From Patescibacteria group bacterium (GTDB lineage Bacteria > Patescibacteriota > Patescibacteriia > SG8-24): a stretch of DNA of 58,340 nt. The notes under the pieces were generated by a model that was not told where the DNA came from, searched no databases, and saw nothing but the letters and a program-made list of their open reading frames with translations. Every line of letters begins with the position of its first letter. Position 1 is the first letter of the stretch. The position numbers and the translations under genes were made by a program. Positions 1 through 58,340 of the stretch are shown piece by piece. The DNA lies in the NCBI GenBank assembly GCA_034716415.1, contig JAYEJB010000071.1, positions 1 to 58,340 of the forward strand, in the 5' to 3' direction.

Positions 1-60
1 AGCCTGTTTCTTGCGAGAAACAGGCTGCCTGTTTTTGCCCCAAACTGTGCATAAGACATC
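1..60. repeat. Family-A ~94-bp palindromic element, right two-thirds (truncated by window edge)
   Basis: Sequence ...TGTTTCTTGCGAGAAACAGGCTGCCTGTTTTTGCCCCAAACTGTGCATAAGACATC matches the copies at 13884, 30657 and 34985. Confidence 0.9.
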
Positions 61-135
61 TACCTGACTATATATAAAGGAAGGGGGGGTCTAGAAGCAC
101 AGAAGTATTTTCCTAAATTCCTATACTCCCCAACT

Positions 136-1116
136 TCAAAACCCCACGTACTCGATCTCTTCCGTCAACTGCACGACGCTGTGTGTCATGTCGCGGACCT
201 TCGACTTCACCGAGCCGATGAGCGCGATGACGTCGTTCGCTATCGCGTCCCCGTCGTTGATGAAGAAGTTGGCGTGCTTCTCGCTGATGCTGACCTTGCC
301 GACCTTCAACCCCTTCAACTGCGCTCGGTCGATGATCCAGCCGGCCGGTATGGTCCCGTTCAACGAAATCGGAATCTCCTCCTCCTTATTGAGATCGAGA
401 TCCTTACGCAACTCCTCAAGATCTTCCGACGCGCCCGGCTTCCAGTTCCTGAAGATGCTGCCCGCGGTCGGATATTCGATAGGCTGATTGTCCTTCTTCT
501 TCCGTAGCATCTCTTTCAGGCTATCACGTAACGCATCCGCGTCCTCGGCCTGCTCCAAAGACAGCACCACCGACAGGATGACCCATCCACCCTCCTTCTT
601 GAAGACGCTCTCGCGATAGCCGAACGCGCATTCCTCGCGCGTGAAATCTTTCGTCTCCCCGTTCTTGACCGCGCGCACGGTCTCGACCACTTCGGCGGTC
701 CCGCCGTCCCACATGCTGGCGTTGCCGCGGACCGCGCCGCCCAATGTCCCAGGTAACGCGATCGCCCATTCGAATCCCTTGAGTCCGGCCTCTGCGGTCT
801 GTAGCGCGACGAACGCCGACGGCGTGCCCGCTTCCACTTTCACTTTCGTTCCTTCGATCGTTATTCCTCGATTCGCCATCTTGATGATCAGTCCCGGATA
901 TCCCTCATCGGAAATCAGGACGTTCGAACCGCCGCCGAGGATGTAATACTCTACGCCGGATTCGCCCGCCGCCCGTACCGCGGACGCGGCCTCGTCACCT
1001 GATTTGGCGACAAAAAAATACTTGGCCGGACCACCGATGCGATACGTCGTGTGCTGCGCCAACGGTTCGTTCTCGCGCACCTCCGGTGAGATTTTACTGC
1101 GCAGTTCTTCGATCAT
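136..1116 (-). CDS. murB: UDP-N-acetylenolpyruvoylglucosamine reductase
   Basis: Motifs HTTYRIGGPA, LGGGSNVL, PGTLGGAVRGNA, FGYRES, AGSIFRN, SEKHANF; directly downstream of murC. Confidence 0.97.
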   Translation of the reverse strand: MIEELRSKISPEVRENEPLAQHTTYRIGGPAKYFFVAKSGDEAASAVRAAGESGVEYYILGGGSNVLISDEGYPGLIIKMANRGITIEGTKVKVEAGTPSAFVALQTAEAGLKGFEWAIALPGTLGGAVRGNASMWDGGTAEVVETVRAVKNGETKDFTREECAFGYRESVFKKEGGWVILSVVLSLEQAEDADALRDSLKEMLRKKKDNQPIEYPTAGSIFRNWKPGASEDLEELRKDLDLNKEEEIPISLNGTIPAGWIIDRAQLKGLKVGKVSISEKHANFFINDGDAIANDVIALIGSVKSKVRDMTHSVVQLTEEIEYVGF

Positions 1117-1126
1117 ATGGCCATGA

Positions 1127-2530
1127 TTATTCCTCCCGACCTACGAGCCTGTAGGCGATCTTATAGACGTCGCCGGCACCCATGACAAGCACGATATCTC
1201 CGGGACGCATTAAGTTTACCGTTTCTTCGTATGCCGCGTCTACACTTCCGGTGTCGGAGACATGCCTTTCGACCCCGCGCTCCTTGTCGCGTGCCGCCAC
1301 GGCGTCGCGTAGATCCCCGGAACTGACAGCTCCGTCTTCAGCCTTCTCGCGACCGGCGACATCGAATATCTCCGGGATGATGACGGTATCCGCCCCGTCC
1401 ATGGCGAGTACGAACCTGTTGAACAGCTTTTTCGTGCGGCTGTGGTGATGCGGCTGGAACACCAGGATGATCTGTCGGTCCGGATAGAACTCGCGCGCCG
1501 CCTGCAGGGTACTCGCGACTGCGGTCGGGTGATGTCCGTAATCGCTGATGATGAGCGCACCGTCATGTTCACCAATGACCTCGAACCGCCGCCAGATGCC
1601 GGTGTACGCATCGAGCGCTTTATGGATCGCGTCCTCCGAAGCACCTAATTCCGCCGCCGCCGTTATCGCCGCGGCCGCGTTGTGGACATTGAACCGTCCG
1701 GGTACGCGCAGAGTGAACCGACATGACCGCTCGCCGCGACAATCCATCTCGAACTCCTGCCGCCCGTTCTCGCAGATGATCGCGGTCACCTTGTAGTCAG
1801 CATCGTTCTCCGATCCGTATGTCACCTTCTTCCCGTCGGTCCGCAGTTCGTCGGCACAGGCCGAGTCGTCGGCGTTCAGCACGACCGATCCACCCTTGCC
1901 CACCTGCCCAAGAAATTCCTGGAACGTCTCCACTATGTGCTTACGATCACGATAGAAATCGAGATGCTCTTCCTCGATGTTCGTGATGACCGCCATGAAC
2001 GGATGGAACTTGAGCATGTTGGCGTGGTGCTCGCAGGCTTCAACGACCAGGAGATCGCTCTGTCCCAATCTTAGGTTACCGTCCGGAAACGACGGCACCT
2101 TCGAACCGACAATGACGGTCGGATCCATGCCGGCTTCAATAAGCATCATCCCGAGCATGGCGGTCGTGGTGCTCTTGCCGTTCGTGCCGCTGACCGCGAT
2201 CGTCCGCTTGTCCTTGGAGTATTCACCGAGGAACTCGAAATAGGTCAGATTACGGACACCGCGCTTCCTGATCTCGACCAACTCCGGATTATCGTCCGGT
2301 ACCGCGTCCGTGCGCACGACCAGATCGATACCCTCCGGTACGTTCGCCACATCATGTCCGATACGCACCTCGGCGCCCATGTTCACGAGATTCTCGATCA
2401 TGTCTCCGGTCGCGATATCCGAACCGCTGACTTCGATACCACTCTTCAATAACAACTTGGCCACAGCCGATATACCGATACCGCCGATACCGATGATGTG
2501 AGCTTTTTTCGTTTTCTCGACTATTCCCAT
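1127..2530 (-). CDS. murC: UDP-N-acetylmuramate--L-alanine ligase
   Basis: Motifs HIIGIGGIGISA, GSD, AVSGTNGKSTTT, VEACE, TNIEEEHLD, GIWRRFE, DYGHHPT, FQPH, MGAGD. Confidence 0.96.
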   Translation of the reverse strand: MGIVEKTKKAHIIGIGGIGISAVAKLLLKSGIEVSGSDIATGDMIENLVNMGAEVRIGHDVANVPEGIDLVVRTDAVPDDNPELVEIRKRGVRNLTYFEFLGEYSKDKRTIAVSGTNGKSTTTAMLGMMLIEAGMDPTVIVGSKVPSFPDGNLRLGQSDLLVVEACEHHANMLKFHPFMAVITNIEEEHLDFYRDRKHIVETFQEFLGQVGKGGSVVLNADDSACADELRTDGKKVTYGSENDADYKVTAIICENGRQEFEMDCRGERSCRFTLRVPGRFNVHNAAAAITAAAELGASEDAIHKALDAYTGIWRRFEVIGEHDGALIISDYGHHPTAVASTLQAAREFYPDRQIILVFQPHHHSRTKKLFNRFVLAMDGADTVIIPEIFDVAGREKAEDGAVSSGDLRDAVAARDKERGVERHVSDTGSVDAAYEETVNLMRPGDIVLVMGAGDVYKIAYRLVGREE

Positions 2531-2618
2531 ACGCGCATAATATACATCATTATTCGAAACCCTGAAAGATAAAAAATAAGGGATTTGTAATCCCTCATTG
2601 ATGAGACCGATACGGACA

Positions 2619-3716
2619 CTAGTCCTTCTTCACCGTTTCGGGCGGGAAGAAGATGTTCTTGACCAGCGCGCGACGATCACCGTAGATCGGTCCGAGCACG
2701 GCTGTCTTCAACAGCCAACGCCGCTTCTCGTCGGTGACAGCCAGGTCGATGCGCTTCACGTCACCATCACAGACATACTTTGGAATCGCGCCGCAATCCG
2801 GGAAAAGTTCCATCAACCGATCGCCGGGAGTGACTCCGCTACCGCGGAGCCCGGGTGTCAAGTCGATGAATGACTTCTCAAACACGACGTGTCCCACGCC
2901 CCGACTGACTCTGGCCCTGGCATAGGTGATGGTGGTCATGTCGAGCACGGCCCGCCGATAGGCCCCAATGAACCTTACGACAGCTACCTCTGGCGCATGC
3001 ATGCAGAACTCGGCCAACTGACCGAACTGCGTCGTCGTCAGCAGACAGGCACGGTGCTTGTAGTTCCCGGGGTCGGTGAAGATCCTCTCCGGGAACCTCT
3101 CGGACTCGGCCGCCTTCTTCCAGAAGCTGTCCATGACACCTTCGGAAAGCTTGGTCGCGAACAGGATGCCTCGCAACACGCGGGTCGAAATCTTAGGCAT
3201 GACGCCTTCGATCCCGTTGCCCATGTCCTCGAACCATTCGACAAACATTCCGGCACAGCCGGACGCGGTCCGGTTCAGGGCGCGAGCGAAATGTGCCACA
3301 TCCTTGCCGCGCACACTCTCAATATGATCACGTACGGACCACAACGCACAGGCTGTCAGGATGACCGAGCGGACCTCTCGCGGTACGCCGTAGAGCATCC
3401 TCGGATCGGGCACACCCTCATCTGTCGGATACGCGTGCCGCTCCTCGGACTCCCAGCCATCAGGCCGCTTATCCAACGGAACATACTCACGCGTCAGGCA
3501 ACTGCACAGTATGCGTGACCCATACCTGTATCCGAGGTTCCGGCGTTCCATGATTAGCGCGCAGAATGCCTGAACCGCACCGAAAGCATCCTCGTAAACC
3601 TCGTCGAACTTTTCCTGGTCCCACTTGTCTCGAATCGTGCGAACTCCTGCCCGGATCGCATTGGTCAGCTTGAGCTTCAGCTCATAATCTTGCTGATCCT
3701 CAAATCGATCTGACAT
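2619..3716 (-). CDS. Hypothetical protein (~365 aa)
   Basis: Long ORF; start chosen at MSDRF after GGAGGAGAGAGGA; no family recognised. Confidence 0.75.
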   Translation of the reverse strand: MSDRFEDQQDYELKLKLTNAIRAGVRTIRDKWDQEKFDEVYEDAFGAVQAFCALIMERRNLGYRYGSRILCSCLTREYVPLDKRPDGWESEERHAYPTDEGVPDPRMLYGVPREVRSVILTACALWSVRDHIESVRGKDVAHFARALNRTASGCAGMFVEWFEDMGNGIEGVMPKISTRVLRGILFATKLSEGVMDSFWKKAAESERFPERIFTDPGNYKHRACLLTTTQFGQLAEFCMHAPEVAVVRFIGAYRRAVLDMTTITYARARVSRGVGHVVFEKSFIDLTPGLRGSGVTPGDRLMELFPDCGAIPKYVCDGDVKRIDLAVTDEKRRWLLKTAVLGPIYGDRRALVKNIFFPPETVKKD

Positions 3717-3860
3717 TCTCCTCTCCTCCTCCGTGTTTTCCCCCAAAACGTGAAATGAACGATAGATTGACATTATGCACATTCAGCGGATATGGCAAGG
3801 GTCGAGGACGACCATTGCTTGCCGAGAGGCAATATGTTATTCTGCCCTTTCAGAAGGCTT

Positions 3861-5576
3861 ATGTCAAGCATCAAGACGAAAACCGAAATCGCCGAAGTCA
3901 TGGTCAGAGAGGCCATAGCGCGCCACGTCACCGAGAGAGACGTTTTTTTTCGTGTGGTGCAGGATGTCGCGAGGAGTCATTGCGTACAGATGCCGCCCGT
4001 ACGGAAACTCCTGGCCGCATACCGCGCCGTCATCCGCGAGAATCCGAAGCTGGCCGACACGGCGATCGAAACGTTCCTGACCAAATCGAGGGTGCGATCG
4101 CTATCCGGCGTCGCGGTGGTGACAGTGCTGACCAAGCCGTATCCCTGTCCGGGCAAGTGCGTCTATTGCCCGGACGACCGCTCGATGCCGAAGAGCTACT
4201 TACCGAACGAACCGGCCGCGATGCGCGCTGCCGCGCACAAGTTCGATCCGTTCGGGCAGGTGACACAACGCTTGCGGGCCTTGACCGCAAACGGCCACCC
4301 GGCCGACAAGATAGAACTGATCGTGAAAGGCGGTACTTGGTCGGCTTACCCTCGGAAGTATCAACAGGAATTCATCAAAGACTGTTTCGATGCCTGCAAT
4401 TCGTTCGGTGGACGGAAATCGACATCAGACGATCTGGCAGGCGCGCATAAGAAGAATGAAAGCGCGCGATATCGCGTCATCGGACTGACGCTCGAGACAC
4501 GTCCCGACCGCATCACACCGCAAGAGATAGTCCAATTACGGGAACTCGGCTGCACACGCATCGAGATGGGCGTGCAGTCGGTCGATGACGCCATCCTCAA
4601 GACGTGCCGTAGGGGGCACGACAGCGCCGCCGTGGTGAAAGCGACGCGACTCCTGAAGGACGCCGGTTACAAATGCGACTACCACATGATGCCGCAGCTA
4701 CCCGGCGCGTCGCCGAAATCCGACGAACGACAACTGAAGCGCATCTTCGAAGACCCTGATTATCGTCCGGACATGCTCAAGATCTACCCGTGCACGGTGC
4801 TGAAAAAATCACCGCTACACCGCTGGTGGAAGGACGGACGCTACAAGCCATATCCCAATTCACGACTCAAAGAGGTCATCATCGCCGCCAAACAGGCCGT
4901 ACCGCGCTACTGCCGTATCAGCCGTATCATCCGTGACATTCCGTCGGATTCCATCTGCGCCGGAAATCCGGTGACAAGCCTGCGGCAGGTGATACAACGA
5001 GAGATGAAAGAACGTGGTCTGTCCTGTGACTGCCTGCGTTGCCGGGAGATCGGCCGCAAACTTCAAGAAAATCCTAACCTCGCTCACTCCCCCACTCTGA
5101 CATTTGACGACACTTATGAAGCTTCGGGTGGCGAAGAGCACTTCTTGAGTATTGAAGACCCGGGTAGGCAGGCTGTTTTTGCCTTCTGTCGATTAAGATT
5201 GCCGGCAACTGTTTCATGCCTCGAACAATCAACGACGGCTTCACTCACTCCCCCATCCCCGGTTACGGGGCAAAACGCGGGAAAACGGGGCAAAACGGGA
5301 CAAGACGAACTTAACGTGAACCACCCCTCCCCATCCACGGCCTTTCTCCGCGAACTCCACACTTACGGTCATCTCGTGCCGATCGACAAAAAGAATCCCG
5401 ACGCCGCTCAGCACAAAGGTTACGGCAAACGATTGATGGCTGAAGCCGAACGCATCACCCACAAAGCCGGCTTCCGCAAGATGGCGGTCATCAGCGGTAT
5501 CGGTGTGCGTGCCTACTACCGTAAACTCGGTTATCGGTTGCGGGATACGTATATGGTTAAAACGCTACGGGAGTAA
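3861..5576 (+). CDS. elp3: Elp3-family radical SAM/GNAT tRNA wobble-uridine modification enzyme
   Basis: Motifs SLSGVAVV, CPGKCVYCP, GGTW, TLETRPD, EMGVQS, HMMPQLPG, KIYPC, CDCLRCRE, RELHTYG, QHKGYG, ISGIGVRAYYRKLGY. Confidence 0.95.
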   Translation: MSSIKTKTEIAEVMVREAIARHVTERDVFFRVVQDVARSHCVQMPPVRKLLAAYRAVIRENPKLADTAIETFLTKSRVRSLSGVAVVTVLTKPYPCPGKCVYCPDDRSMPKSYLPNEPAAMRAAAHKFDPFGQVTQRLRALTANGHPADKIELIVKGGTWSAYPRKYQQEFIKDCFDACNSFGGRKSTSDDLAGAHKKNESARYRVIGLTLETRPDRITPQEIVQLRELGCTRIEMGVQSVDDAILKTCRRGHDSAAVVKATRLLKDAGYKCDYHMMPQLPGASPKSDERQLKRIFEDPDYRPDMLKIYPCTVLKKSPLHRWWKDGRYKPYPNSRLKEVIIAAKQAVPRYCRISRIIRDIPSDSICAGNPVTSLRQVIQREMKERGLSCDCLRCREIGRKLQENPNLAHSPTLTFDDTYEASGGEEHFLSIEDPGRQAVFAFCRLRLPATVSCLEQSTTASLTPPSPVTGQNAGKRGKTGQDELNVNHPSPSTAFLRELHTYGHLVPIDKKNPDAAQHKGYGKRLMAEAERITHKAGFRKMAVISGIGVRAYYRKLGYRLRDTYMVKTLRE

Positions 5577-5703
5577 CGGAGAATGGTGACGGGGCAAGAT
5601 GGGGCAAACGTGGAAAAACGGATTAAGATAATTCCGTCCTGCCCCGTTTGCCCCAACACCCCTCGACTGCTAGCGTGAAAACGAGTCCCAAAGGAGGGCC
5701 GGT

Positions 5704-5988
5704 GTGGCGTATTACGTCATAAACGAAACGACCCTCCCGCTGAGGGTCATAGCATGGCGGGTTAAAGGCGAACCCGCCATTAAGCTCTTACTGGCAGTCA
5801 CGACCAACAAGGCCCCATACGCGATGATCGATATCACGCTCCGGAAGAACGTGCATCAAAAAGCACGCCTCCCTGGCATCCACAAAATGGTCAAGGTCGA
5901 TGTCGTAAACAGGGCCAGGGTGACGACCAAGCTGGTCACAAACAAGAAAGGAGTCAGGTTCCTGTACATCAAAAGCATCCTCAACTAG
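5704..5988 (+). CDS. Hypothetical protein (94 aa, basic, beta-rich)
   Basis: GTG start after AAAGGAGG; co-oriented with the next small ORF. Confidence 0.6.
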   Translation: MAYYVINETTLPLRVIAWRVKGEPAIKLLLAVTTNKAPYAMIDITLRKNVHQKARLPGIHKMVKVDVVNRARVTTKLVTNKKGVRFLYIKSILN

Positions 5989-6002
5989 AAAGGAAGTGAC
6001 CT

Positions 6003-6302
6003 ATGGCGTTCCTATACGTCAAGAACGATACGGGACAGCCGGTCAGGGTCACCGTCCTGCAGGACAGAATGAGACCCGGATCGATGCCGCTGATACTGTC
6101 GTCCGTGCCGGTCGAGCCCAACGAGAACGAGCGCATCGTCTTCGAGTGCGTGGTCTCGACTCCGGCCTACCCCAAAGTCATGATCCCGATATCGCTTACC
6201 GCCGTGGGGTTCGATGTGAAGAACACGGTTGGGGCAAGCTATAGACAGGGGTCGGACAACAACAATAACCAGTATCTGGTGATTGTCGGGTTCTTCTCCT
6301 GA
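6003..6302 (+). CDS. Hypothetical protein (99 aa, beta-sandwich-like pattern)
   Basis: ATG after AAGGAAG; N-terminus [12 protein letters not shown] resembles YVINETTLPLRV of the upstream ORF. Confidence 0.65.
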
Positions 6303-6363
6303 AGTCCGCATGTGTATCGCGGGCTTTTTTCATCTATGTATCCGTGCTAAAATCGCCTTATCT

Positions 6364-7638
6364 ATGATGAAACATCTCAAACAATCCGATCCCGAGGTGG
6401 CGTCGTCCATCGAAGCCGAACTCGCGCGCCAGCGCAGCGGCCTGGAGATGATCGCCTCGGAGAACATCGTCTCCGTCCCAGTGCTCGAGGCTTTGGGCTC
6501 GGTGCTCACCAATAAGTACTCGGAGGGCTATCCGGGCAAGCGTTACTACGGCGGCAACGAGTTCATCGACGTCGTGGAGACGCTCGCCATCGAGCGCGCC
6601 AAGAAGCTGTATGGTGCGGAGCACGCCAACGTCCAGCCGCACTGCGGATCGCAGGCCAACATGGCGGCGTATTTCGCGCTCGCTAACCCCGGCGACGGAA
6701 TCATGGCGCTCGACCTCGCGCACGGCGGACATCTGACGCACGGCAGTAAGGTCAACTTCAGCGGGAAACTGTATCGCATCATCCCCTACGGCGTGAACCG
6801 CGAGACCGAGGCGCTGGACATGGATGAGGTACGAGAGATCGCACTCCGGGAAAAACCGAGAGTGATCGTCGCCGGTTACACCGCCTATCCGCGGGAGATC
6901 GATTTCGAGACGTTCGGAAAGATCGCTCGCGAAGCAGGCGCGTATCTCATGGTGGACATGGCGCACATCGCCGGACTGGTCGCCGCGGGGATGCATCCCG
7001 ATCCGGTTCCGCATGCCGACGTGATCACGACCACGACGCACAAGACATTGCGCGGACCCAGAGGCGGGATGATCCTTTGCCGCACGGAGGACCGGCTGCG
7101 TCCGGACAGCAAGAAGAACCTGGCGCGACGCGTCGATTCGGCGGTGTTCCCGGGTACGCAGGGCGGACCGCTCGAACACGTCATCGCGGCCAAGGCGGTG
7201 TCGTTCAACGAAGCGATGCGGTCGGACTTCAAGGAATATCAGAAGCAGGTCGTCGCGAACGCCCAGGCGCTTTCCGCGGCGTTGACCGAAGAAGGACTGC
7301 GCATCGTGAGCGGCGGGACCGACAACCATCTGGTGCTCGTCGACCTGACGCCGTTCGGGGTATTCGGCAGGGATGCCGAGACAATCCTCGACACGGTGGG
7401 CATCCACACCAACAAGAACATGATTCCGTTCGACGAGAGAAAGCCGGCTGATCCTTCAGGTTTGCGGCTCGGCACGCCGGCCCTGACGACGCGCGGCATG
7501 AAGGAAGAAAACATGAATACGGTCGCCACGCTCATTGCCGGAGTGCTGAAAGACGAATCGGAGGAGAATCGCGACACCATCGAAAAACGCGTGCGTGAAC
7601 TCGCGGCAGAACACCCCATCTATCCTGAACTCGTTTAG
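6364..7638 (+). CDS. glyA: Serine hydroxymethyltransferase
   Basis: Motifs [59 protein letters not shown]. Confidence 0.98.
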
Positions 7639-8478
7639 ATGCCGGAGACTAACATCATCGACGGCCGCAAGGTCGCCGGGAGGATCGAGAAAGAAACGCG
7701 GCGCGAGATCGCCGCGCTCGGTTTCGAGCCCGGTCTCGGCGTTATCCTGGTCGGTGACGACCCGGCTTCGCACCTGTACGTGAAGCTGAAACAGAAAGCG
7801 TGCGAACGCGTCGGTATCCGATTCGAGCTGTCGCCCTTCGCTGCCGACGCGACCGAAGAAAACATCCTCGATAATATCCGGAACCTGAACAAGCGCGACG
7901 ACATCCACGCGATCCTGGTGCAACTTCCTCTTCCGAAAAATATGGACACCGACCGCGTCATCCGCGCCATGGATCCGGCGAAAGACGTCGACGGTTTTCA
8001 TCCGGACAACATCAAGAGATTGGACGATACCGACGGCGATGGTTTCCCGGGACTGACCGAGGGTGTCATCGACCTTATCCACGAGACCGGCGTGGACCTG
8101 AACATGAAGCGCGTGGTCATTGCGGCCAACAGCCCGACCTTTGTCTTGCCATTAGAGATGCGTCTACGCCAACTCCAGGCACTGCCGAAATTCGTGCACG
8201 GCGACGCGCCCGACATCACCTCGCAGTTCCACGACGCGGACATCATCATCACCGCACTCGGCCGACCAGGCCTCGTGACCGAAGACGACATCAAGGAAGG
8301 AGCGATTCTGATAGACGTCGGCACCACGAAAGTCGGCAAGAAGACCATCGGTGACGTCGATACTGAGTCGGTGAGGGGGAAAGCTTCGTGGCTGACACCA
8401 GTACCCGGCGGCGTCGGACCCGTGACCGTCGCCATGTTACTGAAGAACGTTGTAAGACTATCAAAAGACCGCGCTTAG
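7639..8478 (+). CDS. folD: Methylenetetrahydrofolate dehydrogenase/cyclohydrolase
   Basis: Motifs IIDGRKVA, VGDDPASHLYV, ILVQLPLP, KDVDGFHP, IDVG, TPVPGGVGPVT; abuts glyA. Confidence 0.96.
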   Translation: MPETNIIDGRKVAGRIEKETRREIAALGFEPGLGVILVGDDPASHLYVKLKQKACERVGIRFELSPFAADATEENILDNIRNLNKRDDIHAILVQLPLPKNMDTDRVIRAMDPAKDVDGFHPDNIKRLDDTDGDGFPGLTEGVIDLIHETGVDLNMKRVVIAANSPTFVLPLEMRLRQLQALPKFVHGDAPDITSQFHDADIIITALGRPGLVTEDDIKEGAILIDVGTTKVGKKTIGDVDTESVRGKASWLTPVPGGVGPVTVAMLLKNVVRLSKDRA

Positions 8479-8488
8479 GCGCGGTCTT
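8468..8488. terminator. Hairpin at end of folD, between convergent genes
   Basis: GACCGCGC-TTAG-GCGCGGTC inverted repeat followed by TTT. Confidence 0.55.
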
Positions 8489-8543
8489 TAGGAAAATTTT
8501 TTTCTTCCCCACCGCCGAATGGTGAAGGATGTGAGAACAGAGG

Positions 8544-9593
8544 TTAGTTCAACTTCTCCTTCACAAGCCAATGAAAAAAATCTTTCCATCTGTCCAGCAG
8601 AGCTTGTTTCTCGTCGACTTCTCCCTCTTTCCATTCACTTGCGCCCAAATCGAGCATGATGGTCATCATCGCTCTTTCAAGAAGCATGAGCCAAAATACC
8701 TTTTCTGCAGTGACTCTCTTCGGCCATATGTCTGTCCATGCATCCACACGATTCAGGAAATCCTCAAATGAAAGAAACGCGTCACGAATATGCATGACAT
8801 CAACCCAGATCGGAAAAACCATTTCGTAATACTTCGGTCTCCATGACCAATATAAGTTGGCCATGACGATAAATTGTCCGTTTCGCACGTCATGCTTCAC
8901 ATCGAGGCCGGATAAATGCCCATGAGTGAATCGCATTTCAATATCACTGTCATCTTGGCGCATCGTCGAGAGGTAGGTATCGATAAACGGTCGCAGTTCG
9001 TCTTCGTCTATATGTTTGTGCGAGCTTTTTTTCGCGATCTCATAAAAATGATCGAATCCCTCGAATATCTTTTCCTTTATTGAAACTGAGGGTTTTGGTA
9101 TCCAGGCGTTTTGGATGGGTAATGCAGACTCAATAAACGCTTCCAGAAATTGAGCATGCAGTTCTCTATCGTCTTTTGTGGTTGGGACAGTTGCCCAGAG
9201 GGCAGGAACGCGCGAAATATCTTCAAATAACAGATAACCGAAACCCCAATCCTCTTCCCATACCCTGTCGTGCAATATTCGTACTGGACGAATCCTGTCT
9301 GTCCGCAAACTCTTCTCCACATTACGGATGATAAAACCCTCGTCGAACGGTAGTGGACGTAATTGCAGCTTGAGAACGGCTGTCTCACCTTCCATATTCT
9401 TGACTCGTGTAATGAAACTTCCGACTTTCCTTGAATCGTAGTAGACGCCCTGAAAAAGAGTCGATTCATCTACCGGAACAAAACCGTGCTTATCCTTAAC
9501 ATAAGTGAGTGCTTTTTCAATTAGGGATTGGGCGTCATCGGCGCCTTCAATATTTGCCGTTATACGATTTCCGAATTCATGTTCATCGGCCAT
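8544..9593 (-). CDS. APH/choline-kinase-like fold protein with degenerate catalytic loop, low GC
   Basis: AVLKL (lysine motif), GYLLFEDI (hinge-like), FTHGHLSGLD in place of HGDLxxxN; visibly more AT-rich than the flanks. Confidence 0.6.
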   Translation of the reverse strand: MADEHEFGNRITANIEGADDAQSLIEKALTYVKDKHGFVPVDESTLFQGVYYDSRKVGSFITRVKNMEGETAVLKLQLRPLPFDEGFIIRNVEKSLRTDRIRPVRILHDRVWEEDWGFGYLLFEDISRVPALWATVPTTKDDRELHAQFLEAFIESALPIQNAWIPKPSVSIKEKIFEGFDHFYEIAKKSSHKHIDEDELRPFIDTYLSTMRQDDSDIEMRFTHGHLSGLDVKHDVRNGQFIVMANLYWSWRPKYYEMVFPIWVDVMHIRDAFLSFEDFLNRVDAWTDIWPKRVTAEKVFWLMLLERAMMTIMLDLGASEWKEGEVDEKQALLDRWKDFFHWLVKEKLN

Positions 9594-9736
9594 ATAATCG
9601 AATTATCTACAACTAACGCTTATAGCCTACCAGCCTTGACTCACAAAATGAATGCATCGGTAGACACCTGAACAGAGGGGGACGTAAAAAAATCACGCTG
9701 CACGCGACCTTCAATATTAATGCTTCCCGCCTCCCG

Positions 9737-10891
9737 CTAAAACATCTCTTTCAACGTAGAAAACATCTCGTAGAGAGCTCCCAATGACAGGACCACGATT
9801 GTGACATTGGCCCAGAGCAGAGGAACACCAAGCTTCTTCTCCTTAAGCGATCCTTTCTTGGTTACGGCGATATACAGCAATGCCACGATGACCGCCGTGA
9901 TACCGCCGAACACCGCTCCCGAGAATCCGACGATTGTGATGAAATTCTTGGCCCCGAGCATGACGACCGCGAGCGGCACCCCCACGGCCAGCAACCAGGC
10001 CGGCACGATATGCATCTTATAGTCATACTCGAACGTGGAACGCAGATTCAGTCCGATGACGAAGTATGACGTCGCTACCGCCAGGAAGCCGAATACCGCG
10101 GCGAACGCGGAGACCCCTCCGCCCAATACCATCTTCAGTCCGCTGACTGCGTCGGTCGTGGTCGCCTCACCGGTCACTCCGTACACCATCAACCCGAAGA
10201 GCGTCGTCAACACGATAGCGATCAGCATGCCGATGATGATCGATTTCCTGAAGCCCTTGTGCTTCCCCTTCATGACGTCCTCCATCTCCGGGATGGCGCT
10301 GATGCCCGAGAGCGAGAACAGGATGACGCCGTACGGCAGGAACAGGTCGCCGTTCACGAACGGCATGAAGTTATCCAGACGCACGAACGGTGCCGACATG
10401 CCGACGATGACCAGAAGAGCGATCCCCAAAAGCACGGTCGACACAAAATCGATCTTCTCGACGAAACCCAGCCCGAAATAGATGACCGCGGCGCCGAGTA
10501 TGCCCCACGCGATCTGATAATGAAAAATCTCCCCGCCGATATGCGGTGAAAGCAAGACATGCAGAAACGTCCCGCCCACCAGGATATATGCGATCAGTCC
10601 ACCCCAGAATCCGAGTATGGTCGCGGCGGCCGCGATATGTTTGGCGCGCGGACCGATATATTTGCGCGCCAACCCCACAAGCCTGATCTTCTCTTCGCAG
10701 GCCATCGCCGCCTCGGCATAGAACAGGCTCTGGAGTATCTGGATCGCGCCCAGTACGACGATGAAGACGAGCGCCAGCCCGACGCCGACCTGGCTCATGG
10801 CGTACGGCACGCCGAAAATGCCGACACCGACGACGGTCCCGACCAAAGCCGCTGTCGCGAGCACGAACCTCTTGCGGTCTAGGGAAATCAT
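9737..10891 (-). CDS. Amino acid permease (aromatic amino acid/HAAAP-like)
   Basis: GTVVGVGIFGVPY, ~11 hydrophobic segments, YGVILFSL; start trimmed to MISLD. Confidence 0.88.
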   Translation of the reverse strand: MISLDRKRFVLATAALVGTVVGVGIFGVPYAMSQVGVGLALVFIVVLGAIQILQSLFYAEAAMACEEKIRLVGLARKYIGPRAKHIAAAATILGFWGGLIAYILVGGTFLHVLLSPHIGGEIFHYQIAWGILGAAVIYFGLGFVEKIDFVSTVLLGIALLVIVGMSAPFVRLDNFMPFVNGDLFLPYGVILFSLSGISAIPEMEDVMKGKHKGFRKSIIIGMLIAIVLTTLFGLMVYGVTGEATTTDAVSGLKMVLGGGVSAFAAVFGFLAVATSYFVIGLNLRSTFEYDYKMHIVPAWLLAVGVPLAVVMLGAKNFITIVGFSGAVFGGITAVIVALLYIAVTKKGSLKEKKLGVPLLWANVTIVVLSLGALYEMFSTLKEMF

Positions 10892-10959
10892 ATATACATT
10901 ATACCATGAAACGGTTCGGCTTTTCCGCGCCGTACGCCCTTTTATCTCGGAGGAGAGTT

Positions 10960-11577
10960 TTGACTTCCACAACTCCCGAAAAGGAACTGGCCCCAAAGAA
11001 GCCAGTCATCATAACCAACGGCTTTTCCCCCATCCCGATGTCCGTGGAACACCTCGCCCTCGTCTACAGGGCGGCCGGTTTCCAGGTCAGGATCATCGAG
11101 TATCGACTCGAGGACATGATGGACATCAAGCGATACGCCAAGCATATCGCCAGGACCGCCCGCGAACTGCACGAATCGACAGGTCACAAGGCCCACATCG
11201 TCGGCATCAGCATGGGTGGTGTAGCCGCACTCTTCGGCATCAAGTTCTATGCTGCTGCACCTGTTGTCGATACGTTGGTGGCCATGGGCTCTCCGTTCAA
11301 AGGGACACCAGCCACGTTCCTGGGTGAATGGACACTGCTGTTTCACAAGACGGGGCGGCAACTGGCGTTCAGGAGCGAATTCATCCAGAAACTTCACGAG
11401 GATCCCCTGCCACCCGGACCGCGCTACGTGTCTGTGAGCGGACATCTGGATTTCGTCTGCCCTCCCTATGTTTCGCAGCTCGATGGAACTGACAACCGTT
11501 TTCTGCTGTTCCAGCACTTTCACCTCATACTGTCACCCCTGCTGCACCAGCAGATCGCGAACATCCTGCTCGAATGA
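10960..11577 (+). CDS. Small alpha/beta hydrolase (lipase/esterase-like)
   Basis: Nucleophile elbow GISMGG, MGSPFKGT, GHLDFVCP, C-terminal His; TTG start after GGAGGAG. Confidence 0.85.
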   Translation: MTSTTPEKELAPKKPVIITNGFSPIPMSVEHLALVYRAAGFQVRIIEYRLEDMMDIKRYAKHIARTARELHESTGHKAHIVGISMGGVAALFGIKFYAAAPVVDTLVAMGSPFKGTPATFLGEWTLLFHKTGRQLAFRSEFIQKLHEDPLPPGPRYVSVSGHLDFVCPPYVSQLDGTDNRFLLFQHFHLILSPLLHQQIANILLE

Positions 11578-11666
11578 GCGTAACCCGACTATGTGTCGGG
11601 TCTTTTTATACTGCAGGCTTGCCGCGACAGCCTCGATGCACTAACGTGAACAGACGGAGAAGAACC

Positions 11667-12293
11667 TTGAAAGAAAAAACGAACACAGCAACGAAAACCA
11701 GGAAGCGCGTTGTGGTCGTGGCGAACGGGTTCTTCCCGTTTCCGCTACCAAGGCGACACATCATCAAGGCGATCGAGAAGTATGGCTTTGAGGCTCGAGT
11801 CATTCGGTTCGACCTGAAGAACAAGCGGAACGTGGTGACCTACTCGGCTACAATCGCCTGCGAAGTCCGAATGGCGCGTCGCCGCTCCGGCCGCAGAGTC
11901 GACCTGATAAGCACCAGCATGGGTGCCGTAGCCGGACTGCACGCGATCATGTTCAATGGTATCGCGGATCACGTGCGAAGGTTCGTGGCAGCAGGCGCGC
12001 CGTACGACGGATCACCTGTGGCGGCGTTCTTCAAACACATCGGAATGCTTGTCGGCTGCGAGGCCCCGGGCCAAATGACCAGGGGCAGTCCACTGCTGAA
12101 ACGACTCAAGGCGACCCCGTTGCCGCAAGGCCCGGAGTACTTCTCGTTCGGCGGCCTGTACGACGGCACCTGTCCCATCCCGACACACGAACTCGAGGGC
12201 GCGAAAAACATCCGCCATCCGTTCAGCCACAAGGACATCATGTTCAGGAGCTGGTTCCACGGCATCATCACGGAACTCTACCTTAGAGAGTGA
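11667..12293 (+). CDS. Small alpha/beta hydrolase paralog
   Basis: STSMGA, AGAPYDGS, GLYDGTCP, FSH; TTG start after GGAGAAG; clearly alignable to the upstream gene. Confidence 0.82.
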   Translation: MKEKTNTATKTRKRVVVVANGFFPFPLPRRHIIKAIEKYGFEARVIRFDLKNKRNVVTYSATIACEVRMARRRSGRRVDLISTSMGAVAGLHAIMFNGIADHVRRFVAAGAPYDGSPVAAFFKHIGMLVGCEAPGQMTRGSPLLKRLKATPLPQGPEYFSFGGLYDGTCPIPTHELEGAKNIRHPFSHKDIMFRSWFHGIITELYLRE

Positions 12294-12390
12294 TCTATCC
12301 CCCGCTTTGGGGGATATTTTTGTGAACAAACTGTGTATTCGCCGATTTGCCCCTTGCCGACGCGTGTCGTAAAGTACGTATGCAAAGAAT

Positions 12391-13851
12391 ATGCCTGAAG
12401 AGAGAATTCCACCGCAGAATATCGACGCGGAACAATCGTTACTCGGCGCCTTGCTTATAGACAAGGAAGCCTTGCTTAATGTCGCCGATCTGGTGCGTCC
12501 GGAAGATTTCTACCGGCAGGCGCACACGGACATCTTCTGCACGATGCTCGAACTGCACGGCAAGCGCGAGCCGATCGACATGACGACCTTACCGAACAGG
12601 ATGGACGAATTGAAACTTCTGGAAGGGGCCGGCGGCCGCACGTATCTGACCGAACTGTCGGCCATGGTCGCGACCGCGGCGCACGTTGTACACTACGCCG
12701 ACATCATCCAGAAGAAGTCCACCCGGCGCAGGATGCTGGCCGCCGCGGGAGAGATCATCTCCCTGGCGCACGAGGAGACCGAGGATGTGGACGGCCTCCT
12801 GGACGATGCCGAACAGAGACTGTCCAACGTCTCGAAGAGAAACCTGAAAACCTCGTTCACGCCGATCAAGGAGGCGCTCGACAATGCGTTCGAGCGCATC
12901 GATGACCTGCACAAACAGGACGGAAAGATGCGCGGCGTACCGACCGGCTACCGGGACCTCGATTCCCTCTTAGCCGGACTGCAGCGCTCGGACCTGGTAA
13001 TCCTCGCCGCGCGTCCGTCGGTCGGTAAGACCAGTTTCGCGCTGGACATCGCCAGGAACGCGGCAGTCATCGGCAAAATGCCGGTCGGACTCTTTTCGCT
13101 CGAGATGTCAAAGGAGCAGCTCGTAGACCGCATGCTTTGCGCGGAAGCGGGTGTCGACCTGTGGCGCATGCGCACCGGACAACTCAAGGACTCCGGCGAT
13201 GACAGCGATTTCTCGCGTATCGGCCACGCCCTGGGCAAACTGTCCGAAGCGCCGATCTTCATCGATGATACGGCGAACGTCAACGTCATGGAAATCCGCA
13301 CCAAAGCGCGCCGCCTGCAGAGCGAACACGGGCTCGGCCTGCTGGTCATCGACTATCTGCAGCTGATGGAATCGCGCCGCACCCGGGCGAGCGACAACAG
13401 GACGCAGGAAGTCGCGGAGATCACGCGTGCCCTGAAGGGTATCGCGCGCGAACTGGACATTCCGGTGCTGGCGTTGTCGCAGCTGTCGCGTCTCACCGAA
13501 CAGTCCAAACCTGCCATCCCGAAACTGTCGCATTTACGTGAGTCCGGTTCCATCGAACAGGACGCGGATGTGGTGCTGTTCCTGTATCGCAAAGCCACGG
13601 ACAAGAACTATAAGCTGGAGGAGATTCCGCTCGACGAAAGGTATACCGCGGAAGTGCACGTGGCCAAGCACCGCAACGGCCCATGCGGAGTAGTCAAGAT
13701 GTTCTTCGACGAAGCACGCGTCAGTTTCCGCGACCTCGACCGAAAGCACGCACCGAGCACTCCGCCACCGGAACACGGTCAGCAGGCGACTCCGGTGCAC
13801 GCGGCGATGCCGGTGCAGGGAGCACCGAAAGATAATGAGCCGAAGTTCTGA
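12391..13851 (+). CDS. dnaB: Replicative DNA helicase
   Basis: Motifs PPQNIDAEQSLLG, AARPSVGKT, FSLEMS, IDYLQLM, LSQLSR, LRESGSIEQDAD, AKHRNGP; no intein seen. Confidence 0.98.
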   Translation: MPEERIPPQNIDAEQSLLGALLIDKEALLNVADLVRPEDFYRQAHTDIFCTMLELHGKREPIDMTTLPNRMDELKLLEGAGGRTYLTELSAMVATAAHVVHYADIIQKKSTRRRMLAAAGEIISLAHEETEDVDGLLDDAEQRLSNVSKRNLKTSFTPIKEALDNAFERIDDLHKQDGKMRGVPTGYRDLDSLLAGLQRSDLVILAARPSVGKTSFALDIARNAAVIGKMPVGLFSLEMSKEQLVDRMLCAEAGVDLWRMRTGQLKDSGDDSDFSRIGHALGKLSEAPIFIDDTANVNVMEIRTKARRLQSEHGLGLLVIDYLQLMESRRTRASDNRTQEVAEITRALKGIARELDIPVLALSQLSRLTEQSKPAIPKLSHLRESGSIEQDADVVLFLYRKATDKNYKLEEIPLDERYTAEVHVAKHRNGPCGVVKMFFDEARVSFRDLDRKHAPSTPPPEHGQQATPVHAAMPVQGAPKDNEPKF

Positions 13852-13883
13852 CCGAAGCCTAAAAGCTGAAAAGCTAATAGGAT

Positions 13884-13977
13884 GATGTCTTATGCACAGT
13901 TTGGGGAAAAAACAGGCTGCCTGTTTCCCGCAGGAAACAGACTGTCTGTGTTTTCCCCAAACTGTGCATAAGACATC
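13884..13977. repeat. Family-A 94-bp palindromic element
   Basis: GATGTCTTATGCACAGTTTGGGG...CCCCAAACTGTGCATAAGACATC with internal AAACAGGCTGCCTGTTT. Confidence 0.92.
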
Positions 13978-14045
13978 TACCTAACTATATATAATATATA
14001 ATTTGAAATTCTTTTAAGCTTTTGAACTGTTAAGCTCAAGAAAAT

Positions 14046-14339
14046 ATGTTCAACAAACTCAAGCAGGTAAAAGACATGCGCGACAAGGCCAAGAAGCTCC
14101 AGAATATGCTTTCCGAGGAGAGCGTGGAGGCGAGCGCCGCGTGGGGCAAGGTCAAAGTCGTGATGGATGGCAATCAATCCGTGCAGTCGGTAGAAATCGA
14201 CCCGGAGATGCTTTCGGACAAGCGGAAACTAGAGGAGGCGATGAAAGAGGTCTACAACGACGCAGTCAAGAAAGCGCAAAAAAAAATGGTCGACAAGATG
14301 CGTAAGAGCGGCGACCTGAACATTCCGGGGTTGACTTAA
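14046..14339 (+). CDS. ybaB: YbaB/EbfC nucleoid-associated protein
   Basis: 97 aa; Q..LSEESVEAS, VKVVMDGNQ, VEIDPE; upstream of recR. Confidence 0.92.
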   Translation: MFNKLKQVKDMRDKAKKLQNMLSEESVEASAAWGKVKVVMDGNQSVQSVEIDPEMLSDKRKLEEAMKEVYNDAVKKAQKKMVDKMRKSGDLNIPGLT

Positions 14340-14342
14340 AAT

Positions 14343-14442
14343 TTTGTCATTGCGAGGAGTGAAGCGACGCGGCAACCCCGTACGGACAGCAATAACCACC
14401 GGGATTGCCGCGGTCGCCTGCGGGCTCCCTCGCAATGACAAA
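14343..14442. repeat. Family-B REP-like palindrome (TGTCATTGCGAG...CTCGCAATGACA)
   Basis: Terminal inverted repeats shared with copies at 24849, 38274 and 41159. Confidence 0.9.
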
Positions 14443-14449
14443 TATTGAA

Positions 14450-14890
14450 ATGCATAACTTCCCCGAACCGATAGAGCGGCTCATCGAGGATCTCTGCCCC
14501 TCCTGCCCCTTCTCCCACCCCCGCTCCTCCCCGCCCAACAATGACATGAGATAAATGCGTGATTTTCCAGAACAAATCAAGAGACTTATCGAGGAGCTCG
14601 GCCCTTCGACTCCGCTCAGGACCTCCCCGCCCAACAATGACATGAGATAAATGCGTGATTTTCCAGAACCAATCAAGAGACTCATCGAGGAGCTCGGCCC
14701 TTCGACTCCGCTCAGGACCTCCCCGCCCAACAATGACATGAGATAAATGCGTGATTTTCCAGAACCAATCAAGAGACTCATCGAGGAGCTCGGCCCTTCG
14801 ACTCCGCTCAGGACCTCCCCGCCCAACAATGACATGAGATAAATGCGTGATTTTCCAGAACCAATCAAGAGACTTATCGAGGAGCTCGGC
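14450..14890 (+). repeat. Tandem array duplicating the recR start region (3 x 96-bp units plus one 105-bp diverged unit)
   Basis: ATGs at 14450, 14555, 14651, 14747 and 14843, each later ATG directly preceded by TAA; a 78-nt segment is repeated four times, separated by CCTTCGACTCCGCTCAGG. Confidence 0.95.
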
Positions 14891-15469
14891 AGACTGCCTG
14901 GTGTCGGCCTGAAGACGGCCGAACGCTATGCTTTCGCGCTACTGAAACGCCGCGGCGAGGACAGGGAGCGCCTGGCGAACTCGATACTCGACATCGGCGG
15001 GTCGTTGAGCACCTGCTCGGTCTGCGGTAACTACACGGAAAAGGACCCGTGCCCCATCTGTTCGGACGCGCGGCGCGAACGCGCGTTCGTCTGCGTGGTC
15101 GCCACGGAACAGGACCTACTGGCCGTGGAACGCACCGGAGAGTTCGCCGGCCTGTATCACGTGCTGGGTGGAGTGCTGTCCCCCGCCGACGGTATCACGC
15201 CGAATGAACTCAACGTCCGGGAACTGCAGTCGCGTGTGACGCGGGACGCACTCGAAGAGATCATCCTCGCGTTCGACCACACCATCGAAGGCGAATCGAC
15301 CATGATGTACCTGACGCGCGTGCTCCGACCGTCCGGCATCCGGGTGACGCGCCTGGCGCGCGGCCTGCCGACCGGCAGTGAAGTCGGATACGCCGACGAA
15401 GTGACTTTGTCGGACGCGTTGCGCGGCCGACGGGAAATAGCGAAAAAACGCGAGACCACAAAAGCATAG
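14843..15469 (+). CDS. recR: Recombination mediator RecR
   Basis: LPGVGLKTAER, CSVCGN..CPIC zinc finger, YHVLGG, Toprim EEIILA, TRLARGLP.G. Confidence 0.97.
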   Translation: MRDFPEPIKRLIEELGRLPGVGLKTAERYAFALLKRRGEDRERLANSILDIGGSLSTCSVCGNYTEKDPCPICSDARRERAFVCVVATEQDLLAVERTGEFAGLYHVLGGVLSPADGITPNELNVRELQSRVTRDALEEIILAFDHTIEGESTMMYLTRVLRPSGIRVTRLARGLPTGSEVGYADEVTLSDALRGRREIAKKRETTKA

Positions 15470-15489
15470 GATATATAGAAAAAACGCCG

Positions 15490-15981
15490 TCATTCCGACG
15501 ACGTTTTCGGTTGCTGTTCCTCAAGCCGTAATATCATCGGCCTTCCGTTTCCGGAGTCTATGGCGACGGCCAACACCTTAAGGTCGATGAGGTCCATGCC
15601 CGACAAGGCTTCCTGCACCTCGGCGGGCAACACGCCATGACCGAGACAGACATTATTCACCAGCGTCCTGATCTGGCACAGGGATTCCGTCGCGGACCAG
15701 AGGATTTCCTCTCGAACCATCCGCTCGGCCATGATGTCAGACACGCGCTGGAGCATCCTTTCGGTCACCAGTCGCCTGTTCGCCACTCCCAGCCGTATCA
15801 GGATCTGACAGCAGAAGTTCGTTCCATCATGGGTCCGGAACGAGACCGTAAACGTCGATTCGATGCGATCAACCGGAACGCATGGCACCTCGACCGAACT
15901 CCGATACGGAGGTCCGACGATCGACTCATTCCACGACAATCTCCTGTTTCTTCTTCGTTTCCTTCGCGACATTCTGACCAC
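15490..15981 (-). CDS. Hypothetical protein (~160 aa)
   Basis: ORF fills the gap between recR and the protease gene; start uncertain. Confidence 0.55.
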   Translation of the reverse strand: MVRMSRRKRRRNRRLSWNESIVGPPYRSSVEVPCVPVDRIESTFTVSFRTHDGTNFCCQILIRLGVANRRLVTERMLQRVSDIMAERMVREEILWSATESLCQIRTLVNNVCLGHGVLPAEVQEALSGMDLIDLKVLAVAIDSGNGRPMILRLEEQQPKTSSE

Positions 15982-16114
15982 CCGAAGATAAAGAACCTTC
16001 TTTCAGTGAATCAGCTGTTACTGCCAAGGTCAACGAAGACCCTGGACCGAAGCGCACAAAAAGGTTAAAAATGAAATACGACCTCCGATAGAGGTCCGAT
16101 GGAAGGAGGCCGAA

Positions 16115-16753
16115 GTGAAAGCTTGCTTACCGGACGAGCAGCAACCTCTTTTTGCCAAGATGGTGCGCTCGACCGTTCAAATCGAAAGTCGTGACATGGA
16201 GAAGATCGGCGCGGGCGTGCTGATCAGCCCCACTGGTCTGATCCTGACCGCAGATCACGTCGTGGGTGACGTCAACAGATTCGACATCCGCCCTTGCCGA
16301 CTGGAGAAGTGGCGGATCAAGCTCCTCAAAAGGATGTTCGATGTAGAAGTCGTCTACCGTGACGAGAGGGCGGACATCGCCGTACTGCTGATCAAGGAGG
16401 GTCTACAAGGAGCCGTTCACGCGGAGATAGATTACGGACCCACCAAAGCAGGTGCCGGAGTCTACCGCGTGGGTACGGACAGGATACCGATGGCGTCAGG
16501 GCATGTCTACACCTTCTGGAACGACATGAGTGTACGTCATCTGGCCATCAGTATGACTGCGGAAAACGGCTGTAGCGGCGGGCCTATCTTCAACGATGAC
16601 CTGAAGCTCGTCGGAATCGCAGTCAGGGCGACTGACGATCTCAAACTTCCGACTACATGCTATGCCGTCCAGACAAGGACCATCCATAGCCGCATCCTGT
16701 TCCGCAGGGTGGTCAAGCAGCATCTTCCTGAAGACCTGCGTAAACCACGCTAG
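16115..16753 (+). CDS. Trypsin-like (S1) serine protease, no signal peptide or PDZ domain
   Basis: GAGVLI, LTADHVV (His), ADIAVL (Asp), GCSGGP (Ser); GTG start after AAGGAGG. Confidence 0.88.
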   Translation: MKACLPDEQQPLFAKMVRSTVQIESRDMEKIGAGVLISPTGLILTADHVVGDVNRFDIRPCRLEKWRIKLLKRMFDVEVVYRDERADIAVLLIKEGLQGAVHAEIDYGPTKAGAGVYRVGTDRIPMASGHVYTFWNDMSVRHLAISMTAENGCSGGPIFNDDLKLVGIAVRATDDLKLPTTCYAVQTRTIHSRILFRRVVKQHLPEDLRKPR

Positions 16754-16800
16754 GACTATACAAAAACCCGGCTCTCGCCGGGCTTTTTCTTTCCTTTAGA

Positions 16801-17121
16801 CTAGACCTTGATTTCATCGATCAATATCTCCGTATAGTGTTGCCTGTGGCCTGTCTTCTTCTTGTAACGGATTTTCGGTTTGTATTTGACGACCTCAACC
16901 TTCTTGCCGCGGCCTTCACCCAATACCGTAGCCGTGACCTTGGCGCCCTTGACGGTCGGCGTGCCGACCTTGGCGTCCTTGTCGGCCTCGTCAGCGACCA
17001 GAAGCGGATCGAAGCTCAGCTTCTTCCCTTCCTTGGCTTCCAGCTTCTCGACCTTCAGCTTTTCGCCTGGCTTGACCAGGTACTGTTTTCCGCCTGTCTC
17101 AATGACTGCGATGTATCCCAT
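16801..17121 (-). CDS. rplU: 50S ribosomal protein bL21
   Basis: AVIETGGKQY, KVEKL, GHRQ.YT. Confidence 0.97.
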   Translation of the reverse strand: MGYIAVIETGGKQYLVKPGEKLKVEKLEAKEGKKLSFDPLLVADEADKDAKVGTPTVKGAKVTATVLGEGRGKKVEVVKYKPKIRYKKKTGHRQHYTEILIDEIKV

Positions 17122-17165
17122 ATTATTCGTATTTCTGCTTCAAGTTGGGGCTAAGCAGAGATACC

Positions 17166-17681
17166 TTACCTCAACGCCCCGCGCCTGTCAATATCGAACT
17201 TCACGGGCAGGCCGAGTTTGAGACCGTGCCGCGCCGCGAATCCGGCCGGCACCTCAAGCACGCTGTCCGCCTCGGTGACCGGTGAGAAGAACGGTATCTC
17301 TTCGCCTTCAACCGGCGGCGCGATCCCGATGGTGATGTCCACTATCTCGCCGTCGCGCATCCAGACCGCATCAAGCGGAATCTCCATGCCCTTCATCCAG
17401 AATTTATACTTACTCGCGGTCGCGAACAGGAACAGCATGCCGCTGTCTGCGTCCATTTCCTTACGTCCGGAAAGCCCCTTCTCGCGGGTGGCATCGCTCG
17501 CCGCGACCAGGACCGGAATCGCCGGACCGTCACCGATAGTCACGGTTCCCTTGCCGAAACCGGCCTGATGATATTTCAGCAGGCCTGTCGCCACGACGAT
17601 CGCGACGAGAACGAAAATCGTCAGGGTGGCCTTGATATCCAACCGGTTATCGTCGTCGTCTTTCCTGATGAATGGATTCAT
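17166..17681 (-). CDS. DUF192-family protein with N-terminal membrane anchor
   Basis: REKGLSGR, GMLFLF, FWMKGM.IPLD, VLEVPAG. Confidence 0.9.
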   Translation of the reverse strand: MNPFIRKDDDDNRLDIKATLTIFVLVAIVVATGLLKYHQAGFGKGTVTIGDGPAIPVLVAASDATREKGLSGRKEMDADSGMLFLFATASKYKFWMKGMEIPLDAVWMRDGEIVDITIGIAPPVEGEEIPFFSPVTEADSVLEVPAGFAARHGLKLGLPVKFDIDRRGALR

Positions 17682-18766
17682 GTCGCTTTCTCTTTCCTCT
17701 TCCTGATTATAAGCGAACCGGCCAAAGCCACAAGAAGCAGGCTGAACAGCACGCCGATCGCCACGACCTTGGACGAACCGCGCAGGAAGAGCGTCGACGT
17801 ACCGAACAGCACGGATACGAACCAGAACAACATCACCACCTGACGTTCATTGAAGCCGCTGTCGACCAGAAGGAAGTGAAGGTGGCTGCGATCTCCGGAG
17901 GTCGGTGAGCGTTTCCGTGCCATGCGTCGGATAATGACGAAGACGGCATCGAAGAGCGGCAGTCCGATGATGAGCAGTGTAGTCGCGATTTTTCCGCCGG
18001 AGATGATGGCCAGCACCCCGAGCAGGAAGCCGGCCGCGGTAGAACCGCCCTCTCCCAGGAAGATGGATGCGGGGTGGATGTTGAAGACGAGAAAACCGGC
18101 GAACACGCCCGCGACCGCGAGCGCCAGCAATGCGGTGTCGGGCTGTGAGACCTCGGCCATCATACTGACCGCCGCGATGACGACGCCGCCGATGACGACC
18201 AGTCCGGAGACGAGTCCGTCGAGGCCGTCCAGGAATTTAGTGGTATAGGTCATGCCCATCAGCCAGGCCAGCGTGAAAATATCGGCGAGGAGCGTCAGGC
18301 GGTACGGAATGCCGTCCCACCAAAGCACGATGACCCTTATCTCGTCGAGATGAAACAGCCCGCCGAGCGGGTTAGTGATATAGGTCACGCCGATGCCGCT
18401 GGCGATGATGACGAACGTGGCCAGGACCGGAAAGATGATCTGTCGCGACGGCTTCATGTCGAACCGATCGTCTATGACGCCGCCCAGTGCCAGGATCGCG
18501 ACAGCGACGGCGATACCGATGAGATATTTCGACTTGATGTATTCACCCGGCAGCCAGCCGGTCGAGTACAGGAAAAGCGCGATTGCGGCGATCGATACCG
18601 CTATCGCAATACCTCCCATCAGGGCTACCGGACGGCCGTGCTTCTTGCGAGGCAGCTTGGGCTCATCAACTATGTCGTGGCGCCTCGAAAAGGCCCGCAC
18701 AAGATAAGTGCAGGCCGCGCAGACAACGAACGCCACCCCAAAAGTGATGATCAGCTTAGTGAGCAT
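17678..18766 (-). CDS. MraY/WecA/TagO-family polyprenyl-phosphate sugar-phosphate transferase (GT4)
   Basis: GGIAI, GVIDD, FLDGLDGL, FLGEGGS, DRSHLH; the HLH motif suggests WecA/TagO-like. Confidence 0.92.
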   Translation of the reverse strand: MLTKLIITFGVAFVVCAACTYLVRAFSRRHDIVDEPKLPRKKHGRPVALMGGIAIAVSIAAIALFLYSTGWLPGEYIKSKYLIGIAVAVAILALGGVIDDRFDMKPSRQIIFPVLATFVIIASGIGVTYITNPLGGLFHLDEIRVIVLWWDGIPYRLTLLADIFTLAWLMGMTYTTKFLDGLDGLVSGLVVIGGVVIAAVSMMAEVSQPDTALLALAVAGVFAGFLVFNIHPASIFLGEGGSTAAGFLLGVLAIISGGKIATTLLIIGLPLFDAVFVIIRRMARKRSPTSGDRSHLHFLLVDSGFNERQVVMLFWFVSVLFGTSTLFLRGSSKVVAIGVLFSLLLVALAGSLIIRKRKEKAT

Positions 18767-18827
18767 ATCTGGATTGAAGGATAACAGGAAAGTGGAAGAG
18801 TGAGAAAGTGTGAGAGAGTGAGAGAGC

Positions 18828-18918
18828 TGTTTTGTCCACAGCTTGGCAAGAAAACACAGGCGGTCTGTTTCGCACCGAAACAGGCTGCCTGTTTTTCTGC
18901 CAAGCTGTGGACAAAACA
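18828..18918. repeat. Family-A variant palindrome (91 bp)
   Basis: TGTTTTGTCCACAGCTTGGCA...TGCCAAGCTGTGGACAAAACA with the same internal AAACAGGCTGCCTGTTT module. Confidence 0.85.
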
Positions 18919-19027
18919 AACACCCTGCGACCAAGCGGTCACAGGGTGAAAGTATCGTTATTGTTTCTGGGCTTTGGAGAGAACGCGAGGACCGGAGTCC
19001 TCGAGACGACCATTGCGGCCGCTTCTC

Positions 19028-21280
19028 CTATTCGCTGAGCAGGTCGGCGATGGACTTACGTCCAACGGGCGCGACGCGGCGCGCCGGACGAGGCCGAGGC
19101 TTCTCCTGCCGCCGGGGCGACTTGGAAGCAGGGCGAGGCTGAGACGAACCGTTCGAATCGACCGGCTCCACCAGGAAGACCCCGGCGCGCATCCTTGCCT
19201 TCGTCTCACGCACCAGTGTCGGTTGCCCTCTGACCGGATCCGGATACCTGTTCGACCAGACGAACCTGTATCCCCTATCCATCGCATACCACTCGGGTTT
19301 CCCGCCTTGGTTTTCACCGAGATAGAACGCGAGTGTGTGCTCCTGCAGGTCCGGATCTTTTGAACGATCCGATCGACGACCAGTAGCGGTACCGACAGCC
19401 CGAGCGGACTGTCGTCCATGGACGTCTTCACGACCCCGCTGACGAGGAGTGAAGGGGCTGTCCTTCGACGGTCCACTGAGGAAGGTCTGCAACACGATCT
19501 CCCTGATCTCATCCTTGGACAGGTTGGCCCTATAGGTATAGACCTCGTCCTGTCTGCTGGACAACCACGCAGTGCCGAACGCCGTCCTCCAGAATGGCCA
19601 GAACATGATCTGGACATCCTCGGTCGTGCCGTCAGGCATGTCGAGCGTCACGTAGTTCTCATCAGTCGAACAAAGCTGACTGATCTGACCCTCTGTGGCG
19701 TTCCTGAGGGACCAGCCATAGCCTCGATTCATGAGATCACGCTTCCGCAACTCGTAAACGGTCTCCACCGGCACCATGAGCCCTTTCCGGCCCGAAAGGA
19801 TGAAAAGACCGTCGTCGCGGACATGAAGGACGAAGTCGGCCTTCTGGTCCCTGATGGCCTCACCTTCGTCGTCCGGCGCGAACCGAGCGACCTTCGATGC
19901 GGCATCGCTTTCAGACTCGACGAAGCATAGCGTGAGATTGTTCGGCCGTCGCTCCCTTTCCGTCTTCTTGCGCCGCATGACCTGCCGAAGCCCTCCGATG
20001 AGGGTCTGTGAATAGTCACCTCCCGGATCATCCTCTTCCTCGATTCGAGTGAGAACGAACTCGAGATCCTCGTCATTGAGCACATCCGGCAGAATCCGAG
20101 CTCGCTTCAAATCAGTCATGAACTGACCCGGAGAGTGAGGAAGTTTCCCTCCCCGCTCTTCGATGTAGCTGCTCACACCCTTCAGAACCTTGGCCACATC
20201 CTTGTCCGGGATGACACGAGGCTTCCAGGTCCCCATCGCGACCGCCGGCTTCTCGATGTTGAGAATCTTGGTCCTCTCAGGGTCTCGATAGTCCCTGTCT
20301 CCCTGATCCCAATCCAGCTGGTTGTGAAGGAATGCCGCTTCCGCGCGGGACCGAAGCAGCTTCGATTCTATCGAATCCGGTCCGTACTTGGCCTCAACGG
20401 CGGGCATGAAGCCCATCTGGCGTCCGCTCTCGTCATCATCCTCCACATTCTCCTTGATGAGGACGTGAAACATCATCATCTCCCGCGCGACCCTGTGAGT
20501 ACGGTGAACGTCCTCCACGGCGATCGTCGAGAAGTAATGGTGAATCCCGTCGAGGGCGATAAAAGCGAGCTGGCACACATCTTCCGGATTCCTGTTCTCG
20601 CTCTGCCGGTTGATCGAGACGATGAGCTCGCGGAGTGACCTGATGACGTTCTTCGTCGTCTCGGCATTCTCTCCCAAGTCGACGATAGTGCGCTGCCTGC
20701 CTGGCGTCGTATCCGTGGCGTAGGCGTCGTTATCGCAGATCACGTCACAGATCGCCTGCATCGAGGTGACGAAGTCTTCCAATTCCACCCTCTCCTCATC
20801 GTCCAGGATCTCAAGACGCGTCTTGAGTTCTTCAGGCATGCCTTCGTACGTCGACCCGTAGAAAGTCGAGAGGTAATCGCAGAACCGAGCCAGGGCCGCT
20901 TCGTCGGCCCGGATCACTTTTAGCCCATGATGATCGAACGGCGTCGCGAACCTGAGGTTGTCCATGCCGAGATAGCCCTTCGTCATGAAGTTCCACTCCA
21001 GCACATCCTGCATCGTGATACGCCCGGAGGCGATCTCATCCTGCCAGGGATAAAGCGAGGCCGGCTTGCTGAAATCGAGCGGTGGCGTGAAAATGCGCCT
21101 CCACTCGTCGCTGATCGAACAGGCTTTCCGCACGACCGCCTTACGGTCGATCATCCACATGCCGGTCAGACAGTCCAGGTCTGGACCGTTGTGTCCGACG
21201 ACAGTGCGAATGTGGTATCCGGCCGTCACGAGGTCTAGAGCCTTATCAAACTTTTCATCAGATACGGTAGCATCGTTCAT
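19028..21280 (-). CDS. 750-aa protein with N-terminal DHH-superfamily-like motifs
   Basis: VVGHNGPDLDCL (HxxPDxD) and PFDHHG; the rest is unrecognised; basic tail. Confidence 0.65.
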   Translation of the reverse strand: MNDATVSDEKFDKALDLVTAGYHIRTVVGHNGPDLDCLTGMWMIDRKAVVRKACSISDEWRRIFTPPLDFSKPASLYPWQDEIASGRITMQDVLEWNFMTKGYLGMDNLRFATPFDHHGLKVIRADEAALARFCDYLSTFYGSTYEGMPEELKTRLEILDDEERVELEDFVTSMQAICDVICDNDAYATDTTPGRQRTIVDLGENAETTKNVIRSLRELIVSINRQSENRNPEDVCQLAFIALDGIHHYFSTIAVEDVHRTHRVAREMMMFHVLIKENVEDDDESGRQMGFMPAVEAKYGPDSIESKLLRSRAEAAFLHNQLDWDQGDRDYRDPERTKILNIEKPAVAMGTWKPRVIPDKDVAKVLKGVSSYIEERGGKLPHSPGQFMTDLKRARILPDVLNDEDLEFVLTRIEEEDDPGGDYSQTLIGGLRQVMRRKKTERERRPNNLTLCFVESESDAASKVARFAPDDEGEAIRDQKADFVLHVRDDGLFILSGRKGLMVPVETVYELRKRDLMNRGYGWSLRNATEGQISQLCSTDENYVTLDMPDGTTEDVQIMFWPFWRTAFGTAWLSSRQDEVYTYRANLSKDEIREIVLQTFLSGPSKDSPFTPRQRGREDVHGRQSARAVGTATGRRSDRSKDPDLQEHTLAFYLGENQGGKPEWYAMDRGYRFVWSNRYPDPVRGQPTLVRETKARMRAGVFLVEPVDSNGSSQPRPASKSPRRQEKPRPRPARRVAPVGRKSIADLLSE

Positions 21281-21416
21281 TTCTCTCTCCCGGGCAAAAA
21301 AACGCCCTGTCGGTTTAACCGACTACTGCTCGACCGGTACCGCCGGTCTCGGTTGGCTGCATAGCCCAGTTGTAAGGATCATCATCCCCGACCAACTCGT
21401 CAGTGAATGACATATG

Positions 21417-21445
21417 AATTTAGCATGATTTGGCTTATTTGTCAA
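21417..21445 (-). promoter_or_regulatory. Sigma70-type promoter for the DHH-like gene
   Basis: TTGACA-N17-TAAATT with extended -10 TG. Confidence 0.7.
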
Positions 21446-21602
21446 GAATTGTTGACATAAAAAATTAGTATTCGTGAAGGGATGTTTTATCCCCAATTCA
21501 ACGTTAATACTGACAGGCACTAGTACCTGTCAGTATTCAGTGAAAACTGGGGATAAAACAAAAAAACCAGCCACCAGGCCGGACAACCTCCCGCTTCCCG
21601 CT

Positions 21603-24344
21603 TCAAGCTCTCTCCACCCGAATCTCCCCTCCCACATCATAAATAACCGTGTCTTTCCGCCCGATCTCACCCTTAAGCAGGGCATCCGCGATAGCAGTAT
21701 CGACCTTATCCTGAATGACGCGCCGTAGGGGCCGCGCCCCGTAAAGCGGATCATAGCCCTCGTCGGAGAGTTCCTGCACCGCCCCGTCGGTCACCTCAAA
21801 ATAGATTCCTTTCTCCTCAAGCCGCTTACTGACCTTCTTTAGCATCAGCTTCGTAATCAGCAACAACTCGTCCGGCTGGATCGGAGTGAACACGATGACG
21901 TCATCGAACCGGTTGATGAATTCCGGACGGAAATGGTCCTTCAGATGTTCGCCTAACAGCCTCTCCTTGATACCCTCGACGCTCATGTCCCGCTTGATGG
22001 CGTCCTGAATGAAGTGCGCGCCGGCGTTCGAGGTCGCAATCAATATGACATTCGTGAAATCGATGACACGACCGGTGTTGTCCGACAGCCGCCCGTCGTC
22101 CATGACCTGTAAGAACAGCGTCAGGATGTCCGGATGCGCCTTCTCCAGCTCGTCCAGCAATACCAGCGAGAACGGCTGTTTCCTGACCGCCTCGGAGAGC
22201 ACGCCGCCGACCTTGTCCCCGGCCGGTTCCCCGATCATCTTGTATATCGCGGCCTTGTCCTGATACTCCGACATGTCGAGCCGGATCATCGAGTCTTCGC
22301 TGCCGAAATAGTTCTCAGCGAGCGTCTTGGCGAGTTCGGTCTTACCGACACCGGTCGGCCCCAAAAACAGAAAATTCGCGATCGGTCGCTCCTTCTCACG
22401 CAGGTCCGCTCCCGCCCGTCGCATCGCCGAAGCGACCGCGGACACCGCCTGATCCTGTCCGATGATGCGCTCATGCATCTTCTCTTCGAGCTTCAGCAGT
22501 TTCTCCGACTGTTCCTCGGTCAACGCGGTCAACGGAATATTGGTCTTCTCGGAGACGATCGCCGCCACATCCTCGCCGCCGACCATCGACTTGGCTCCAC
22601 GATTCTTACGTACGGCCTGCGCCACCTCGCGCGCGACCTCAATGGACTTCTCCGGCAGATAACGCTCATGCATGTAGCGGTCGCTCATCTGTACTGCTTT
22701 CTCCACCGCGTCATACGAGAAGAAGACGCCATTCGTGTAACCGATGCCGCCGACCTTGCTCTCTAGAATATGGATCGCTTCGTCCACATCCGGCTCGCCG
22801 ACAACGATCTTGATCAACGCTTCACCGAGCGCGGATCCCTCGACCGCGTTGACGTACTCCCGCGGAGTCGACGTGCAGATAGCGAAAAAATAACCGCGCG
22901 ACAGCTCCTGCGCGAAGACCTTCGACAGGTCGATACTCTCGCCGCTCCCGGCAGTGATACCGACCATCCCGCCCACGTCATTGACCGCCAGCACGATATT
23001 ACCCGAACGACCGACCTCATAGAGCGCGGTCAGCAACCGTTCCTGCGCCTCGGCCGGCGTCGCGCCCGACACGAGCTGTGGCAGATTGAGACTCACCAGC
23101 CGCTGGTCCTGCAAAATTTTCGGCACGTCCTCCTCGACCATGCGCTGGGCCAACCCCTCGATGATGGCGTTCTTGCCCACGCCCTGATGCCCGGCCAGAA
23201 TGACGCTCTTCCGCCCGCCTTCGATAGCCCGGAACAGCGCTTCGAACTCTTTCTCGCGAGCCACGACCGGTGCCAAACGGTTAAATTTCGCGGCCGTGGT
23301 CAGATCCGAACTCAAAGTGTCGAGATACGGCGTCGCCATCGATGTCATGGCCCGGTTCATCGCGCCCTTCGGCTTCAGACGAGCGGCCGCGGAAAACCTC
23401 TTGTGCCTATTACGGAGACGCTCGTCGACCAAGTTCCACTTGACCACGTTGCCTACTTTCCGCGCGTCCACCCCGAACTCAAACAGCATATCCTGCAACG
23501 TCTGATCGGCCTGAACGGTCGCCAGAAACAGCTCGGTAGGATCGACTTTCACTTCCTTGCTCTCGTACGCGATGATGTAGGCGTCGATGAGAACGCTTTC
23601 GGTCTCGCCGGACAGCACGGTCGCGTGTTCGTCGTTCTGAAACTCGACCAGAATCTTACCGAACTGCTCATTGAACATGTCGAACTTCAGACCGAGACGC
23701 ACCAGCATCACCCCGACTTCCATCACCGCAATAAGCGATCCGAACAGATGCGCCGGCATCAGCTGACCATGCTTCAGTTTCCTGGCGAGACGGAACGAAT
23801 CGTTGACCGCCTTGATTGCCTGCCGGGAGTAAGCCGCCGATACGTCAATCCGCCGGTCTTTCGGTAGTGCCCGCACGGCCTCCCAGACCGAATCATCGGT
23901 CGGCAGACGTAGCTCCTCGATCTCCTCGCCGTACGTGCGAAAACGGACCGCCTTGCGCCGCGTGGCAGCGGCCACCAGACGGTAATAAAGCATCCCCAGA
24001 CAAAGCACGCCGAACCAAAAGAGCAGCAAGCGCGGATGCGGGTCATGCCAATAAGCCAGGGACAACACGGAACCGCTGCCGCGACTCGCGTGCAGGGCCA
24101 GCATGGCGAAACCGAGCAATCCCAACAACGCCAATATGAAATTGGTCACGGCGTTGACCCCGTTCTTCAGACTCTCGAGAAAGACGGCGAAAACATCGAT
24201 CCGCCGCCCCCAATACAGGAACAACGATCCGTAAATCTTACCGGTGCCGATACCGCGGCAGATTGGACAGGTCGACCCGTTCTCATGGCCGCCACCATCG
24301 CAGCGCCCACAGGATATCGTGATTGTATTCTCGGTCAATTCCAT
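21603..24344 (-). CDS. Clp/Hsp100 AAA+ ATPase with N-terminal zinc finger and two transmembrane helices
   Basis: CGRCDGGG..CPICRGIG, two hydrophobic segments, Clp_N-like region, NBD1 GHQGVGKN, NBD2 GPTGVGKT/LDELEKAH/TSNAG/GARPLRR. Confidence 0.9.
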   Translation of the reverse strand: MELTENTITISCGRCDGGGHENGSTCPICRGIGTGKIYGSLFLYWGRRIDVFAVFLESLKNGVNAVTNFILALLGLLGFAMLALHASRGSGSVLSLAYWHDPHPRLLLFWFGVLCLGMLYYRLVAAATRRKAVRFRTYGEEIEELRLPTDDSVWEAVRALPKDRRIDVSAAYSRQAIKAVNDSFRLARKLKHGQLMPAHLFGSLIAVMEVGVMLVRLGLKFDMFNEQFGKILVEFQNDEHATVLSGETESVLIDAYIIAYESKEVKVDPTELFLATVQADQTLQDMLFEFGVDARKVGNVVKWNLVDERLRNRHKRFSAAARLKPKGAMNRAMTSMATPYLDTLSSDLTTAAKFNRLAPVVAREKEFEALFRAIEGGRKSVILAGHQGVGKNAIIEGLAQRMVEEDVPKILQDQRLVSLNLPQLVSGATPAEAQERLLTALYEVGRSGNIVLAVNDVGGMVGITAGSGESIDLSKVFAQELSRGYFFAICTSTPREYVNAVEGSALGEALIKIVVGEPDVDEAIHILESKVGGIGYTNGVFFSYDAVEKAVQMSDRYMHERYLPEKSIEVAREVAQAVRKNRGAKSMVGGEDVAAIVSEKTNIPLTALTEEQSEKLLKLEEKMHERIIGQDQAVSAVASAMRRAGADLREKERPIANFLFLGPTGVGKTELAKTLAENYFGSEDSMIRLDMSEYQDKAAIYKMIGEPAGDKVGGVLSEAVRKQPFSLVLLDELEKAHPDILTLFLQVMDDGRLSDNTGRVIDFTNVILIATSNAGAHFIQDAIKRDMSVEGIKERLLGEHLKDHFRPEFINRFDDVIVFTPIQPDELLLITKLMLKKVSKRLEEKGIYFEVTDGAVQELSDEGYDPLYGARPLRRVIQDKVDTAIADALLKGEIGRKDTVIYDVGGEIRVERA

Positions 24345-24349
24345 CTTTA

Positions 24350-24730
24350 TCAGGATGACAACAGCCCCAACAGCTGATTACCGAACTCGTAGATGACGAA
24401 AGGCGGCAACAACAACCAAAGCAGGAACACCGCAAACATGACGACGATCAACAGGAGCAATAGTACCGAATAGAAGACGATCGTCACTAGCCGCATGAAA
24501 AAACTAATGAGGCGGCTCGCGATATCGCGCTGGCCGAACATCGGTACGAACAGGTTCTTGACCCAGACACTCCAACCGAGAGCGATAGCCACCCCGGCGA
24601 CAGTCCCGCCACAAAACCGCGCCGCGCGCAGCGTTCCGCCCGTGTACCACCAGATCGGGTAATACAAGACCGAGCCGACGAGGTCAACCGCGACGAATTT
24701 CGTTGCCATTGCGACTCTATTCTGTGCCAT
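24350..24730 (-). CDS. Small membrane protein immediately upstream of the Clp ATPase
   Basis: 126 aa; YYPIWWYT, LFVPMFGQ.D, long hydrophobic C-terminal half; 5-nt gap to the clp start. Confidence 0.8.
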   Translation of the reverse strand: MAQNRVAMATKFVAVDLVGSVLYYPIWWYTGGTLRAARFCGGTVAGVAIALGWSVWVKNLFVPMFGQRDIASRLISFFMRLVTIVFYSVLLLLLIVVMFAVFLLWLLLPPFVIYEFGNQLLGLLSS

Positions 24731-24848
24731 ATATCGATAGGCTCATTATAGAGCAGGAAGCGGGAAGCGGGAAGCGGGAGGCAGGATGTAGGAAGACCTC
24801 ATTTAGACCTCCTGCCTCAAGCCTCCCGCTTCGTGCCCTTCTCAATAT

Positions 24849-24956
24849 TTGTCATTGCGAGCGAACGCGCCTGCCTGCCCCTGCCTGCCGGCAGGCAGGG
24901 GCAGGCAGGAAGCAATCCCGACGGGATTGCCGCGGCCTTCGGCCTCGCAATGACAA
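24849..24956. repeat. Family-B palindrome carrying a 40-bp nested insertion
   Basis: TGTCATTGCGAG...CTCGCAATGACA; 24870-24909 is the 20-mer CCTGCCTGCCGGCAGGCAGG inserted into the centre of a second copy of itself. Confidence 0.9.
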
Positions 24957-25135
24957 GAAAAATGAGATTCCGCAATTCCCACCATAATCCCTCAAGCCAG
25001 GCTTGAAGCCTGGCTTGAAATAATTAAGAGGGTGACTCCTCAGCTTCAACAAAAAAACGCCCCCTGGGCGCCATTTCTTCTCCCGCTTTTCCCGCTTCTG
25101 CCCCTTCCCTGCCTGCCGGCAGGCAGGTCCCGCTA

Positions 25136-25486
25136 TTATTTAACCGCCACCGCCGCCGGGCCGGTCGTCAAATAATCCACCCGCGACACCGGCACGAAAC
25201 CGAGTCCGCTGACGTGCGAGTCGATGTTTTCCATGGCTTGCACCGAAACCATCTCAAGATCCAGCTTGCGTCCCTGATCACGCAGTTCGGCGATGTGCTT
25301 CTCGGCCAATCTGATCGCGAATCCCTTGGTCGCGGCCCTGTTGTTCATCATCAGATACCCCACGAAGAGAGAGAGTATCAGCGCGGCCAACGCGATATTG
25401 GCCACCATAACCCAATCCAGCCTGCGCCAAACCCTCGCCCTGACGGCTACTTTCGTCTTCCTGTTTGTCTTCCTTCGGTAAGGCAT
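25136..25486 (-). CDS. ftsL: FtsL-like cell division protein (116 aa)
   Basis: Follows rsmH; basic N-terminus, one transmembrane helix, coiled coil, LGFV tail. Confidence 0.7.
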   Translation of the reverse strand: MPYRRKTNRKTKVAVRARVWRRLDWVMVANIALAALILSLFVGYLMMNNRAATKGFAIRLAEKHIAELRDQGRKLDLEMVSVQAMENIDSHVSGLGFVPVSRVDYLTTGPAAVAVK

Positions 25487-25487
25487 C

Positions 25488-26414
25488 CTAGTCGTTCTTT
25501 TGGATGATACGTAGTTTTGCGCTCCGTGAGCGCGGGTTTTCCGAGACTTCCTGCTCGGACGGCGTAATCGGCTTCTTAACGACAGCAGTCGCCTCATCTG
25601 ATCTCACCTTGCTCCGGATGAACTGCTTGACGATGCGGTCCTCGAGCGAATGGAACGAGATAACCGCCAGCCGCCCGCCGTCGTCCATCGCATCGAACAG
25701 CGCCGGTAGCGCCTCCCTCAGCGTGTTGAGTTCATCGTTGACCGCTATCCTCAACGCTTGAAAGGTCTTGGTGGCGGGATGTATCCTGCCGCGTCTCCTC
25801 CTTGGATTTACCGCGCCAGCTACGATTTCCGCCAGCCGTAGCGTTGAAATGATGCGCTCGCCTTTTCTGGCGGCGATAACAGCCGAGGCGATACGTTTCG
25901 CCTCGCGCTCCTCGCCGTACTTCATCAGTAGCATCGTGAGCTCTTCGGCAGTGTTTCCGTTGACGATTGCGGCGGCAGTCAGCGACCCGGCTTGCCGTGA
26001 GCCTGTCGAACGGTCGTAACGCATATCGAGCGGCCCGTCCTGCCTGAAACTGAAACCGCGGGACGGGTCGTCGATTTCCATCGATGAATATCCGAGATCC
26101 AGAAGTGCCGCCTGAAACGACCCGAAGGAGGTGGAGAGGAGGACCTGATCGAAGTTCCGATAGCTCTCGCGGACAAGCATTGCGCGCGAGCCGAAATCTT
26201 CGAGCGTCCTGCGGGCCGTTTCAAGCGCCGCTTCATCGAGATCCAGACCCAGAAGGCGACCGTCCGGTGCCGTACGCTCAAGTATCGCTTCAGCATGTCC
26301 ACCGCCACCGACCGTACAGTCGATGACCGCCATGCCTGGCTTGAGCGCCAGCGCTTCAACGGTTTCGTTCAAAAGGACGGGTATGTGCTTTTTGTTTTCG
26401 TCGGGGTTTTCCAT
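25488..26414 (-). CDS. rsmH: 16S rRNA m4C1402 methyltransferase
   Basis: HIPVLLNE, DCTVGGGGH, DLGYSS, RGFSF, PLDMR, HPATKTFQALRIAVNDEL, ISFHSLEDR, NPRSRSAKLR. Confidence 0.98.
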   Translation of the reverse strand: MENPDENKKHIPVLLNETVEALALKPGMAVIDCTVGGGGHAEAILERTAPDGRLLGLDLDEAALETARRTLEDFGSRAMLVRESYRNFDQVLLSTSFGSFQAALLDLGYSSMEIDDPSRGFSFRQDGPLDMRYDRSTGSRQAGSLTAAAIVNGNTAEELTMLLMKYGEEREAKRIASAVIAARKGERIISTLRLAEIVAGAVNPRRRRGRIHPATKTFQALRIAVNDELNTLREALPALFDAMDDGGRLAVISFHSLEDRIVKQFIRSKVRSDEATAVVKKPITPSEQEVSENPRSRSAKLRIIQKND

Positions 26415-26420
26415 ATCGGT

Positions 26421-26852
26421 CTATATCCCGAGCTCCCCCATACGCTCGGCGATGTCTTCCGCTTTCTTTTCTGTCTTGGCTTTGTACTTTTCCCAGGCCG
26501 CCTTGTCCCAGATCTCCATCTTATTGAACAGTCCGGCGACGACCGCGTCTTTCTTGAGCCCGGCGTACTGACGCAGGTATTCCGGGATGATCACCCGACC
26601 CTGCTTGTCCGTGTCGACTTCCACCGCTCCGGCCAGCATCAGCCTGGCGAAGGCGCGCGAATCGGCTTGGGTCATCGGCAGGGCGGCGATCTTTTCCGCC
26701 AGCTTTTTCCATTCACTCGCTGAAAACACGAAAAGGCAGTTGTCGAGTCCTCTCGTCACAACCGCCCCGCCAGAGAGCTTCTTGCGGAACTTGACCGGTA
26801 TCGCAAGGCGCCCTTTTTCGTCTAACGTATGCTGATATTCGCCGATGAACAT
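26421..26852 (-). CDS. mraZ: Transcriptional regulator MraZ
   Basis: MFIGEYQHTLDEKGRLAIP, DKQGRVIIP, EIWD. Confidence 0.98.
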   Translation of the reverse strand: MFIGEYQHTLDEKGRLAIPVKFRKKLSGGAVVTRGLDNCLFVFSASEWKKLAEKIAALPMTQADSRAFARLMLAGAVEVDTDKQGRVIIPEYLRQYAGLKKDAVVAGLFNKMEIWDKAAWEKYKAKTEKKAEDIAERMGELGI

Positions 26853-26896
26853 CGAATTCGCGCTTTGAAGTAAAAAATGAACCGTTCAGGGTTATC

Positions 26897-26932
26897 CCCA
26901 CCTTTCCCCACTTCCTTATTATCATACACCAC
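26897..26932 (-). promoter_or_regulatory. Putative MraZ-binding GTGGG direct repeats
   Basis: CCCAC at 26897 and 26907 (10-bp period) plus CACCAC at 26927, upstream of mraZ. Confidence 0.6.
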
Positions 26933-27037
26933 TGAACACCTTAGGTCAACATTATTTGGCTTTGTTATCCACAAAAAAGAAAGACGCGCATGTGATGCGC
27001 GTATACGGAGCGAATAGTACCTTAGGTCCTGTCGAAG

Positions 27038-27532
27038 CTACTCTATGCCGTGCCCGAGCTTCTGCAATTGTTCCGCGACCAGTTCAATAGGTACCCGGAA
27101 CGTCCGCATTGCACCACGGGGCGGCTTGAACGGTATCGGCTCGTCGAATCGACATAGGTCTTCGAAAAAAAAGCCGATAGGGAAAGGCCAGATGGAATTA
27201 CCGTCCGTACGCATCCGCCGCCGTGCTACGGATTTCGACTTGATGTTGTTGAATGCACGGAACAGCTCAACCCGCTCCCCCATCGTAAGTTCACGCACGT
27301 CAACGAGGTCGGCGCAGCCTACGATGATACCCTTGGTGAATCCGGTAAGCTCCAGACCATGCGCGAGTACGACCTCATGATCCGCCCTGGACGAGGTGTA
27401 CAGCAATGTCAGGCCACGATGCTTCCAGCGCCAAATGCGCGTCTTGGCCAGCAGCTTGCCGTCAAGAAGAAGCTCATTATACGGATAACGGTTCGGAAAC
27501 GCGGGGACAGTCAATTCGTCGGACATGTCCAA
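27038..27532 (-). CDS. ASCH/PUA-like domain protein
   Basis: LLLDGK..KTR.W..RG, GIIVGCADLVDV, RFDEPIP; ATG after AAGGAG. Confidence 0.7.
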   Translation of the reverse strand: MDMSDELTVPAFPNRYPYNELLLDGKLLAKTRIWRWKHRGLTLLYTSSRADHEVVLAHGLELTGFTKGIIVGCADLVDVRELTMGERVELFRAFNNIKSKSVARRRMRTDGNSIWPFPIGFFFEDLCRFDEPIPFKPPRGAMRTFRVPIELVAEQLQKLGHGIE

Positions 27533-27633
27533 CTCCTTTCGTTAAAGACCAGGGGAGGGACTTACTCCCGCTGACTATTATTGTCAAAAAGAAAAGGCCG
27601 CATGATGTAAACCATACGGCTGCCGACACTGCC

Positions 27634-27984
27634 TCACGCAGTCGGTTTGTCCCTCCCGCAGAGGAACTCGATCGAGTCAGGCAATGCGCCAGTGGCTGCC
27701 ACGATCTCGCGGCGAGCTTGATCCTGCTCCCACTTGAACACCGGTTCGGTTTCGACCGCATCGATCGTGGTCGCGAACTCGACAGGCAGTGATGTTTCCA
27801 CATCAATCTCGATGTGGGACTGCCGAAGCGCCGGACGGGTCCGGCCGAACACGAGCACCATCTCGGGGTGCCCACCCCCCTGCGAAATCGCCTTGACGAG
27901 ATAGGTGTGTGTGCCGACGACTTCGAAGTTGTCGGCGAATGGCTGTCGGGAGAATATCTCCCCCTGCTCGATGAGCATAGCCAT
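27634..27984 (-). CDS. Hypothetical protein (~116 aa)
   Basis: Start chosen after GGAGGAGG; ORF extends upstream to 28056. Confidence 0.55.
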   Translation of the reverse strand: MAMLIEQGEIFSRQPFADNFEVVGTHTYLVKAISQGGGHPEMVLVFGRTRPALRQSHIEIDVETSLPVEFATTIDAVETEPVFKWEQDQARREIVAATGALPDSIEFLCGRDKPTA

Positions 27985-28065
27985 GGCGTCCTCCTCCATG
28001 TCATCGGGTTGCCGCTGCTCTGCAGCTTCAACGGTTTCCTGCAAAAGAGCTGCCATGCATAAAGC

Positions 28066-28518
28066 CTATCGGAACCACAGCAATAGCGCAATTATCGCCT
28101 GACCGGACAGGCCAAGCCAGAGTGGCAGTCTGACACCGGTCAAACGATGCGCTTTCTTGTGTAAGGGTGTCAGGAAGCCGAATACGTTGCGTTTGAACAC
28201 CATCTCCATGCCGAACATGACGTCAGGCAGGATAGAACCCGCAACCACAGCGGCAAAGTGCCAATGAAAACCGACAGACATGGAGTACATCAGGAACGCG
28301 GCTGACATCACCGCAAAGTCTCCGGCGAAGAACGGTATCGCCCGCCGGACCGACCTGTCGCTCTCAAGCACCCAATCCCCTATCCGCTCGTCACCGTGCG
28401 GGATGGCGTCGCCGACGTAATGCAAAGCCCAACCGAGCGCGAACGCGGCGGCGGGATTGGTGATGCCGATGGCGGTGACGGCGGTGACGCCGATAGCAGA
28501 GTGGACGGTGAGAAACAT
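28066..28518 (-). CDS. Membrane protein, YdjM/DUF457-like metal-dependent hydrolase
   Basis: HSAIG, HYVGDAIPH, SILPD, LHKKAH; hydrophobic. Confidence 0.7.
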   Translation of the reverse strand: MFLTVHSAIGVTAVTAIGITNPAAAFALGWALHYVGDAIPHGDERIGDWVLESDRSVRRAIPFFAGDFAVMSAAFLMYSMSVGFHWHFAAVVAGSILPDVMFGMEMVFKRNVFGFLTPLHKKAHRLTGVRLPLWLGLSGQAIIALLLWFR

Positions 28519-28658
28519 ATATTAATCCGATTAACCGAGCGCTGGTACCAGGTTCTTCCTGTGTGAAAGTCGTATGACTTGTACACAGGAATGTACCTGG
28601 TACCCCTAGAAAGCACGTCACTCTTGGCACAGCTGTGCCAGAGCGAATGCGAAGCTTC

Positions 28659-29987
28659 CTAGGAGCGGTTGGGCTTGTGGGAGGACCCCCTGGTCCGCCG
28701 CAGCATTCGCCTCTTTCTGTGATAGCTAATCGCGAACCGATGAGCCTCGTCACGAACATGCTGTAACAACGGCTTGAACGCGTAGGTCAGCCGAGCCAGT
28801 TCGTTATCCTTCTTATCATACACCAGCTCGTCCTGCTTGCGATCGAAACCCTTGGCGATACCGACCAGCGGGATGTTAAGTCCGTTATCTTCAAGAACGC
28901 GCTTGGCGACATTTAACTGCCCTCTGCCTCCATCAATAAGAATAAGATCCGGCAATCGCCAACTTTCTCGCTTTCTCGCTCTTTCGCTCTCTTGCCCCTT
29001 CTCCCGCTTCTGCCCCTTCTGCCCCTTCACGCGCGCAAACCTCCTCCGCAACATCTCTTCAAGCATGGCGGTATCATTAGAACCCACCACCGTCTTGATC
29101 CTAAACTTGCGATACGCCGACTTCTTCGGCCGGCCATCCTCAAAGACGACCATACTACCGACCGCGTCCTGCCCGCTGATGTTTGATATATCGTATCCTT
29201 CGACGCGACCGAACACGTCGATGAACTGCTGCAGCTCCGCGTCGTCACGTTTCATGATCGCCATATCGCGGATGTGTTCGAGCGCCCAAAGACGGTCACG
29301 GTACGATGCCGCCACTTCGAAATCCTTACGCTCGGCCGCGGCTTTCATGTTGCGCTTCAACGATCGCACCACCTCCCCCCTCTTCCCGTCGAAGTAACGC
29401 ATCAACCCGCGGATGATGACCTTGTAGTCGCGTGATGAGATGTTCCCCGTGCAGACGCCGGCGCACTGACCGAGATGCACATAAAAACACGGACGACCGC
29501 GGTTCGGTTTGCAGGTCGACCATGGGAACGCCTTGCGCAAGGCATCGAGCGACGCCTGCACCGCACCGGTCGACTTGAACGGGCCGAACGTCTTCAGGAA
29601 CCGTTTCTTCGACGTGCGCACCAGTTCATGTTCACGGATGAGCACCGGACGCGGATAATCTTCGCGCGTAAACGCCAGGTAGACCCGGCTCTTGTCGTCC
29701 TTGTCGCGGACGTTGTACGGCGGCTGGAGTTTCTTGATGTTCTTCGCCTCGAGAATGAGCGCCTCGACCGCGGTCGGTGTCTCCTCCCAGTCGATCTCCC
29801 GGATCTTCTTCACCATCTGCGCGATGCGCGCGTCCGCCGGTCGCGTGAAGTAGCTCGAAACACGCGTGCGTAAGGATGTCGCCTTACCCACGTACATTAT
29901 CTTGCCTGCCGCATCCTTCATGAAATACACCCCTGGCCGCGGCGGCAGTTCATCCTTCTTCAGTTTTACGTTCTCCGGAATCGCCAT
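28659..29987 (-). CDS. uvrC: Excinuclease ABC subunit C (no C-terminal HhH domain)
   Basis: PGVY..YVGKA GIY-YIG, UVR domain, EGYDISN, PDLILIDGGRGQ, RDEAHRFA. Confidence 0.92.
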   Translation of the reverse strand: MAIPENVKLKKDELPPRPGVYFMKDAAGKIMYVGKATSLRTRVSSYFTRPADARIAQMVKKIREIDWEETPTAVEALILEAKNIKKLQPPYNVRDKDDKSRVYLAFTREDYPRPVLIREHELVRTSKKRFLKTFGPFKSTGAVQASLDALRKAFPWSTCKPNRGRPCFYVHLGQCAGVCTGNISSRDYKVIIRGLMRYFDGKRGEVVRSLKRNMKAAAERKDFEVAASYRDRLWALEHIRDMAIMKRDDAELQQFIDVFGRVEGYDISNISGQDAVGSMVVFEDGRPKKSAYRKFRIKTVVGSNDTAMLEEMLRRRFARVKGQKGQKREKGQESERARKRESWRLPDLILIDGGRGQLNVAKRVLEDNGLNIPLVGIAKGFDRKQDELVYDKKDNELARLTYAFKPLLQHVRDEAHRFAISYHRKRRMLRRTRGSSHKPNRS

Positions 29988-29998
29988 ACGCGCCTGGC

Positions 29999-30059
29999 AT
30001 TATGGCAGTAAACAATACGATTGTCCATGCTTGACACTCACGTCATAAATTGATATTCT
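29999..30059. promoter_or_regulatory. Back-to-back promoters for uvrC and the orphan at 30082
   Basis: Minus strand TGGACA-N17-CATAAT; plus strand TTGACA-N17-TATTCT. Confidence 0.6.
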
Positions 30060-30081
30060 GCGCCTTCGAGAAAGGAAAAGA

Positions 30082-30546
30082 ATGACCGATGCAAACCAGG
30101 GGTTCGAACAGCTTAGCGTAAGCGAAGAGGATGAATTCCTGTTGGGCGGCAAGAGGCTGTGGCATCGTACGAACGGAGACATCGGAGCCGTGTTCGAATT
30201 CATCGACGCGGCCAGAAAAATCGTCCGCGTCGTGCGCAAAAGCAGCATCGAGCCACACAAATCGCCGACAATGGAAGTTCTTCAGCTCGTCGATCGCAGC
30301 ACCGGTTGCACGGCGGAGATAACTGCCGATTGCTTTCGACGCAACCGCTACGACTGGATGATACGCCGCGATTCCGACCTAACCGCCGAGTACGAAGACA
30401 ACGACAAGACGACCGAAGCGGTCAAAAAGCGGATCGACGAGATCATGACGCTGAGAGCGGCGCTGCAGAAAGAGCTGGAGCTAGTGAACAGCGAGAACGG
30501 CCTCCTGCGCGCTAAGTTCGCTGGAGCGATCACAAAAGGCCTGTAG
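30082..30546 (+). CDS. Hypothetical protein with C-terminal coiled coil
   Basis: 154 aa; AAGGAAAAG before ATG; own promoter and terminator. Confidence 0.7.
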   Translation: MTDANQGFEQLSVSEEDEFLLGGKRLWHRTNGDIGAVFEFIDAARKIVRVVRKSSIEPHKSPTMEVLQLVDRSTGCTAEITADCFRRNRYDWMIRRDSDLTAEYEDNDKTTEAVKKRIDEIMTLRAALQKELELVNSENGLLRAKFAGAITKGL

Positions 30547-30656
30547 CACAACCGCTCTTGGTAGCGTCCCCAACTGACCGCACTGCGGTCTTTTTTTATA
30601 CAATGTAGCCCTTCGACTCCGCCACGCTCCGCTCAGGGATTATTTATTTATGAGAT

Positions 30657-30750
30657 GATGTCTTATGCACAGTTTGGGACAAAAACAGGCAGCCTGTTTC
30701 TCGCAAGAAACAGACTGCCTGTTTTTGTCCCAAACTGTGTATAAGACATC
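30657..30750. repeat. Family-A 94-bp palindromic element
   Basis: GATGTCTTATGCACAGTTTGGGAC...GTCCCAAACTGTGTATAAGACATC. Confidence 0.92.
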
Positions 30751-30924
30751 TACTGTTTACTTCAAAAAAATAGTGCCTGAGCTTAAAATTTTGGGGACTG
30801 TCCCCGATAAGACTGGCTTGGGGACACTTCTCAAGATTAAAACTTCTGAACAAGCCTTGCCTGTTCCGCTCCCATGCGATATCATTCCCCGCGTCATATC
30901 AATAATAATCATCTCACTTACTAT

Positions 30925-32397
30925 ATGTCTCTACGTAGAGGCCTTCTCGCTCTCGGCGCGGTCGGTGCCGGCATCCTGATGCCAGCGATCGCGTTCGCCA
31001 CAGAGCACGCGGAAGAAGTCGGCCACGTAGCTGAAGAAGCGGGTCATGCCGCCGAGTCCGGCCATGGCTTGCACGCCATCACGCTGATCTTCTTCCTGTT
31101 CATCATGCTGATGTTCGCCCGCATCGGCGCGCTCATGGAGCGTATCGGCCAGCCGGCCGTACTGGGTGAACTGTTGATGGGTGTGCTGTTAGGCGCGCTC
31201 GCTTTCTGCCCGGGTCTCGGGTTCATCAACGAACTCAAGAGCACGGAATTCATCGCGCTCATCGCCGAGATCGGTGTCATTATCCTGCTGTTCCGCACCG
31301 GACTCGAGTCCAACCTGCGCGAAATGAAGAGCGTGGGCGTGAAAGCGGTCATGGTCGCTATCGTCGGGGTGGTCCTGCCGTTCGTCGGCGGCTACTTCGC
31401 CTCCAAACTGTTGATTCCCGGCCTCGACATCAACACTTACCTGTTCATCGGCGCGACACTGACCGCGACTTCGGTCGGTATCACCGCGCGCGTGTTCAAG
31501 GATCTGAACATGCTGTCCTCCAAGGAAGCCAAGATCGTCCTGGGCGCGGCGGTGTTCGATGACATATTAGGCCTGTTGATCCTGGCCGTGGTGGCGGGCA
31601 TGGTTTCCGGCGGTAGCGTGTCCCCCGGTGAGATCGCCTGGATTTCGGCCAAGGCGTTCCTGTTCCTGGTGATCTCGGTCGCGCTCGGTCAATTGTTGGC
31701 TAAGAGAGTCAGCTCGGCCTTCTCTAAGATCCACAGTGGCGTGGGCATGAAGATGGCTTTGGCCCTGCTGTTCTGCGGCATCTACGCTTACGGCGCGGCC
31801 GCGCTCGCCGGCTTAGCGCCGATCGTCGGTGCGTTCGCCGCCGGTCTAGTGCTCGACCCGTTGCACTTCGATGACTTCATCGCTCCGGCCATCTCCCAGA
31901 AACTACGTGGCTGGGCGGCCAAACTGAACGGGTCCGACGTGGCAACCGAAGAGGTGAAAGAAGAGATGCACGCCGAAGCGGACCACGAGGAACACATGCA
32001 CGTCGAGAATCTGGTCGAACAGGTCGGCTGGTTCTTCATGCCCATCTTCTTCGTCTACACCGGTCTGCAAGTCAATCTGGAGACGTTCGCCGAACCCAAA
32101 GTGCTGATCATCGGCCTGGCGCTCACGGTCGTGGCGTTCATCGGTAAGATCGCCGCCGGTTGGGTGGCCGGCAAGGGCGTCAACAAACACATCATCGGTT
32201 TCGGCATGGTGCCGCGCGGCGAGGTCGGTCTGATCTTCGCCAACGTCGGTAAACAGTTGGGGGTGGTGTCGGACGAGACGTTCTCGATCGTGGTGATCAT
32301 GGTTATTCTATCTACCCTGCTCACACCGCCGATCCTGGGCGTGCTGATCAAGAGACAGCGGCAACAGAAAGCCGACGCAGGGGCATCTGCCGAATGA
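30925..32397 (+). CDS. Cation:proton antiporter (CPA2, NapA/KefB-like)
   Basis: GQPAVLGELL, AEIGVIILLF..GLE, TATSVGIT, AAVFDD, GAFAAG, PIFF, PRGEV; His/Glu-rich N-terminal linker. Confidence 0.93.
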   Translation: MSLRRGLLALGAVGAGILMPAIAFATEHAEEVGHVAEEAGHAAESGHGLHAITLIFFLFIMLMFARIGALMERIGQPAVLGELLMGVLLGALAFCPGLGFINELKSTEFIALIAEIGVIILLFRTGLESNLREMKSVGVKAVMVAIVGVVLPFVGGYFASKLLIPGLDINTYLFIGATLTATSVGITARVFKDLNMLSSKEAKIVLGAAVFDDILGLLILAVVAGMVSGGSVSPGEIAWISAKAFLFLVISVALGQLLAKRVSSAFSKIHSGVGMKMALALLFCGIYAYGAAALAGLAPIVGAFAAGLVLDPLHFDDFIAPAISQKLRGWAAKLNGSDVATEEVKEEMHAEADHEEHMHVENLVEQVGWFFMPIFFVYTGLQVNLETFAEPKVLIIGLALTVVAFIGKIAAGWVAGKGVNKHIIGFGMVPRGEVGLIFANVGKQLGVVSDETFSIVVIMVILSTLLTPPILGVLIKRQRQQKADAGASAE

Positions 32398-32458
32398 AGA
32401 CTCCCCGGGCTCAAGCCCTGCCTGCCGGCAGGCCGTGGATTTCTGCGGGGGTGGATAA
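32393..32458. repeat. Family-F repeat (copy also at 56374-56423) interrupted by a CCTGCC element
   Basis: AATGAAGACTCCCCGGGCTCAAGC[CCTGCCTGCCGGCAGG]CCGTGGATTTCTGCGGGGG versus the empty copy AATGAAGACTCCCCAGGCTGAAGCCCGCGGTGTTCTGCGGAGG. Confidence 0.8.
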
Positions 32459-32540
32459 TTGAATCCGGAAACCAAATAGGCGCGCCTTGACCGGCGCGTC
32501 TTTTGATGTTAAGCATCTATTGCAACGAGAGGATATACGG

Positions 32541-32933
32541 ATGAACAAAAAGGAACGCGAAGATGCCAAAAGGCTGGAGGATCCCGAATCTCTGACGCTG
32601 GAGATACAGGTCTTTACCATGACGGGCGACTACGACGCCGCTGTCGAAGGCTCGCAAGACATCGCCCAAAAGCGCGTAGCCCGGGGTAACAAGCTGCCAC
32701 TCGACGGTTTGGAGAAACACCGGGCACAGCTCGAAGAGTGGGGCTTCACCGTCGGCGAGCCGCTCGACCACCTGTTCACGGAAGTCGAATTGCCGGAAGG
32801 CTGGAGCTTCGTCCCGCACGACGACCACAACATGTACTGCGACATCCACGATCCGCAAGGCAGACAGTGTGGCACCGTTTTCTACAACAGTGCGCCATGG
32901 AACCAACGAGCCTGGTTCTCCCTGTCCGCCTGA
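32541..32933 (+). CDS. Conserved-looking hypothetical protein (130 aa)
   Basis: SD GAGGA; motif LEEWGF..LF..LPEGW..DH.M..D.QGR..FY. Confidence 0.75.
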   Translation: MNKKEREDAKRLEDPESLTLEIQVFTMTGDYDAAVEGSQDIAQKRVARGNKLPLDGLEKHRAQLEEWGFTVGEPLDHLFTEVELPEGWSFVPHDDHNMYCDIHDPQGRQCGTVFYNSAPWNQRAWFSLSA

Positions 32934-33048
32934 CACAAAAAAGAACTTACGGGTCCTCCTGGACCCCTTTTTATATGACAGGATTGACACATCCGCTGTC
33001 GCGTGCTAACGTATTCGGTCAGTCCACAAACAAGGGAGGAGAGATTGA

Positions 33049-33561
33049 ATGTGGAACGATCTTTCAACGATTGCGGCATTCCTGGGAAGCGCTTTCCTCG
33101 TCATGGTTCTGGTGCTCTGGGTATTTGAACGCAGGAGGAGGGAGCGGATCCAAGTCATCAAAAAGGAGGTGTCAGATCGACTCGCCCGGATGGGACTGTT
33201 GACCAAATCTATGAATCGCGCAAAGCGGAACAGGATCGGCCTGCACATCATCTGGATCCGTCGATGTGCTCGGCAAAACAACCTGCCCCTCACCCAGCTC
33301 GGCACTTCCGAGAAGAACCTCGACAGGTTCCGCAGTATGATGGAACACGGATCGAGCAGCCGTCCAGCACTCGCGAAGATGCCCGCTGGATTCGCTCCGG
33401 CCGGTTCCTGGAGGTTCGGGGATGAGAAAGATGAAGTCGTAAAAGCCGCGTCCGAACCCAAGCTTCCTCAAACGACCGAGGAACTGTTCAGTGGCCTGAC
33501 GGAGAACGATCTCCTGAAGCACATCGACATGAACTTGAAAGCGATACGTCTTACGGCATAG
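33049..33561 (+). CDS. Single-pass membrane hypothetical protein
   Basis: N-terminal transmembrane helix then RRRR; promoter TTGACA(32984)-N17-TAACGT; SD GGAGG. Confidence 0.8.
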   Translation: MWNDLSTIAAFLGSAFLVMVLVLWVFERRRRERIQVIKKEVSDRLARMGLLTKSMNRAKRNRIGLHIIWIRRCARQNNLPLTQLGTSEKNLDRFRSMMEHGSSSRPALAKMPAGFAPAGSWRFGDEKDEVVKAASEPKLPQTTEELFSGLTENDLLKHIDMNLKAIRLTA

Positions 33562-33705
33562 ACCCCTGACGGGGCTCAAGAGCGTGACTACGGTCGCGCT
33601 TTTTCATTCATCTGCTTCAGACAGATCCGCCGAGCTCTATTTGACAACCTTGACCTGTAACCGACAAGATGATATAGTCTGACATCAGATGAGAGGAGAA
33701 TTCGG

Positions 33706-33879
33706 ATGGAACCCACTGCTGAAGCGCTGGAACTGGCGCTTTACTTCTGCCTTATCGGCATCAACGCGATGGCCTTCGCTGTCACCATGTGGCGAAGACC
33801 CGCGAATCGCCTCGCGCAGAGGCACATACACGCTGACAACCGTCGCCTGCGTCGCAAGTTGTCGGTACAGGAACCATAG
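33706..33879 (+). CDS. Small membrane protein, 57 aa (not in ORF track)
   Basis: MEPTAEALELALYFCLIGINAMAFAVTMWRRP...; SD AGGAG; promoter TTGACC(33650)-N17-TATAGT. Confidence 0.7.
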   Translation: MEPTAEALELALYFCLIGINAMAFAVTMWRRPANRLAQRHIHADNRRLRRKLSVQEP

Positions 33880-33894
33880 AAAGGAAGGAACAAC

Positions 33895-34026
33895 GTGGAG
33901 ACACTACTTCTGATCGCTGGGGGCGTCATCGTCGCCATCTTCGTCGGAGTGGCAGCCGTGTTCGTCACTCGCCTGGACACCACGAAGGTGAACAGGGCGA
34001 TCAACAAGACGAACAGGTCCAAGTAG
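33895..34026 (+). CDS. Small membrane protein, 43 aa (not in ORF track)
   Basis: GTG start after AAGGAAGG; METLLLIAGGVIVAIFVGVAAVFVTRLDTTKVNRAINKTNRSK. Confidence 0.7.
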   Translation: METLLLIAGGVIVAIFVGVAAVFVTRLDTTKVNRAINKTNRSK

Positions 34027-34112
34027 GACCTTCGGCAGACGACGTAAACGATCGGCGCGGCGCGAAAGCCCGCGCTCTTTTTTTATTGAAGAAGCAATCA
34101 AAAATGTCGATA

Positions 34113-34220
34113 CCCCCAAAGTGCCTGTCACCCTCTGCCCCCAAAGTGCCTGTCACCCTCTGCCCCCAAAGTGCCTGTCACCCTCTGCCCCCAAAGTGCC
34201 TGTCACCCTCTGCCCCCAAA
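34113..34220. repeat. Perfect 25-bp tandem repeat, 4.3 copies
   Basis: Unit CCCCCAAAGTGCCTGTCACCCTCTG. Confidence 0.95.
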
Positions 34221-34323
34221 AGGAGCAGGCATTAACAGGCTGCGGCACGGCGGCATCGGGGTTGACAATAAGGCTAAAATATGCTATCCTGTAGAAAGGT
34301 TCTTTACGGGAAAGGAGGTATCT

Positions 34324-34854
34324 TTGGAGACGGTAGTGCCACTCCTATGGGTGGTGTCGGTCTGTCTCGTGGCGTTCCTGGTCGTCAAAACGGTGACCAT
34401 CGTCCGGAGCGGCAAAAGAGTCTCTTGGGAGAACGAGGTCAGTGCGATAAATTCGGATATCCTCCGATGCGTCGACTCCTCGAACAAGGAGCAGGCAACA
34501 CTGCTTCTACGCCGACTGCGTTTCATGCTCGAAAAGCATGAAGTCGACGTTCCCGGGGTGAACTTGGAGCTGCTGAAGATGTTGGTCGACAACGTTGAGG
34601 CCAAAGCTCCACGTCGGAAGGACACCACCCAACCCAAAAAGGAGCCAGACCCCGCGGAAGTCGATGCTGAAATTGAGTTTGATCTCAATGAACTGACTGA
34701 AGGGTCCAAGCTTGCGGACGTACAACTGCGAAACGACCTGCGTTTGACGCGGGACCGCCTTCGTAAGGCAATGCAGTTGACGCTCGGTTTACGACGCGAA
34801 CAGCTGGACATCCAGTCGGTCATCGAGAGACTTCTCAAACAGCTCGACGAATAG
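34324..34854 (+). CDS. Single-pass membrane protein with C-terminal coiled coil
   Basis: TTG after AAGGAGG; promoter TTGACA(34262)-N17-TATCCT; N-terminal transmembrane helix. Confidence 0.78.
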   Translation: METVVPLLWVVSVCLVAFLVVKTVTIVRSGKRVSWENEVSAINSDILRCVDSSNKEQATLLLRRLRFMLEKHEVDVPGVNLELLKMLVDNVEAKAPRRKDTTQPKKEPDPAEVDAEIEFDLNELTEGSKLADVQLRNDLRLTRDRLRKAMQLTLGLRREQLDIQSVIERLLKQLDE

Positions 34855-34984
34855 CTCACGCTCCCCACTCGGGCACGGACCACCAACACACTACGGTCTG
34901 TGCCCATTTTTTATCCACAAAAATAGTCAGGAAGCACCGAGTAGCTCTACCTGACACTTTCTGAGTGTTTTTGTGGATACGGCA

Positions 34985-35080
34985 GATGTCTTATGCGCAG
35001 TTTGGGACAAAAACAGGCAGCCTATTTCCCGCAGGAAACAGACTGTCTGTGCTTTTGTCCCAAACTGTGCATAAGACATC
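34985..35080. repeat. Family-A palindromic element (96 bp)
   Basis: GATGTCTTATGCGCAGTTTGGGAC...GTCCCAAACTGTGCATAAGACATC. Confidence 0.92.
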
Positions 35081-35108
35081 TTTTCTTAATCTACGAAAAG
35101 ACTGCCCC

Positions 35109-37643
35109 CTAATCCATCTTCAACACCCGCTTCAGATACTTAGCGGTATGGGTATCCGAGTACTTGGCAACCTCTTCCGGCGTGCCGACAGCGACGACCT
35201 TGCCGCCGCCTTCGCCGCCTTCCGGTCCAAGATCGATGACGTGGTCGGCCACCTTAATGACGTCGAGATTGTGTTCAATCACGACGACCGAGTTTCCGCG
35301 GTCGACGAGGTGCTGGAGTATCTCCAACAAACGCCGTACATCCTCGAAATGCAGACCGGTGGTCGGTTCATCGAGTATGTATAGCGTCCGTCCGGTCTGG
35401 CGCTTCGAAAGTTCGTTGGCGAGCTTCACCCGCTGCGCCTCACCGCCCGAGAGCGTAGTCGCTGGCTGACCGAGCTCGAGGTAACCGAGTCCCACCTTGT
35501 TCAATACGCTGATCTTGTCGTATATCTGCGGAATCTCCTCGAAAAATTTCTCCGCCTCCTCGATCGTCATCTTCAGCACGTCGTGGATATTCTTGTCGTG
35601 CCATTTCACTTCGAGCGTCTCACGGTCGAAACGCTTTCCCCCGCAGACATCGCAGGTCACGTAGACCGTCGGCAGGAAGTGCATCTCAATGGCGTTCGTG
35701 CCGTTGCCCTGACAGTTCTCGCAACGACCGCCGGGCACGTTGAAACTGAACCGGCCCATCTTGTAGCCGCGGAACCTTGCTTCCTCGCTCGCCGCGAACA
35801 GTTCGCGAATCGGAGTGAATGATCCGGTGTAGGTCGCGGGGTTCGAGCGCGGTGTACGTCCAATCGCTCCCTGGTCGACCATGACGATACGATCGATGTA
35901 CTCGGTACCCGTGACCGCCTTGTGCGCGCCGACCTTGTGTCTCGACATATTAAGCCGATTCGACAGTGACTTGAAGAGTATCTCATCGACGAGCGTGCTC
36001 TTACCGCTACCTGACACACCGGTCACGCAGACGAATTTCCGAAGCGGCACCTCGACATTGATCCCCTTGAGATTATGCTCCTTGGCCCCGACGATCTTGA
36101 TAGACTCCTTTATCTTGGTGCGTCGCTTGAACGGCGTCGGGATACTGCGCTCGCCACGGATGTATTTCGCGGTCAGGGAATCCGGATGCTCGAACACCTC
36201 TTCCGCCGAACCCTCGGCGATAATCTCACCGCCGTGCTTGCCAGCGCCCGGACCGAAATCCACGACATGGTCGGCCGCCAAAATCGTATCCTCGTCGTGT
36301 TCGACCACGATGATGGTGTTGCCGATGTCCCGGAGATGCTTCAGCGTCGTCAACAGCGCGTCGTTATCCTTCTGATGCAGACCGATGGACGGTTCGTCCA
36401 ACACGTACAACGCGCCGACAAGCTTCGAGCCGATCTGCGACGCCAGCCGGATACGCTGTGCCTCGCCACCCGAGAGCGTCCCGGCTTTGCGATCCAGGGT
36501 CAGGTAGTGCAGACCGACATCCAACATGAACTGCAGACGGTTCAGGATCTCCTTCATCACGTTCTCCGATATCTCGGCCTCGCGCCCCTTGAGCTTCACG
36601 TTCGACAGGAAATCATGCGCGCCGGAGATGGGCAGTGCTACCAGCTCGATGATGTTCTTGCCGCCGATCTTCACGGCCAAGGACTCCGGACGCAGGCGCT
36701 TCCCGTCACATGCGGGGCAGACGGTCTTCGAATAGATATGTTCGGTACCGAGTCCGTGACAGGCTTCGCACGCACCGTACGGACTGTTGAACGAGAACAG
36801 CCGCGGCTCGATCTCCGGAAAAGACATGTCGCAGTCCGGACACGAGAGTGAACGCGAAAGCAGCCGTTCCGACCAGTCGGGGAAAGTCGCCTGCACCAGA
36901 CCGTTGCCGCGGTCGAGTGCGATCTCTACCGCTTCGCCGAGACGGATGCGTGTGTCATCGTCCACTTCTTTCCCGAACAGCGACGCCGCGAACACATCGA
37001 TGACCAGTTCTATGGTGTGCCGCTTGTTCTTGTCGAGCACCAGCCGATTACGGAGCGAGCGTACATGACCGTCGACGCGCACCTTGGCGAAGCCGCCGTT
37101 ATAGAGGTCGTACAGCATCTGGTGGTACTCCCCTTTCCGACCGCGTACCAGCGGCGCCAGCACCATGACCTCCTTCAGCTTCTTGTTTCCTTTGACCGTA
37201 CGCCGCTCCTTTGCGCCTTCCAGAATGGCATCGACCATCTCTTCGGCCGCCATCTTCCGTATCGGATTATCGCATGTCGGACAATAAGGAACACCGATGC
37301 GCGCGTACAGAACGCGTAGGTAGTCGTATATCTCGGTGATCGTCGCCACGGTCGAGCGTGGATTGGCCGAGTGCGCTTTCTGGTCGATCGATATCGCCGG
37401 CGACAATCCTTCGATCTCATCCACGTCCGGCTTCTTCATCTGACCGAGGAACTGCCGTGCGTAAGCCGATAAGGACTCGACGTAGCGCCGCTGACCCTCG
37501 GCGAAGATGGTATCGAACGCCAAAGACGACTTGCCGCTGCCCGACAGGCCGGTGAAGACGATCAGCTTGTTCCTGGGGATATCCAGGGAAACGTTCTTCA
37601 GATTATGTTCCCTGGCTCCACGGATTGTTATGTTATCTTGCAT
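35109..37643 (-). CDS. uvrA: Excinuclease ABC subunit A
   Basis: [17 protein letters not shown], zinc fingers, LSGGEAQR twice, [18 protein letters not shown]. Confidence 0.98.
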
Positions 37644-37647
37644 GTGA

Positions 37648-37695
37648 TTGACTGTTGGAATCGCATATCCTATATTGAAATACCGTACAAGTCAA
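37648..37695. promoter_or_regulatory. Overlapping divergent promoters for uvrA and the orphan at 37726
   Basis: Plus TTGACT-N17-TATATT; minus TTGACT-N17-TAGGAT; the -10 hexamers overlap. Confidence 0.65.
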
Positions 37696-37725
37696 GACAG
37701 ACGCTCTTTCAGAAAGGGGGTTGAG

Positions 37726-38205
37726 ATGGCCGACCTGCATAAGCCCTATGACGCACCCGCGGCCTTCAAGGCCCTGTGGGCTACCGTCGACCAAATGTTC
37801 GCGATCGTCGGGACGATCGACAACAAGGACTTCGATTGGGTGGTGGCTGCCCAGCTCATCAAGGCTTCGCGCGACCGGCTGGCACCGTTCGCCGAGCCTC
37901 ACTTCCCGGGCCTAAGCTATGTAGATCCCGACAAGACCAGCGCCTCGATCGAATGGATCTATGCGACCGCACTGCGCATCGTACGGAAGGCGGCGCCACT
38001 GATTGATGATGTCAAAAGGAACGCTGAGACCGCGAGCCCGACAAAGCTCAGTGAGTACAGGAGACGTCTGCTGAAACAAATCATCCTCGCCACCATCGAC
38101 CTGCATGACCTCACCTATTCTCCGAACATCCGAGACGCGCTTCTTCCTGAACCGCGGTTCAGTCGCGACATGGGACCACCGAATCCATCCGATGACTTGA
38201 ACTGA
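37726..38205 (+). CDS. Hypothetical helical protein (159 aa)
   Basis: ATG after AAGGGGG; terminator CCGCCGC..GCGGCGG-TTTTTT downstream. Confidence 0.7.
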   Translation: MADLHKPYDAPAAFKALWATVDQMFAIVGTIDNKDFDWVVAAQLIKASRDRLAPFAEPHFPGLSYVDPDKTSASIEWIYATALRIVRKAAPLIDDVKRNAETASPTKLSEYRRRLLKQIILATIDLHDLTYSPNIRDALLPEPRFSRDMGPPNPSDDLN

Positions 38206-38273
38206 CCACCCGCCGCCCAGCGGCGGATTTTTTATATGTCATCGCGCCCCACCTTTGGCGGGGTAGTTTTTAC

Positions 38274-38366
38274 TTGTCATTGCAAGGGAGGCCGCAGCCG
38301 ACCGCGACAATCCCGTCGGGAATGAACGGGATTGCTTCGTCGGCTACGGCCTCCTCGCAATGACAA
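38274..38366. repeat. Family-B REP-like palindrome
   Basis: TTGTCATTGCAAG...CTCGCAATGACAA between convergent genes. Confidence 0.88.
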
Positions 38367-38372
38367 CCATTG

Positions 38373-40361
38373 TCACATCTTTCGACTCTTCAACTCCTTA
38401 ATCTCATCCCTCAATATCGCCGCCAGTTCGAACTCCAAATTCTTGGCCGCTTCCCGCATCTGCTTCTCCTTCTCTTTGATGACTTCCCCGACCGGTCGGT
38501 CCTCGGCCGCGAGCTCCATCTCCAAGATGTCGGCGACTCGTTCGGCCGCAAAACCGATACCGGCCATCATGTCCTTGATCTCCTTCTCGATCGTCTTCGG
38601 GGTGATGCCGTGCCCCTCATTGTACTTGAGCTGTTTCTCCCGACGGCGTTCGGTCTCGGCGATAGCGCGGTGCATCGAACCGGTGATCCGGTCCGCATAC
38701 AGGATGACTTCACCTTTCACGTTTCGGGCCGCGCGACCGATGGTCTGGATGAGCGAGGTGTCGCTCCTAAGGAATCCTTCCTTGTCCGCGTCGAGTATCG
38801 CCACCAGCGTCACCTCCGGCAAGTCGAGTCCTTCGCGCAACAGGTTCACGCCGACGATGATATCGTGCGTGCCGCGCCGGAACTCGGTCAGCACCTTCAT
38901 CCGGTCGACGGTCTTCACGCCGCTGTGCAGGTACGACACCTTGAAGTCGCGTTCGCGCAGGTGCTCGTCCAGGTCCTCGGACATCTTCTTGGTGAGCGTG
39001 GTGACAAGCGCGCGACCGCCACCGTCGATGCATTCGCGCAGGCGGACGATGAGGTCGTCGACCTGACCGGGGTGATCGTCGGTCTCGGAGATCGGCACCA
39101 CGGTGACTTTCGGATCCACGAGTCCGGTCGGGCGGATGACCTGTTCGACCACGCGCTCCGACACCTCCCGCTCGTACTGACCGGGTGTCGCTGAGACGAA
39201 CACGACCTGCGGAACGCGCGCCGTGAACTCCGGAAACTTGAGTGGCCGGTTATCCTTGGCGCTCGGTAGACGAAAACCATACTCCACCAGATTCTTCTTC
39301 CGTGCCGCGTCACCATTGAACATCCCGCCGATCTGTGGGACCGTGACATGCGACTCGTCGATGACGCAAATAAAATCGTCCGGGAAGTATGACAGCAGGG
39401 TGTCCGGAGGATCACCTTCGTTGCGTCCGGACAGATGACGCGAATAGTTCTCGATACCGTTGCAGTAACCGATCTCGCGGATCATCGCCATATCGAAGTT
39501 GGTGCGCCGCTCAAGACGTTCGACCTCCAGCAGTTTCCCTTCTTTCTTGAACTTAGCGAGATGTTCGGTAAGTTCGGACTTGATGATTTTCAATGCGTGT
39601 TCGCGCTCTGGTCCGGGCGTGATGAAGTGTTTGGCCGGAAAGACCCAAGCATCTTCCTCTCGACTGCGTCTCTGTCGCGTCACCGGATCGATGATCGTCA
39701 GCTCCTTGATGACTCCGGCCGGCGCATCTACACGCACGATAAAATCCTCGGCCGCACACATGATTTCCAGCACGTCGCCGGTCATCCGGAACTGACTGCG
39801 CCCCAGGTCCATCCGCGTACGTTCGTACTGCATCTGCACCAACTGCCGCATCACCTCGGTGCGCGCGAACGGCTCCCCTTTCCGCAGACGCATATGCATC
39901 GCTTCATAGACCTTCGGTGCGCCGAGTCCGTAGATACAGGACACCGACGCCACGACGATCGTATCCTTCCGGGTCAAAAGCGACTGTGTCGCCCGGTGCC
40001 GCAGACGGTCGATCTCCTCGTTGATACTCGCCTCCTTCTCGATATAAGTATCCGATACCGGCATGTACGCCTCGGGCTGGTAGTAATCGTAGTAGGAGAC
40101 GAAATATTCGACCGCGTTCTCGGGGAAAAATTCGCGGAACTCATTGCAGAGCTGTGCGGCAAGCGTCTTGTTGGGCGCGATGACCAGCGTCGGTTTGCCG
40201 ATGTCCGCGATCGTATTCGCTATGGTGTAGGTCTTGCCCGATCCGGTGATGCCGAGGAGCGTCTGATAGCGCTCACCTGAACGCAAACCGTCCACGAGGC
40301 CCTTGATGGCCTGTGGCTGATCACCTTTCGGTTTGAACCCGGATTTGAGTTTGAATTCCAT
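38373..40361 (-). CDS. uvrB: Excinuclease ABC subunit B
   Basis: GDQPQAI, GITGSGKT, YYDYYQPEAY, DESH, SATPG, LLREGLD, QTIGRAARN, C-terminal UVR domain. Confidence 0.98.
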   Translation of the reverse strand: MEFKLKSGFKPKGDQPQAIKGLVDGLRSGERYQTLLGITGSGKTYTIANTIADIGKPTLVIAPNKTLAAQLCNEFREFFPENAVEYFVSYYDYYQPEAYMPVSDTYIEKEASINEEIDRLRHRATQSLLTRKDTIVVASVSCIYGLGAPKVYEAMHMRLRKGEPFARTEVMRQLVQMQYERTRMDLGRSQFRMTGDVLEIMCAAEDFIVRVDAPAGVIKELTIIDPVTRQRRSREEDAWVFPAKHFITPGPEREHALKIIKSELTEHLAKFKKEGKLLEVERLERRTNFDMAMIREIGYCNGIENYSRHLSGRNEGDPPDTLLSYFPDDFICVIDESHVTVPQIGGMFNGDAARKKNLVEYGFRLPSAKDNRPLKFPEFTARVPQVVFVSATPGQYEREVSERVVEQVIRPTGLVDPKVTVVPISETDDHPGQVDDLIVRLRECIDGGGRALVTTLTKKMSEDLDEHLRERDFKVSYLHSGVKTVDRMKVLTEFRRGTHDIIVGVNLLREGLDLPEVTLVAILDADKEGFLRSDTSLIQTIGRAARNVKGEVILYADRITGSMHRAIAETERRREKQLKYNEGHGITPKTIEKEIKDMMAGIGFAAERVADILEMELAAEDRPVGEVIKEKEKQMREAAKNLEFELAAILRDEIKELKSRKM

Positions 40362-40546
40362 ATTTCTATGAATACGACAATCGCCTAGAAGTCGGACTTC
40401 TAGGGGGTACATAGACGGTGATAATGTATGCTCCGCAAATTACGTAGAACGCGACACAACGGAACGCTGGTGACGATACAACGGATCAGCACCAGCGTCA
40501 AACCCCAAAAAGAAAAACCCGACATCTGATTGTCGGGTTCGGTGCA

Positions 40547-41089
40547 CTATTCGAAGTGCACGGTGCGTTTCATCTTGCCGACCACTCTGATCGGTGTCTC
40601 CACCAGCCGATCGACCTGGGCCGGATTTGTCCACCCTTCCTTCAGGGCTTTCTCGTTCGTTTCTCGAACGATGTCCTGAGCCTGACGTGTCGAGTATGTC
40701 GTAAACCCGACTATTTCCCCGGCAGGATCATAGATCCCGTCGTCCCGAAGCCGTCGTGCCCGCACGAACCAGCCTTGTTCCGAAAGGTATCTCGGCTCAT
40801 TTGTGTATATCCGCCCGTCATTCGACCAACTGATCTTTCGGTCGGATGGATGCGATTCCTCTACGACGAACTTCGCTTGACCGCGCGAATCATCGCGGCA
40901 ATCGTAATGCTGTTCATTGACCTCGATTGGCACGTCCATGACCCTGATCGGACCCACCGGGGCTTCCAACTCGTCGTTCTTGCCCCTTCTGTAGTATCGC
41001 CACCCGCGAGCGAAAGCCTCACAGACGATGACATCACCGACTTCCGGTCTGAGTGCAGTCCTGACATCCTCCTCGGAAAAAAGTTCCAT
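40547..41089 (-). CDS. Hypothetical protein (~180 aa)
   Basis: ATG after AGGAGG; promoter TTGACC(41146)-N17-TAACTT; terminator AACCCGACA..TGTCGGGTT-TTT downstream. Confidence 0.75.
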   Translation of the reverse strand: MELFSEEDVRTALRPEVGDVIVCEAFARGWRYYRRGKNDELEAPVGPIRVMDVPIEVNEQHYDCRDDSRGQAKFVVEESHPSDRKISWSNDGRIYTNEPRYLSEQGWFVRARRLRDDGIYDPAGEIVGFTTYSTRQAQDIVRETNEKALKEGWTNPAQVDRLVETPIRVVGKMKRTVHFE

Positions 41090-41158
41090 CGGTACCTCCT
41101 GAAACGAACTTAGAATGAAGTTAGCACGCGAATAACCGCAGGTCAATAGAGACACACT

Positions 41159-41278
41159 AACATGCTGAGGGCGGGATTGCCGCAGTCGCCTGCGGGCTCC
41201 CTCGCAATGACAAAAAAGGGTGCTTTACCCTCATTGTCATTGCGAGCGAAAGCGAAGCAATCCCGCCCTCAGCATGTT
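41159..41278. repeat. Composite family-B element with halves in inverted order and a 22-bp perfect outer inverted repeat
   Basis: AACATGCTGAGGGCGGGATTGC...GCAATCCCGCCCTCAGCATGTT enclosing CTCGCAATGACA then TGTCATTGCGAG. Confidence 0.88.
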
Positions 41279-41289
41279 GATATTCTAAC

Positions 41290-42639
41290 CTAAATTTCGT
41301 ATTCCTCCCCCATGACCGGAACGACTGATTCGGTGCCGGTGTTCTCCTGCCGCACCAGCTTGGCCAACGCTTCCGATGAATCACGTTCACCGTGGTTCAG
41401 GAACACCATGTTCGGCTCCTTCTTGGACGTGCCGAGCCAGCGTAGCATCTTGTCCTTGTCACCGTGCGCCGAGTAGGCGTCGATGCGGCGCACTTCGGCG
41501 TTGACTGCCACCTTCGCTCCGTCGATCTCGATAGTCTTCTTACCTTCCACGATCCTGCGGCCGCGCGTCTTCTCGGCCTGAAAACCGACCACTAACAACA
41601 TGTTCCGCTTATCCGGCAAGTACCTCGCCATGTGCCGCACGATACGCCCGCCACCCATCATCCCGCTACCGGCGATGATCACCTTCGGCGGCTTCACGTT
41701 ATCTATACCGAACGATTCCCTGCCCCGGCGCGTCACCTTCAGTCCCGGAAACCGGAAGAAGTCGTCGCCGGCGAGCATCGTCACATATGCCTCGTTGTCG
41801 TAATATTCCGGAAACCGTCGATAAACCGGCAGGATGTCGGTCGCCAGAGGCGCATCAAGAAACACCGGTATCGGCTGTAACGCGCCGCCCTCGACCATGC
41901 CGTTCATCTCATAAAGGATCTCTTGCGTGCGCTCGAGCGAAAAGGCCGGGATCATCAGCACGCCACCACGCTTCACCACGTCGGTCACGGCCTGCTTAAG
42001 CAGATCCGCCCGGCTGGCGGAACTCTCATGTGATCTGTCGCCGTAGGTCGATTCCATCACCACCACGTCGGCGCTCTTCAGCGGTTCGGTGTTACGGAGG
42101 ATCGGCACGTCGTCGTTGCCGATATCACCCGAAAATACGAAGTGCGCGCCTTTCACGTTCAGCTCGATGAACGCCGACCCGAGTATGTGTCCGGCGTCGC
42201 GAAAACGCGCCTTGATCCCACCCGGCAAGGTGAGGCTTTCGCCATACGTCACGCCGCGCAACAGCTTGAACGTCTTGGCGATATCACGCGAATCGTACAG
42301 CGGTCCGTCGCCCGAACCTTCGGTCTCCTCCGCCTGCACCTTGGCCGCGTCCTCCCACATGTATTTCGTCAGCTGCCGCGTCGCGTCGGTCGTGAACACC
42401 GAGCCCCGGAATCCCTCCTTCATCAGACGCGGTAACCGACCGATGTGATCCAGGTGCGCGTGCGTCAACAACACCGCGTCGAGCGATTTCGGATCGAACA
42501 AAAACTTGGCATGGTTCTTCTTACCCGCTTCATGACCGTGGAACATGCCGCAATCGACAAGGATGCGCGCCTTGCCCGTGTCGAGCATGGTGCACGATCC
42601 CGTGACCTCTCCTGCCGCTCCGAAAAATGTAAGTTTCAT
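41290..42639 (-). CDS. MBL-fold beta-CASP ribonuclease (YSH1/RNase J-like)
   Basis: GAAGEVTGS, THAHLDH.G, AGHILGS, FSGD.G, ESTYG, SAHGD. Confidence 0.93.
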   Translation of the reverse strand: MKLTFFGAAGEVTGSCTMLDTGKARILVDCGMFHGHEAGKKNHAKFLFDPKSLDAVLLTHAHLDHIGRLPRLMKEGFRGSVFTTDATRQLTKYMWEDAAKVQAEETEGSGDGPLYDSRDIAKTFKLLRGVTYGESLTLPGGIKARFRDAGHILGSAFIELNVKGAHFVFSGDIGNDDVPILRNTEPLKSADVVVMESTYGDRSHESSASRADLLKQAVTDVVKRGGVLMIPAFSLERTQEILYEMNGMVEGGALQPIPVFLDAPLATDILPVYRRFPEYYDNEAYVTMLAGDDFFRFPGLKVTRRGRESFGIDNVKPPKVIIAGSGMMGGGRIVRHMARYLPDKRNMLLVVGFQAEKTRGRRIVEGKKTIEIDGAKVAVNAEVRRIDAYSAHGDKDKMLRWLGTSKKEPNMVFLNHGERDSSEALAKLVRQENTGTESVVPVMGEEYEI

Positions 42640-42643
42640 ATGT

Positions 42644-44011
42644 TTACCATCTTACGCCGTGACCCATGAACTTCAGCAATTCGTGTTCGATGCCGTTCCT
42701 GCGGCAGATGTCCTGATAGACGAAATAACTGCGCCGCTGCGTCCGCTTCTGCGTTATGAAATCGACCGCGATCAATCCGAACCGCCCGGAAAAACCTTTC
42801 TCCCATTCGAAATTGTCCAACAGCGACCAGTGGAAATACCCACGCACGTCCGCGCCGGCCTGAATGGCGTGATAGACCTCTTTGAGCATCGATACGAGAG
42901 AGCGCGGGCGCTTACCGTCGTCCGCGCTGGCGATACCGTTTTCGGTGATATAGATCGGCAATCTGTAACGGTTCATCGACATGATCGCCTCGAAGATGCC
43001 GGGCGCGTGGATTTCCCAGCCGAGATCGCTGACCTCGCGGTTCTCGGTGTGCACCTCGAAAAAGAACTGCGACATCTTCGATGGTACGTACTTCACGCGG
43101 TAGTGAAAATAATAATTGATCCCTATGTAATCGTGGTGCCCGCGTGTCAGGAACATGAACATGCGGTTGAACATCAGGTCGGCGATACGGATGAAGTTGG
43201 CGTCCAACACCGAATAGCTACGGTATGGCTCGAAGGTGACGACGTTGTTGGAGAAACCGACCGGAATCTCATGCTCGGTTCGCTCCGCTTCTGCATGCAA
43301 CACCTTATACGCCGCCTTATGCGCCTTGGCGAGACGCAAGAATACGCGAGCCAGACGGAACTGATTCTTGACTCCCGGCGGCCAGACCCCGGAGCTGTAC
43401 GACTGTCCGGTATAGATGACCGGTTCGTTGATGGTGATCCAGAAATCGACGACATCGCTCAACTCGTGTGCCACGAACGCCGCGTAGCGCTCGAACTTGG
43501 CGACGGCCCGCGGCGCTTCCCAGCCGCCCTGTTCGGTAAACCACTGCGGTAAGGTGAAATGCCACAACGTGACCATGGTCTTCATGCCGCGTTTCCGCAA
43601 CGCTTCCAGCACGCGCCGATAATGCAACACCTCGTCCATGTCCCATTCCCCGTCCTTCGGTTCAATGCGCGCCCACTCGATGGAGATGCGGTGCGCGTTC
43701 GTCCCCAGCTCCGCCGCCAGATCGAAGTCTGCCTCATAGCGGCAGTAATGGTCGCACGCCTCGCCGGACACGCTCTCGTCGTAGATATGTCCCGGCTCCA
43801 ACTCCCATTTCCACCAGTCATTGTTGCGGTTGCCGCCTTCAACCTGATGCGCCGAGGTGGCCGTACCCCAAAGAAACCCCTCCGGATAGATACGGGGTTC
43901 GTGTATGTGCGGCCGCGCCTGCGGAACTTCATGCAGGTAAGCGAGTCGTTCTTCGTCCGAATCGCGCGGACCGTGATCGTGTTGATTCATCGAGTCTGCC
44001 ATCGTCGTCAA
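42644..44011 (-). CDS. Glycoside hydrolase family 1
   Basis: FLWGTATSAHQVEG, TINEP (acid/base), ITENG (nucleophile), WSLLDNFEW. Confidence 0.96.
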   Translation of the reverse strand: MTTMADSMNQHDHGPRDSDEERLAYLHEVPQARPHIHEPRIYPEGFLWGTATSAHQVEGGNRNNDWWKWELEPGHIYDESVSGEACDHYCRYEADFDLAAELGTNAHRISIEWARIEPKDGEWDMDEVLHYRRVLEALRKRGMKTMVTLWHFTLPQWFTEQGGWEAPRAVAKFERYAAFVAHELSDVVDFWITINEPVIYTGQSYSSGVWPPGVKNQFRLARVFLRLAKAHKAAYKVLHAEAERTEHEIPVGFSNNVVTFEPYRSYSVLDANFIRIADLMFNRMFMFLTRGHHDYIGINYYFHYRVKYVPSKMSQFFFEVHTENREVSDLGWEIHAPGIFEAIMSMNRYRLPIYITENGIASADDGKRPRSLVSMLKEVYHAIQAGADVRGYFHWSLLDNFEWEKGFSGRFGLIAVDFITQKRTQRRSYFVYQDICRRNGIEHELLKFMGHGVRW

Positions 44012-44451
44012 TACATCGGTTCGTTTTCCTCCTCTGGGTCGTTACCCTCGTAGTCATCGCGGCCATCGCTCCTAGCACCTTTCTCTTCCGGTGTGCCCTC
44101 ATCGACGATATCATCGACGCTCGGCATCGATATGGTGCACCACTGATCGAAACCACCGGCCAGAAACTCGACCTCCTCGTAGCCCATTTCAGTGAGTTCT
44201 TCGTGAATGAATCCTATCTCGGATTCGAGAGTGGCTCCGACCACGACGATGACCTTGTGACTCTTATGCGGGACGATGTTTTCGATGTTATCCGTAAGCT
44301 CACGTCGCGGAACGTTGTGCGACCCCTCGATGTGGCCGGCGTCGTATTCGAGCGTATCACGCAGATCCACGACCGTGTGGTCCGGACCGCCTTCCTGCTT
44401 TATCTTCTGCAAGTGCTCGCAAGTGATGTGTGGTATTTTCTTGTCTGGCAT
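44008..44451 (-). CDS. Rhodanese-like domain protein lacking the catalytic Cys
   Basis: VVDLR..EY.AGHIEGS.N, LAGGFDQW; active-site loop VVVGAT; acidic tail. Confidence 0.85.
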   Translation of the reverse strand: MPDKKIPHITCEHLQKIKQEGGPDHTVVDLRDTLEYDAGHIEGSHNVPRRELTDNIENIVPHKSHKVIVVVGATLESEIGFIHEELTEMGYEEVEFLAGGFDQWCTISMPSVDDIVDEGTPEEKGARSDGRDDYEGNDPEEENEPMY

Positions 44452-44664
44452 ATTCTCTATTTAAGTATCCGTCATTGTAGCAAGGGGAAGGTAAAAAAGT
44501 CTAAAAGCTTATTATATTTCCTACAGCTTTTCAGCTTTCTATCCCGCCCCGTCTTGCCTGTCCTGAGCCACGTCGAAGGGCCCCGTTTTTCTGCTCTTCC
44601 CGCTAGCCCGACATCCGCCGGGCGGTTCCCGCTTCTCCCGCTTCTGCCCCTTCTCCCACTCCCC

Positions 44665-47385
44665 CTACGCCCACGAATGCGGGATGTATCCCCGACGCGC
44701 GAACACCTTATATATCTCAACCACAAACAGTACCGAGCTCGTCACTACGGCGATCAACAGCCACTCATACCAGCCGAGCGGTGCGGTGCGGAAGACTTTC
44801 TGTAACGGCGGAAGATACAACACGGCGAACTGCAGTCCCAGCGACGCCACCACCGACCAGAACACGTACATGTTCGTGAACAGTCCGATCTTGAAGAGCG
44901 ACTCCTTGATGGATCTCATGTTGAAGACGTTCCAGAGCTGGAACACCGCCATGGTGGTAAAGGCGACGGAGCGCGCGTAGGTCAGATCCCCCCTGTCGAG
45001 CGCCCACTTGAACAGGAGCAACGTGCCGACGGCCATCAGCACACTCGTGATGACGGTCAGAAGCAAGACGTTCTTGGAGAGGATCGGTGTCTTGCTACAG
45101 CGCGGCGATTCTTTCAGGACGCCGCCACGCCGTTTTTCGGTGGCGAGCGCGACATCCGGAAAACCGTCCGTCACCAGATTCATCCAAAGTATCTGCGCGG
45201 GCAACAACGGCAGCGGAAAACGCAAAGCCATGCTGGCGAGAATGGTCACGACCTCGCCGATATTGGTCATGAACAGATAGGCGACGGTCTGCTTGACGTT
45301 GCGGAAGATGATCCTCCCCTCCTCTATCGCGCCGATGATGGACACGAAATTATCGTCGGCGAGCACCATATCCGCGACATCCTTCGATACGTCGGTGCCG
45401 GTGATACCCATCGAGATGCCGATCGCCGCGCGTTTCAACGCGGGCGCGTCGTTCACGCCGTCGCCAGTCATGGCCACGGTATGCCCCCGGTCCTGTAATC
45501 GGTCTACGACGCGCAGTTTGGTATCAGGCGACACCCGCGCGAAAATTACGACGTCGTCCAGCGCACGGTCGAATTCCGCGTCGTTCATATCGCGTATATC
45601 CGCGTCCGTGTATACACCCTTGATCTCACCCCGTTCGTTCCGACTGATGATGCCTACCTCGCGGGCGATGGCCAGGGCCGTGGCCTTCTGATCCCCTGTC
45701 GCCATGATGATGCGCACCCCCGCGCTTCTGGCATCCTCGACGGCGTCGGCTACGCCCGCGCGCGGCGGATCTATCATCCCGATGAGGCCCAGGAACGAAA
45801 GATCGCTGACGTCCTTGTCGCCCAGGCTGTCCTGTTTCAGATCCGCTTCCCTATACGCGACAGCAATGACGCGCATGGCGCCGGCGGCCATGCCTTCATT
45901 GGCCGAACTGAGACAGGCCATGTCGTCAGGCACCAGACATTGACTTCCGTGTTCGGCGACGATATATGAACTGCGTCCGGACAGGACCTCGAACGCGCCG
46001 ACCGTAAAGACATGACGCATGACATTACCGCGCAGGTCGGTGCTCTCCACCAACATCGCCCGATACATCCTCGATGAACTGAACGGAATCTCGTCGATGA
46101 CGCGATACTCGCTCATCATCTCCTGTTTGTCGAATCCGGCCTTCGCTCCCGCGACCACCATCGCCCCTTCGGTCGGATCGCCGATGACCGCGGCGCGTCC
46201 GTCCTTCCTCACGAGCCGCGCCTTGTTGCAGACCGTGGCCACCTTGAGGAGCAGGTTGAGTTGTGCATTCTCGGCCGGGCGGACCTTCTTCTTCTCCATG
46301 TAGAAATCTCCTCCCGGCTCCCAACCCTCGCCGGTCACGCGATAGCTCAGGCAAGACGTGGCGATCTCACGCACCGTCATCTTGTTCTCGGTGAGCGTGC
46401 CGGTCTTGTCGGTACAGATGACGTCCGCGACACCCAACGTCTCGACAGAGGGCACGTGCCGAATGATGGCGTTGCGTTTGGCCATCCGCCGCACGCCGAT
46501 CGCCAAGACGACCGCCAGCACCGCCGGAAGACCCTCCGGAATCACCGACACGACGAGCGCGACGGCGAAAAAGAACATCTCCGATACGGGCGTACCGCGC
46601 AAGTAGCCGAAGACGAAGACGATCATCGCCAAAACTATCGAAACGATACCCAAAGTCTGACCGAGCGAATCTATCCTGATCTCGAGCGGAGCCTTCTCGT
46701 GCTCGATATCCTTGAGCGAAGAGGCGATACTGCCGAACTGCGTCTTCAGACCGGTCCCCGCAATGACGGCACGGCATGTCCCAGCGACGACCGAGGTGCC
46801 CATCCAGATCATGTCGGTCCTGTCGGGGATTCCGATGTCAGTCGCGACCGGGTCGGATGATTTCGAGACCGCCGACGATTCGCCTGTAAGCGCGGCCTCG
46901 TCGGTGCGCAGATCCTTACTTGAGATCAACCTGGCATCGGCCGGAACCTTGTCCCCCTCCTCGAGCATAATGATATCGCCCGGCACCAAGAGCGCCGAAT
47001 CGAAACGATGCGCCTCTCCGTCGCGCATCACGGTCGCTTCGAAGACGACCATCTGCCGCAACTTCTCGATAGCGCCCTCCGCCTTGCGCTCCTGCCAAAA
47101 ACCGAATCCCGCGTCGATGAACACCGCGAGCAGGATGCCATAGGCGTCATTAGGATGACCGGAAGCGAAAGATACGGCCGCCGCAATGAACAGTACATAC
47201 GTCAGCCGGCTATGGAATTGACTCAACACTAACCACAGCAGACTCTTCTTCTTCCCTTCGGGTAGCTCGTTGCGACCGTATTCGTCCAGACGGACGGCCG
47301 CCTCCTCCGAAGACAGTCCGCCGTCGACATCCGTCCCCAACGCGGCGATGACCTTATCGATATCTTTGTCGTGATAGCTGTTCAT
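44665..47385 (-). CDS. Type II (Ca2+-like) P-type ATPase
   Basis: TGES, PEGL, DKTGTLT, GDPTE, DPPR, TGDGVNDAPAL, MNLVTD. Confidence 0.96.
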   Translation of the reverse strand: MNSYHDKDIDKVIAALGTDVDGGLSSEEAAVRLDEYGRNELPEGKKKSLLWLVLSQFHSRLTYVLFIAAAVSFASGHPNDAYGILLAVFIDAGFGFWQERKAEGAIEKLRQMVVFEATVMRDGEAHRFDSALLVPGDIIMLEEGDKVPADARLISSKDLRTDEAALTGESSAVSKSSDPVATDIGIPDRTDMIWMGTSVVAGTCRAVIAGTGLKTQFGSIASSLKDIEHEKAPLEIRIDSLGQTLGIVSIVLAMIVFVFGYLRGTPVSEMFFFAVALVVSVIPEGLPAVLAVVLAIGVRRMAKRNAIIRHVPSVETLGVADVICTDKTGTLTENKMTVREIATSCLSYRVTGEGWEPGGDFYMEKKKVRPAENAQLNLLLKVATVCNKARLVRKDGRAAVIGDPTEGAMVVAGAKAGFDKQEMMSEYRVIDEIPFSSSRMYRAMLVESTDLRGNVMRHVFTVGAFEVLSGRSSYIVAEHGSQCLVPDDMACLSSANEGMAAGAMRVIAVAYREADLKQDSLGDKDVSDLSFLGLIGMIDPPRAGVADAVEDARSAGVRIIMATGDQKATALAIAREVGIISRNERGEIKGVYTDADIRDMNDAEFDRALDDVVIFARVSPDTKLRVVDRLQDRGHTVAMTGDGVNDAPALKRAAIGISMGITGTDVSKDVADMVLADDNFVSIIGAIEEGRIIFRNVKQTVAYLFMTNIGEVVTILASMALRFPLPLLPAQILWMNLVTDGFPDVALATEKRRGGVLKESPRCSKTPILSKNVLLLTVITSVLMAVGTLLLFKWALDRGDLTYARSVAFTTMAVFQLWNVFNMRSIKESLFKIGLFTNMYVFWSVVASLGLQFAVLYLPPLQKVFRTAPLGWYEWLLIAVVTSSVLFVVEIYKVFARRGYIPHSWA

Positions 47386-48344
47386 ACTCTCCCTTGCGCG
47401 ACTGAATAACCTATGTATAGACAATACAATGCCACGAATCCGAGCCCCTGCCACCTTTCGATCATGTGTTTCTTGCCGACGAACAAAAACAGGAACAGCA
47501 GTAGCGTAATGACGATATTGAATCCCGCGTCGAAAAGCGCCGGAGACGAGAACGGTAGCGGCATGATCGTGGCGCTGATACCGAGCACCATGAAGACGTT
47601 CAGGATGTTGGAGCCGACGATGTTCCCGACCGCCATGTCCGACTGTTTCCGTAACGCGGCCACGACCGACGTCACGAGTTCGGGCAACGAAGTGCCGAGC
47701 GCGACCACGGTCAGACCGATGACGCGCGATGACATGCCGAGCGCCGTGGCCAGTCCGACCGCGCCTTCGATGACCACCTTGCCGCCGGCGACTAGCAACA
47801 ATATGCCGGCGACGATATATATCACCATCTTGGCTTTACTCATCTTCGGCACGGCCTCAAATTGTGTCCTACCCTTCTTCGCCATCCCGAATATGTAATA
47901 GAGGAAGATAAACGTGAATGAGACCAACACCAGACCGTCACCGCGACTGATGACGTTGCCGCTCATTCGGTCAAGCGCCATGTCACTCGCCATGATGGAG
48001 ACAAGCACGACCGCCAGCAGCGCGTACGGAATCTCCTTCCAGATCGTGGAGTGATGCACGCGCAACGGGAAAAGCACGGCGGACACACCCAACACGAGAG
48101 CGATGTTCGAGATGTTGCTGCCGATGATGTTGCCGACGGCGATATCGGTCGTACCGCTCAAAGCGGCGAATACGTTCACGACGAGCTCGGGCATCGACGT
48201 GCCGAGCGCTACGACCGTAAGTCCCACCAAGAGCGTCGAAATACCCATGCGCTTGGCCAATGACGACGCGCCACCCACAAGCAGGTCCGCCCCCTTGACC
48301 AGGAGGACGAATCCGACCGCGACGATAATGAAATTCAATAGCAT
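47382..48344 (-). CDS. Calcium/sodium antiporter (CaCA, YrbG-like)
   Basis: Two alpha repeats GTSMPEL/GNIIGSN and GTSLPEL/GNIVGSN; overlaps the ATPase start (ATGA). Confidence 0.94.
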   Translation of the reverse strand: MLLNFIIVAVGFVLLVKGADLLVGGASSLAKRMGISTLLVGLTVVALGTSMPELVVNVFAALSGTTDIAVGNIIGSNISNIALVLGVSAVLFPLRVHHSTIWKEIPYALLAVVLVSIMASDMALDRMSGNVISRGDGLVLVSFTFIFLYYIFGMAKKGRTQFEAVPKMSKAKMVIYIVAGILLLVAGGKVVIEGAVGLATALGMSSRVIGLTVVALGTSLPELVTSVVAALRKQSDMAVGNIVGSNILNVFMVLGISATIMPLPFSSPALFDAGFNIVITLLLFLFLFVGKKHMIERWQGLGFVALYCLYIGYSVAQGRV

Positions 48345-48356
48345 AACGACGGTATG

Positions 48357-48650
48357 TTACTCGACTCGGCACCGCTCAGCGATGTCGTTTTCATATTCCG
48401 GGAAATAACGCAGAATTTCCGATATGGGAAAGCTGCCGAGAATCGATTCCTTGGATTCACGCTCCAGCAGGAAACGGAACGATTCCTCCACGAATCGCTC
48501 GCCGGTCACGCCTTCACCCACCAGACCGGTCAATTCCGCTCCGCTGACCGTCACGACGTGCTCCGTCGAAGAATCGCCGTCAATCACAGTGACAGAATAG
48601 AAGGACCTGCCTTCATTACCCCCTGTTTTCTTCACTTCGATTTTCGACAT
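48357..48650 (-). CDS. Conserved hypothetical protein (97 aa)
   Basis: H.VTV, SFRFLLERE.KESIL, I.RYFPEYE pattern. Confidence 0.75.
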   Translation of the reverse strand: MSKIEVKKTGGNEGRSFYSVTVIDGDSSTEHVVTVSGAELTGLVGEGVTGERFVEESFRFLLERESKESILGSFPISEILRYFPEYENDIAERCRVE

Positions 48651-48659
48651 GTGTCGTAT

Positions 48660-48911
48660 TTAGATCGATTTCTTATCCTCTTCGACTTCGCTTGGAACAG
48701 GCTCTCGCTCCCCTCTCTTGCTGAACACGTAGATATAAAGGATATCCAAGATCGCCAGCGTGTTGATGAGCAGCAGCGCGATGAACCACGGCTTCGAACC
48801 CTTACGGGCGGCTTTCCAGAGCGCCCACCCCTTCCATGGAAGGGTCCAGACCGAGACGACTACCATTACAGCAACGTTCTGCTGCAGAGCCTGTAGTTGC
48901 GTAAAATCCAT
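48660..48911 (-). CDS. DUF5652-family small membrane protein
   Basis: WTLPWKGWALWKAAR..KPWF..LL.NT..IL.I.YI. Confidence 0.88.
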   Translation of the reverse strand: MDFTQLQALQQNVAVMVVVSVWTLPWKGWALWKAARKGSKPWFIALLLINTLAILDILYIYVFSKRGEREPVPSEVEEDKKSI

Positions 48912-48921
48912 ATGAGTTTGA

Positions 48922-49482
48922 TCAGCGTTCGCTGAAGGCGAACTTTTCTATTTCGATATACATCGGGCCGTCTTGCGTGAGGCGCGACTCGTACAACACG
49001 AACGTGTCTACGGTGAACGATGTCTCGAACTTGACGTGCTTGGCCGCTTCGGCACAAAGCCGCGGCAACCCGTCCCTGAATCGCGCCAGCGTCACATGGG
49101 GCACGACATCATTCCGTTGTGGCGACAGGTCGAGCTCGAAAGACGCGAAATTATAGATGCCGTGCGCCAGACTCGCGAATTCCCTACTGTGATCGAAGTT
49201 GATCCAAAGCATCGTCGGGCGCCCCACGGGCGGACCCGAAACGACTCCCGTCGCCATGAGTTCGAACGGCGTGTGTTCCGAACAGCACTTCCGGAAACGG
49301 TCACGCAAAGCCTCCACCTTGCTGTCCTCGACGTCACCCATGAAAAGCACCGTCACGTGCAGGTTCTTCCTATCCACCCAACGCGCGCGCGGACATTTCT
49401 TATCCATGCTCCCGCACACTGCGACAGCCTCGGTAGCCACCGGACCAGACAACGGTATCGCGATGAAAAGACGCCTCGACAT
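48922..49482 (-). CDS. thpR: RNA 2',3'-cyclic phosphodiesterase (2H family)
   Basis: RLFIAI, LHVTV.F.G and PHVTLAR HxT motifs. Confidence 0.9.
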   Translation of the reverse strand: MSRRLFIAIPLSGPVATEAVAVCGSMDKKCPRARWVDRKNLHVTVLFMGDVEDSKVEALRDRFRKCCSEHTPFELMATGVVSGPPVGRPTMLWINFDHSREFASLAHGIYNFASFELDLSPQRNDVVPHVTLARFRDGLPRLCAEAAKHVKFETSFTVDTFVLYESRLTQDGPMYIEIEKFAFSER

Positions 49483-49492
49483 GATGTTCCGA

Positions 49493-49939
49493 TTAGCGCC
49501 TCTCGTACAATCCGACGAGCTGGGCCTTGTCCAATATATGGCCTTCCATCGCGGCCATGATCCCATCGAGCATGGTCTCGGAAGGCAGGTCGAGTTCGGC
49601 ATCCAACGCGTAAACCTTGAAAAAATACCTGTGCGTCCCGGATGGCGGACACGGCCCGCCGTAACCGGTGTTGCCGAAGCTGGTCACCCCCTCCACGGAA
49701 CCCGCGGGCAGGTCGCCCTCGAGCTCGAGAGTCGACTCCGCCGGGATGTTCCAGGCCGTCCAATGGACCCAAGTGCCGGCCGGAGCGTCCGGATCGTCGA
49801 CGATGAGCGCCAGCGACTTCGCGTCCTTGGGAACACCCGTGATCTTGAGCGGCGGCGCCGAATCCTCGCCGTCGCAGGTGAACTTCGGTGGCATGACGCT
49901 CTCGTGCTCGAATTCATGGCTTTCGATCTTCATAGGCAT
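49493..49939 (-). CDS. YbhB/YbcL (PEBP) family protein
   Basis: FTCDG, DDPDAP.GTWVHW, YGGPCPP.G.HRY.F. Confidence 0.95.
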   Translation of the reverse strand: MPMKIESHEFEHESVMPPKFTCDGEDSAPPLKITGVPKDAKSLALIVDDPDAPAGTWVHWTAWNIPAESTLELEGDLPAGSVEGVTSFGNTGYGGPCPPSGTHRYFFKVYALDAELDLPSETMLDGIMAAMEGHILDKAQLVGLYERR

Positions 49940-50026
49940 TCCTCTATTAATACTGATGTTAGCTTATCGTGATTGGGAGAAGCCTGAAAGTCGACCCCTC
50001 GACGAACCCAGAGCAAAAAAACCGAC

Positions 50027-50296
50027 TCACCTGACCGAAAAGCCTTTCTCTGCAACGGGCTCGATACTATCGCTTTCCAGCTTATCCACATCCGCCATGC
50101 GCGGACCTGTCTTGCACCAGTCCATGAACCCGGCCAACGCACCATTCTCACCCTGAACCTCGATACGCACGGTACCGTCCGGTTCATTACTGATGAATCC
50201 GCTCAAACCGAGACGTTCGGCCTGCTCCTTGGCCGACCAGCGAAAAAAGACTCCTTGTACCCGCCCACGCACCGTTATCGAGAATCTTCTAGTCAT
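50027..50296 (-). CDS. acyP: Acylphosphatase
   Basis: GRVQGVFFR, G.I.N..DGTV. Confidence 0.93.
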   Translation of the reverse strand: MTRRFSITVRGRVQGVFFRWSAKEQAERLGLSGFISNEPDGTVRIEVQGENGALAGFMDWCKTGPRMADVDKLESDSIEPVAEKGFSVR

Positions 50297-51167
50297 TGGA
50301 GAGATGTTTCCTGAAGAACCCCCCCACCACCTCGGCGAACTCGACCGAGGCCTGTCCGTGATCACCCGTCTCGAAAAACAGGTACTGCGCGTCGGGATTC
50401 TCGGCCAACGACTCCTTGATACGTTCCGCGTTTTCGAATCCGACGAGTTTATCCTCCCTCGAGTGGATCAGCAGGACCGGCTTATCGGTACCACGCACCG
50501 CGCGTACGGGAGACACCTGCTCCAGACTGACACCCAACACCAGACCGGCAATCAGTTCGGAGGCGAAGGTCAGCGGAGTCCCGAGCGGCCCGAGATACTT
50601 GAACACTTCCTGGGTCATCATCTTCAGATCCGCGTAGGACGCCTCCGCGGCCACGGCATCGATCGCGAGACCCGGATCATCCAACCCCATCAGGGCGACA
50701 GCACCGCCCATCGAGATGCCATAGACGCCGATCTTCCGCGTCCCTTTACCCTCCAGATAACGCACAGCCGCAGTCAGATCCTCGGCCTCCTTTACGCCGA
50801 CGGTCGTGTGGGACCCCTCACTCTCCCCGAAATAGCGGAAATCAAGCAATAACAAGTTAAAATCATCGACCAAAAACTTCGTCCTGGCGAGCATGTCACC
50901 CTTATCGGTCGGATAACCGTGCAGGACGATGATGGTGGAATCGGTCGTGTCGCCCTGCTTCGGTATGTACCACCCAGCGAGCTTCACCCTGTCTTCCGTG
51001 ACCAGACTGACGTTCTCGAACCGGAGATCGAAATGGTCGGGATTGACCGAACTGGCCAGCTTTCTCGGCCTGACCGCGCTGAACAAGCCGAGCGTCGTCA
51101 TGAAGACGAGCGGCACGAGAACGACAATCAGCAAGTCAGTAACGGTGCTTCTTTTGAATAGCATCAT
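50289..51167 (-). CDS. Membrane-anchored alpha/beta hydrolase
   Basis: N-terminal transmembrane helix, LHGY, DFR..GES.G, GISMGG, IHSRED, GDH. Confidence 0.9.
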   Translation of the reverse strand: MMLFKRSTVTDLLIVVLVPLVFMTTLGLFSAVRPRKLASSVNPDHFDLRFENVSLVTEDRVKLAGWYIPKQGDTTDSTIIVLHGYPTDKGDMLARTKFLVDDFNLLLLDFRYFGESEGSHTTVGVKEAEDLTAAVRYLEGKGTRKIGVYGISMGGAVALMGLDDPGLAIDAVAAEASYADLKMMTQEVFKYLGPLGTPLTFASELIAGLVLGVSLEQVSPVRAVRGTDKPVLLIHSREDKLVGFENAERIKESLAENPDAQYLFFETGDHGQASVEFAEVVGGFFRKHLSND

Positions 51168-51347
51168 AGCAAGGGAAGGATACCACGCGGACGAGTTCGT
51201 TTCAACGCCGAAATCCGTGGATTTCGCCTTAATAATTGACAGGGGCGGCGTTCTTCGGCAAGATGATAAATCGCTCCATAAAATTCGATTTTTCGCCCGT
51301 CTTCTTGTTCTATTGACGGGATAATCTCAAACGAAAAGGAACGGACT

Positions 51348-52142
51348 ATGTCATGGTCAGCAGGGCTACCGACATATCTACAGAAGTGCATCGACGATGC
51401 GGCGAAGACACCCCGCAGTGAGACGGAGATCCTGGCACTCGTGGCCGAGACCCAAAAAGGCGACATGCGCGCGCGCGAGATCCTGGTGCGACACTTCATG
51501 AACTACGCCGTTTCGATCGCCCATGACATGGAGACCGCGTTCGACTACAGGATCTCCATGGAAGAGTTCCTTCAGACAGCTCTGGAGGAACTGGCCAGGA
51601 CGGCCCGCGTAAGGTTCGATCCGACACGCGGAAAGGCGAAGTTCGCGACAGTGGCGACGTTCTGGATGAGGAAGTACTGCTTCGAAGTGGCGGCCGAGTT
51701 GGGGTACGCACTGAGGAAACCTCGCGGCAAGGACGTCGGCTCGGTGTCGATCGATGTCCCCACAACACCGGACCGGAGCCCGTTCGAGGATTCCCTCCAG
51801 GAGGCGAGCATCGATCCGGAATCGTCCACGGTCATCTCGCGCTCATGGGGCGTCCTCCTGGACATGCTTACGGCCACACTCAATGACATGAAGGAATCCT
51901 GGCGTGAAGCGATCCTGCGACGCGTCCTGAAGGACGATGACGTCCCCGAAGGAATCCGGGATCCGAACCTCATGCTGAACAGGGTTACGCTCTGGAAATA
52001 CGAACGCCACGCCCTGCATGACGCGCGGAAACGGATCGATGCCGTGGCGAAATTGGATGTCATCGGGATTCTCCGGCTGATCGACGCCAAACGCGAACTG
52101 AACGGCTTCGAGAACAGATTCGCACAGGCTCTTGCGGCCTGA
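51348..52142 (+). CDS. Degenerate sigma70-family-like protein
   Basis: QKGD..ARE.LV, FDPTRG..KFATVATFWMR (regions 1.2-2.4), SID.P; region 3 largely absent, region 4 divergent. Confidence 0.72.
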   Translation: MSWSAGLPTYLQKCIDDAAKTPRSETEILALVAETQKGDMRAREILVRHFMNYAVSIAHDMETAFDYRISMEEFLQTALEELARTARVRFDPTRGKAKFATVATFWMRKYCFEVAAELGYALRKPRGKDVGSVSIDVPTTPDRSPFEDSLQEASIDPESSTVISRSWGVLLDMLTATLNDMKESWREAILRRVLKDDDVPEGIRDPNLMLNRVTLWKYERHALHDARKRIDAVAKLDVIGILRLIDAKRELNGFENRFAQALAA

Positions 52143-52250
52143 CATAAGGACCCGACCTGGTCGGGCCTTTTTTATCCGTTGACGGGTGCTCTCGCGCATA
52201 CTAAATTATGATGTCGCTCATTTACACAACCCTTTTGCCGGAGAGCAGGA

Positions 52251-53219
52251 ATGCCTAAATACTCCAGTCTGGAAACATCGTTCTTCGACGACACGCTATA
52301 CAGAGAGGCGGCAAAAAAGAGACTGCTCGGCCGGGAAGAGGAGGCCGAGCTCATCCGCCACGCGCAGGCCGGCGACAGTAAGGCGCTTGACCGGCTGGTC
52401 CAGCGTAATATCCGGTTCATCTACAGGGTCGCTAGGAAATTCGTCGGCCGCGGCCTCGAATTCGAGGATCTGGTGCAGGAAGGTCAGTTGGGCCTCCTGA
52501 AAGCGGTCGAGAAATTCGACCTCGCCCGAGAAACCAGGCTCACGACCTACGCGTTCCAATGGATCCGGGCCTACTGCGGGCGGGCGGTGACTAGCAACCA
52601 ACTGGTGCGACAGGCGACGACGCAGGCCAAACGCGCGGCGATCGGCACCGTCGGAGAGACGTTCCGCGTCATGACGCTGGAGTTGGAACATGAGCCGACC
52701 GTCGCCGAGCTCGCCGAACGGATGGATATCGACGAGAACGATCTGGTCGGTGTCCTCGGCGCGATGACCGACAACCGAAGACTGTCGCTCGACAGGAATC
52801 AAGACGTTTACAGCGATGCGCCGAACACCACCTACAAGGACCGGATCAAAGATAGCGCGTTGACCCAGGACGTACGCACCGAAGTCACGAAAGTGACGCG
52901 CAGGGCTGGCGCAATCATCGTCCAGGCGATGGGCTCGCTCACCGCACGAGAGCGCGACATCTTCAAGCGGCGCTTCCTGAGCAACCCGAACGAGACCTTG
53001 TCCGCGATCGGAAAGAGCTACCGCCTGAGCCGGGAACGCATCCGCCAGATCGAACGGATAGTGCTCAACAAGACGCGTGGCCGATTGGTCGGACTCGGAC
53101 TCGAGCGGGAGTGCGCCAACATCCTGGAGCTGCTGGCCACGGACTCGGACCGGCCCGGCTACGGCGACTGCATCGAACGGTCGTCACTATTGCTCAAGCC
53201 GTCTACCACGCGAACCTGA
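52251..53219 (+). CDS. Alternative sigma70 factor (RpoH/RpoS-like domain layout)
   Basis: EEE.EL...QAGD, DLVQEG.LGL.KAVEKFD, EPT..ELA, LSLD, LSRERIRQIE; promoter TTGACG(52179)-N17-TAAATT. Confidence 0.92.
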   Translation: MPKYSSLETSFFDDTLYREAAKKRLLGREEEAELIRHAQAGDSKALDRLVQRNIRFIYRVARKFVGRGLEFEDLVQEGQLGLLKAVEKFDLARETRLTTYAFQWIRAYCGRAVTSNQLVRQATTQAKRAAIGTVGETFRVMTLELEHEPTVAELAERMDIDENDLVGVLGAMTDNRRLSLDRNQDVYSDAPNTTYKDRIKDSALTQDVRTEVTKVTRRAGAIIVQAMGSLTARERDIFKRRFLSNPNETLSAIGKSYRLSRERIRQIERIVLNKTRGRLVGLGLERECANILELLATDSDRPGYGDCIERSSLLLKPSTTRT

Positions 53220-53288
53220 CAGACACAAACGCGCGACACGCGTCACGCGTTTTTCTTTCTCACTTTTTCACTTTCTATCCCTCTCACT

Positions 53289-54179
53289 TCATCCGACGGC
53301 CTTCGCGAGCAGTTCGGCCGCACTGACCACTATCGTTCTCGCCGGCATGTCTCCTCTACCCGTTCCGACGACTGTATCCGAAAACATGATAGTCCGAAAA
53401 TTGATTCTCTCTAGCTTGCCTTTCGCGCCCTTCGATAATACGGGATGCGTAGCGCAGAGATGAAATTCACGAAAACCGTTCTTGCGCAAAAGCTTTACCG
53501 CTTCGATGACCGTTCCACCGGTATCGACCTGGTCGTCGACGATGACCGCGGTTCGTCCCGCGATACTGCCACGCAGACCCTGCGCGACGACTCCACCCCT
53601 GCGCATCCGTTTCTTGTCCACCCAGGCGACAGCCGACGCACCGGACAGCTCACCGAACTCACGCGCGCGCTTGACCGCGCCGTGATCAGGGGCGACCACG
53701 GTATGTTCGACACCACGCAATTCCCTTTCCATGCACCCGGCCATCGTCGGTACCATGTTCACCCTGACCAACGGATAACGACAATACTTATCGAGATACG
53801 GCCCATGCGGGTCGACCGAAACAAGACGGGTGACACCGACCTGCCTGAATATGCCCAGCAATGCGGCTGCCGCGACTGAATCCCCTTTCTTGACCGCACG
53901 GTCGTGTCGAGCGTACCCGAAATAGGGCAAGACGAGCGTGATATCTTTAGCGCCGTTACGTTTCAGCGTATCGACAAGCAACAGAGTCGCCAGTGCGGTA
54001 TCTGCCGGCGACTCGGTACGACCGATGACACAGACTTTACGACCGATACCCCTGACTTCCAGATGCATCTCGCCGTTCGGATAGATACCCCAGTCGGCTC
54101 GAGCACTCGCGGCCGGTTTAAGTTGCCGTTTCAACTTCCGCTCGAACGAATTAGGACTCGGTAAAGTGAAGATTTTCAT
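53289..54179 (-). CDS. prs: Ribose-phosphate pyrophosphokinase (divergent)
   Basis: YPNGE, LPYFGYARHDR, VDPH, VAPD.G, DKKR, IVDD.VDTGGT, ATHPV. Confidence 0.9.
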   Translation of the reverse strand: MKIFTLPSPNSFERKLKRQLKPAASARADWGIYPNGEMHLEVRGIGRKVCVIGRTESPADTALATLLLVDTLKRNGAKDITLVLPYFGYARHDRAVKKGDSVAAAALLGIFRQVGVTRLVSVDPHGPYLDKYCRYPLVRVNMVPTMAGCMERELRGVEHTVVAPDHGAVKRAREFGELSGASAVAWVDKKRMRRGGVVAQGLRGSIAGRTAVIVDDQVDTGGTVIEAVKLLRKNGFREFHLCATHPVLSKGAKGKLERINFRTIMFSDTVVGTGRGDMPARTIVVSAAELLAKAVG

Positions 54180-54181
54180 AA

Positions 54182-54262
54182 AAGGCGGGAAGAGCGGGAT
54201 AAGCGGGATAAGCGGGAAAAGAATTACTTCTCCCGCTTCTCCCGCTTCTGCCCCTTCTCCCG
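54182..54262. repeat. Inverted arms of 9-bp family-C microrepeats; one arm encodes the end of the phosphoribosyltransferase
   Basis: GCGGGATAA-like units versus CTTCTCCCG-like units. Confidence 0.85.
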
Positions 54263-54880
54263 TTCCAACAATTCAACCACCTCGTCATCGTTGACTTCAC
54301 CGAAATCGGAATAATGAGCACCGACCGCCCAGAACATCGTCGGTGTCTCCAGTACGATGAGTTCGTCGACGAGGTTTTCTATCGTCTTCACGGAATCAGA
54401 CGACGCCACCGGTACCGCAACCACGATGCGCTTCGGACCGGCCGCACGCACCGTCTTGATCGCGGCCATCATGGTAAAACCTGTTGCGATTCCATCGTCC
54501 ACGATGATGACGATCCGGTCGCGCATGACTCTCTCTGGCAGACCCTTCCTGTAAGCATTCATGCGACGGTTCGCCTCGACCTTCTCCTTCTCGACTATCT
54601 CTTCAAGACTCTTCGGATCATGCACCGATCGCTCCGCCTCGTTCCAGACGATATCACCCATCTCAGTGATCGCGCCGATGGCGTACTCTGGATTCGACGG
54701 CGCACCGATCTTCCTGGGCACGACGATGTCGAGCGGTAGACCGAGCCGGTCGGCGACGATGCGACCGAGGACCACACCGCCCCTAGGCAACGAAATAACG
54801 ACGCCATCCTCGACGCCCCGATACTCCTCCAGACTGTCTGCCAGCTTCTCACCGGCCTCTGACCTGTCGACAAATGACAT
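54224..54880 (-). CDS. Phosphoribosyltransferase family protein
   Basis: F.DR.EAG, LPRGG, PRKIGAP.NPE.A.GA, IVDDGIATG, VAVPV. Confidence 0.93.
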   Translation of the reverse strand: MSFVDRSEAGEKLADSLEEYRGVEDGVVISLPRGGVVLGRIVADRLGLPLDIVVPRKIGAPSNPEYAIGAITEMGDIVWNEAERSVHDPKSLEEIVEKEKVEANRRMNAYRKGLPERVMRDRIVIIVDDGIATGFTMMAAIKTVRAAGPKRIVVAVPVASSDSVKTIENLVDELIVLETPTMFWAVGAHYSDFGEVNDDEVVELLEREKGQKREKREK

Positions 54881-54955
54881 ATTCGTGTCTGTTCATACCG
54901 ATATTGTAGCACCGACAAGAAAAACCCCGTACCACACAGGGTACGGGGTCGACGA

Positions 54956-56128
54956 TCATGAACGTTTCGGACGGAAGATCCAGAGCAAGGCGGAGATCAG
55001 CACCATCAACGTCCCGTTCACGAACCAGGTGACAGCAATCAGAGTTAGATTCTCCTCGTGTCCGCTACTGAGCAGCCAGACACAGACAAGAATGACAGAA
55101 AAACCCAGACGACTGACGAACGACTGCAAGGAGCCGAACGTGGCCCGGTAACTGCTTTCGACCCGGCGCTGTACATATGTATCAAGCAACGGCCTAAACA
55201 GACCACGTCCGACCTCGTGCATGAAAGCCAGCATCAGCGGAGCGACGATCCCTGAGAAGAGACCGGTAAAAACCATTCCGACGGCAGTCATCATCAAGGC
55301 TATCAACACACCCGTCGACTCACTGGCATTGGTCCAGCCATCACGTCTCGCAAGATAGGCACCGAGCATGCTACCACCGATAATGATCAACCATACGTAC
55401 GACAATCCACTGTGTCCGGTACGGGCAGCGAAGAACGGAGCCCAGTAGTGATTGAACGACAACACCAGCCCCAACGAGCAGGCAACCACCATCGCCCAAA
55501 CCAGACCGTTCCCCTGTTTCAACACAGTGACGCTCTTATGCAGTGCATCGAACTCTGTCACCCGCTCAACAGGTTCACCGTCTCCGTTCATGAAACAGCA
55601 CGTGACCACGATCATCCCGATACCACCGATGACACTCGCCAGAATCGCCGCGCGCAGACTGTGTGCACCGATAAAGGCACCGATTACACCACCGCACAGG
55701 CAGGTCATGGACATGCAAATCGCGCTCGTAGCCAACACCTTGCGCAGACGATGGCTTTCTCCCTGTTTGGAGAGCGCATCTGTCACCCAGGCCAGCTCTG
55801 CTCCGGAAAGAAAGGCGAAAGCTACGCCCATCATGATTTCACACACCAGAGCCGACCATAAACCGTTCGCAAACGCCAGTGCTAAATGACTCAATGTGTA
55901 TACCACCGCACCGATTCGGACTGACCAAGCCCGACCTCTTCCGTCCGCTAACATGCCGGTCGGCAACTCCGCCAACACGATAGTCAGAAAGAAGACCGCG
56001 TTGATCAGCGCCACCTGCGGCAAGGTGACTCCGACACTGGTCAGATACGGCACGTATGCCGTCGACGTCAGACCCATGGCAAAACCGTTCGCTGACATGA
56101 AAAGAACGTAAACCGTTGAAGCCTTCAC
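54956..56128 (-). CDS. MFS transporter
   Basis: ~12 transmembrane helices, ELPTG.LAD..GR motif A, SGA..AW; GTG after AAGGGAGG. Confidence 0.93.
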   Translation of the reverse strand: MKASTVYVLFMSANGFAMGLTSTAYVPYLTSVGVTLPQVALINAVFFLTIVLAELPTGMLADGRGRAWSVRIGAVVYTLSHLALAFANGLWSALVCEIMMGVAFAFLSGAELAWVTDALSKQGESHRLRKVLATSAICMSMTCLCGGVIGAFIGAHSLRAAILASVIGGIGMIVVTCCFMNGDGEPVERVTEFDALHKSVTVLKQGNGLVWAMVVACSLGLVLSFNHYWAPFFAARTGHSGLSYVWLIIIGGSMLGAYLARRDGWTNASESTGVLIALMMTAVGMVFTGLFSGIVAPLMLAFMHEVGRGLFRPLLDTYVQRRVESSYRATFGSLQSFVSRLGFSVILVCVWLLSSGHEENLTLIAVTWFVNGTLMVLISALLWIFRPKRS

Positions 56129-56153
56129 TGCATCCTCCCTTGTTCAGGCCACC

Positions 56154-56176
56154 AAAAAACCCGGGGTGTTCCCGGG
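56154..56176 (-). terminator. Intrinsic terminator in the MFS 5' leader
   Basis: CCCGGG-AACAC-CCCGGG followed by six T on the minus strand, ~25 nt before the MFS start. Confidence 0.75.
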
Positions 56177-56206
56177 CCAATTTGATGTCAGAGCTACCTT
56201 TTGGGG

Positions 56207-56314
56207 CTATGCATGTGATTCAGACACCATGTGGACCGGGAACGCGAAATCCGTCGGCAGATAACCGACGTCCGACTTCGCGATGAAATTGGTCCACATT
56301 TGATGTCTTTCCAT
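56207..56314 (-). CDS. Putative leader peptide, 35 aa
   Basis: MERHQMWTNFIAKSDVGYLPTDFAFPVHMVSESHA; ATG 8 nt after the -10 box; spans the alternative helices. Confidence 0.55.
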   Translation of the reverse strand: MERHQMWTNFIAKSDVGYLPTDFAFPVHMVSESHA

Positions 56315-56322
56315 ACTTATTG

Positions 56323-56351
56323 ACGCTAGCAGGCCCCGAGCAGGCTGTCAA
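56323..56351 (-). promoter_or_regulatory. Sigma70-type promoter of the leader/MFS unit
   Basis: TTGACA-N17-TAGCGT with extended -10 TG. Confidence 0.7.
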
Positions 56352-56451
56352 CAGTAGCCGGCCGTTCTGTTCCAATGAAGACTCCCCAGGCTGAAGCCCG
56401 CGGTGTTCTGCGGAGGCGAATAAAAAATCCGGCTTAGACCGGATTCTGCTG

Positions 56452-56883
56452 TCACTGGACAGCCTTCCTGTCGCTCGGCAGGATCTTGATCTCGTCGAGC
56501 CAGACCTCGCGGATCGGTGATGTCTTGACGTGGAAGGTCTCACCCCCATGTTCAAACGAGAACTCCAGGCTCATTCCGAGCTGAATGACGGCGCTGAAAA
56601 GCGCATTGCCCCACGGATTAGACGACCCGATCAGGTAGCCTTCCACGCGTGCCTTTTCTTCTACGCCGTCTCCGAGCTTCTCTTCAATGACCCCGCCCAT
56701 CAGGAGTACATCACGCTTACCCTGCTCCAGTATGATGATGACGTACTCCGAGTACCTGGTCTTGACGGTAATCGGAATCAACCCCTCGATATCGCTGATC
56801 TGAATACCTTCATCGCCGGCATACTTATCGATGATAGCTTTCAATTCCACCGGCACCTTTTCTGTCTCTTCTTGATCTGTCAT
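56452..56883 (-). CDS. Hypothetical acidic protein (~143 aa)
   Basis: ATG after GAGGGGTGAGG; beta-rich pattern. Confidence 0.7.
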   Translation of the reverse strand: MTDQEETEKVPVELKAIIDKYAGDEGIQISDIEGLIPITVKTRYSEYVIIILEQGKRDVLLMGGVIEEKLGDGVEEKARVEGYLIGSSNPWGNALFSAVIQLGMSLEFSFEHGGETFHVKTSPIREVWLDEIKILPSDRKAVQ

Positions 56884-56998
56884 CCTCACCCCTCTGACTA
56901 TCGTCTGAAATGTACGATATTGGAGAATACCTTTTACCGCTTATCGTGTCAATCCTAGTACCAAAAAGGCGGGTCAGACCCGCCTTTTTGAATCTTAT

Positions 56999-57880
56999 CT
57001 ACTCCTCATCCCCGTCATCATCGTCTCCCGCATCGTCATCCCCATCATCGTCCCCGTCATCACCTGGCTCACCATCGTCATCGTCCGGTCCGAGCGCTCC
57101 AAGCTCCTCTTTCAATGTCTCCTTGGCCGCCTCAAGAGCCGCCTTAAAGTCATCACGAGCTGCGCTGAAAGCCTCTTTCCGTGCATCGACGAGCTCCTGA
57201 ACCAAGTCACGGTAGGATTTCACGCCATTCAACGCGTCCTTGAGTGCACCATGAGCCGCTCGTAATGCCGCATTGAACTCGTCACGGGCCGACTTCAAAT
57301 CTCCGTCCGATTCGCAAGCCGCCTTGGCCGCCGCAATTGCCGCGTCTACCGCAGCTTCAAAGTCGGCGACAGCCGCGTCCACCGCGGCCTGTCTCTCATC
57401 GACCAGACCTTCAGCACTGGCCCAGAATGCCTCAATGGCGTCATCGTAAGCCGCGCGGCGAACGTCGACAGCCGCCTGGACCGCCGCCTGGAATTCCAGA
57501 AGCGCCTGCTTACGGTCACTGTCCTCGAATTTCTCCAACAACAGATCGAAACGCTCGGTGTGGTTATCGGTGCGAGCCGTGCGGACCTCACCGAGCCGAC
57601 CGAGACGCTCGGTGTGACGTTCAGCCAACTGACTCTCACGCGTGATACGATTCTCTGACAAACGACCCTTGCCACTGGTGACCCTGCTCATCACCCGCTC
57701 GGCGAAACTGTCCAGCCTCTCACAGGCCCTTGCCTTAACTTGCTCGGGTACGTTGCCGCGACCACGATCTTCCGGCGGACCGGCCGGATCGTTATTCTGC
57801 GCCATCGCCATCGCTGGCATCATCATCTGCATAATGAGCACCGCGCTCGCGGCCGCGCTGATCGTTTTCTTGCTATTCAT
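56999..57880 (-). CDS. Secreted coiled-coil protein with Asp/Gly-rich tail
   Basis: Signal-like MNSKKTISAAASAVLI..AMA, Ala/Glu-rich helices, GDDDD-repeat C-terminus. Confidence 0.8.
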   Translation of the reverse strand: MNSKKTISAAASAVLIMQMMMPAMAMAQNNDPAGPPEDRGRGNVPEQVKARACERLDSFAERVMSRVTSGKGRLSENRITRESQLAERHTERLGRLGEVRTARTDNHTERFDLLLEKFEDSDRKQALLEFQAAVQAAVDVRRAAYDDAIEAFWASAEGLVDERQAAVDAAVADFEAAVDAAIAAAKAACESDGDLKSARDEFNAALRAAHGALKDALNGVKSYRDLVQELVDARKEAFSAARDDFKAALEAAKETLKEELGALGPDDDDGEPGDDGDDDGDDDAGDDDDGDEE

Positions 57881-58187
57881 AGGTTTCGACGGTAAATAAT
57901 TCTGTCTCGTCTTCGCCTTCCTCGAGCGCTGAAACCACGTCCGAGCCGTCTCCGGCATCGGTCTCTTCCATGGCCGCCTCGTCAAGCAGTGAATCAATGA
58001 GAGCGTCGACCTGTACGTCGACATCCTCTTCACCAGTGACGTCCATCTCGCCGCCGAGCTCGGCCACCGCCTCATCGCCGGCAGGGACTATCGGCCCGAC
58101 CTCTTCCTTGTTGGTCATCTGGAGATAGGCGACCAGCCCCACCACGATGACAATCAGCACCGGAATGATTATCTTCCATTTAGGCAT
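57873..58187 (-). CDS. Small acidic membrane-anchored protein
   Basis: N-terminal transmembrane helix, highly acidic remainder; overlaps the start of the next gene. Confidence 0.75.
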   Translation of the reverse strand: MPKWKIIIPVLIVIVVGLVAYLQMTNKEEVGPIVPAGDEAVAELGGEMDVTGEEDVDVQVDALIDSLLDEAAMEETDAGDGSDVVSALEEGEDETELFTVETYE

Positions 58188-58340
58188 AAAAATGCGTAAT
58201 TACTTATTTATGTAACTTTTTATGATTATAGATGAATTATAGCAGATATGAGTGATAGGTGAACCAATCAGGGGTTGAGAATCTGAGAGGGCATCGCTGT
58301 GTACGATACCCCCAAACCCTCAAACACATTCAAAAAAAAC

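Follow-up and report, generated by a model that had tools for sequence, protein, structure and literature searches.

This locus raises the question of how one short palindrome came to lie at three sites inside other repeats, once at the exact centre of a copy of itself, in a 58,340-nt stretch of Patescibacteria DNA (the window). The palindrome, P20 (CCTGCCTGCCGGCAGGCAGG), is a perfect 20-bp palindrome of the form (CCTG)2CC/GG(CAGG)2, whose single strand forms a hairpin with 8 bp. Three P20 matches are found in the window, compared with 0 in 100 shuffles, and all three sites, including the 16-bp form (P16), are as a sequence-only reading had described them (Table 1). The 1.3-Mb host genome contains 26 exact P20 copies and ~14 near copies, which occur in at least eight unrelated contexts.

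Table 1. P20 sites, host repeats and empty counterparts in the window. A slash marks a junction.
Feature	Position	Strand	Description
Nested perfect 40-bp palindrome	24870..24909	.	CCTGCCTGCC/CCTGCCTGCCGGCAGGCAGG/GGCAGGCAGG
Inner P20 copy	24880..24899	.	exact centre of outer copy
Outer P20 halves	24870-24879 and 24900-24909		split by inner copy
Family-B host repeat	24851..24954	+	GTCATTGCGAG...GCAATCCC...CTCGCAATGAC hairpin repeat
Empty family-B (SRM-type) arm	41236..41264	+	GTCATTGCGAGCGAAAGCG/AAGCAATCCC
P20 copy in family C	25108..25127	.	between CTTCTGCCCCTTC and TCCCGC, pyrimidine-rich short tandem repeat arm
Family-C host short-tandem-repeat arm, carrier of 25108 copy	25075..25133	+	TCCCGCTT and CTGCCCCTTC units
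Empty family-C paralogue	44626..44665	+	...CGCTTCTGCCCCTTC/TCCCAC...; CTTCTGCCCCTTC/TCCCAC at 44640-44658
16-bp form (P16)	32417..32432	.	CCTGCCTGCCGGCAGG: two CCTG units and one CAGG unit; one CAGG fewer than P20
Filled family-F host repeat	32393..32458	+	ATGAAGACTCCCCGGGCTCAAGC/P16/CCGTGGATTTCTGCGGGGGTGGATAA
Empty family-F copy	56375..56424	+	ATGAAGACTCCCCAGGCTGAAGC/CCGCGGTGTTCTGCGGAGGCGAATAA
Second mini-repeat copy	44562..44579	-	CCTTCGAC-N3-GCTCAGG, here read as CCTGAGCCACGTCGAAGG

Removal of the nested 40-mer leaves GCGAACGCG/AAGCAATCCC, which matches the empty GCGAAAGCG/AAGCAATCCC at 41246-41264, as had been proposed. The family-B repeat is of the SRM/NTS kind, found in association with GIY-YIG nucleases of the Ssn family (Chenal et al., 2025, PMC11893778). 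Within this repeat, the nested palindrome (predicted DNA hairpin, -25.2 kcal/mol) lies at the junction ahead of the 3' strand AAGCAATCC, and repeat and palindrome together are predicted to fold as a three-way junction. The minus-strand ORF 25136-25597 has its stop 8 nt from the family-C copy, and P16 follows immediately after the stop of ORF 30874-32397. The empty family-F copy expected for P16 was found; the junction reads GCTGAAGC/CCGCGG when empty and GCTCAAGC/P16/CCGTGG when filled. A second mini-repeat, the 18-mer CCTTCGAC-N3-GCTCAGG, occurs in the window at 14603, 14699, 14795 and 44562.

The sequence-only reading had named two observations that would speak against insertion, a lack of empty-site alleles and slippage of CCTG units. 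When exactly 20 bp were removed from the copies in the host genome, junction-spanning paralogues ("empty" sites) were identified for 32 of 40 copies (354 matches), while removal windows moved by 7 nt gave such paralogues for only 6-11 of the 40 (13-36 matches). Slippage of CCTG/CAGG units, or template switching that generates quasi-palindromes, could create the palindrome locally at each site with no pre-formed element being inserted. Template switching is a known route to perfect hairpins, and the P20 arm variants indeed differ by whole 4-nt units, being 2+1 (n = 8), 1+2 (n = 3) and 3+1, 1+4 and 2+3 (n = 1 each), with 2+2 by far the commonest form. The empty sites compared, including those of family F, contig C45 and Flagellimonas, contained, however, no CCTG seed; the 20-mer is identical even in genomes with 27-35% GC; and the same letters in reversed order were found in 0 of the 401 genomes of a class-wide set, compared with 115 for P20. 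We therefore consider local origin extremely unlikely. It is refuted in practice as the cause of P20 presence or absence and holds for arm-length variation (e.g., 2+1, 3+1 and 1+4) only.

Gain of P20 is also seen between orthologous sites. At one Flagellimonas site, genomes G041 and G071 carry a clean 20-bp P20 indel (ATCATCAA/P20/TCAAAAAAC) with no target duplication, the site is empty in G064, G090 and G076, and in G116 and G093 it holds a different mini-insert of 27 nt. A member of the 18-mer family is present at the exact Flagellimonas site where sister species have P20, which bears out the suggestion that the 18-mer behaves similarly. Of the four Flagellimonas comparisons, two show a P20 difference that is accompanied by additional sequence or by duplication nearby. 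P20 is flanked by two direct repeats of 9-10 nt at site L016 and lies within blocks of 80-110 nt at L199 and L201.

Alternatively, P20 could have entered each host repeat family once, or always have belonged to it, and been spread by the repeats and by recombination, the empty sites being precise deletions. The position of P20 within a family is constant (10 filled family-F copies, the family-C junction GCGGGA/P20/GAAG and the SRM loop), and 9 of the 12 Flavivirga copies are in two composite families. Given that many copies, such as those of family F and the family-C junction, have one position in one host family, the number of independent P20 insertions in the host genome is well below 40, perhaps 10 to 15. 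This explanation does not, however, account for the unrelated contexts in one genome and the hundreds across phyla, for the nested copies or for the clean orthologous gain in Flagellimonas, and a palindrome that has no direct repeats at its flanks would not be expected to be deleted precisely. In family F, filled and empty copies are intermingled by sequence. The SRM-type repeats of the host genome have 131 5' arms (~65 elements), and only four elements are P20-filled; because most such repeats are empty, the filled state is the derived one. The clearest filled/empty pair, on contig C45 (filled 5575, empty 5772, flanks 100% identical), like the Flagellimonas site, nearly documents a new insertion outside a pre-existing P20-bearing repeat. 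Descent of this kind is thus distinctly improbable. Consistent with the earlier proposal of a very small non-autonomous insertion into repeats and into itself, the paralogous and orthologous filled and empty sites show that new P20 copies arrive as exact 20-bp blocks that create no target-site duplication, spread further as riders on repeats already entered and later have their arms lengthened or shortened in 4-nt units.

The 115 P20-bearing genomes of the class have 1 to 39 copies each, in numbers independent of relatedness. At least 120 contigs, drawn from about 11 phyla (at least ten) and many of them AT-rich, also carry P20. Isolates are among them, including cultured Bacteroidota, with 29 copies in Longitalea luteola and 12 in Flavivirga sp. 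Viral contigs with P20 numbered 35, phage among them. Such a distribution is typical of mobile DNA.

The targets of P20 are unpaired positions of foldable DNA. Ssn-type hairpin repeats are entered at loops and junctions, short tandem repeats (in the host genome, arms of long hairpins) at unit boundaries, tRNA-gene fragments at loops and palindromes at their centres, including the centre of P20 itself, where insertion gives the nested 40-mer. Nesting of P20 in P20-like hairpins was seen again in other phyla (L025, L049 and L028), and a flank palindrome of at least 7 bp surrounds P20 at 4 of 153 sites, compared with 0.0% (three-decimal rounding) of ~5000 control positions. Purines make up 69% of the bases that adjoin the P20 ends, and T makes up 9%. 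In the loop of an SRM-type repeat, P20 occupies the same position in a Patescibacteria genome and Flavivirga, and a MAG of the PVC group has P20 elsewhere in such a loop. tRNA-like sequence is found within 30 nt of P20 at 10 of 169 sites; the control frequency is 0.9% (p = 3e-6). Selection could also have produced this enrichment, as a hairpin does no harm in a tRNA fragment and breaks a direct repeat able to delete the GIY-YIG cassette beside it.

These sites (i.e., hairpin tips, short tandem repeats and tRNA fragments by nuclease genes) are also prone to breakage, and P20 might be a scar formed afresh when a break, such as a cleaved hairpin tip or a nuclease-cut tRNA gene, is healed. Both 3' ends would receive the same templated tail, (CCTG)nCC(GG), and the tails would pair at the self-complementary CCGG and be sealed. 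This route would yield a palindrome with independently variable arms and no target duplication, all of which are observed: P20 is exactly two identical tails placed head to head, and its arms vary independently. The enzyme's built-in template, rather than copying of P20 DNA, would account for the cross-phylum identity, including one GC-rich 20-mer in genomes of low GC content. However, we know of no bacterial tail-adding enzyme of this kind. Reverse transcriptase, the obvious candidate, was found in 7 of 15 P20-rich and 4 of 17 P20-free genomes, which is not significant, and is missing from several closed or near-closed P20-rich genomes. The strong dominance of the 2+2 form also argues against a scar, off-centre nested copies (L025 and L049) are explained more simply by insertion of copy into copy, and unit slippage accounts equally well for the arm variants. 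We regard break healing as unlikely.

As the enzyme that moves P20, the sequence-only reading had suggested an HUH (RAYT or IS200/IS605 TnpA) or a GIY-YIG enzyme and had found neither encoded in the window. Indeed, no candidate enzyme is encoded there; the sole GIY-YIG match in the window lies within a 442-aa ORF that has no assigned family and is no small stand-alone gene. Movement of P20 as a REP-like element by an HUH tyrosine transposase would be consistent with its hairpin shape, intergenic location and lack of target duplication, and the host genome has six Y1_Tnp matches, the top count among 41 relatives. Each of the five full RAYT-like genes is, however, flanked by its own distinct repeats and never by P20, a relative with 17 P20 copies (G037) has only a 39-residue Y1 fragment, and G033 and G014 have none. 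Moreover, P20 has neither an unpaired GTAG/CGTC tag nor an asymmetric guide sequence, and no Y1 gene was near P20 at the ~160 loci examined. The HUH part of the suggestion is thus very unlikely to be correct; the presence of neither HUH transposases nor reverse transcriptases tracks P20.

The GIY-YIG part fares better, although the evidence is suggestive only. In at least five lineages, P20 lies in a tRNA 5' fragment, with the intact tRNA following, 8-23 nt upstream of the start of a small GIY-YIG cassette, and 5 of 169 P20 sites are within 150 nt of a small GIY-YIG gene (p about 6e-5). Nearly all genomes of the class have such genes, whether or not they carry P20, and the number of these genes differs weakly overall with P20 status (5.3 against 2.9, p = 0.036). 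A subfamily with the EKYLKSG motif tracks P20 weakly, occurring in 9 of 15 P20-rich and 1 of 17 P20-free genomes (p = 0.0017 for 32 mutually non-independent genomes, with the motif absent from six P20-rich ones). To our knowledge, GIY-YIG enzymes hydrolyze DNA and have no joining activity. The three tRNA-linked GIY-YIG cassettes of the host genome all lack P20, and no gene was found to travel with P20. The EKYLKSG genes beside P20, which are adjacent to tRNA genes, belong to a different branch than the SRM-flanked REKQIK type. Proteins of the Ssn family are hairpin-guided nucleases of single-stranded DNA (Chenal et al., 2025, PMC11893778), and P20 is also found in loops of the hairpin repeats recognized by this family.

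The known systems share some of these features with P20. Bacterial MITEs (Correia/NEMIS, ERIC, RUP and Nezha) are likewise non-autonomous, hairpin-forming and intergenic. They are, however, 70-300 bp long, have terminal inverted repeats matching those of an IS and generate target duplications, while P20 has 20 bp and generates none; a search for an IS with CCTGCCTGCC ends found none. The closest known system is that of the small dispersed repeats of cyanobacteria (SDR4-6 in Nostoc punctiforme and its relatives), which are reportedly non-coding and about 21-27 nt long (a description ascribed to Elhai et al. 2008, Genome Res 18:1484). Like P20, they are tiny, non-coding, dispersed and nested in each other and in other repeats, are found at a palindromic site (HIP1) as well as in tandem repeats of heptamers and have no assigned transposase, partly according to citing papers (PMC5861425, PMC13756078, PMC3116915), one of which reports SDR-like repeats to be absent outside Nostocaceae (PMC5861425). 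Unlike SDR4-6, P20 is a perfect palindrome, is non-cyanobacterial, has an identical sequence over about 11 phyla and viral contigs and shows physical linkage to tRNA fragments and to small GIY-YIG cassettes. Like P20, the NTS/dRS3 and other SRM are short hairpin repeats with many copies in many phyla; they accompany single-domain GIY-YIG nucleases of the Ssn family (cd10448), ~90-aa proteins that bind an ssDNA hairpin and cut nearby (Chenal et al., 2025, PMC11893778). Unlike P20, which is fully symmetric, tagless and a guest inside their loops, SRM have a direction and a conserved 5' tag (CGTCATT...) that is not palindromic. REP/REPIN sequences are extragenic palindromes of 20-40 bp that make no target duplication and are thought to move in trans as single-stranded hairpins with RAYT (Bertels and Rainey, 2011, PMC3116915; Di Nocera et al., 2013, PMC3733652); P20 has neither the GTAG/CGTC tag nor inverted doublets, and no RAYT is flanked by or correlated with it. 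The palindromic GC clusters of yeast and other mitochondria are also GC-rich and some tens of bases long in AT-rich DNA, with fast gain and loss, merger, nesting and transfer between species, but they are organellar, about 30-45 nt long and unrelated in sequence, and they are reported to have a putative target-site duplication (Wu and Hao, 2015, PMC4478555).

Judged from sequence comparisons, P20 is probably a non-autonomous, ultra-small mobile element that is inserted in trans into single-stranded DNA by a structure-specific enzyme. The best candidate would be a small single-domain GIY-YIG nuclease (UPF0213/Ssn-like), a known hairpin binder and ssDNA cutter, with host repair or ligation finishing the insertion step. 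Constraint by the enzyme, together with travel with mobile cassettes and phages, may have kept the 20 letters identical across phyla. P20 is a real, cross-phylum, ultra-small insertion element and, given its clean insertion without target duplication and the same 20-mer across phyla, looks to be among the smallest mobile DNA elements known.

In the window, a sequence-only reading had placed P20, a 20-bp perfect palindrome of the form (CCTG)2CC|GG(CAGG)2, at three sites and had matched two of these with empty (i.e., P20-less) copies of the same repeats. Inspection of the window sequence found all three sites exactly as written, and the empty counterparts do exist (see table). The first site reads CCTGCCTGCC-CCTGCCTGCCGGCAGGCAGG-GGCAGGCAGG, i.e., one P20 at the exact centre of another, the second P20 is flanked by CTTCTGCCCCTTC and TCCCGC, and the third is a 16-bp form with one CAGG unit missing. 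All three lie in intergenic gaps between open reading frames (ORFs), and shuffled versions of the window gave zero P20 matches. In the whole source genome (1.31 Mb in 76 contigs, of which the window is C71; 56% GC, rated 97% complete), we found 26 exact copies of P20 and approximately 14 more with 1-3 changes. These copies occupied at least eight contexts. One is the hairpin repeat GTCATTGCGAG...GCAATCC...CTCGCAATGAC (family B), and another is family F (ATGAAGACTCCCC...), the copies of which begin on stop codons. P20 is also found in short tandem repeats of three types, which make up the arms of long hairpins (units GAAGGGGCAGAAGCGGGA, GTGAGA-like and TAGCGGGGA), in two tRNA-Gly 3' fragments and at several single sites.

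Family F opens with ATGAAGACTCCCCGGGCTGAAGC, the TGA of which is the stop codon of the upstream gene. Its 21-nt motif had 25 genome-wide matches, approximately 20 of them true copies. One subfamily continues with CCCGGGGTATCTGA... and forms a hairpin of CCCCGGGC with GCCCGGGG; it may also hold a mini-ORF of 11 codons. The other, which is the only one of the two that carries P20, continues with CCGCGGTNTTCTGCGGAGGCGAATAA. The source genome also contains a repeat with GGTAGATGTCTTATGCACAGTTTGGGGCAAAAACAGGCAGCCTGTTTCC, the 14-mers of which are present approximately 50-100 times in 1.3 Mb; TTATGCACA is similar to a DnaA box. CCTTCGACTCCGCTCAGG occurs in three window copies at a spacing of 96 bp. 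Searches against Rfam matched nothing in the window, and around the P20-bearing pseudo-tRNAs they matched ordinary tRNAs alone.

Positions of P20 copies, associated repeats and candidate enzyme genes
Feature	Genome or contig	Position	Remark
Nested P20 pair	window	24870-24909	
P20	window	25108-25127	
P20, 16-bp form	window	32417-32432	
Empty counterpart	window	41236-41264	
Empty counterpart	window	56375-56424	also a family F copy
Empty counterpart	window	44626-44665	
Family F copy	window	32393-32458	
Stop codon of upstream gene	window	32395-32397	within family F
CCTTCGACTCCGCTCAGG copies	window	14603, 14699, 14795	
Small GIY-YIG gene or remnant	source genome, C23	3073-3390	
Small GIY-YIG gene or remnant	source genome, C14	8133-8537	
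Small GIY-YIG gene or remnant	source genome, C59	22181-22342	
Small GIY-YIG gene or remnant	source genome, C46	11520-11783	
Small GIY-YIG gene	source genome, C43	147-563	
RAYT-like Y1 (HUH) gene	source genome, C5	47653-48255	
RAYT-like Y1 (HUH) gene	source genome, C30	1651-2250	
RAYT-like Y1 (HUH) gene	source genome, C67	23740-24633	
RAYT-like Y1 (HUH) gene	source genome, C65	6453-7292	
RAYT-like Y1 (HUH) gene	source genome, C32	5928-6560	
Reverse-transcriptase match	source genome, C63	24685-25200	minus strand
Degenerate P20 copies	source genome, C63	24460, 25597	
tRNA-Gln/GIY-YIG array (L188)	G037, C52	7523-8414	
Viral tRNA-Met with P20 (L156)	IMGVR_UViG_3300033148_008720	~2240-2330	
Tandem P20-like units (L165)	IMGVR_UViG_3300025106_000007	3926-4130	

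When exactly 20 bp were cut out and the joined flanks were searched in the genome, 32 of the 40 P20 copies had a paralogue that crossed the junction without interruption (354 hits), versus only 6-11 copies (13-36 hits) in the control in which the cut was moved by 7 nt. The cleanest pair is found on contig C45, where a 75-nt segment is present twice, 180 bp apart, and is 100% identical save for the P20 in one of the two. No target duplication was found at P20 in family F, family B/SRM, the tRNA contexts, C45 or the Flagellimonas site L200, and direct repeats beside P20 were confined to sites within tandem repeats. P20 is a discrete 20-bp unit that was gained precisely and without target duplication. 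Like very small dispersed repeats, it is 20-30 nt long, non-coding and present in many near-identical dispersed copies, and it is found nested within itself and within other repeats, tandem short ones among them. Such copies could also be break-healing scars formed anew at every site, which we regard as unlikely.

If P20 purely hitch-hiked on the repeats that hold it, the empty copies would be precise deletions. Because only four of approximately 65 family-B elements (131 arms) hold P20, being filled is the derived condition. We consider pure hitch-hiking unlikely. Alongside precise gain, riding on host repeats may supply much of the copy number of P20. Slippage of CCTG units, which the sequence-only reading had named as an alternative explanation of the variants, fails as the source of P20, because the empty sites contain no CCTG seed from which presence or absence could arise. 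What varies by units is arm length alone: the arms of the copies in the source genome differ by whole CCTG units (left + right units 2+2 in 25 copies, 2+1 in 8, 1+2 in 3, and 3+1, 1+4, 2+3 and 1+1 in one copy each), and slippage therefore acts on P20 after its arrival. Base changes in the near-exact copies fall mainly on the central CCGG, and each is a C-to-T change on one of the two strands (six TCGG, two CTGG, one CCAG and one CCGA), a pattern that looks like deamination of methylated cytosine. On an IMG/VR contig (L165), approximately ten 21-bp units stand in tandem, each with a P20-like CCTACCGGCAGGCAGG.

We also compared four P20 sites of Flagellimonas G041 with up to 80 species. At L200, G041 and its nearest relative G071 have ATCATCAA|P20|TCAAAAAAC, and the site is empty, without duplication, in G064, G090 and G076. 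In G116 and G093, this stretch of tandem repeats holds another insert of 27 nt (CATCTGCCCTGAGCAAAGTCGAAGGGT) a few bases farther upstream, and this insert is a member of the CCTTCGAC-N3-GCTCAGG family described in the sequence-only reading. L200 is direct evidence for one hot spot used by a class of mini-inserts. At L016, P20 is bounded on each side by a direct repeat of 9-10 nt; both repeats occur without P20 in one other species, and two species have a single repeat. Either P20 hit a pre-existing repeat boundary there, or its gain and loss leave a duplicated unit. At L199 and L201, P20 is inside an 80-110-nt block that is missing from other species, the block at L201 being a duplicated tRNA-Asn 5' end. 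Filled and empty sites that differ by exactly P20 were found among paralogues in the source genome and among orthologues in Flagellimonas. For loci orthologous to the sites of the source genome, an exact-protein look-up found nothing, and the one relative that a metagenome scan turned up was too distant for use (57% identity). Gene ends of Flagellimonas (L191-L194, L199 and L200) have 9-10-nt short tandem repeats of the types ATTCGTGACA / TTAGTGTAA and CATCAATCAAA, which vary in copy number among species; at least two kinds of mini-insert use them as hot spots.

P20 occurs in many phyla with a patchy distribution among relatives, and it nests within itself as well as within other repeats. Only 6 of the source genome's 40 nearest relatives contain it, and one of the six, which is from another family (~30% GC), has 17 copies. 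Among 401 genomes sampled evenly from the class, P20 was found in 115, with a maximum of 39 copies, and its letters in reversed order were found in none of the 401. A scan of prokaryotes with one genome per species identified at least 120 P20 contigs; for a random 20-mer, approximately 0.5 chance matches are expected over the species collection by our own arithmetic. According to the record titles, in which the lineages of metagenome-assembled genomes (MAGs) are as given by the submitters, the lineages among the matches listed included many Patescibacteria, Omnitrophota, Bacteroidota and Ignavibacteria, Planctomycetota, Verrucomicrobia/PVC and Elusimicrobia, together with Bdellovibrionales, MAGs labelled Gamma- or Delta-proteobacteria, Thermodesulfovibrionales and Chloroflexi. 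P20 was also found in 35 IMG/VR contigs. Cultured carriers include Longitalea luteola (29 copies), Flavivirga sp. 57AJ16 (12 copies), two Flagellimonas (3-4 copies), Winogradskyella echinorum, Aquiflexum lacus, Aestuariivivens sediminis and Agriterribacter humi, and P20 is also present in a Flagellimonas chromosome that is closed and in a WWE3 genome that is complete and curated. Given its occurrence in isolates and closed or complete genomes, P20 is no assembly artefact; an adapter or assembly-junction origin is ruled out by these genomes as well as by the mutated copies, the repeat-phase-specific sites and the range of 0 to 39 copies per genome.

The base adjoining the P20 ends at 168 independent sites was A in 41%, G in 28%, C in 22% and T in 9%, and an A...T flank pair was found at 24% of them. 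Many sites are unit boundaries of short tandem repeats, with P20 in phase (e.g., AATTACG|P20|AATTACG, TTCGTCA|P20|TTCGTCA and TCTAAAA|P20|TCTAAAA). P20 was at the exact centre of another palindrome (7-11 bp per arm) at 4 of 153 sites, versus 0.0% (three-decimal rounding) of approximately 5000 control positions, and it was found within P20-like hairpins again in one delta-proteobacterial, one Bacteroidetes and one gamma-proteobacterial MAG. In family-B-type repeats, P20 sits in the loop: it immediately precedes the 3' stem strand in the source genome and Flavivirga and is farther from that strand in a PVC-group MAG. The window family-B copy with the nested palindrome is predicted to fold into a three-way junction. 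A tRNA-like sequence was found within 30 nt of P20 at 10 of 169 sites versus 0.9% of controls (p = 3e-6). Enrichment of P20 is seen at DNA that can fold and at tRNA fragments that adjoin GIY-YIG genes.

The tRNA-like sequences that hold P20 are mostly truncated copies adjoining an intact gene, which is why removal of P20 restores no tRNA at most of these sites. One phage tRNA-Met departs from this, being recognised as a tRNA by ARAGORN whether P20 is present or removed. On L156, an IMG/VR contig, P20 is in the variable loop of this tRNA-Met, which is 92 nt with the insert (like a long variable arm) and 72 nt without it; a related contig (L133) has the same insert in a tRNA-Met copy with a 13-nt T-arm deletion. 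In the relative G037, a 372-bp unit is present as two tandem repeats followed by an intact, P20-less tRNA-Gln. The unit consists of the 5' part of tRNA-Gln with P20 in its anticodon loop and of an 89-aa GIY-YIG gene, the 3' end of which overlaps the following tRNA copy, and the array looks like repeated homing into a restored tRNA. The same layout (i.e., a tRNA 5' fragment with P20, a small GIY-YIG gene and an intact tRNA or copy) is shared by four more lineages with tRNA-Gly, tRNA-Leu, tRNA-Lys and, on a viral contig, a Lys-type tRNA, the downstream copy of which is not called as a tRNA by ARAGORN. In the GIY-YIG cassettes, P20 is 8-23 nt ahead of the end of the tRNA fragment, and the cassette proteins match Pfam GIY-YIG (DNA-level search) and the UPF0213 protein BH0048 (PDB 1ZG2). 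Alternatively, P20 may be found in tRNA fragments by selection, as the hairpin would be harmless in a leftover fragment and would interrupt a direct repeat able to delete the cassette.

The source genome contains four small GIY-YIG (UPF0213/Ssn-like) genes plus a remnant. Three of the genes abut tRNA-Tyr, tRNA-Ala and tRNA-Ser with duplicated tRNA 5' pieces and no P20, and the gene on C43 has flanking GTCATTGCGAG-type family-B hairpin repeats, like the NTS-ssnA-NTS layout. P20 adjoins a ~90-aa single-domain GIY-YIG gene in at least five lineages, and most P20 copies are distant from any. Small GIY-YIG genes are near-universal in the class, with 5.3 per genome in 15 P20-rich versus 2.9 in 17 P20-free genomes (p = 0.036), and the EKYLKSG subfamily of the tRNA cassettes is found in 9 of the 15 versus 1 of the 17 (p = 0.0017); because this sample is small and phylogenetically non-independent, the link of small GIY-YIG genes to P20 is a lead, not proof.

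The tests of enzymes were candidate-driven. All-against-all clustering over approximately 160 loci revealed no ORF family accompanying P20, and only structural genes of related phage contigs were shared. The HUH (RAYT/TnpA) mover that the sequence-only reading had named as one possibility was rejected, as no RAYT gene is flanked by P20 or co-occurs with it and the flanks of the Y1 genes differ from P20. REP palindromes have an unpaired conserved GTAG or CGTC tetranucleotide tag at one end (PMC3733652); no such tag was found at P20, which is symmetric and the flanks of which show a purine preference at -1 only. Each of the five RAYT-like genes of the source genome has private flanking repeats or inverted repeats, e.g., GGGGTCGTGTCTCCAG / CTGGAGACACGACCCC on C65 and three tandem copies of GGTACCAGGTACCAGTCAGCCTTATTT upstream of the gene on C30. 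A reverse transcriptase as template-bearing enzyme was likewise rejected for want of association with P20. The sole reverse-transcriptase match of the source genome lies between two degenerate P20 copies, which is probably a coincidence. P20 also lacks the marks of a MITE of a DDE transposon, with no fixed-length target-site duplication and no parent IS with the same terminal inverted repeats found; no gene enclosed by a CCTGCCTGCC...GGCAGGCAGG pair was found in the source genome or at approximately 230 loci.

The small dispersed repeats (SDRs) of Nostoc, reportedly a subject of Elhai and colleagues in 2008, are the closest described phenomenon. P20 differs from SDR1-8 of Nostocaceae in lineage and in its perfect symmetry, and we therefore class it as an element that works like an SDR, not as a member of an SDR family. 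SDRs are reported to be missing outside Nostocaceae (PMC5861425). Yeast mitochondrial GC clusters (PMC4478555) are an organellar parallel. The ~94-aa single-domain GIY-YIG proteins of the Ssn family bind CGTCATT-tagged hairpin repeats (NTS/SRM) in single-stranded DNA and cut just upstream of them, and ssn genes usually have flanking NTS/SRM repeats (Chenal et al., 2025; PMC11893778). These repeats are directional hairpins with a conserved 5' CGTCATT-like tag, which is present in family B of the source genome (GTCATTGCGAG), a repeat of the SRM/NTS kind, but not in P20. Chenal et al. (2025) do not mention P20, and a literature search with its 12-mer core brought up only two zebrafish papers and no mention of P20.

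We propose that a structure-specific enzyme, acting in trans, inserts P20 into single-stranded DNA; most plausibly, this would be a small GIY-YIG nuclease with the help of host repair. A more specific version, which we put forward only tentatively, is that P20 may be the cognate DNA hairpin of a bare ~85-aa EKYLKSG GIY-YIG clade that nests in tRNA genes. The pair would constitute a mobile system of two parts that reads structure, not sequence. In it, a hydrolytic single-strand nuclease plus host repair would write a fixed 20-nt hairpin into the loops of folded single-stranded DNA, with tRNA genes, hairpin repeats and the tip of the hairpin itself as targets, across at least ten phyla of bacteria and the phages of these; short tandem-repeat arrays and duplicated tRNA fragments would arise as by-products of repeated cutting and repair.

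The presence of an identical P20 in Patescibacteria, Omnitrophota, Bacteroidota, Planctomycetota, Bdellovibrionota and others points to an enzyme that is widely shared or travels horizontally, and because cultured carriers exist, the question is open to bench work. Palindromes like P20 break assemblies and create spurious ORFs in small genomes. The P20 data tie the recently discovered Ssn-type single-strand nucleases to the hairpin repeats known from many phyla and to the small GIY-YIG cassettes that sit in tRNA genes. If P20 really moves, the lower size limit for bacterial mobile DNA would be 20 bp, with no gene and no target duplication, and the mechanism would recognise folded single-stranded DNA, not sequence.

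Follow-up and report, generated by a model that had tools for sequence, protein, structure and literature searches.

The DNA immediately upstream of an MFS transporter gene in a Patescibacteria group bacterium very likely encodes a ribosome-mediated (leader-peptide) transcription attenuator controlling that gene, a reading to which we give a probability of about 0.8. The window, by which we mean the whole stretch of DNA that was analyzed, comprises 58,340 nt of contig JAYEJB010000071.1 (GCA_034716415.1), and the leader lies on its minus strand. The original prediction had described a promoter, an ATG opening a 35-codon ORF, three RNA segments with alternative pairings and an intrinsic terminator, and each of these parts was present on that strand where it had been placed. 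Two further features go beyond that account, namely a strong inner hairpin (56282–56243) and the leaderless mRNA that the position of the ATG would imply.

Reading along the minus strand, we located a −35 box, TTGACA (56346–56351), and, after a 17-nt spacer, a −10 box, TAGCGT (56323–56328), which is separated by 8 nt (CAATAAGT) from the leader ATG at 56314. In 53 homologous leaders the pentamer TTGAC recurred at a distance of 36–42 nt upstream of the ATG, and the −10 box, itself a weak match to the consensus, was kept as TAGCGT in the close relatives (L101–L106). A strict promoter scan called no promoter at the leader, as TAGCGT shares only 3 of its 6 positions with TATAAT and is weak under E. 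coli rules. Farther upstream, directly past the stop of a 145-aa gene (56452–56889), a hairpin of the form AAUCCGG-UCUAAG-CCGGAUU followed by UUUUUAUU occupies 56418–56447 of the minus strand. The terminator scan did not list this hairpin, which looks like the intrinsic terminator of the 145-aa gene; if so, the leader promoter would define an independent transcription unit. The minus strand also carries, at 56999–58075, a 358-aa ORF with no Pfam match; its N-terminal region is predicted to be signal-like, its repeats are Ala-rich and resemble coiled coils, and its C-terminus is extremely acidic (DDDGEPGDDGDDDGDDDAGDDDDGDEE).

The leader ORF (56207–56314, minus strand) comprises 35 codons and a stop, with the predicted product MERHQMWTNFIAKSDVGYLPTDFAFPVHMVSESHA. 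Segment 1 (GACAUCAAAUGUGGACC; 56291–56307), the anti-antiterminator strand, covers codons 3–8 and was paired with segment 2 in the MFE structure. Segment 2 (UUCCCGGUCCACAUGGUGUC; 56223–56242) has segment 1 and segment 3 as alternative partners, and segment 3 (GACAUCAAAUUGGCCCGGGAA; 56169–56189) forms the 3′ strand of the antiterminator and includes the 5′ arm of the terminator; both assignments rest on folds and covariation. Between segments 1 and 2, and still within the ORF, lies the inner hairpin CGCGAAGUCGGACGUCGGUUAUCUGCCGACGGAUUUCGCG (56243–56282), which appeared in every fold computed and has an equivalent at the same place in relatives; we infer that it acts either as a loop closer or as an RNA polymerase pause hairpin. 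The intrinsic terminator (56154–56178) consists of GGCCCGGG-AACAC-CCCGGGTT, the 3′ arm being also given as CCCGGGUU, and a U-run, and the terminator scan matched it as GGCCCGGGAACACCCCGGGTT at 56178–56158, followed by a T-run. Downstream of it, a Shine-Dalgarno sequence, GGGAGG (56134–56139), precedes the GTG of the MFS gene at 56128. All of these features are on the minus strand.

To judge the strength of the fold, we compared the 202-nt leader with 200 dinucleotide shuffles of itself. Its MFE was −86.5 kcal/mol against −59.8 ± 4.4 kcal/mol for the shuffled sequences (z = −6.05), none of which folded as well. For the two alternative pairings of segment 2, duplex energies were −21.4 kcal/mol for 1:2 and −23.7 kcal/mol for 2:3, and the terminator duplex came to −14.1 kcal/mol. 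When the first 21 or the first 33 nt of the window leader were masked, as they would be by a ribosome on the early codons, the MFE structure flipped from the terminator to the 2:3 antiterminator, and the two were mutually exclusive, as had been claimed, segment 3 containing the 5′ arm of the terminator. The MFE structure went back to the terminator when a footprint lay close to segment 2 or was placed at the stop codon.

We then placed a ribosome footprint along the ORF by forcing 27 nt to remain unpaired at each P-site codon in turn. In this equilibrium folding model, which ignores kinetics, the predicted probability of the window terminator was 0.94 without a ribosome, 0.00 with the P site at codons 3–9 and 0.94 again from codon 11 on, which agrees with the earlier suggestion that a ribosome on the early codons would free segment 2. 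Across the family the same model gave a mean terminator probability of 0.82 without a ribosome, which dropped to its lowest point, 0.40, at codon 9 and was at least 0.8 from codon 16, so that the predicted derepression is only partial family-wide (a mean of 0.40, not 0). Shuffling codons 2–14 lowered the modeled terminator probability from 0.82 to 0.56, with the native value above the shuffled one in 53 of 63 leaders (Wilcoxon p = 2e-9), and shuffling the 5′ region of the window leader lowered it from 0.94 to 0.24. In folds of truncated transcripts, segment 2 paired with codons 5–11 in 50/63 leaders. According to these models, segment 2 is sequestered by the 5′ coding part, that is, by an anti-antiterminator inside the ORF.

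Taken as a mechanism, transcription would start at the leader ATG or within 2 nt of it, and the leader ORF would be translated from a leaderless mRNA. With no ribosome on the RNA, segment 1 (codons 3–8) would pair with segment 2, leaving segment 3 free to form the terminator, and transcription would stop about 160 nt in. A ribosome running to the stop codon would cover segment 2, and the terminator would form again. Only a ribosome held at about codons 3–10 while RNA polymerase makes segments 3 and 4 would cover segment 1 and leave segment 2 free; the 2:3 antiterminator would then form, and the MFS gene would be transcribed. The model thus predicts termination both without translation and under unimpeded translation. 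This 1:2, 2:3, 3:4 logic had been part of the original prediction, and folds, covariation and the open ORF support it in the window and across the family described below.

Searching genome contigs with the MFS alignment returned 76 loci, 75 of which we examined upstream. The same module preceded 71 of these 75 orthologous MFS genes in Patescibacteria genomes, and consisted in each case of a promoter, T-ATG, a short ORF, a UUYCCGRG-type segment, an apical hairpin, CYCGGGAA-loop-CYCGRG and a U-run. A pattern scan of metagenomes added 13 true leaders, each of them preceding a gene of that MFS family, along with 11 other matches that were unrelated terminators. In the window and in all loci, a regex scan detected no leader copy outside the regions upstream of MFS genes. 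The loci L062, L063, L059, L071 and L072 hold MFS orthologues without the leader; in its place, L062 and L063 have a promoter, then a small hairpin (CCUGCAUUUUGCAGG), and a 5′ UTR that is short and A-rich. In one subfamily (L005, L008, L010, L011, L018, L020 and L034), about 130–180 nt separate the leader terminator from the MFS start, and this gap contains a second structured stretch of about 100–130 nt with conserved motifs such as GTGCAGATGTYCTGCAAACGGTTG, which may constitute a second regulatory layer.

We used 63 of these leaders as the alignment for covariation and ORF statistics, and the terminator, the antiterminator and the apical helix all covaried. In the terminator helix, 96.1% of cells were paired, with 65 double-change cells, and 0/500 shuffles scored as high. 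The antiterminator core, UUCCCGGGU with ACCCGGGAA (UUCCCGG/CCGGGAA), had 93.7% of cells paired and 23 double-change cells, again unmatched in 500 shuffles, and variants such as UUGCCGAG with CUCGGCAA kept the pairing pattern. RNAalifold independently recovered the terminator and the antiterminator apical helix, with compensatory changes in 15 of 17 pairs. For the 1:2 helix, comparison of close relatives revealed a compensatory change, a U-A pair of the window being C-G in L102. Conservation was poor outside the three interlocking helices (36% mean column identity), and the inner hairpin and a U-rich stretch before segment 2 were conserved across leaders.

We examined the leader ORF in the same 63 sequences. 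T-ATG was invariant (63/63) at about 8 nt past the −10 box, with G at −2 in 37/63, and motifs resembling a Shine-Dalgarno sequence preceded only 4/63 leader ATGs, compared with 54/63 MFS starts. An ATG 8 nt past the −10 box with no Shine-Dalgarno sequence implies a leaderless mRNA, and from these sequence features the leader mRNA is probably leaderless or has a 5′ UTR of at most about 2 nt. The ORF was open in all 63 leaders, with a length of 26–43 codons (median 33). Among 37 non-redundant leaders, frames 1 and 2 over the same span held 1.3–1.5 stops and were stop-free in only 9/37 and 6/37, respectively, compared with 37/37 in frame 0; this comparison demonstrates computationally, at the level of sequence, that the leader ORF is kept open by selection. 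Public gene calls in L101 (276–374), L102 (2816–2914), L104 (2783–2881) and L105 (2775–2873) annotate a 32-aa ORF from an internal ATG (MWTN...) and overlook the conserved ATG that lies five codons farther upstream, nearer the promoter (MERHQ.../MDSRQ...). The only sequencing run that matched the window sequence was of brine-metagenome DNA, and no RNA run was found.

The peptide sequence is not conserved. Substitutions between close pairs were distributed 91/105/108 over the three codon positions, and the absence of a third-position bias makes the codon-position substitution test unusable as coding evidence; codon differences comprised 162 non-synonymous and 47 synonymous changes. Apart from the open frame and the composition of the N-terminal codons, the ORF bears no classical coding signature. 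The composition was frame-specific: over codons 2–10, A occupied codon position 2 in 51% and G occupied position 1 in 8%. In the same codons W, M, N, H and Y were enriched (z = 9.1, 8.3, 7.3, 4.3 and 3.9, respectively) and amino acids with four to six codons were depleted; the window leader, MERHQMWTNF..., has H, M, W, N and F in this region. Part of this bias can be accounted for by the RNA itself, as in the pairing of ACC-ACAA-GGAA with UUCC..GGGU. The window peptide has no run of a single amino acid, as had been observed before, and thus no cognate codon run in the stall region, and no single amino acid was universal across the family. We also found no conserved nascent-peptide arrest motif (no IFVI, R-L-R or +x+ pattern), and the peptides diverge freely.

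Of the other explanations for such an element, we considered first a metabolite- or ion-binding riboswitch, in which the 1:2 helix and inner hairpin would form an aptamer, ligand binding would favor the terminator, and the ORF would be incidental. Transporters are common riboswitch targets, and the gene downstream is a transporter; the strong fold (z = −6.05) and the conservation of the inner hairpin and of the U-rich stretch before segment 2 would also suit an aptamer. However, none of 4227 Rfam families matched anywhere in the window at gathering thresholds, the best sub-threshold matches being a miRNA model (E = 0.35) and Trp_leader (15.1 bits vs. a gathering score of 41), and the low identity outside the three helices (36%) means that no core resembling a ligand pocket is visible. 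A riboswitch would moreover fail to account for a T-ATG that never varies and keeps its distance from the promoter, for the open ORF in 63/63 leaders and for the frame-specific codon composition, and we regard this explanation as improbable. The same Rfam search, together with a literature search that found no paper on it, upholds the earlier impression that the leader belongs to no known family.

A second explanation is that the element is an independent small gene, encoding either a functional 35-aa protein or a trans-acting sRNA of about 160 nt, with read-through into the MFS gene being secondary. The element is indeed a complete unit with a promoter, an ORF and a terminator, relatives have the 32-aa ORF annotated by gene callers, and attenuator-derived sRNAs and trans-acting leader peptides are known, as exemplified by rnTrpL and peTrpL (PMC6614838, PMC7298713). 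A functional protein is hard to reconcile with a peptide that is not conserved (162 non-synonymous vs. 47 synonymous differences) and with a segment-2 motif, UUCCCGGGU, that is read in all three frames among leaders, giving FPGS, FPG-stop or SRV. Furthermore, in the sequences searched, the element was found only directly upstream of the MFS gene, and an antiterminator that covaries in competition with the terminator would be pointless in a stand-alone gene. We therefore consider an independent small gene very improbable, and return to attenuation of the MFS gene as the preferred reading.

The MFS transporter gene itself runs from the GTG at 56128 to 54956 on the minus strand and encodes 390 aa (Pfam MFS_1, E = 5.6e-24). 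Its orthologues align from residue 1, and its homologues are annotated as MFS transporters of Patescibacteria, Uhrbacteria or Parcubacteria. Weak similarity of the protein to tetracycline-efflux (Tet) models and to NorA suggests that it may function as a drug exporter. In the closest relatives (L101–L105), the MFS gene is followed by a Pur_DNA_glyco (3-methyladenine DNA glycosylase family) gene; L104 has PRTase and Prs genes after this intervening gene, and the others have Pur_DNA_glyco only. In the window the glycosylase gene is absent (54880–54956 region), and a PRTase gene directly follows the MFS gene. That gene (54224–54880, minus strand) encodes a 218-aa protein that has a phosphoribosyltransferase domain, fits no specific NCBIfam family and ends in a basic Lys/Arg/Glu-rich tail (..EREKGQKREKREK), and after it lies a gene for a divergent ribose-phosphate diphosphokinase (53289–54179). 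Among the genome-contig loci, PRTase never came after the MFS gene and a Prs relative did so only once. Since PRTase and Prs are thus unlinked to the MFS gene elsewhere, the leader belongs to the MFS gene alone, and we rejected the idea that it controls a salvage operon of MFS, PRTase and PRPP synthetase genes. A third explanation, that a protein or tRNA acting on segment 1 or 2 picks the helix, as in PyrR-, TRAP- or T-box-like antiterminators, is brought to mind by the PRTase-fold gene downstream in the window, PyrR being a PRTase-fold RNA-binding regulator, but is hardly credible given that the PRTase and Prs genes are unlinked to leader or MFS gene in other genomes, that Rfam gave no T-box or PyrR-site match, and that the conserved, predicted-leaderless ORF would be unexplained.

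With leader-peptide attenuation as the preferred mechanism, we considered what might slow the ribosome. Since there is neither a conserved peptide or arrest motif nor a codon run, the switch probably reads ribosome speed over the first ~10 codons and not a specific arrest peptide. Candidate signals are translation inhibitors and a shortage of charged tRNAs; the original prediction had suggested a ribosome-targeting drug or metabolite. Three more specific ideas were considered. An F-P-G-stop arrest motif was rejected: two of the three frames of UUUCCCGGG encode FPG, different leaders use all three frames, and it is the RNA that is conserved. Sensing of queuosine-tRNA through NAY codons was rejected as well, since Asp occurred 3 times vs. 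8.7 expected and W and M were the most enriched residues. Sensing of Asn-tRNA is only partly supported: Asn is enriched family-wide, but the window leader has one Asn, and many leaders have none in codons 2–10.

A broader proposal, which we put forward as speculative and on balance doubtful, is that in Patescibacteria the leader senses general translation stress without any transcription factor and switches on a drug-type MFS exporter. Here the first ten codons of a leaderless uORF, rich in amino acids that have no more than two codons each (W, M, N, H, Y), would make transit through the anti-antiterminator rate-limiting, and the trigger would be either a lack of several imported amino acids or compounds from hosts or neighbors that target the ribosome.

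The proposed switch resembles the E. coli trpL, hisL and pheL leaders (Rfam Trp_leader, RF00513) in its short leader ORF, in the mutually exclusive 1:2, 2:3 and 3:4 pairings, in the identity of 3:4 with an intrinsic terminator, and in the read-through that a ribosome stalled on segment 1 would allow. In contrast to those leaders, the window leader lacks a cognate codon run, its mRNA is predicted to be leaderless whereas theirs are led by a Shine-Dalgarno sequence, and the gene downstream appears from its sequence to be a drug-efflux-type MFS where theirs is a biosynthetic operon. With a Trp_leader score of 15.1 bits, below the gathering score of 41, it is not a sequence member of RF00513.

Leaderless leader-peptide attenuators have been described in Actinobacteria, in the Corynebacterium glutamicum ilvBNC leader (PMC11857589, PMC10272879), and mycobacteria have polycysteine leaderless sORFs (bioRxiv 10.1101/834739). 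These share with the Patescibacteria leader an ORF at the 5′ end of the transcript without a Shine-Dalgarno sequence (predicted here) and a downstream hairpin switch, but they belong to another phylum, show no sequence similarity to it, and contain repeats of the amino acid that they sense (Ile/Val/Leu, or Cys), whereas the window leader has no such run. In the 5′ leader of mycobacterial whiB7, stalling on a uORF leads to antitermination in response to antibiotics and to amino-acid/tRNA shortage, and the whiB7 regulon includes a drug-efflux MFS (PMC10274678). The whiB7 uORF is similar in showing compositional bias without sequence conservation (PMC10274678), although its bias is toward alanine, whereas here it is toward W, M, N, H and Y in codons 2–10, and whiB7 is a transcription factor that activates a regulon, whereas the present switch is placed directly at the transporter gene. 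The leaders of ermC/ermB, mef(E)/mel, Bacillus subtilis bmrB-bmrCD and E. coli toiL-topAI (PMC12121999) likewise rely on a slowed ribosome on a short uORF to remodel the RNA, as proposed here; they turn on a resistance- or efflux-type gene, and stalling occurs with very short nascent chains. Unlike them, the Patescibacteria leader has no conserved arrest motif.

Although the mechanism is a textbook one, this family of leaders, spread through uncultured Patescibacteria, seems not to have been described before. In full-text searches we came across no paper that connects leader peptides, attenuators or leaderless mRNAs with Patescibacteria, Uhrbacteria or CPR, and a literature search found no published cis-regulatory RNA element for Patescibacteria (CPR). 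These bacteria make up a large share of bacterial diversity, almost all of it uncultured, and have few recognizable regulators. The leader would imply that leaderless translation and transcription-translation coupling are used for regulation in Patescibacteria, and under the model it would mark a very widespread, uncharacterized MFS transporter as conditionally expressed when ribosomes slow. This would in turn offer a handle on the function of that transporter, which might be efflux of translation inhibitors or part of a starvation response, through an element whose small size, about 160 nt, makes it amenable to in vitro tests that need no culture of the organism.
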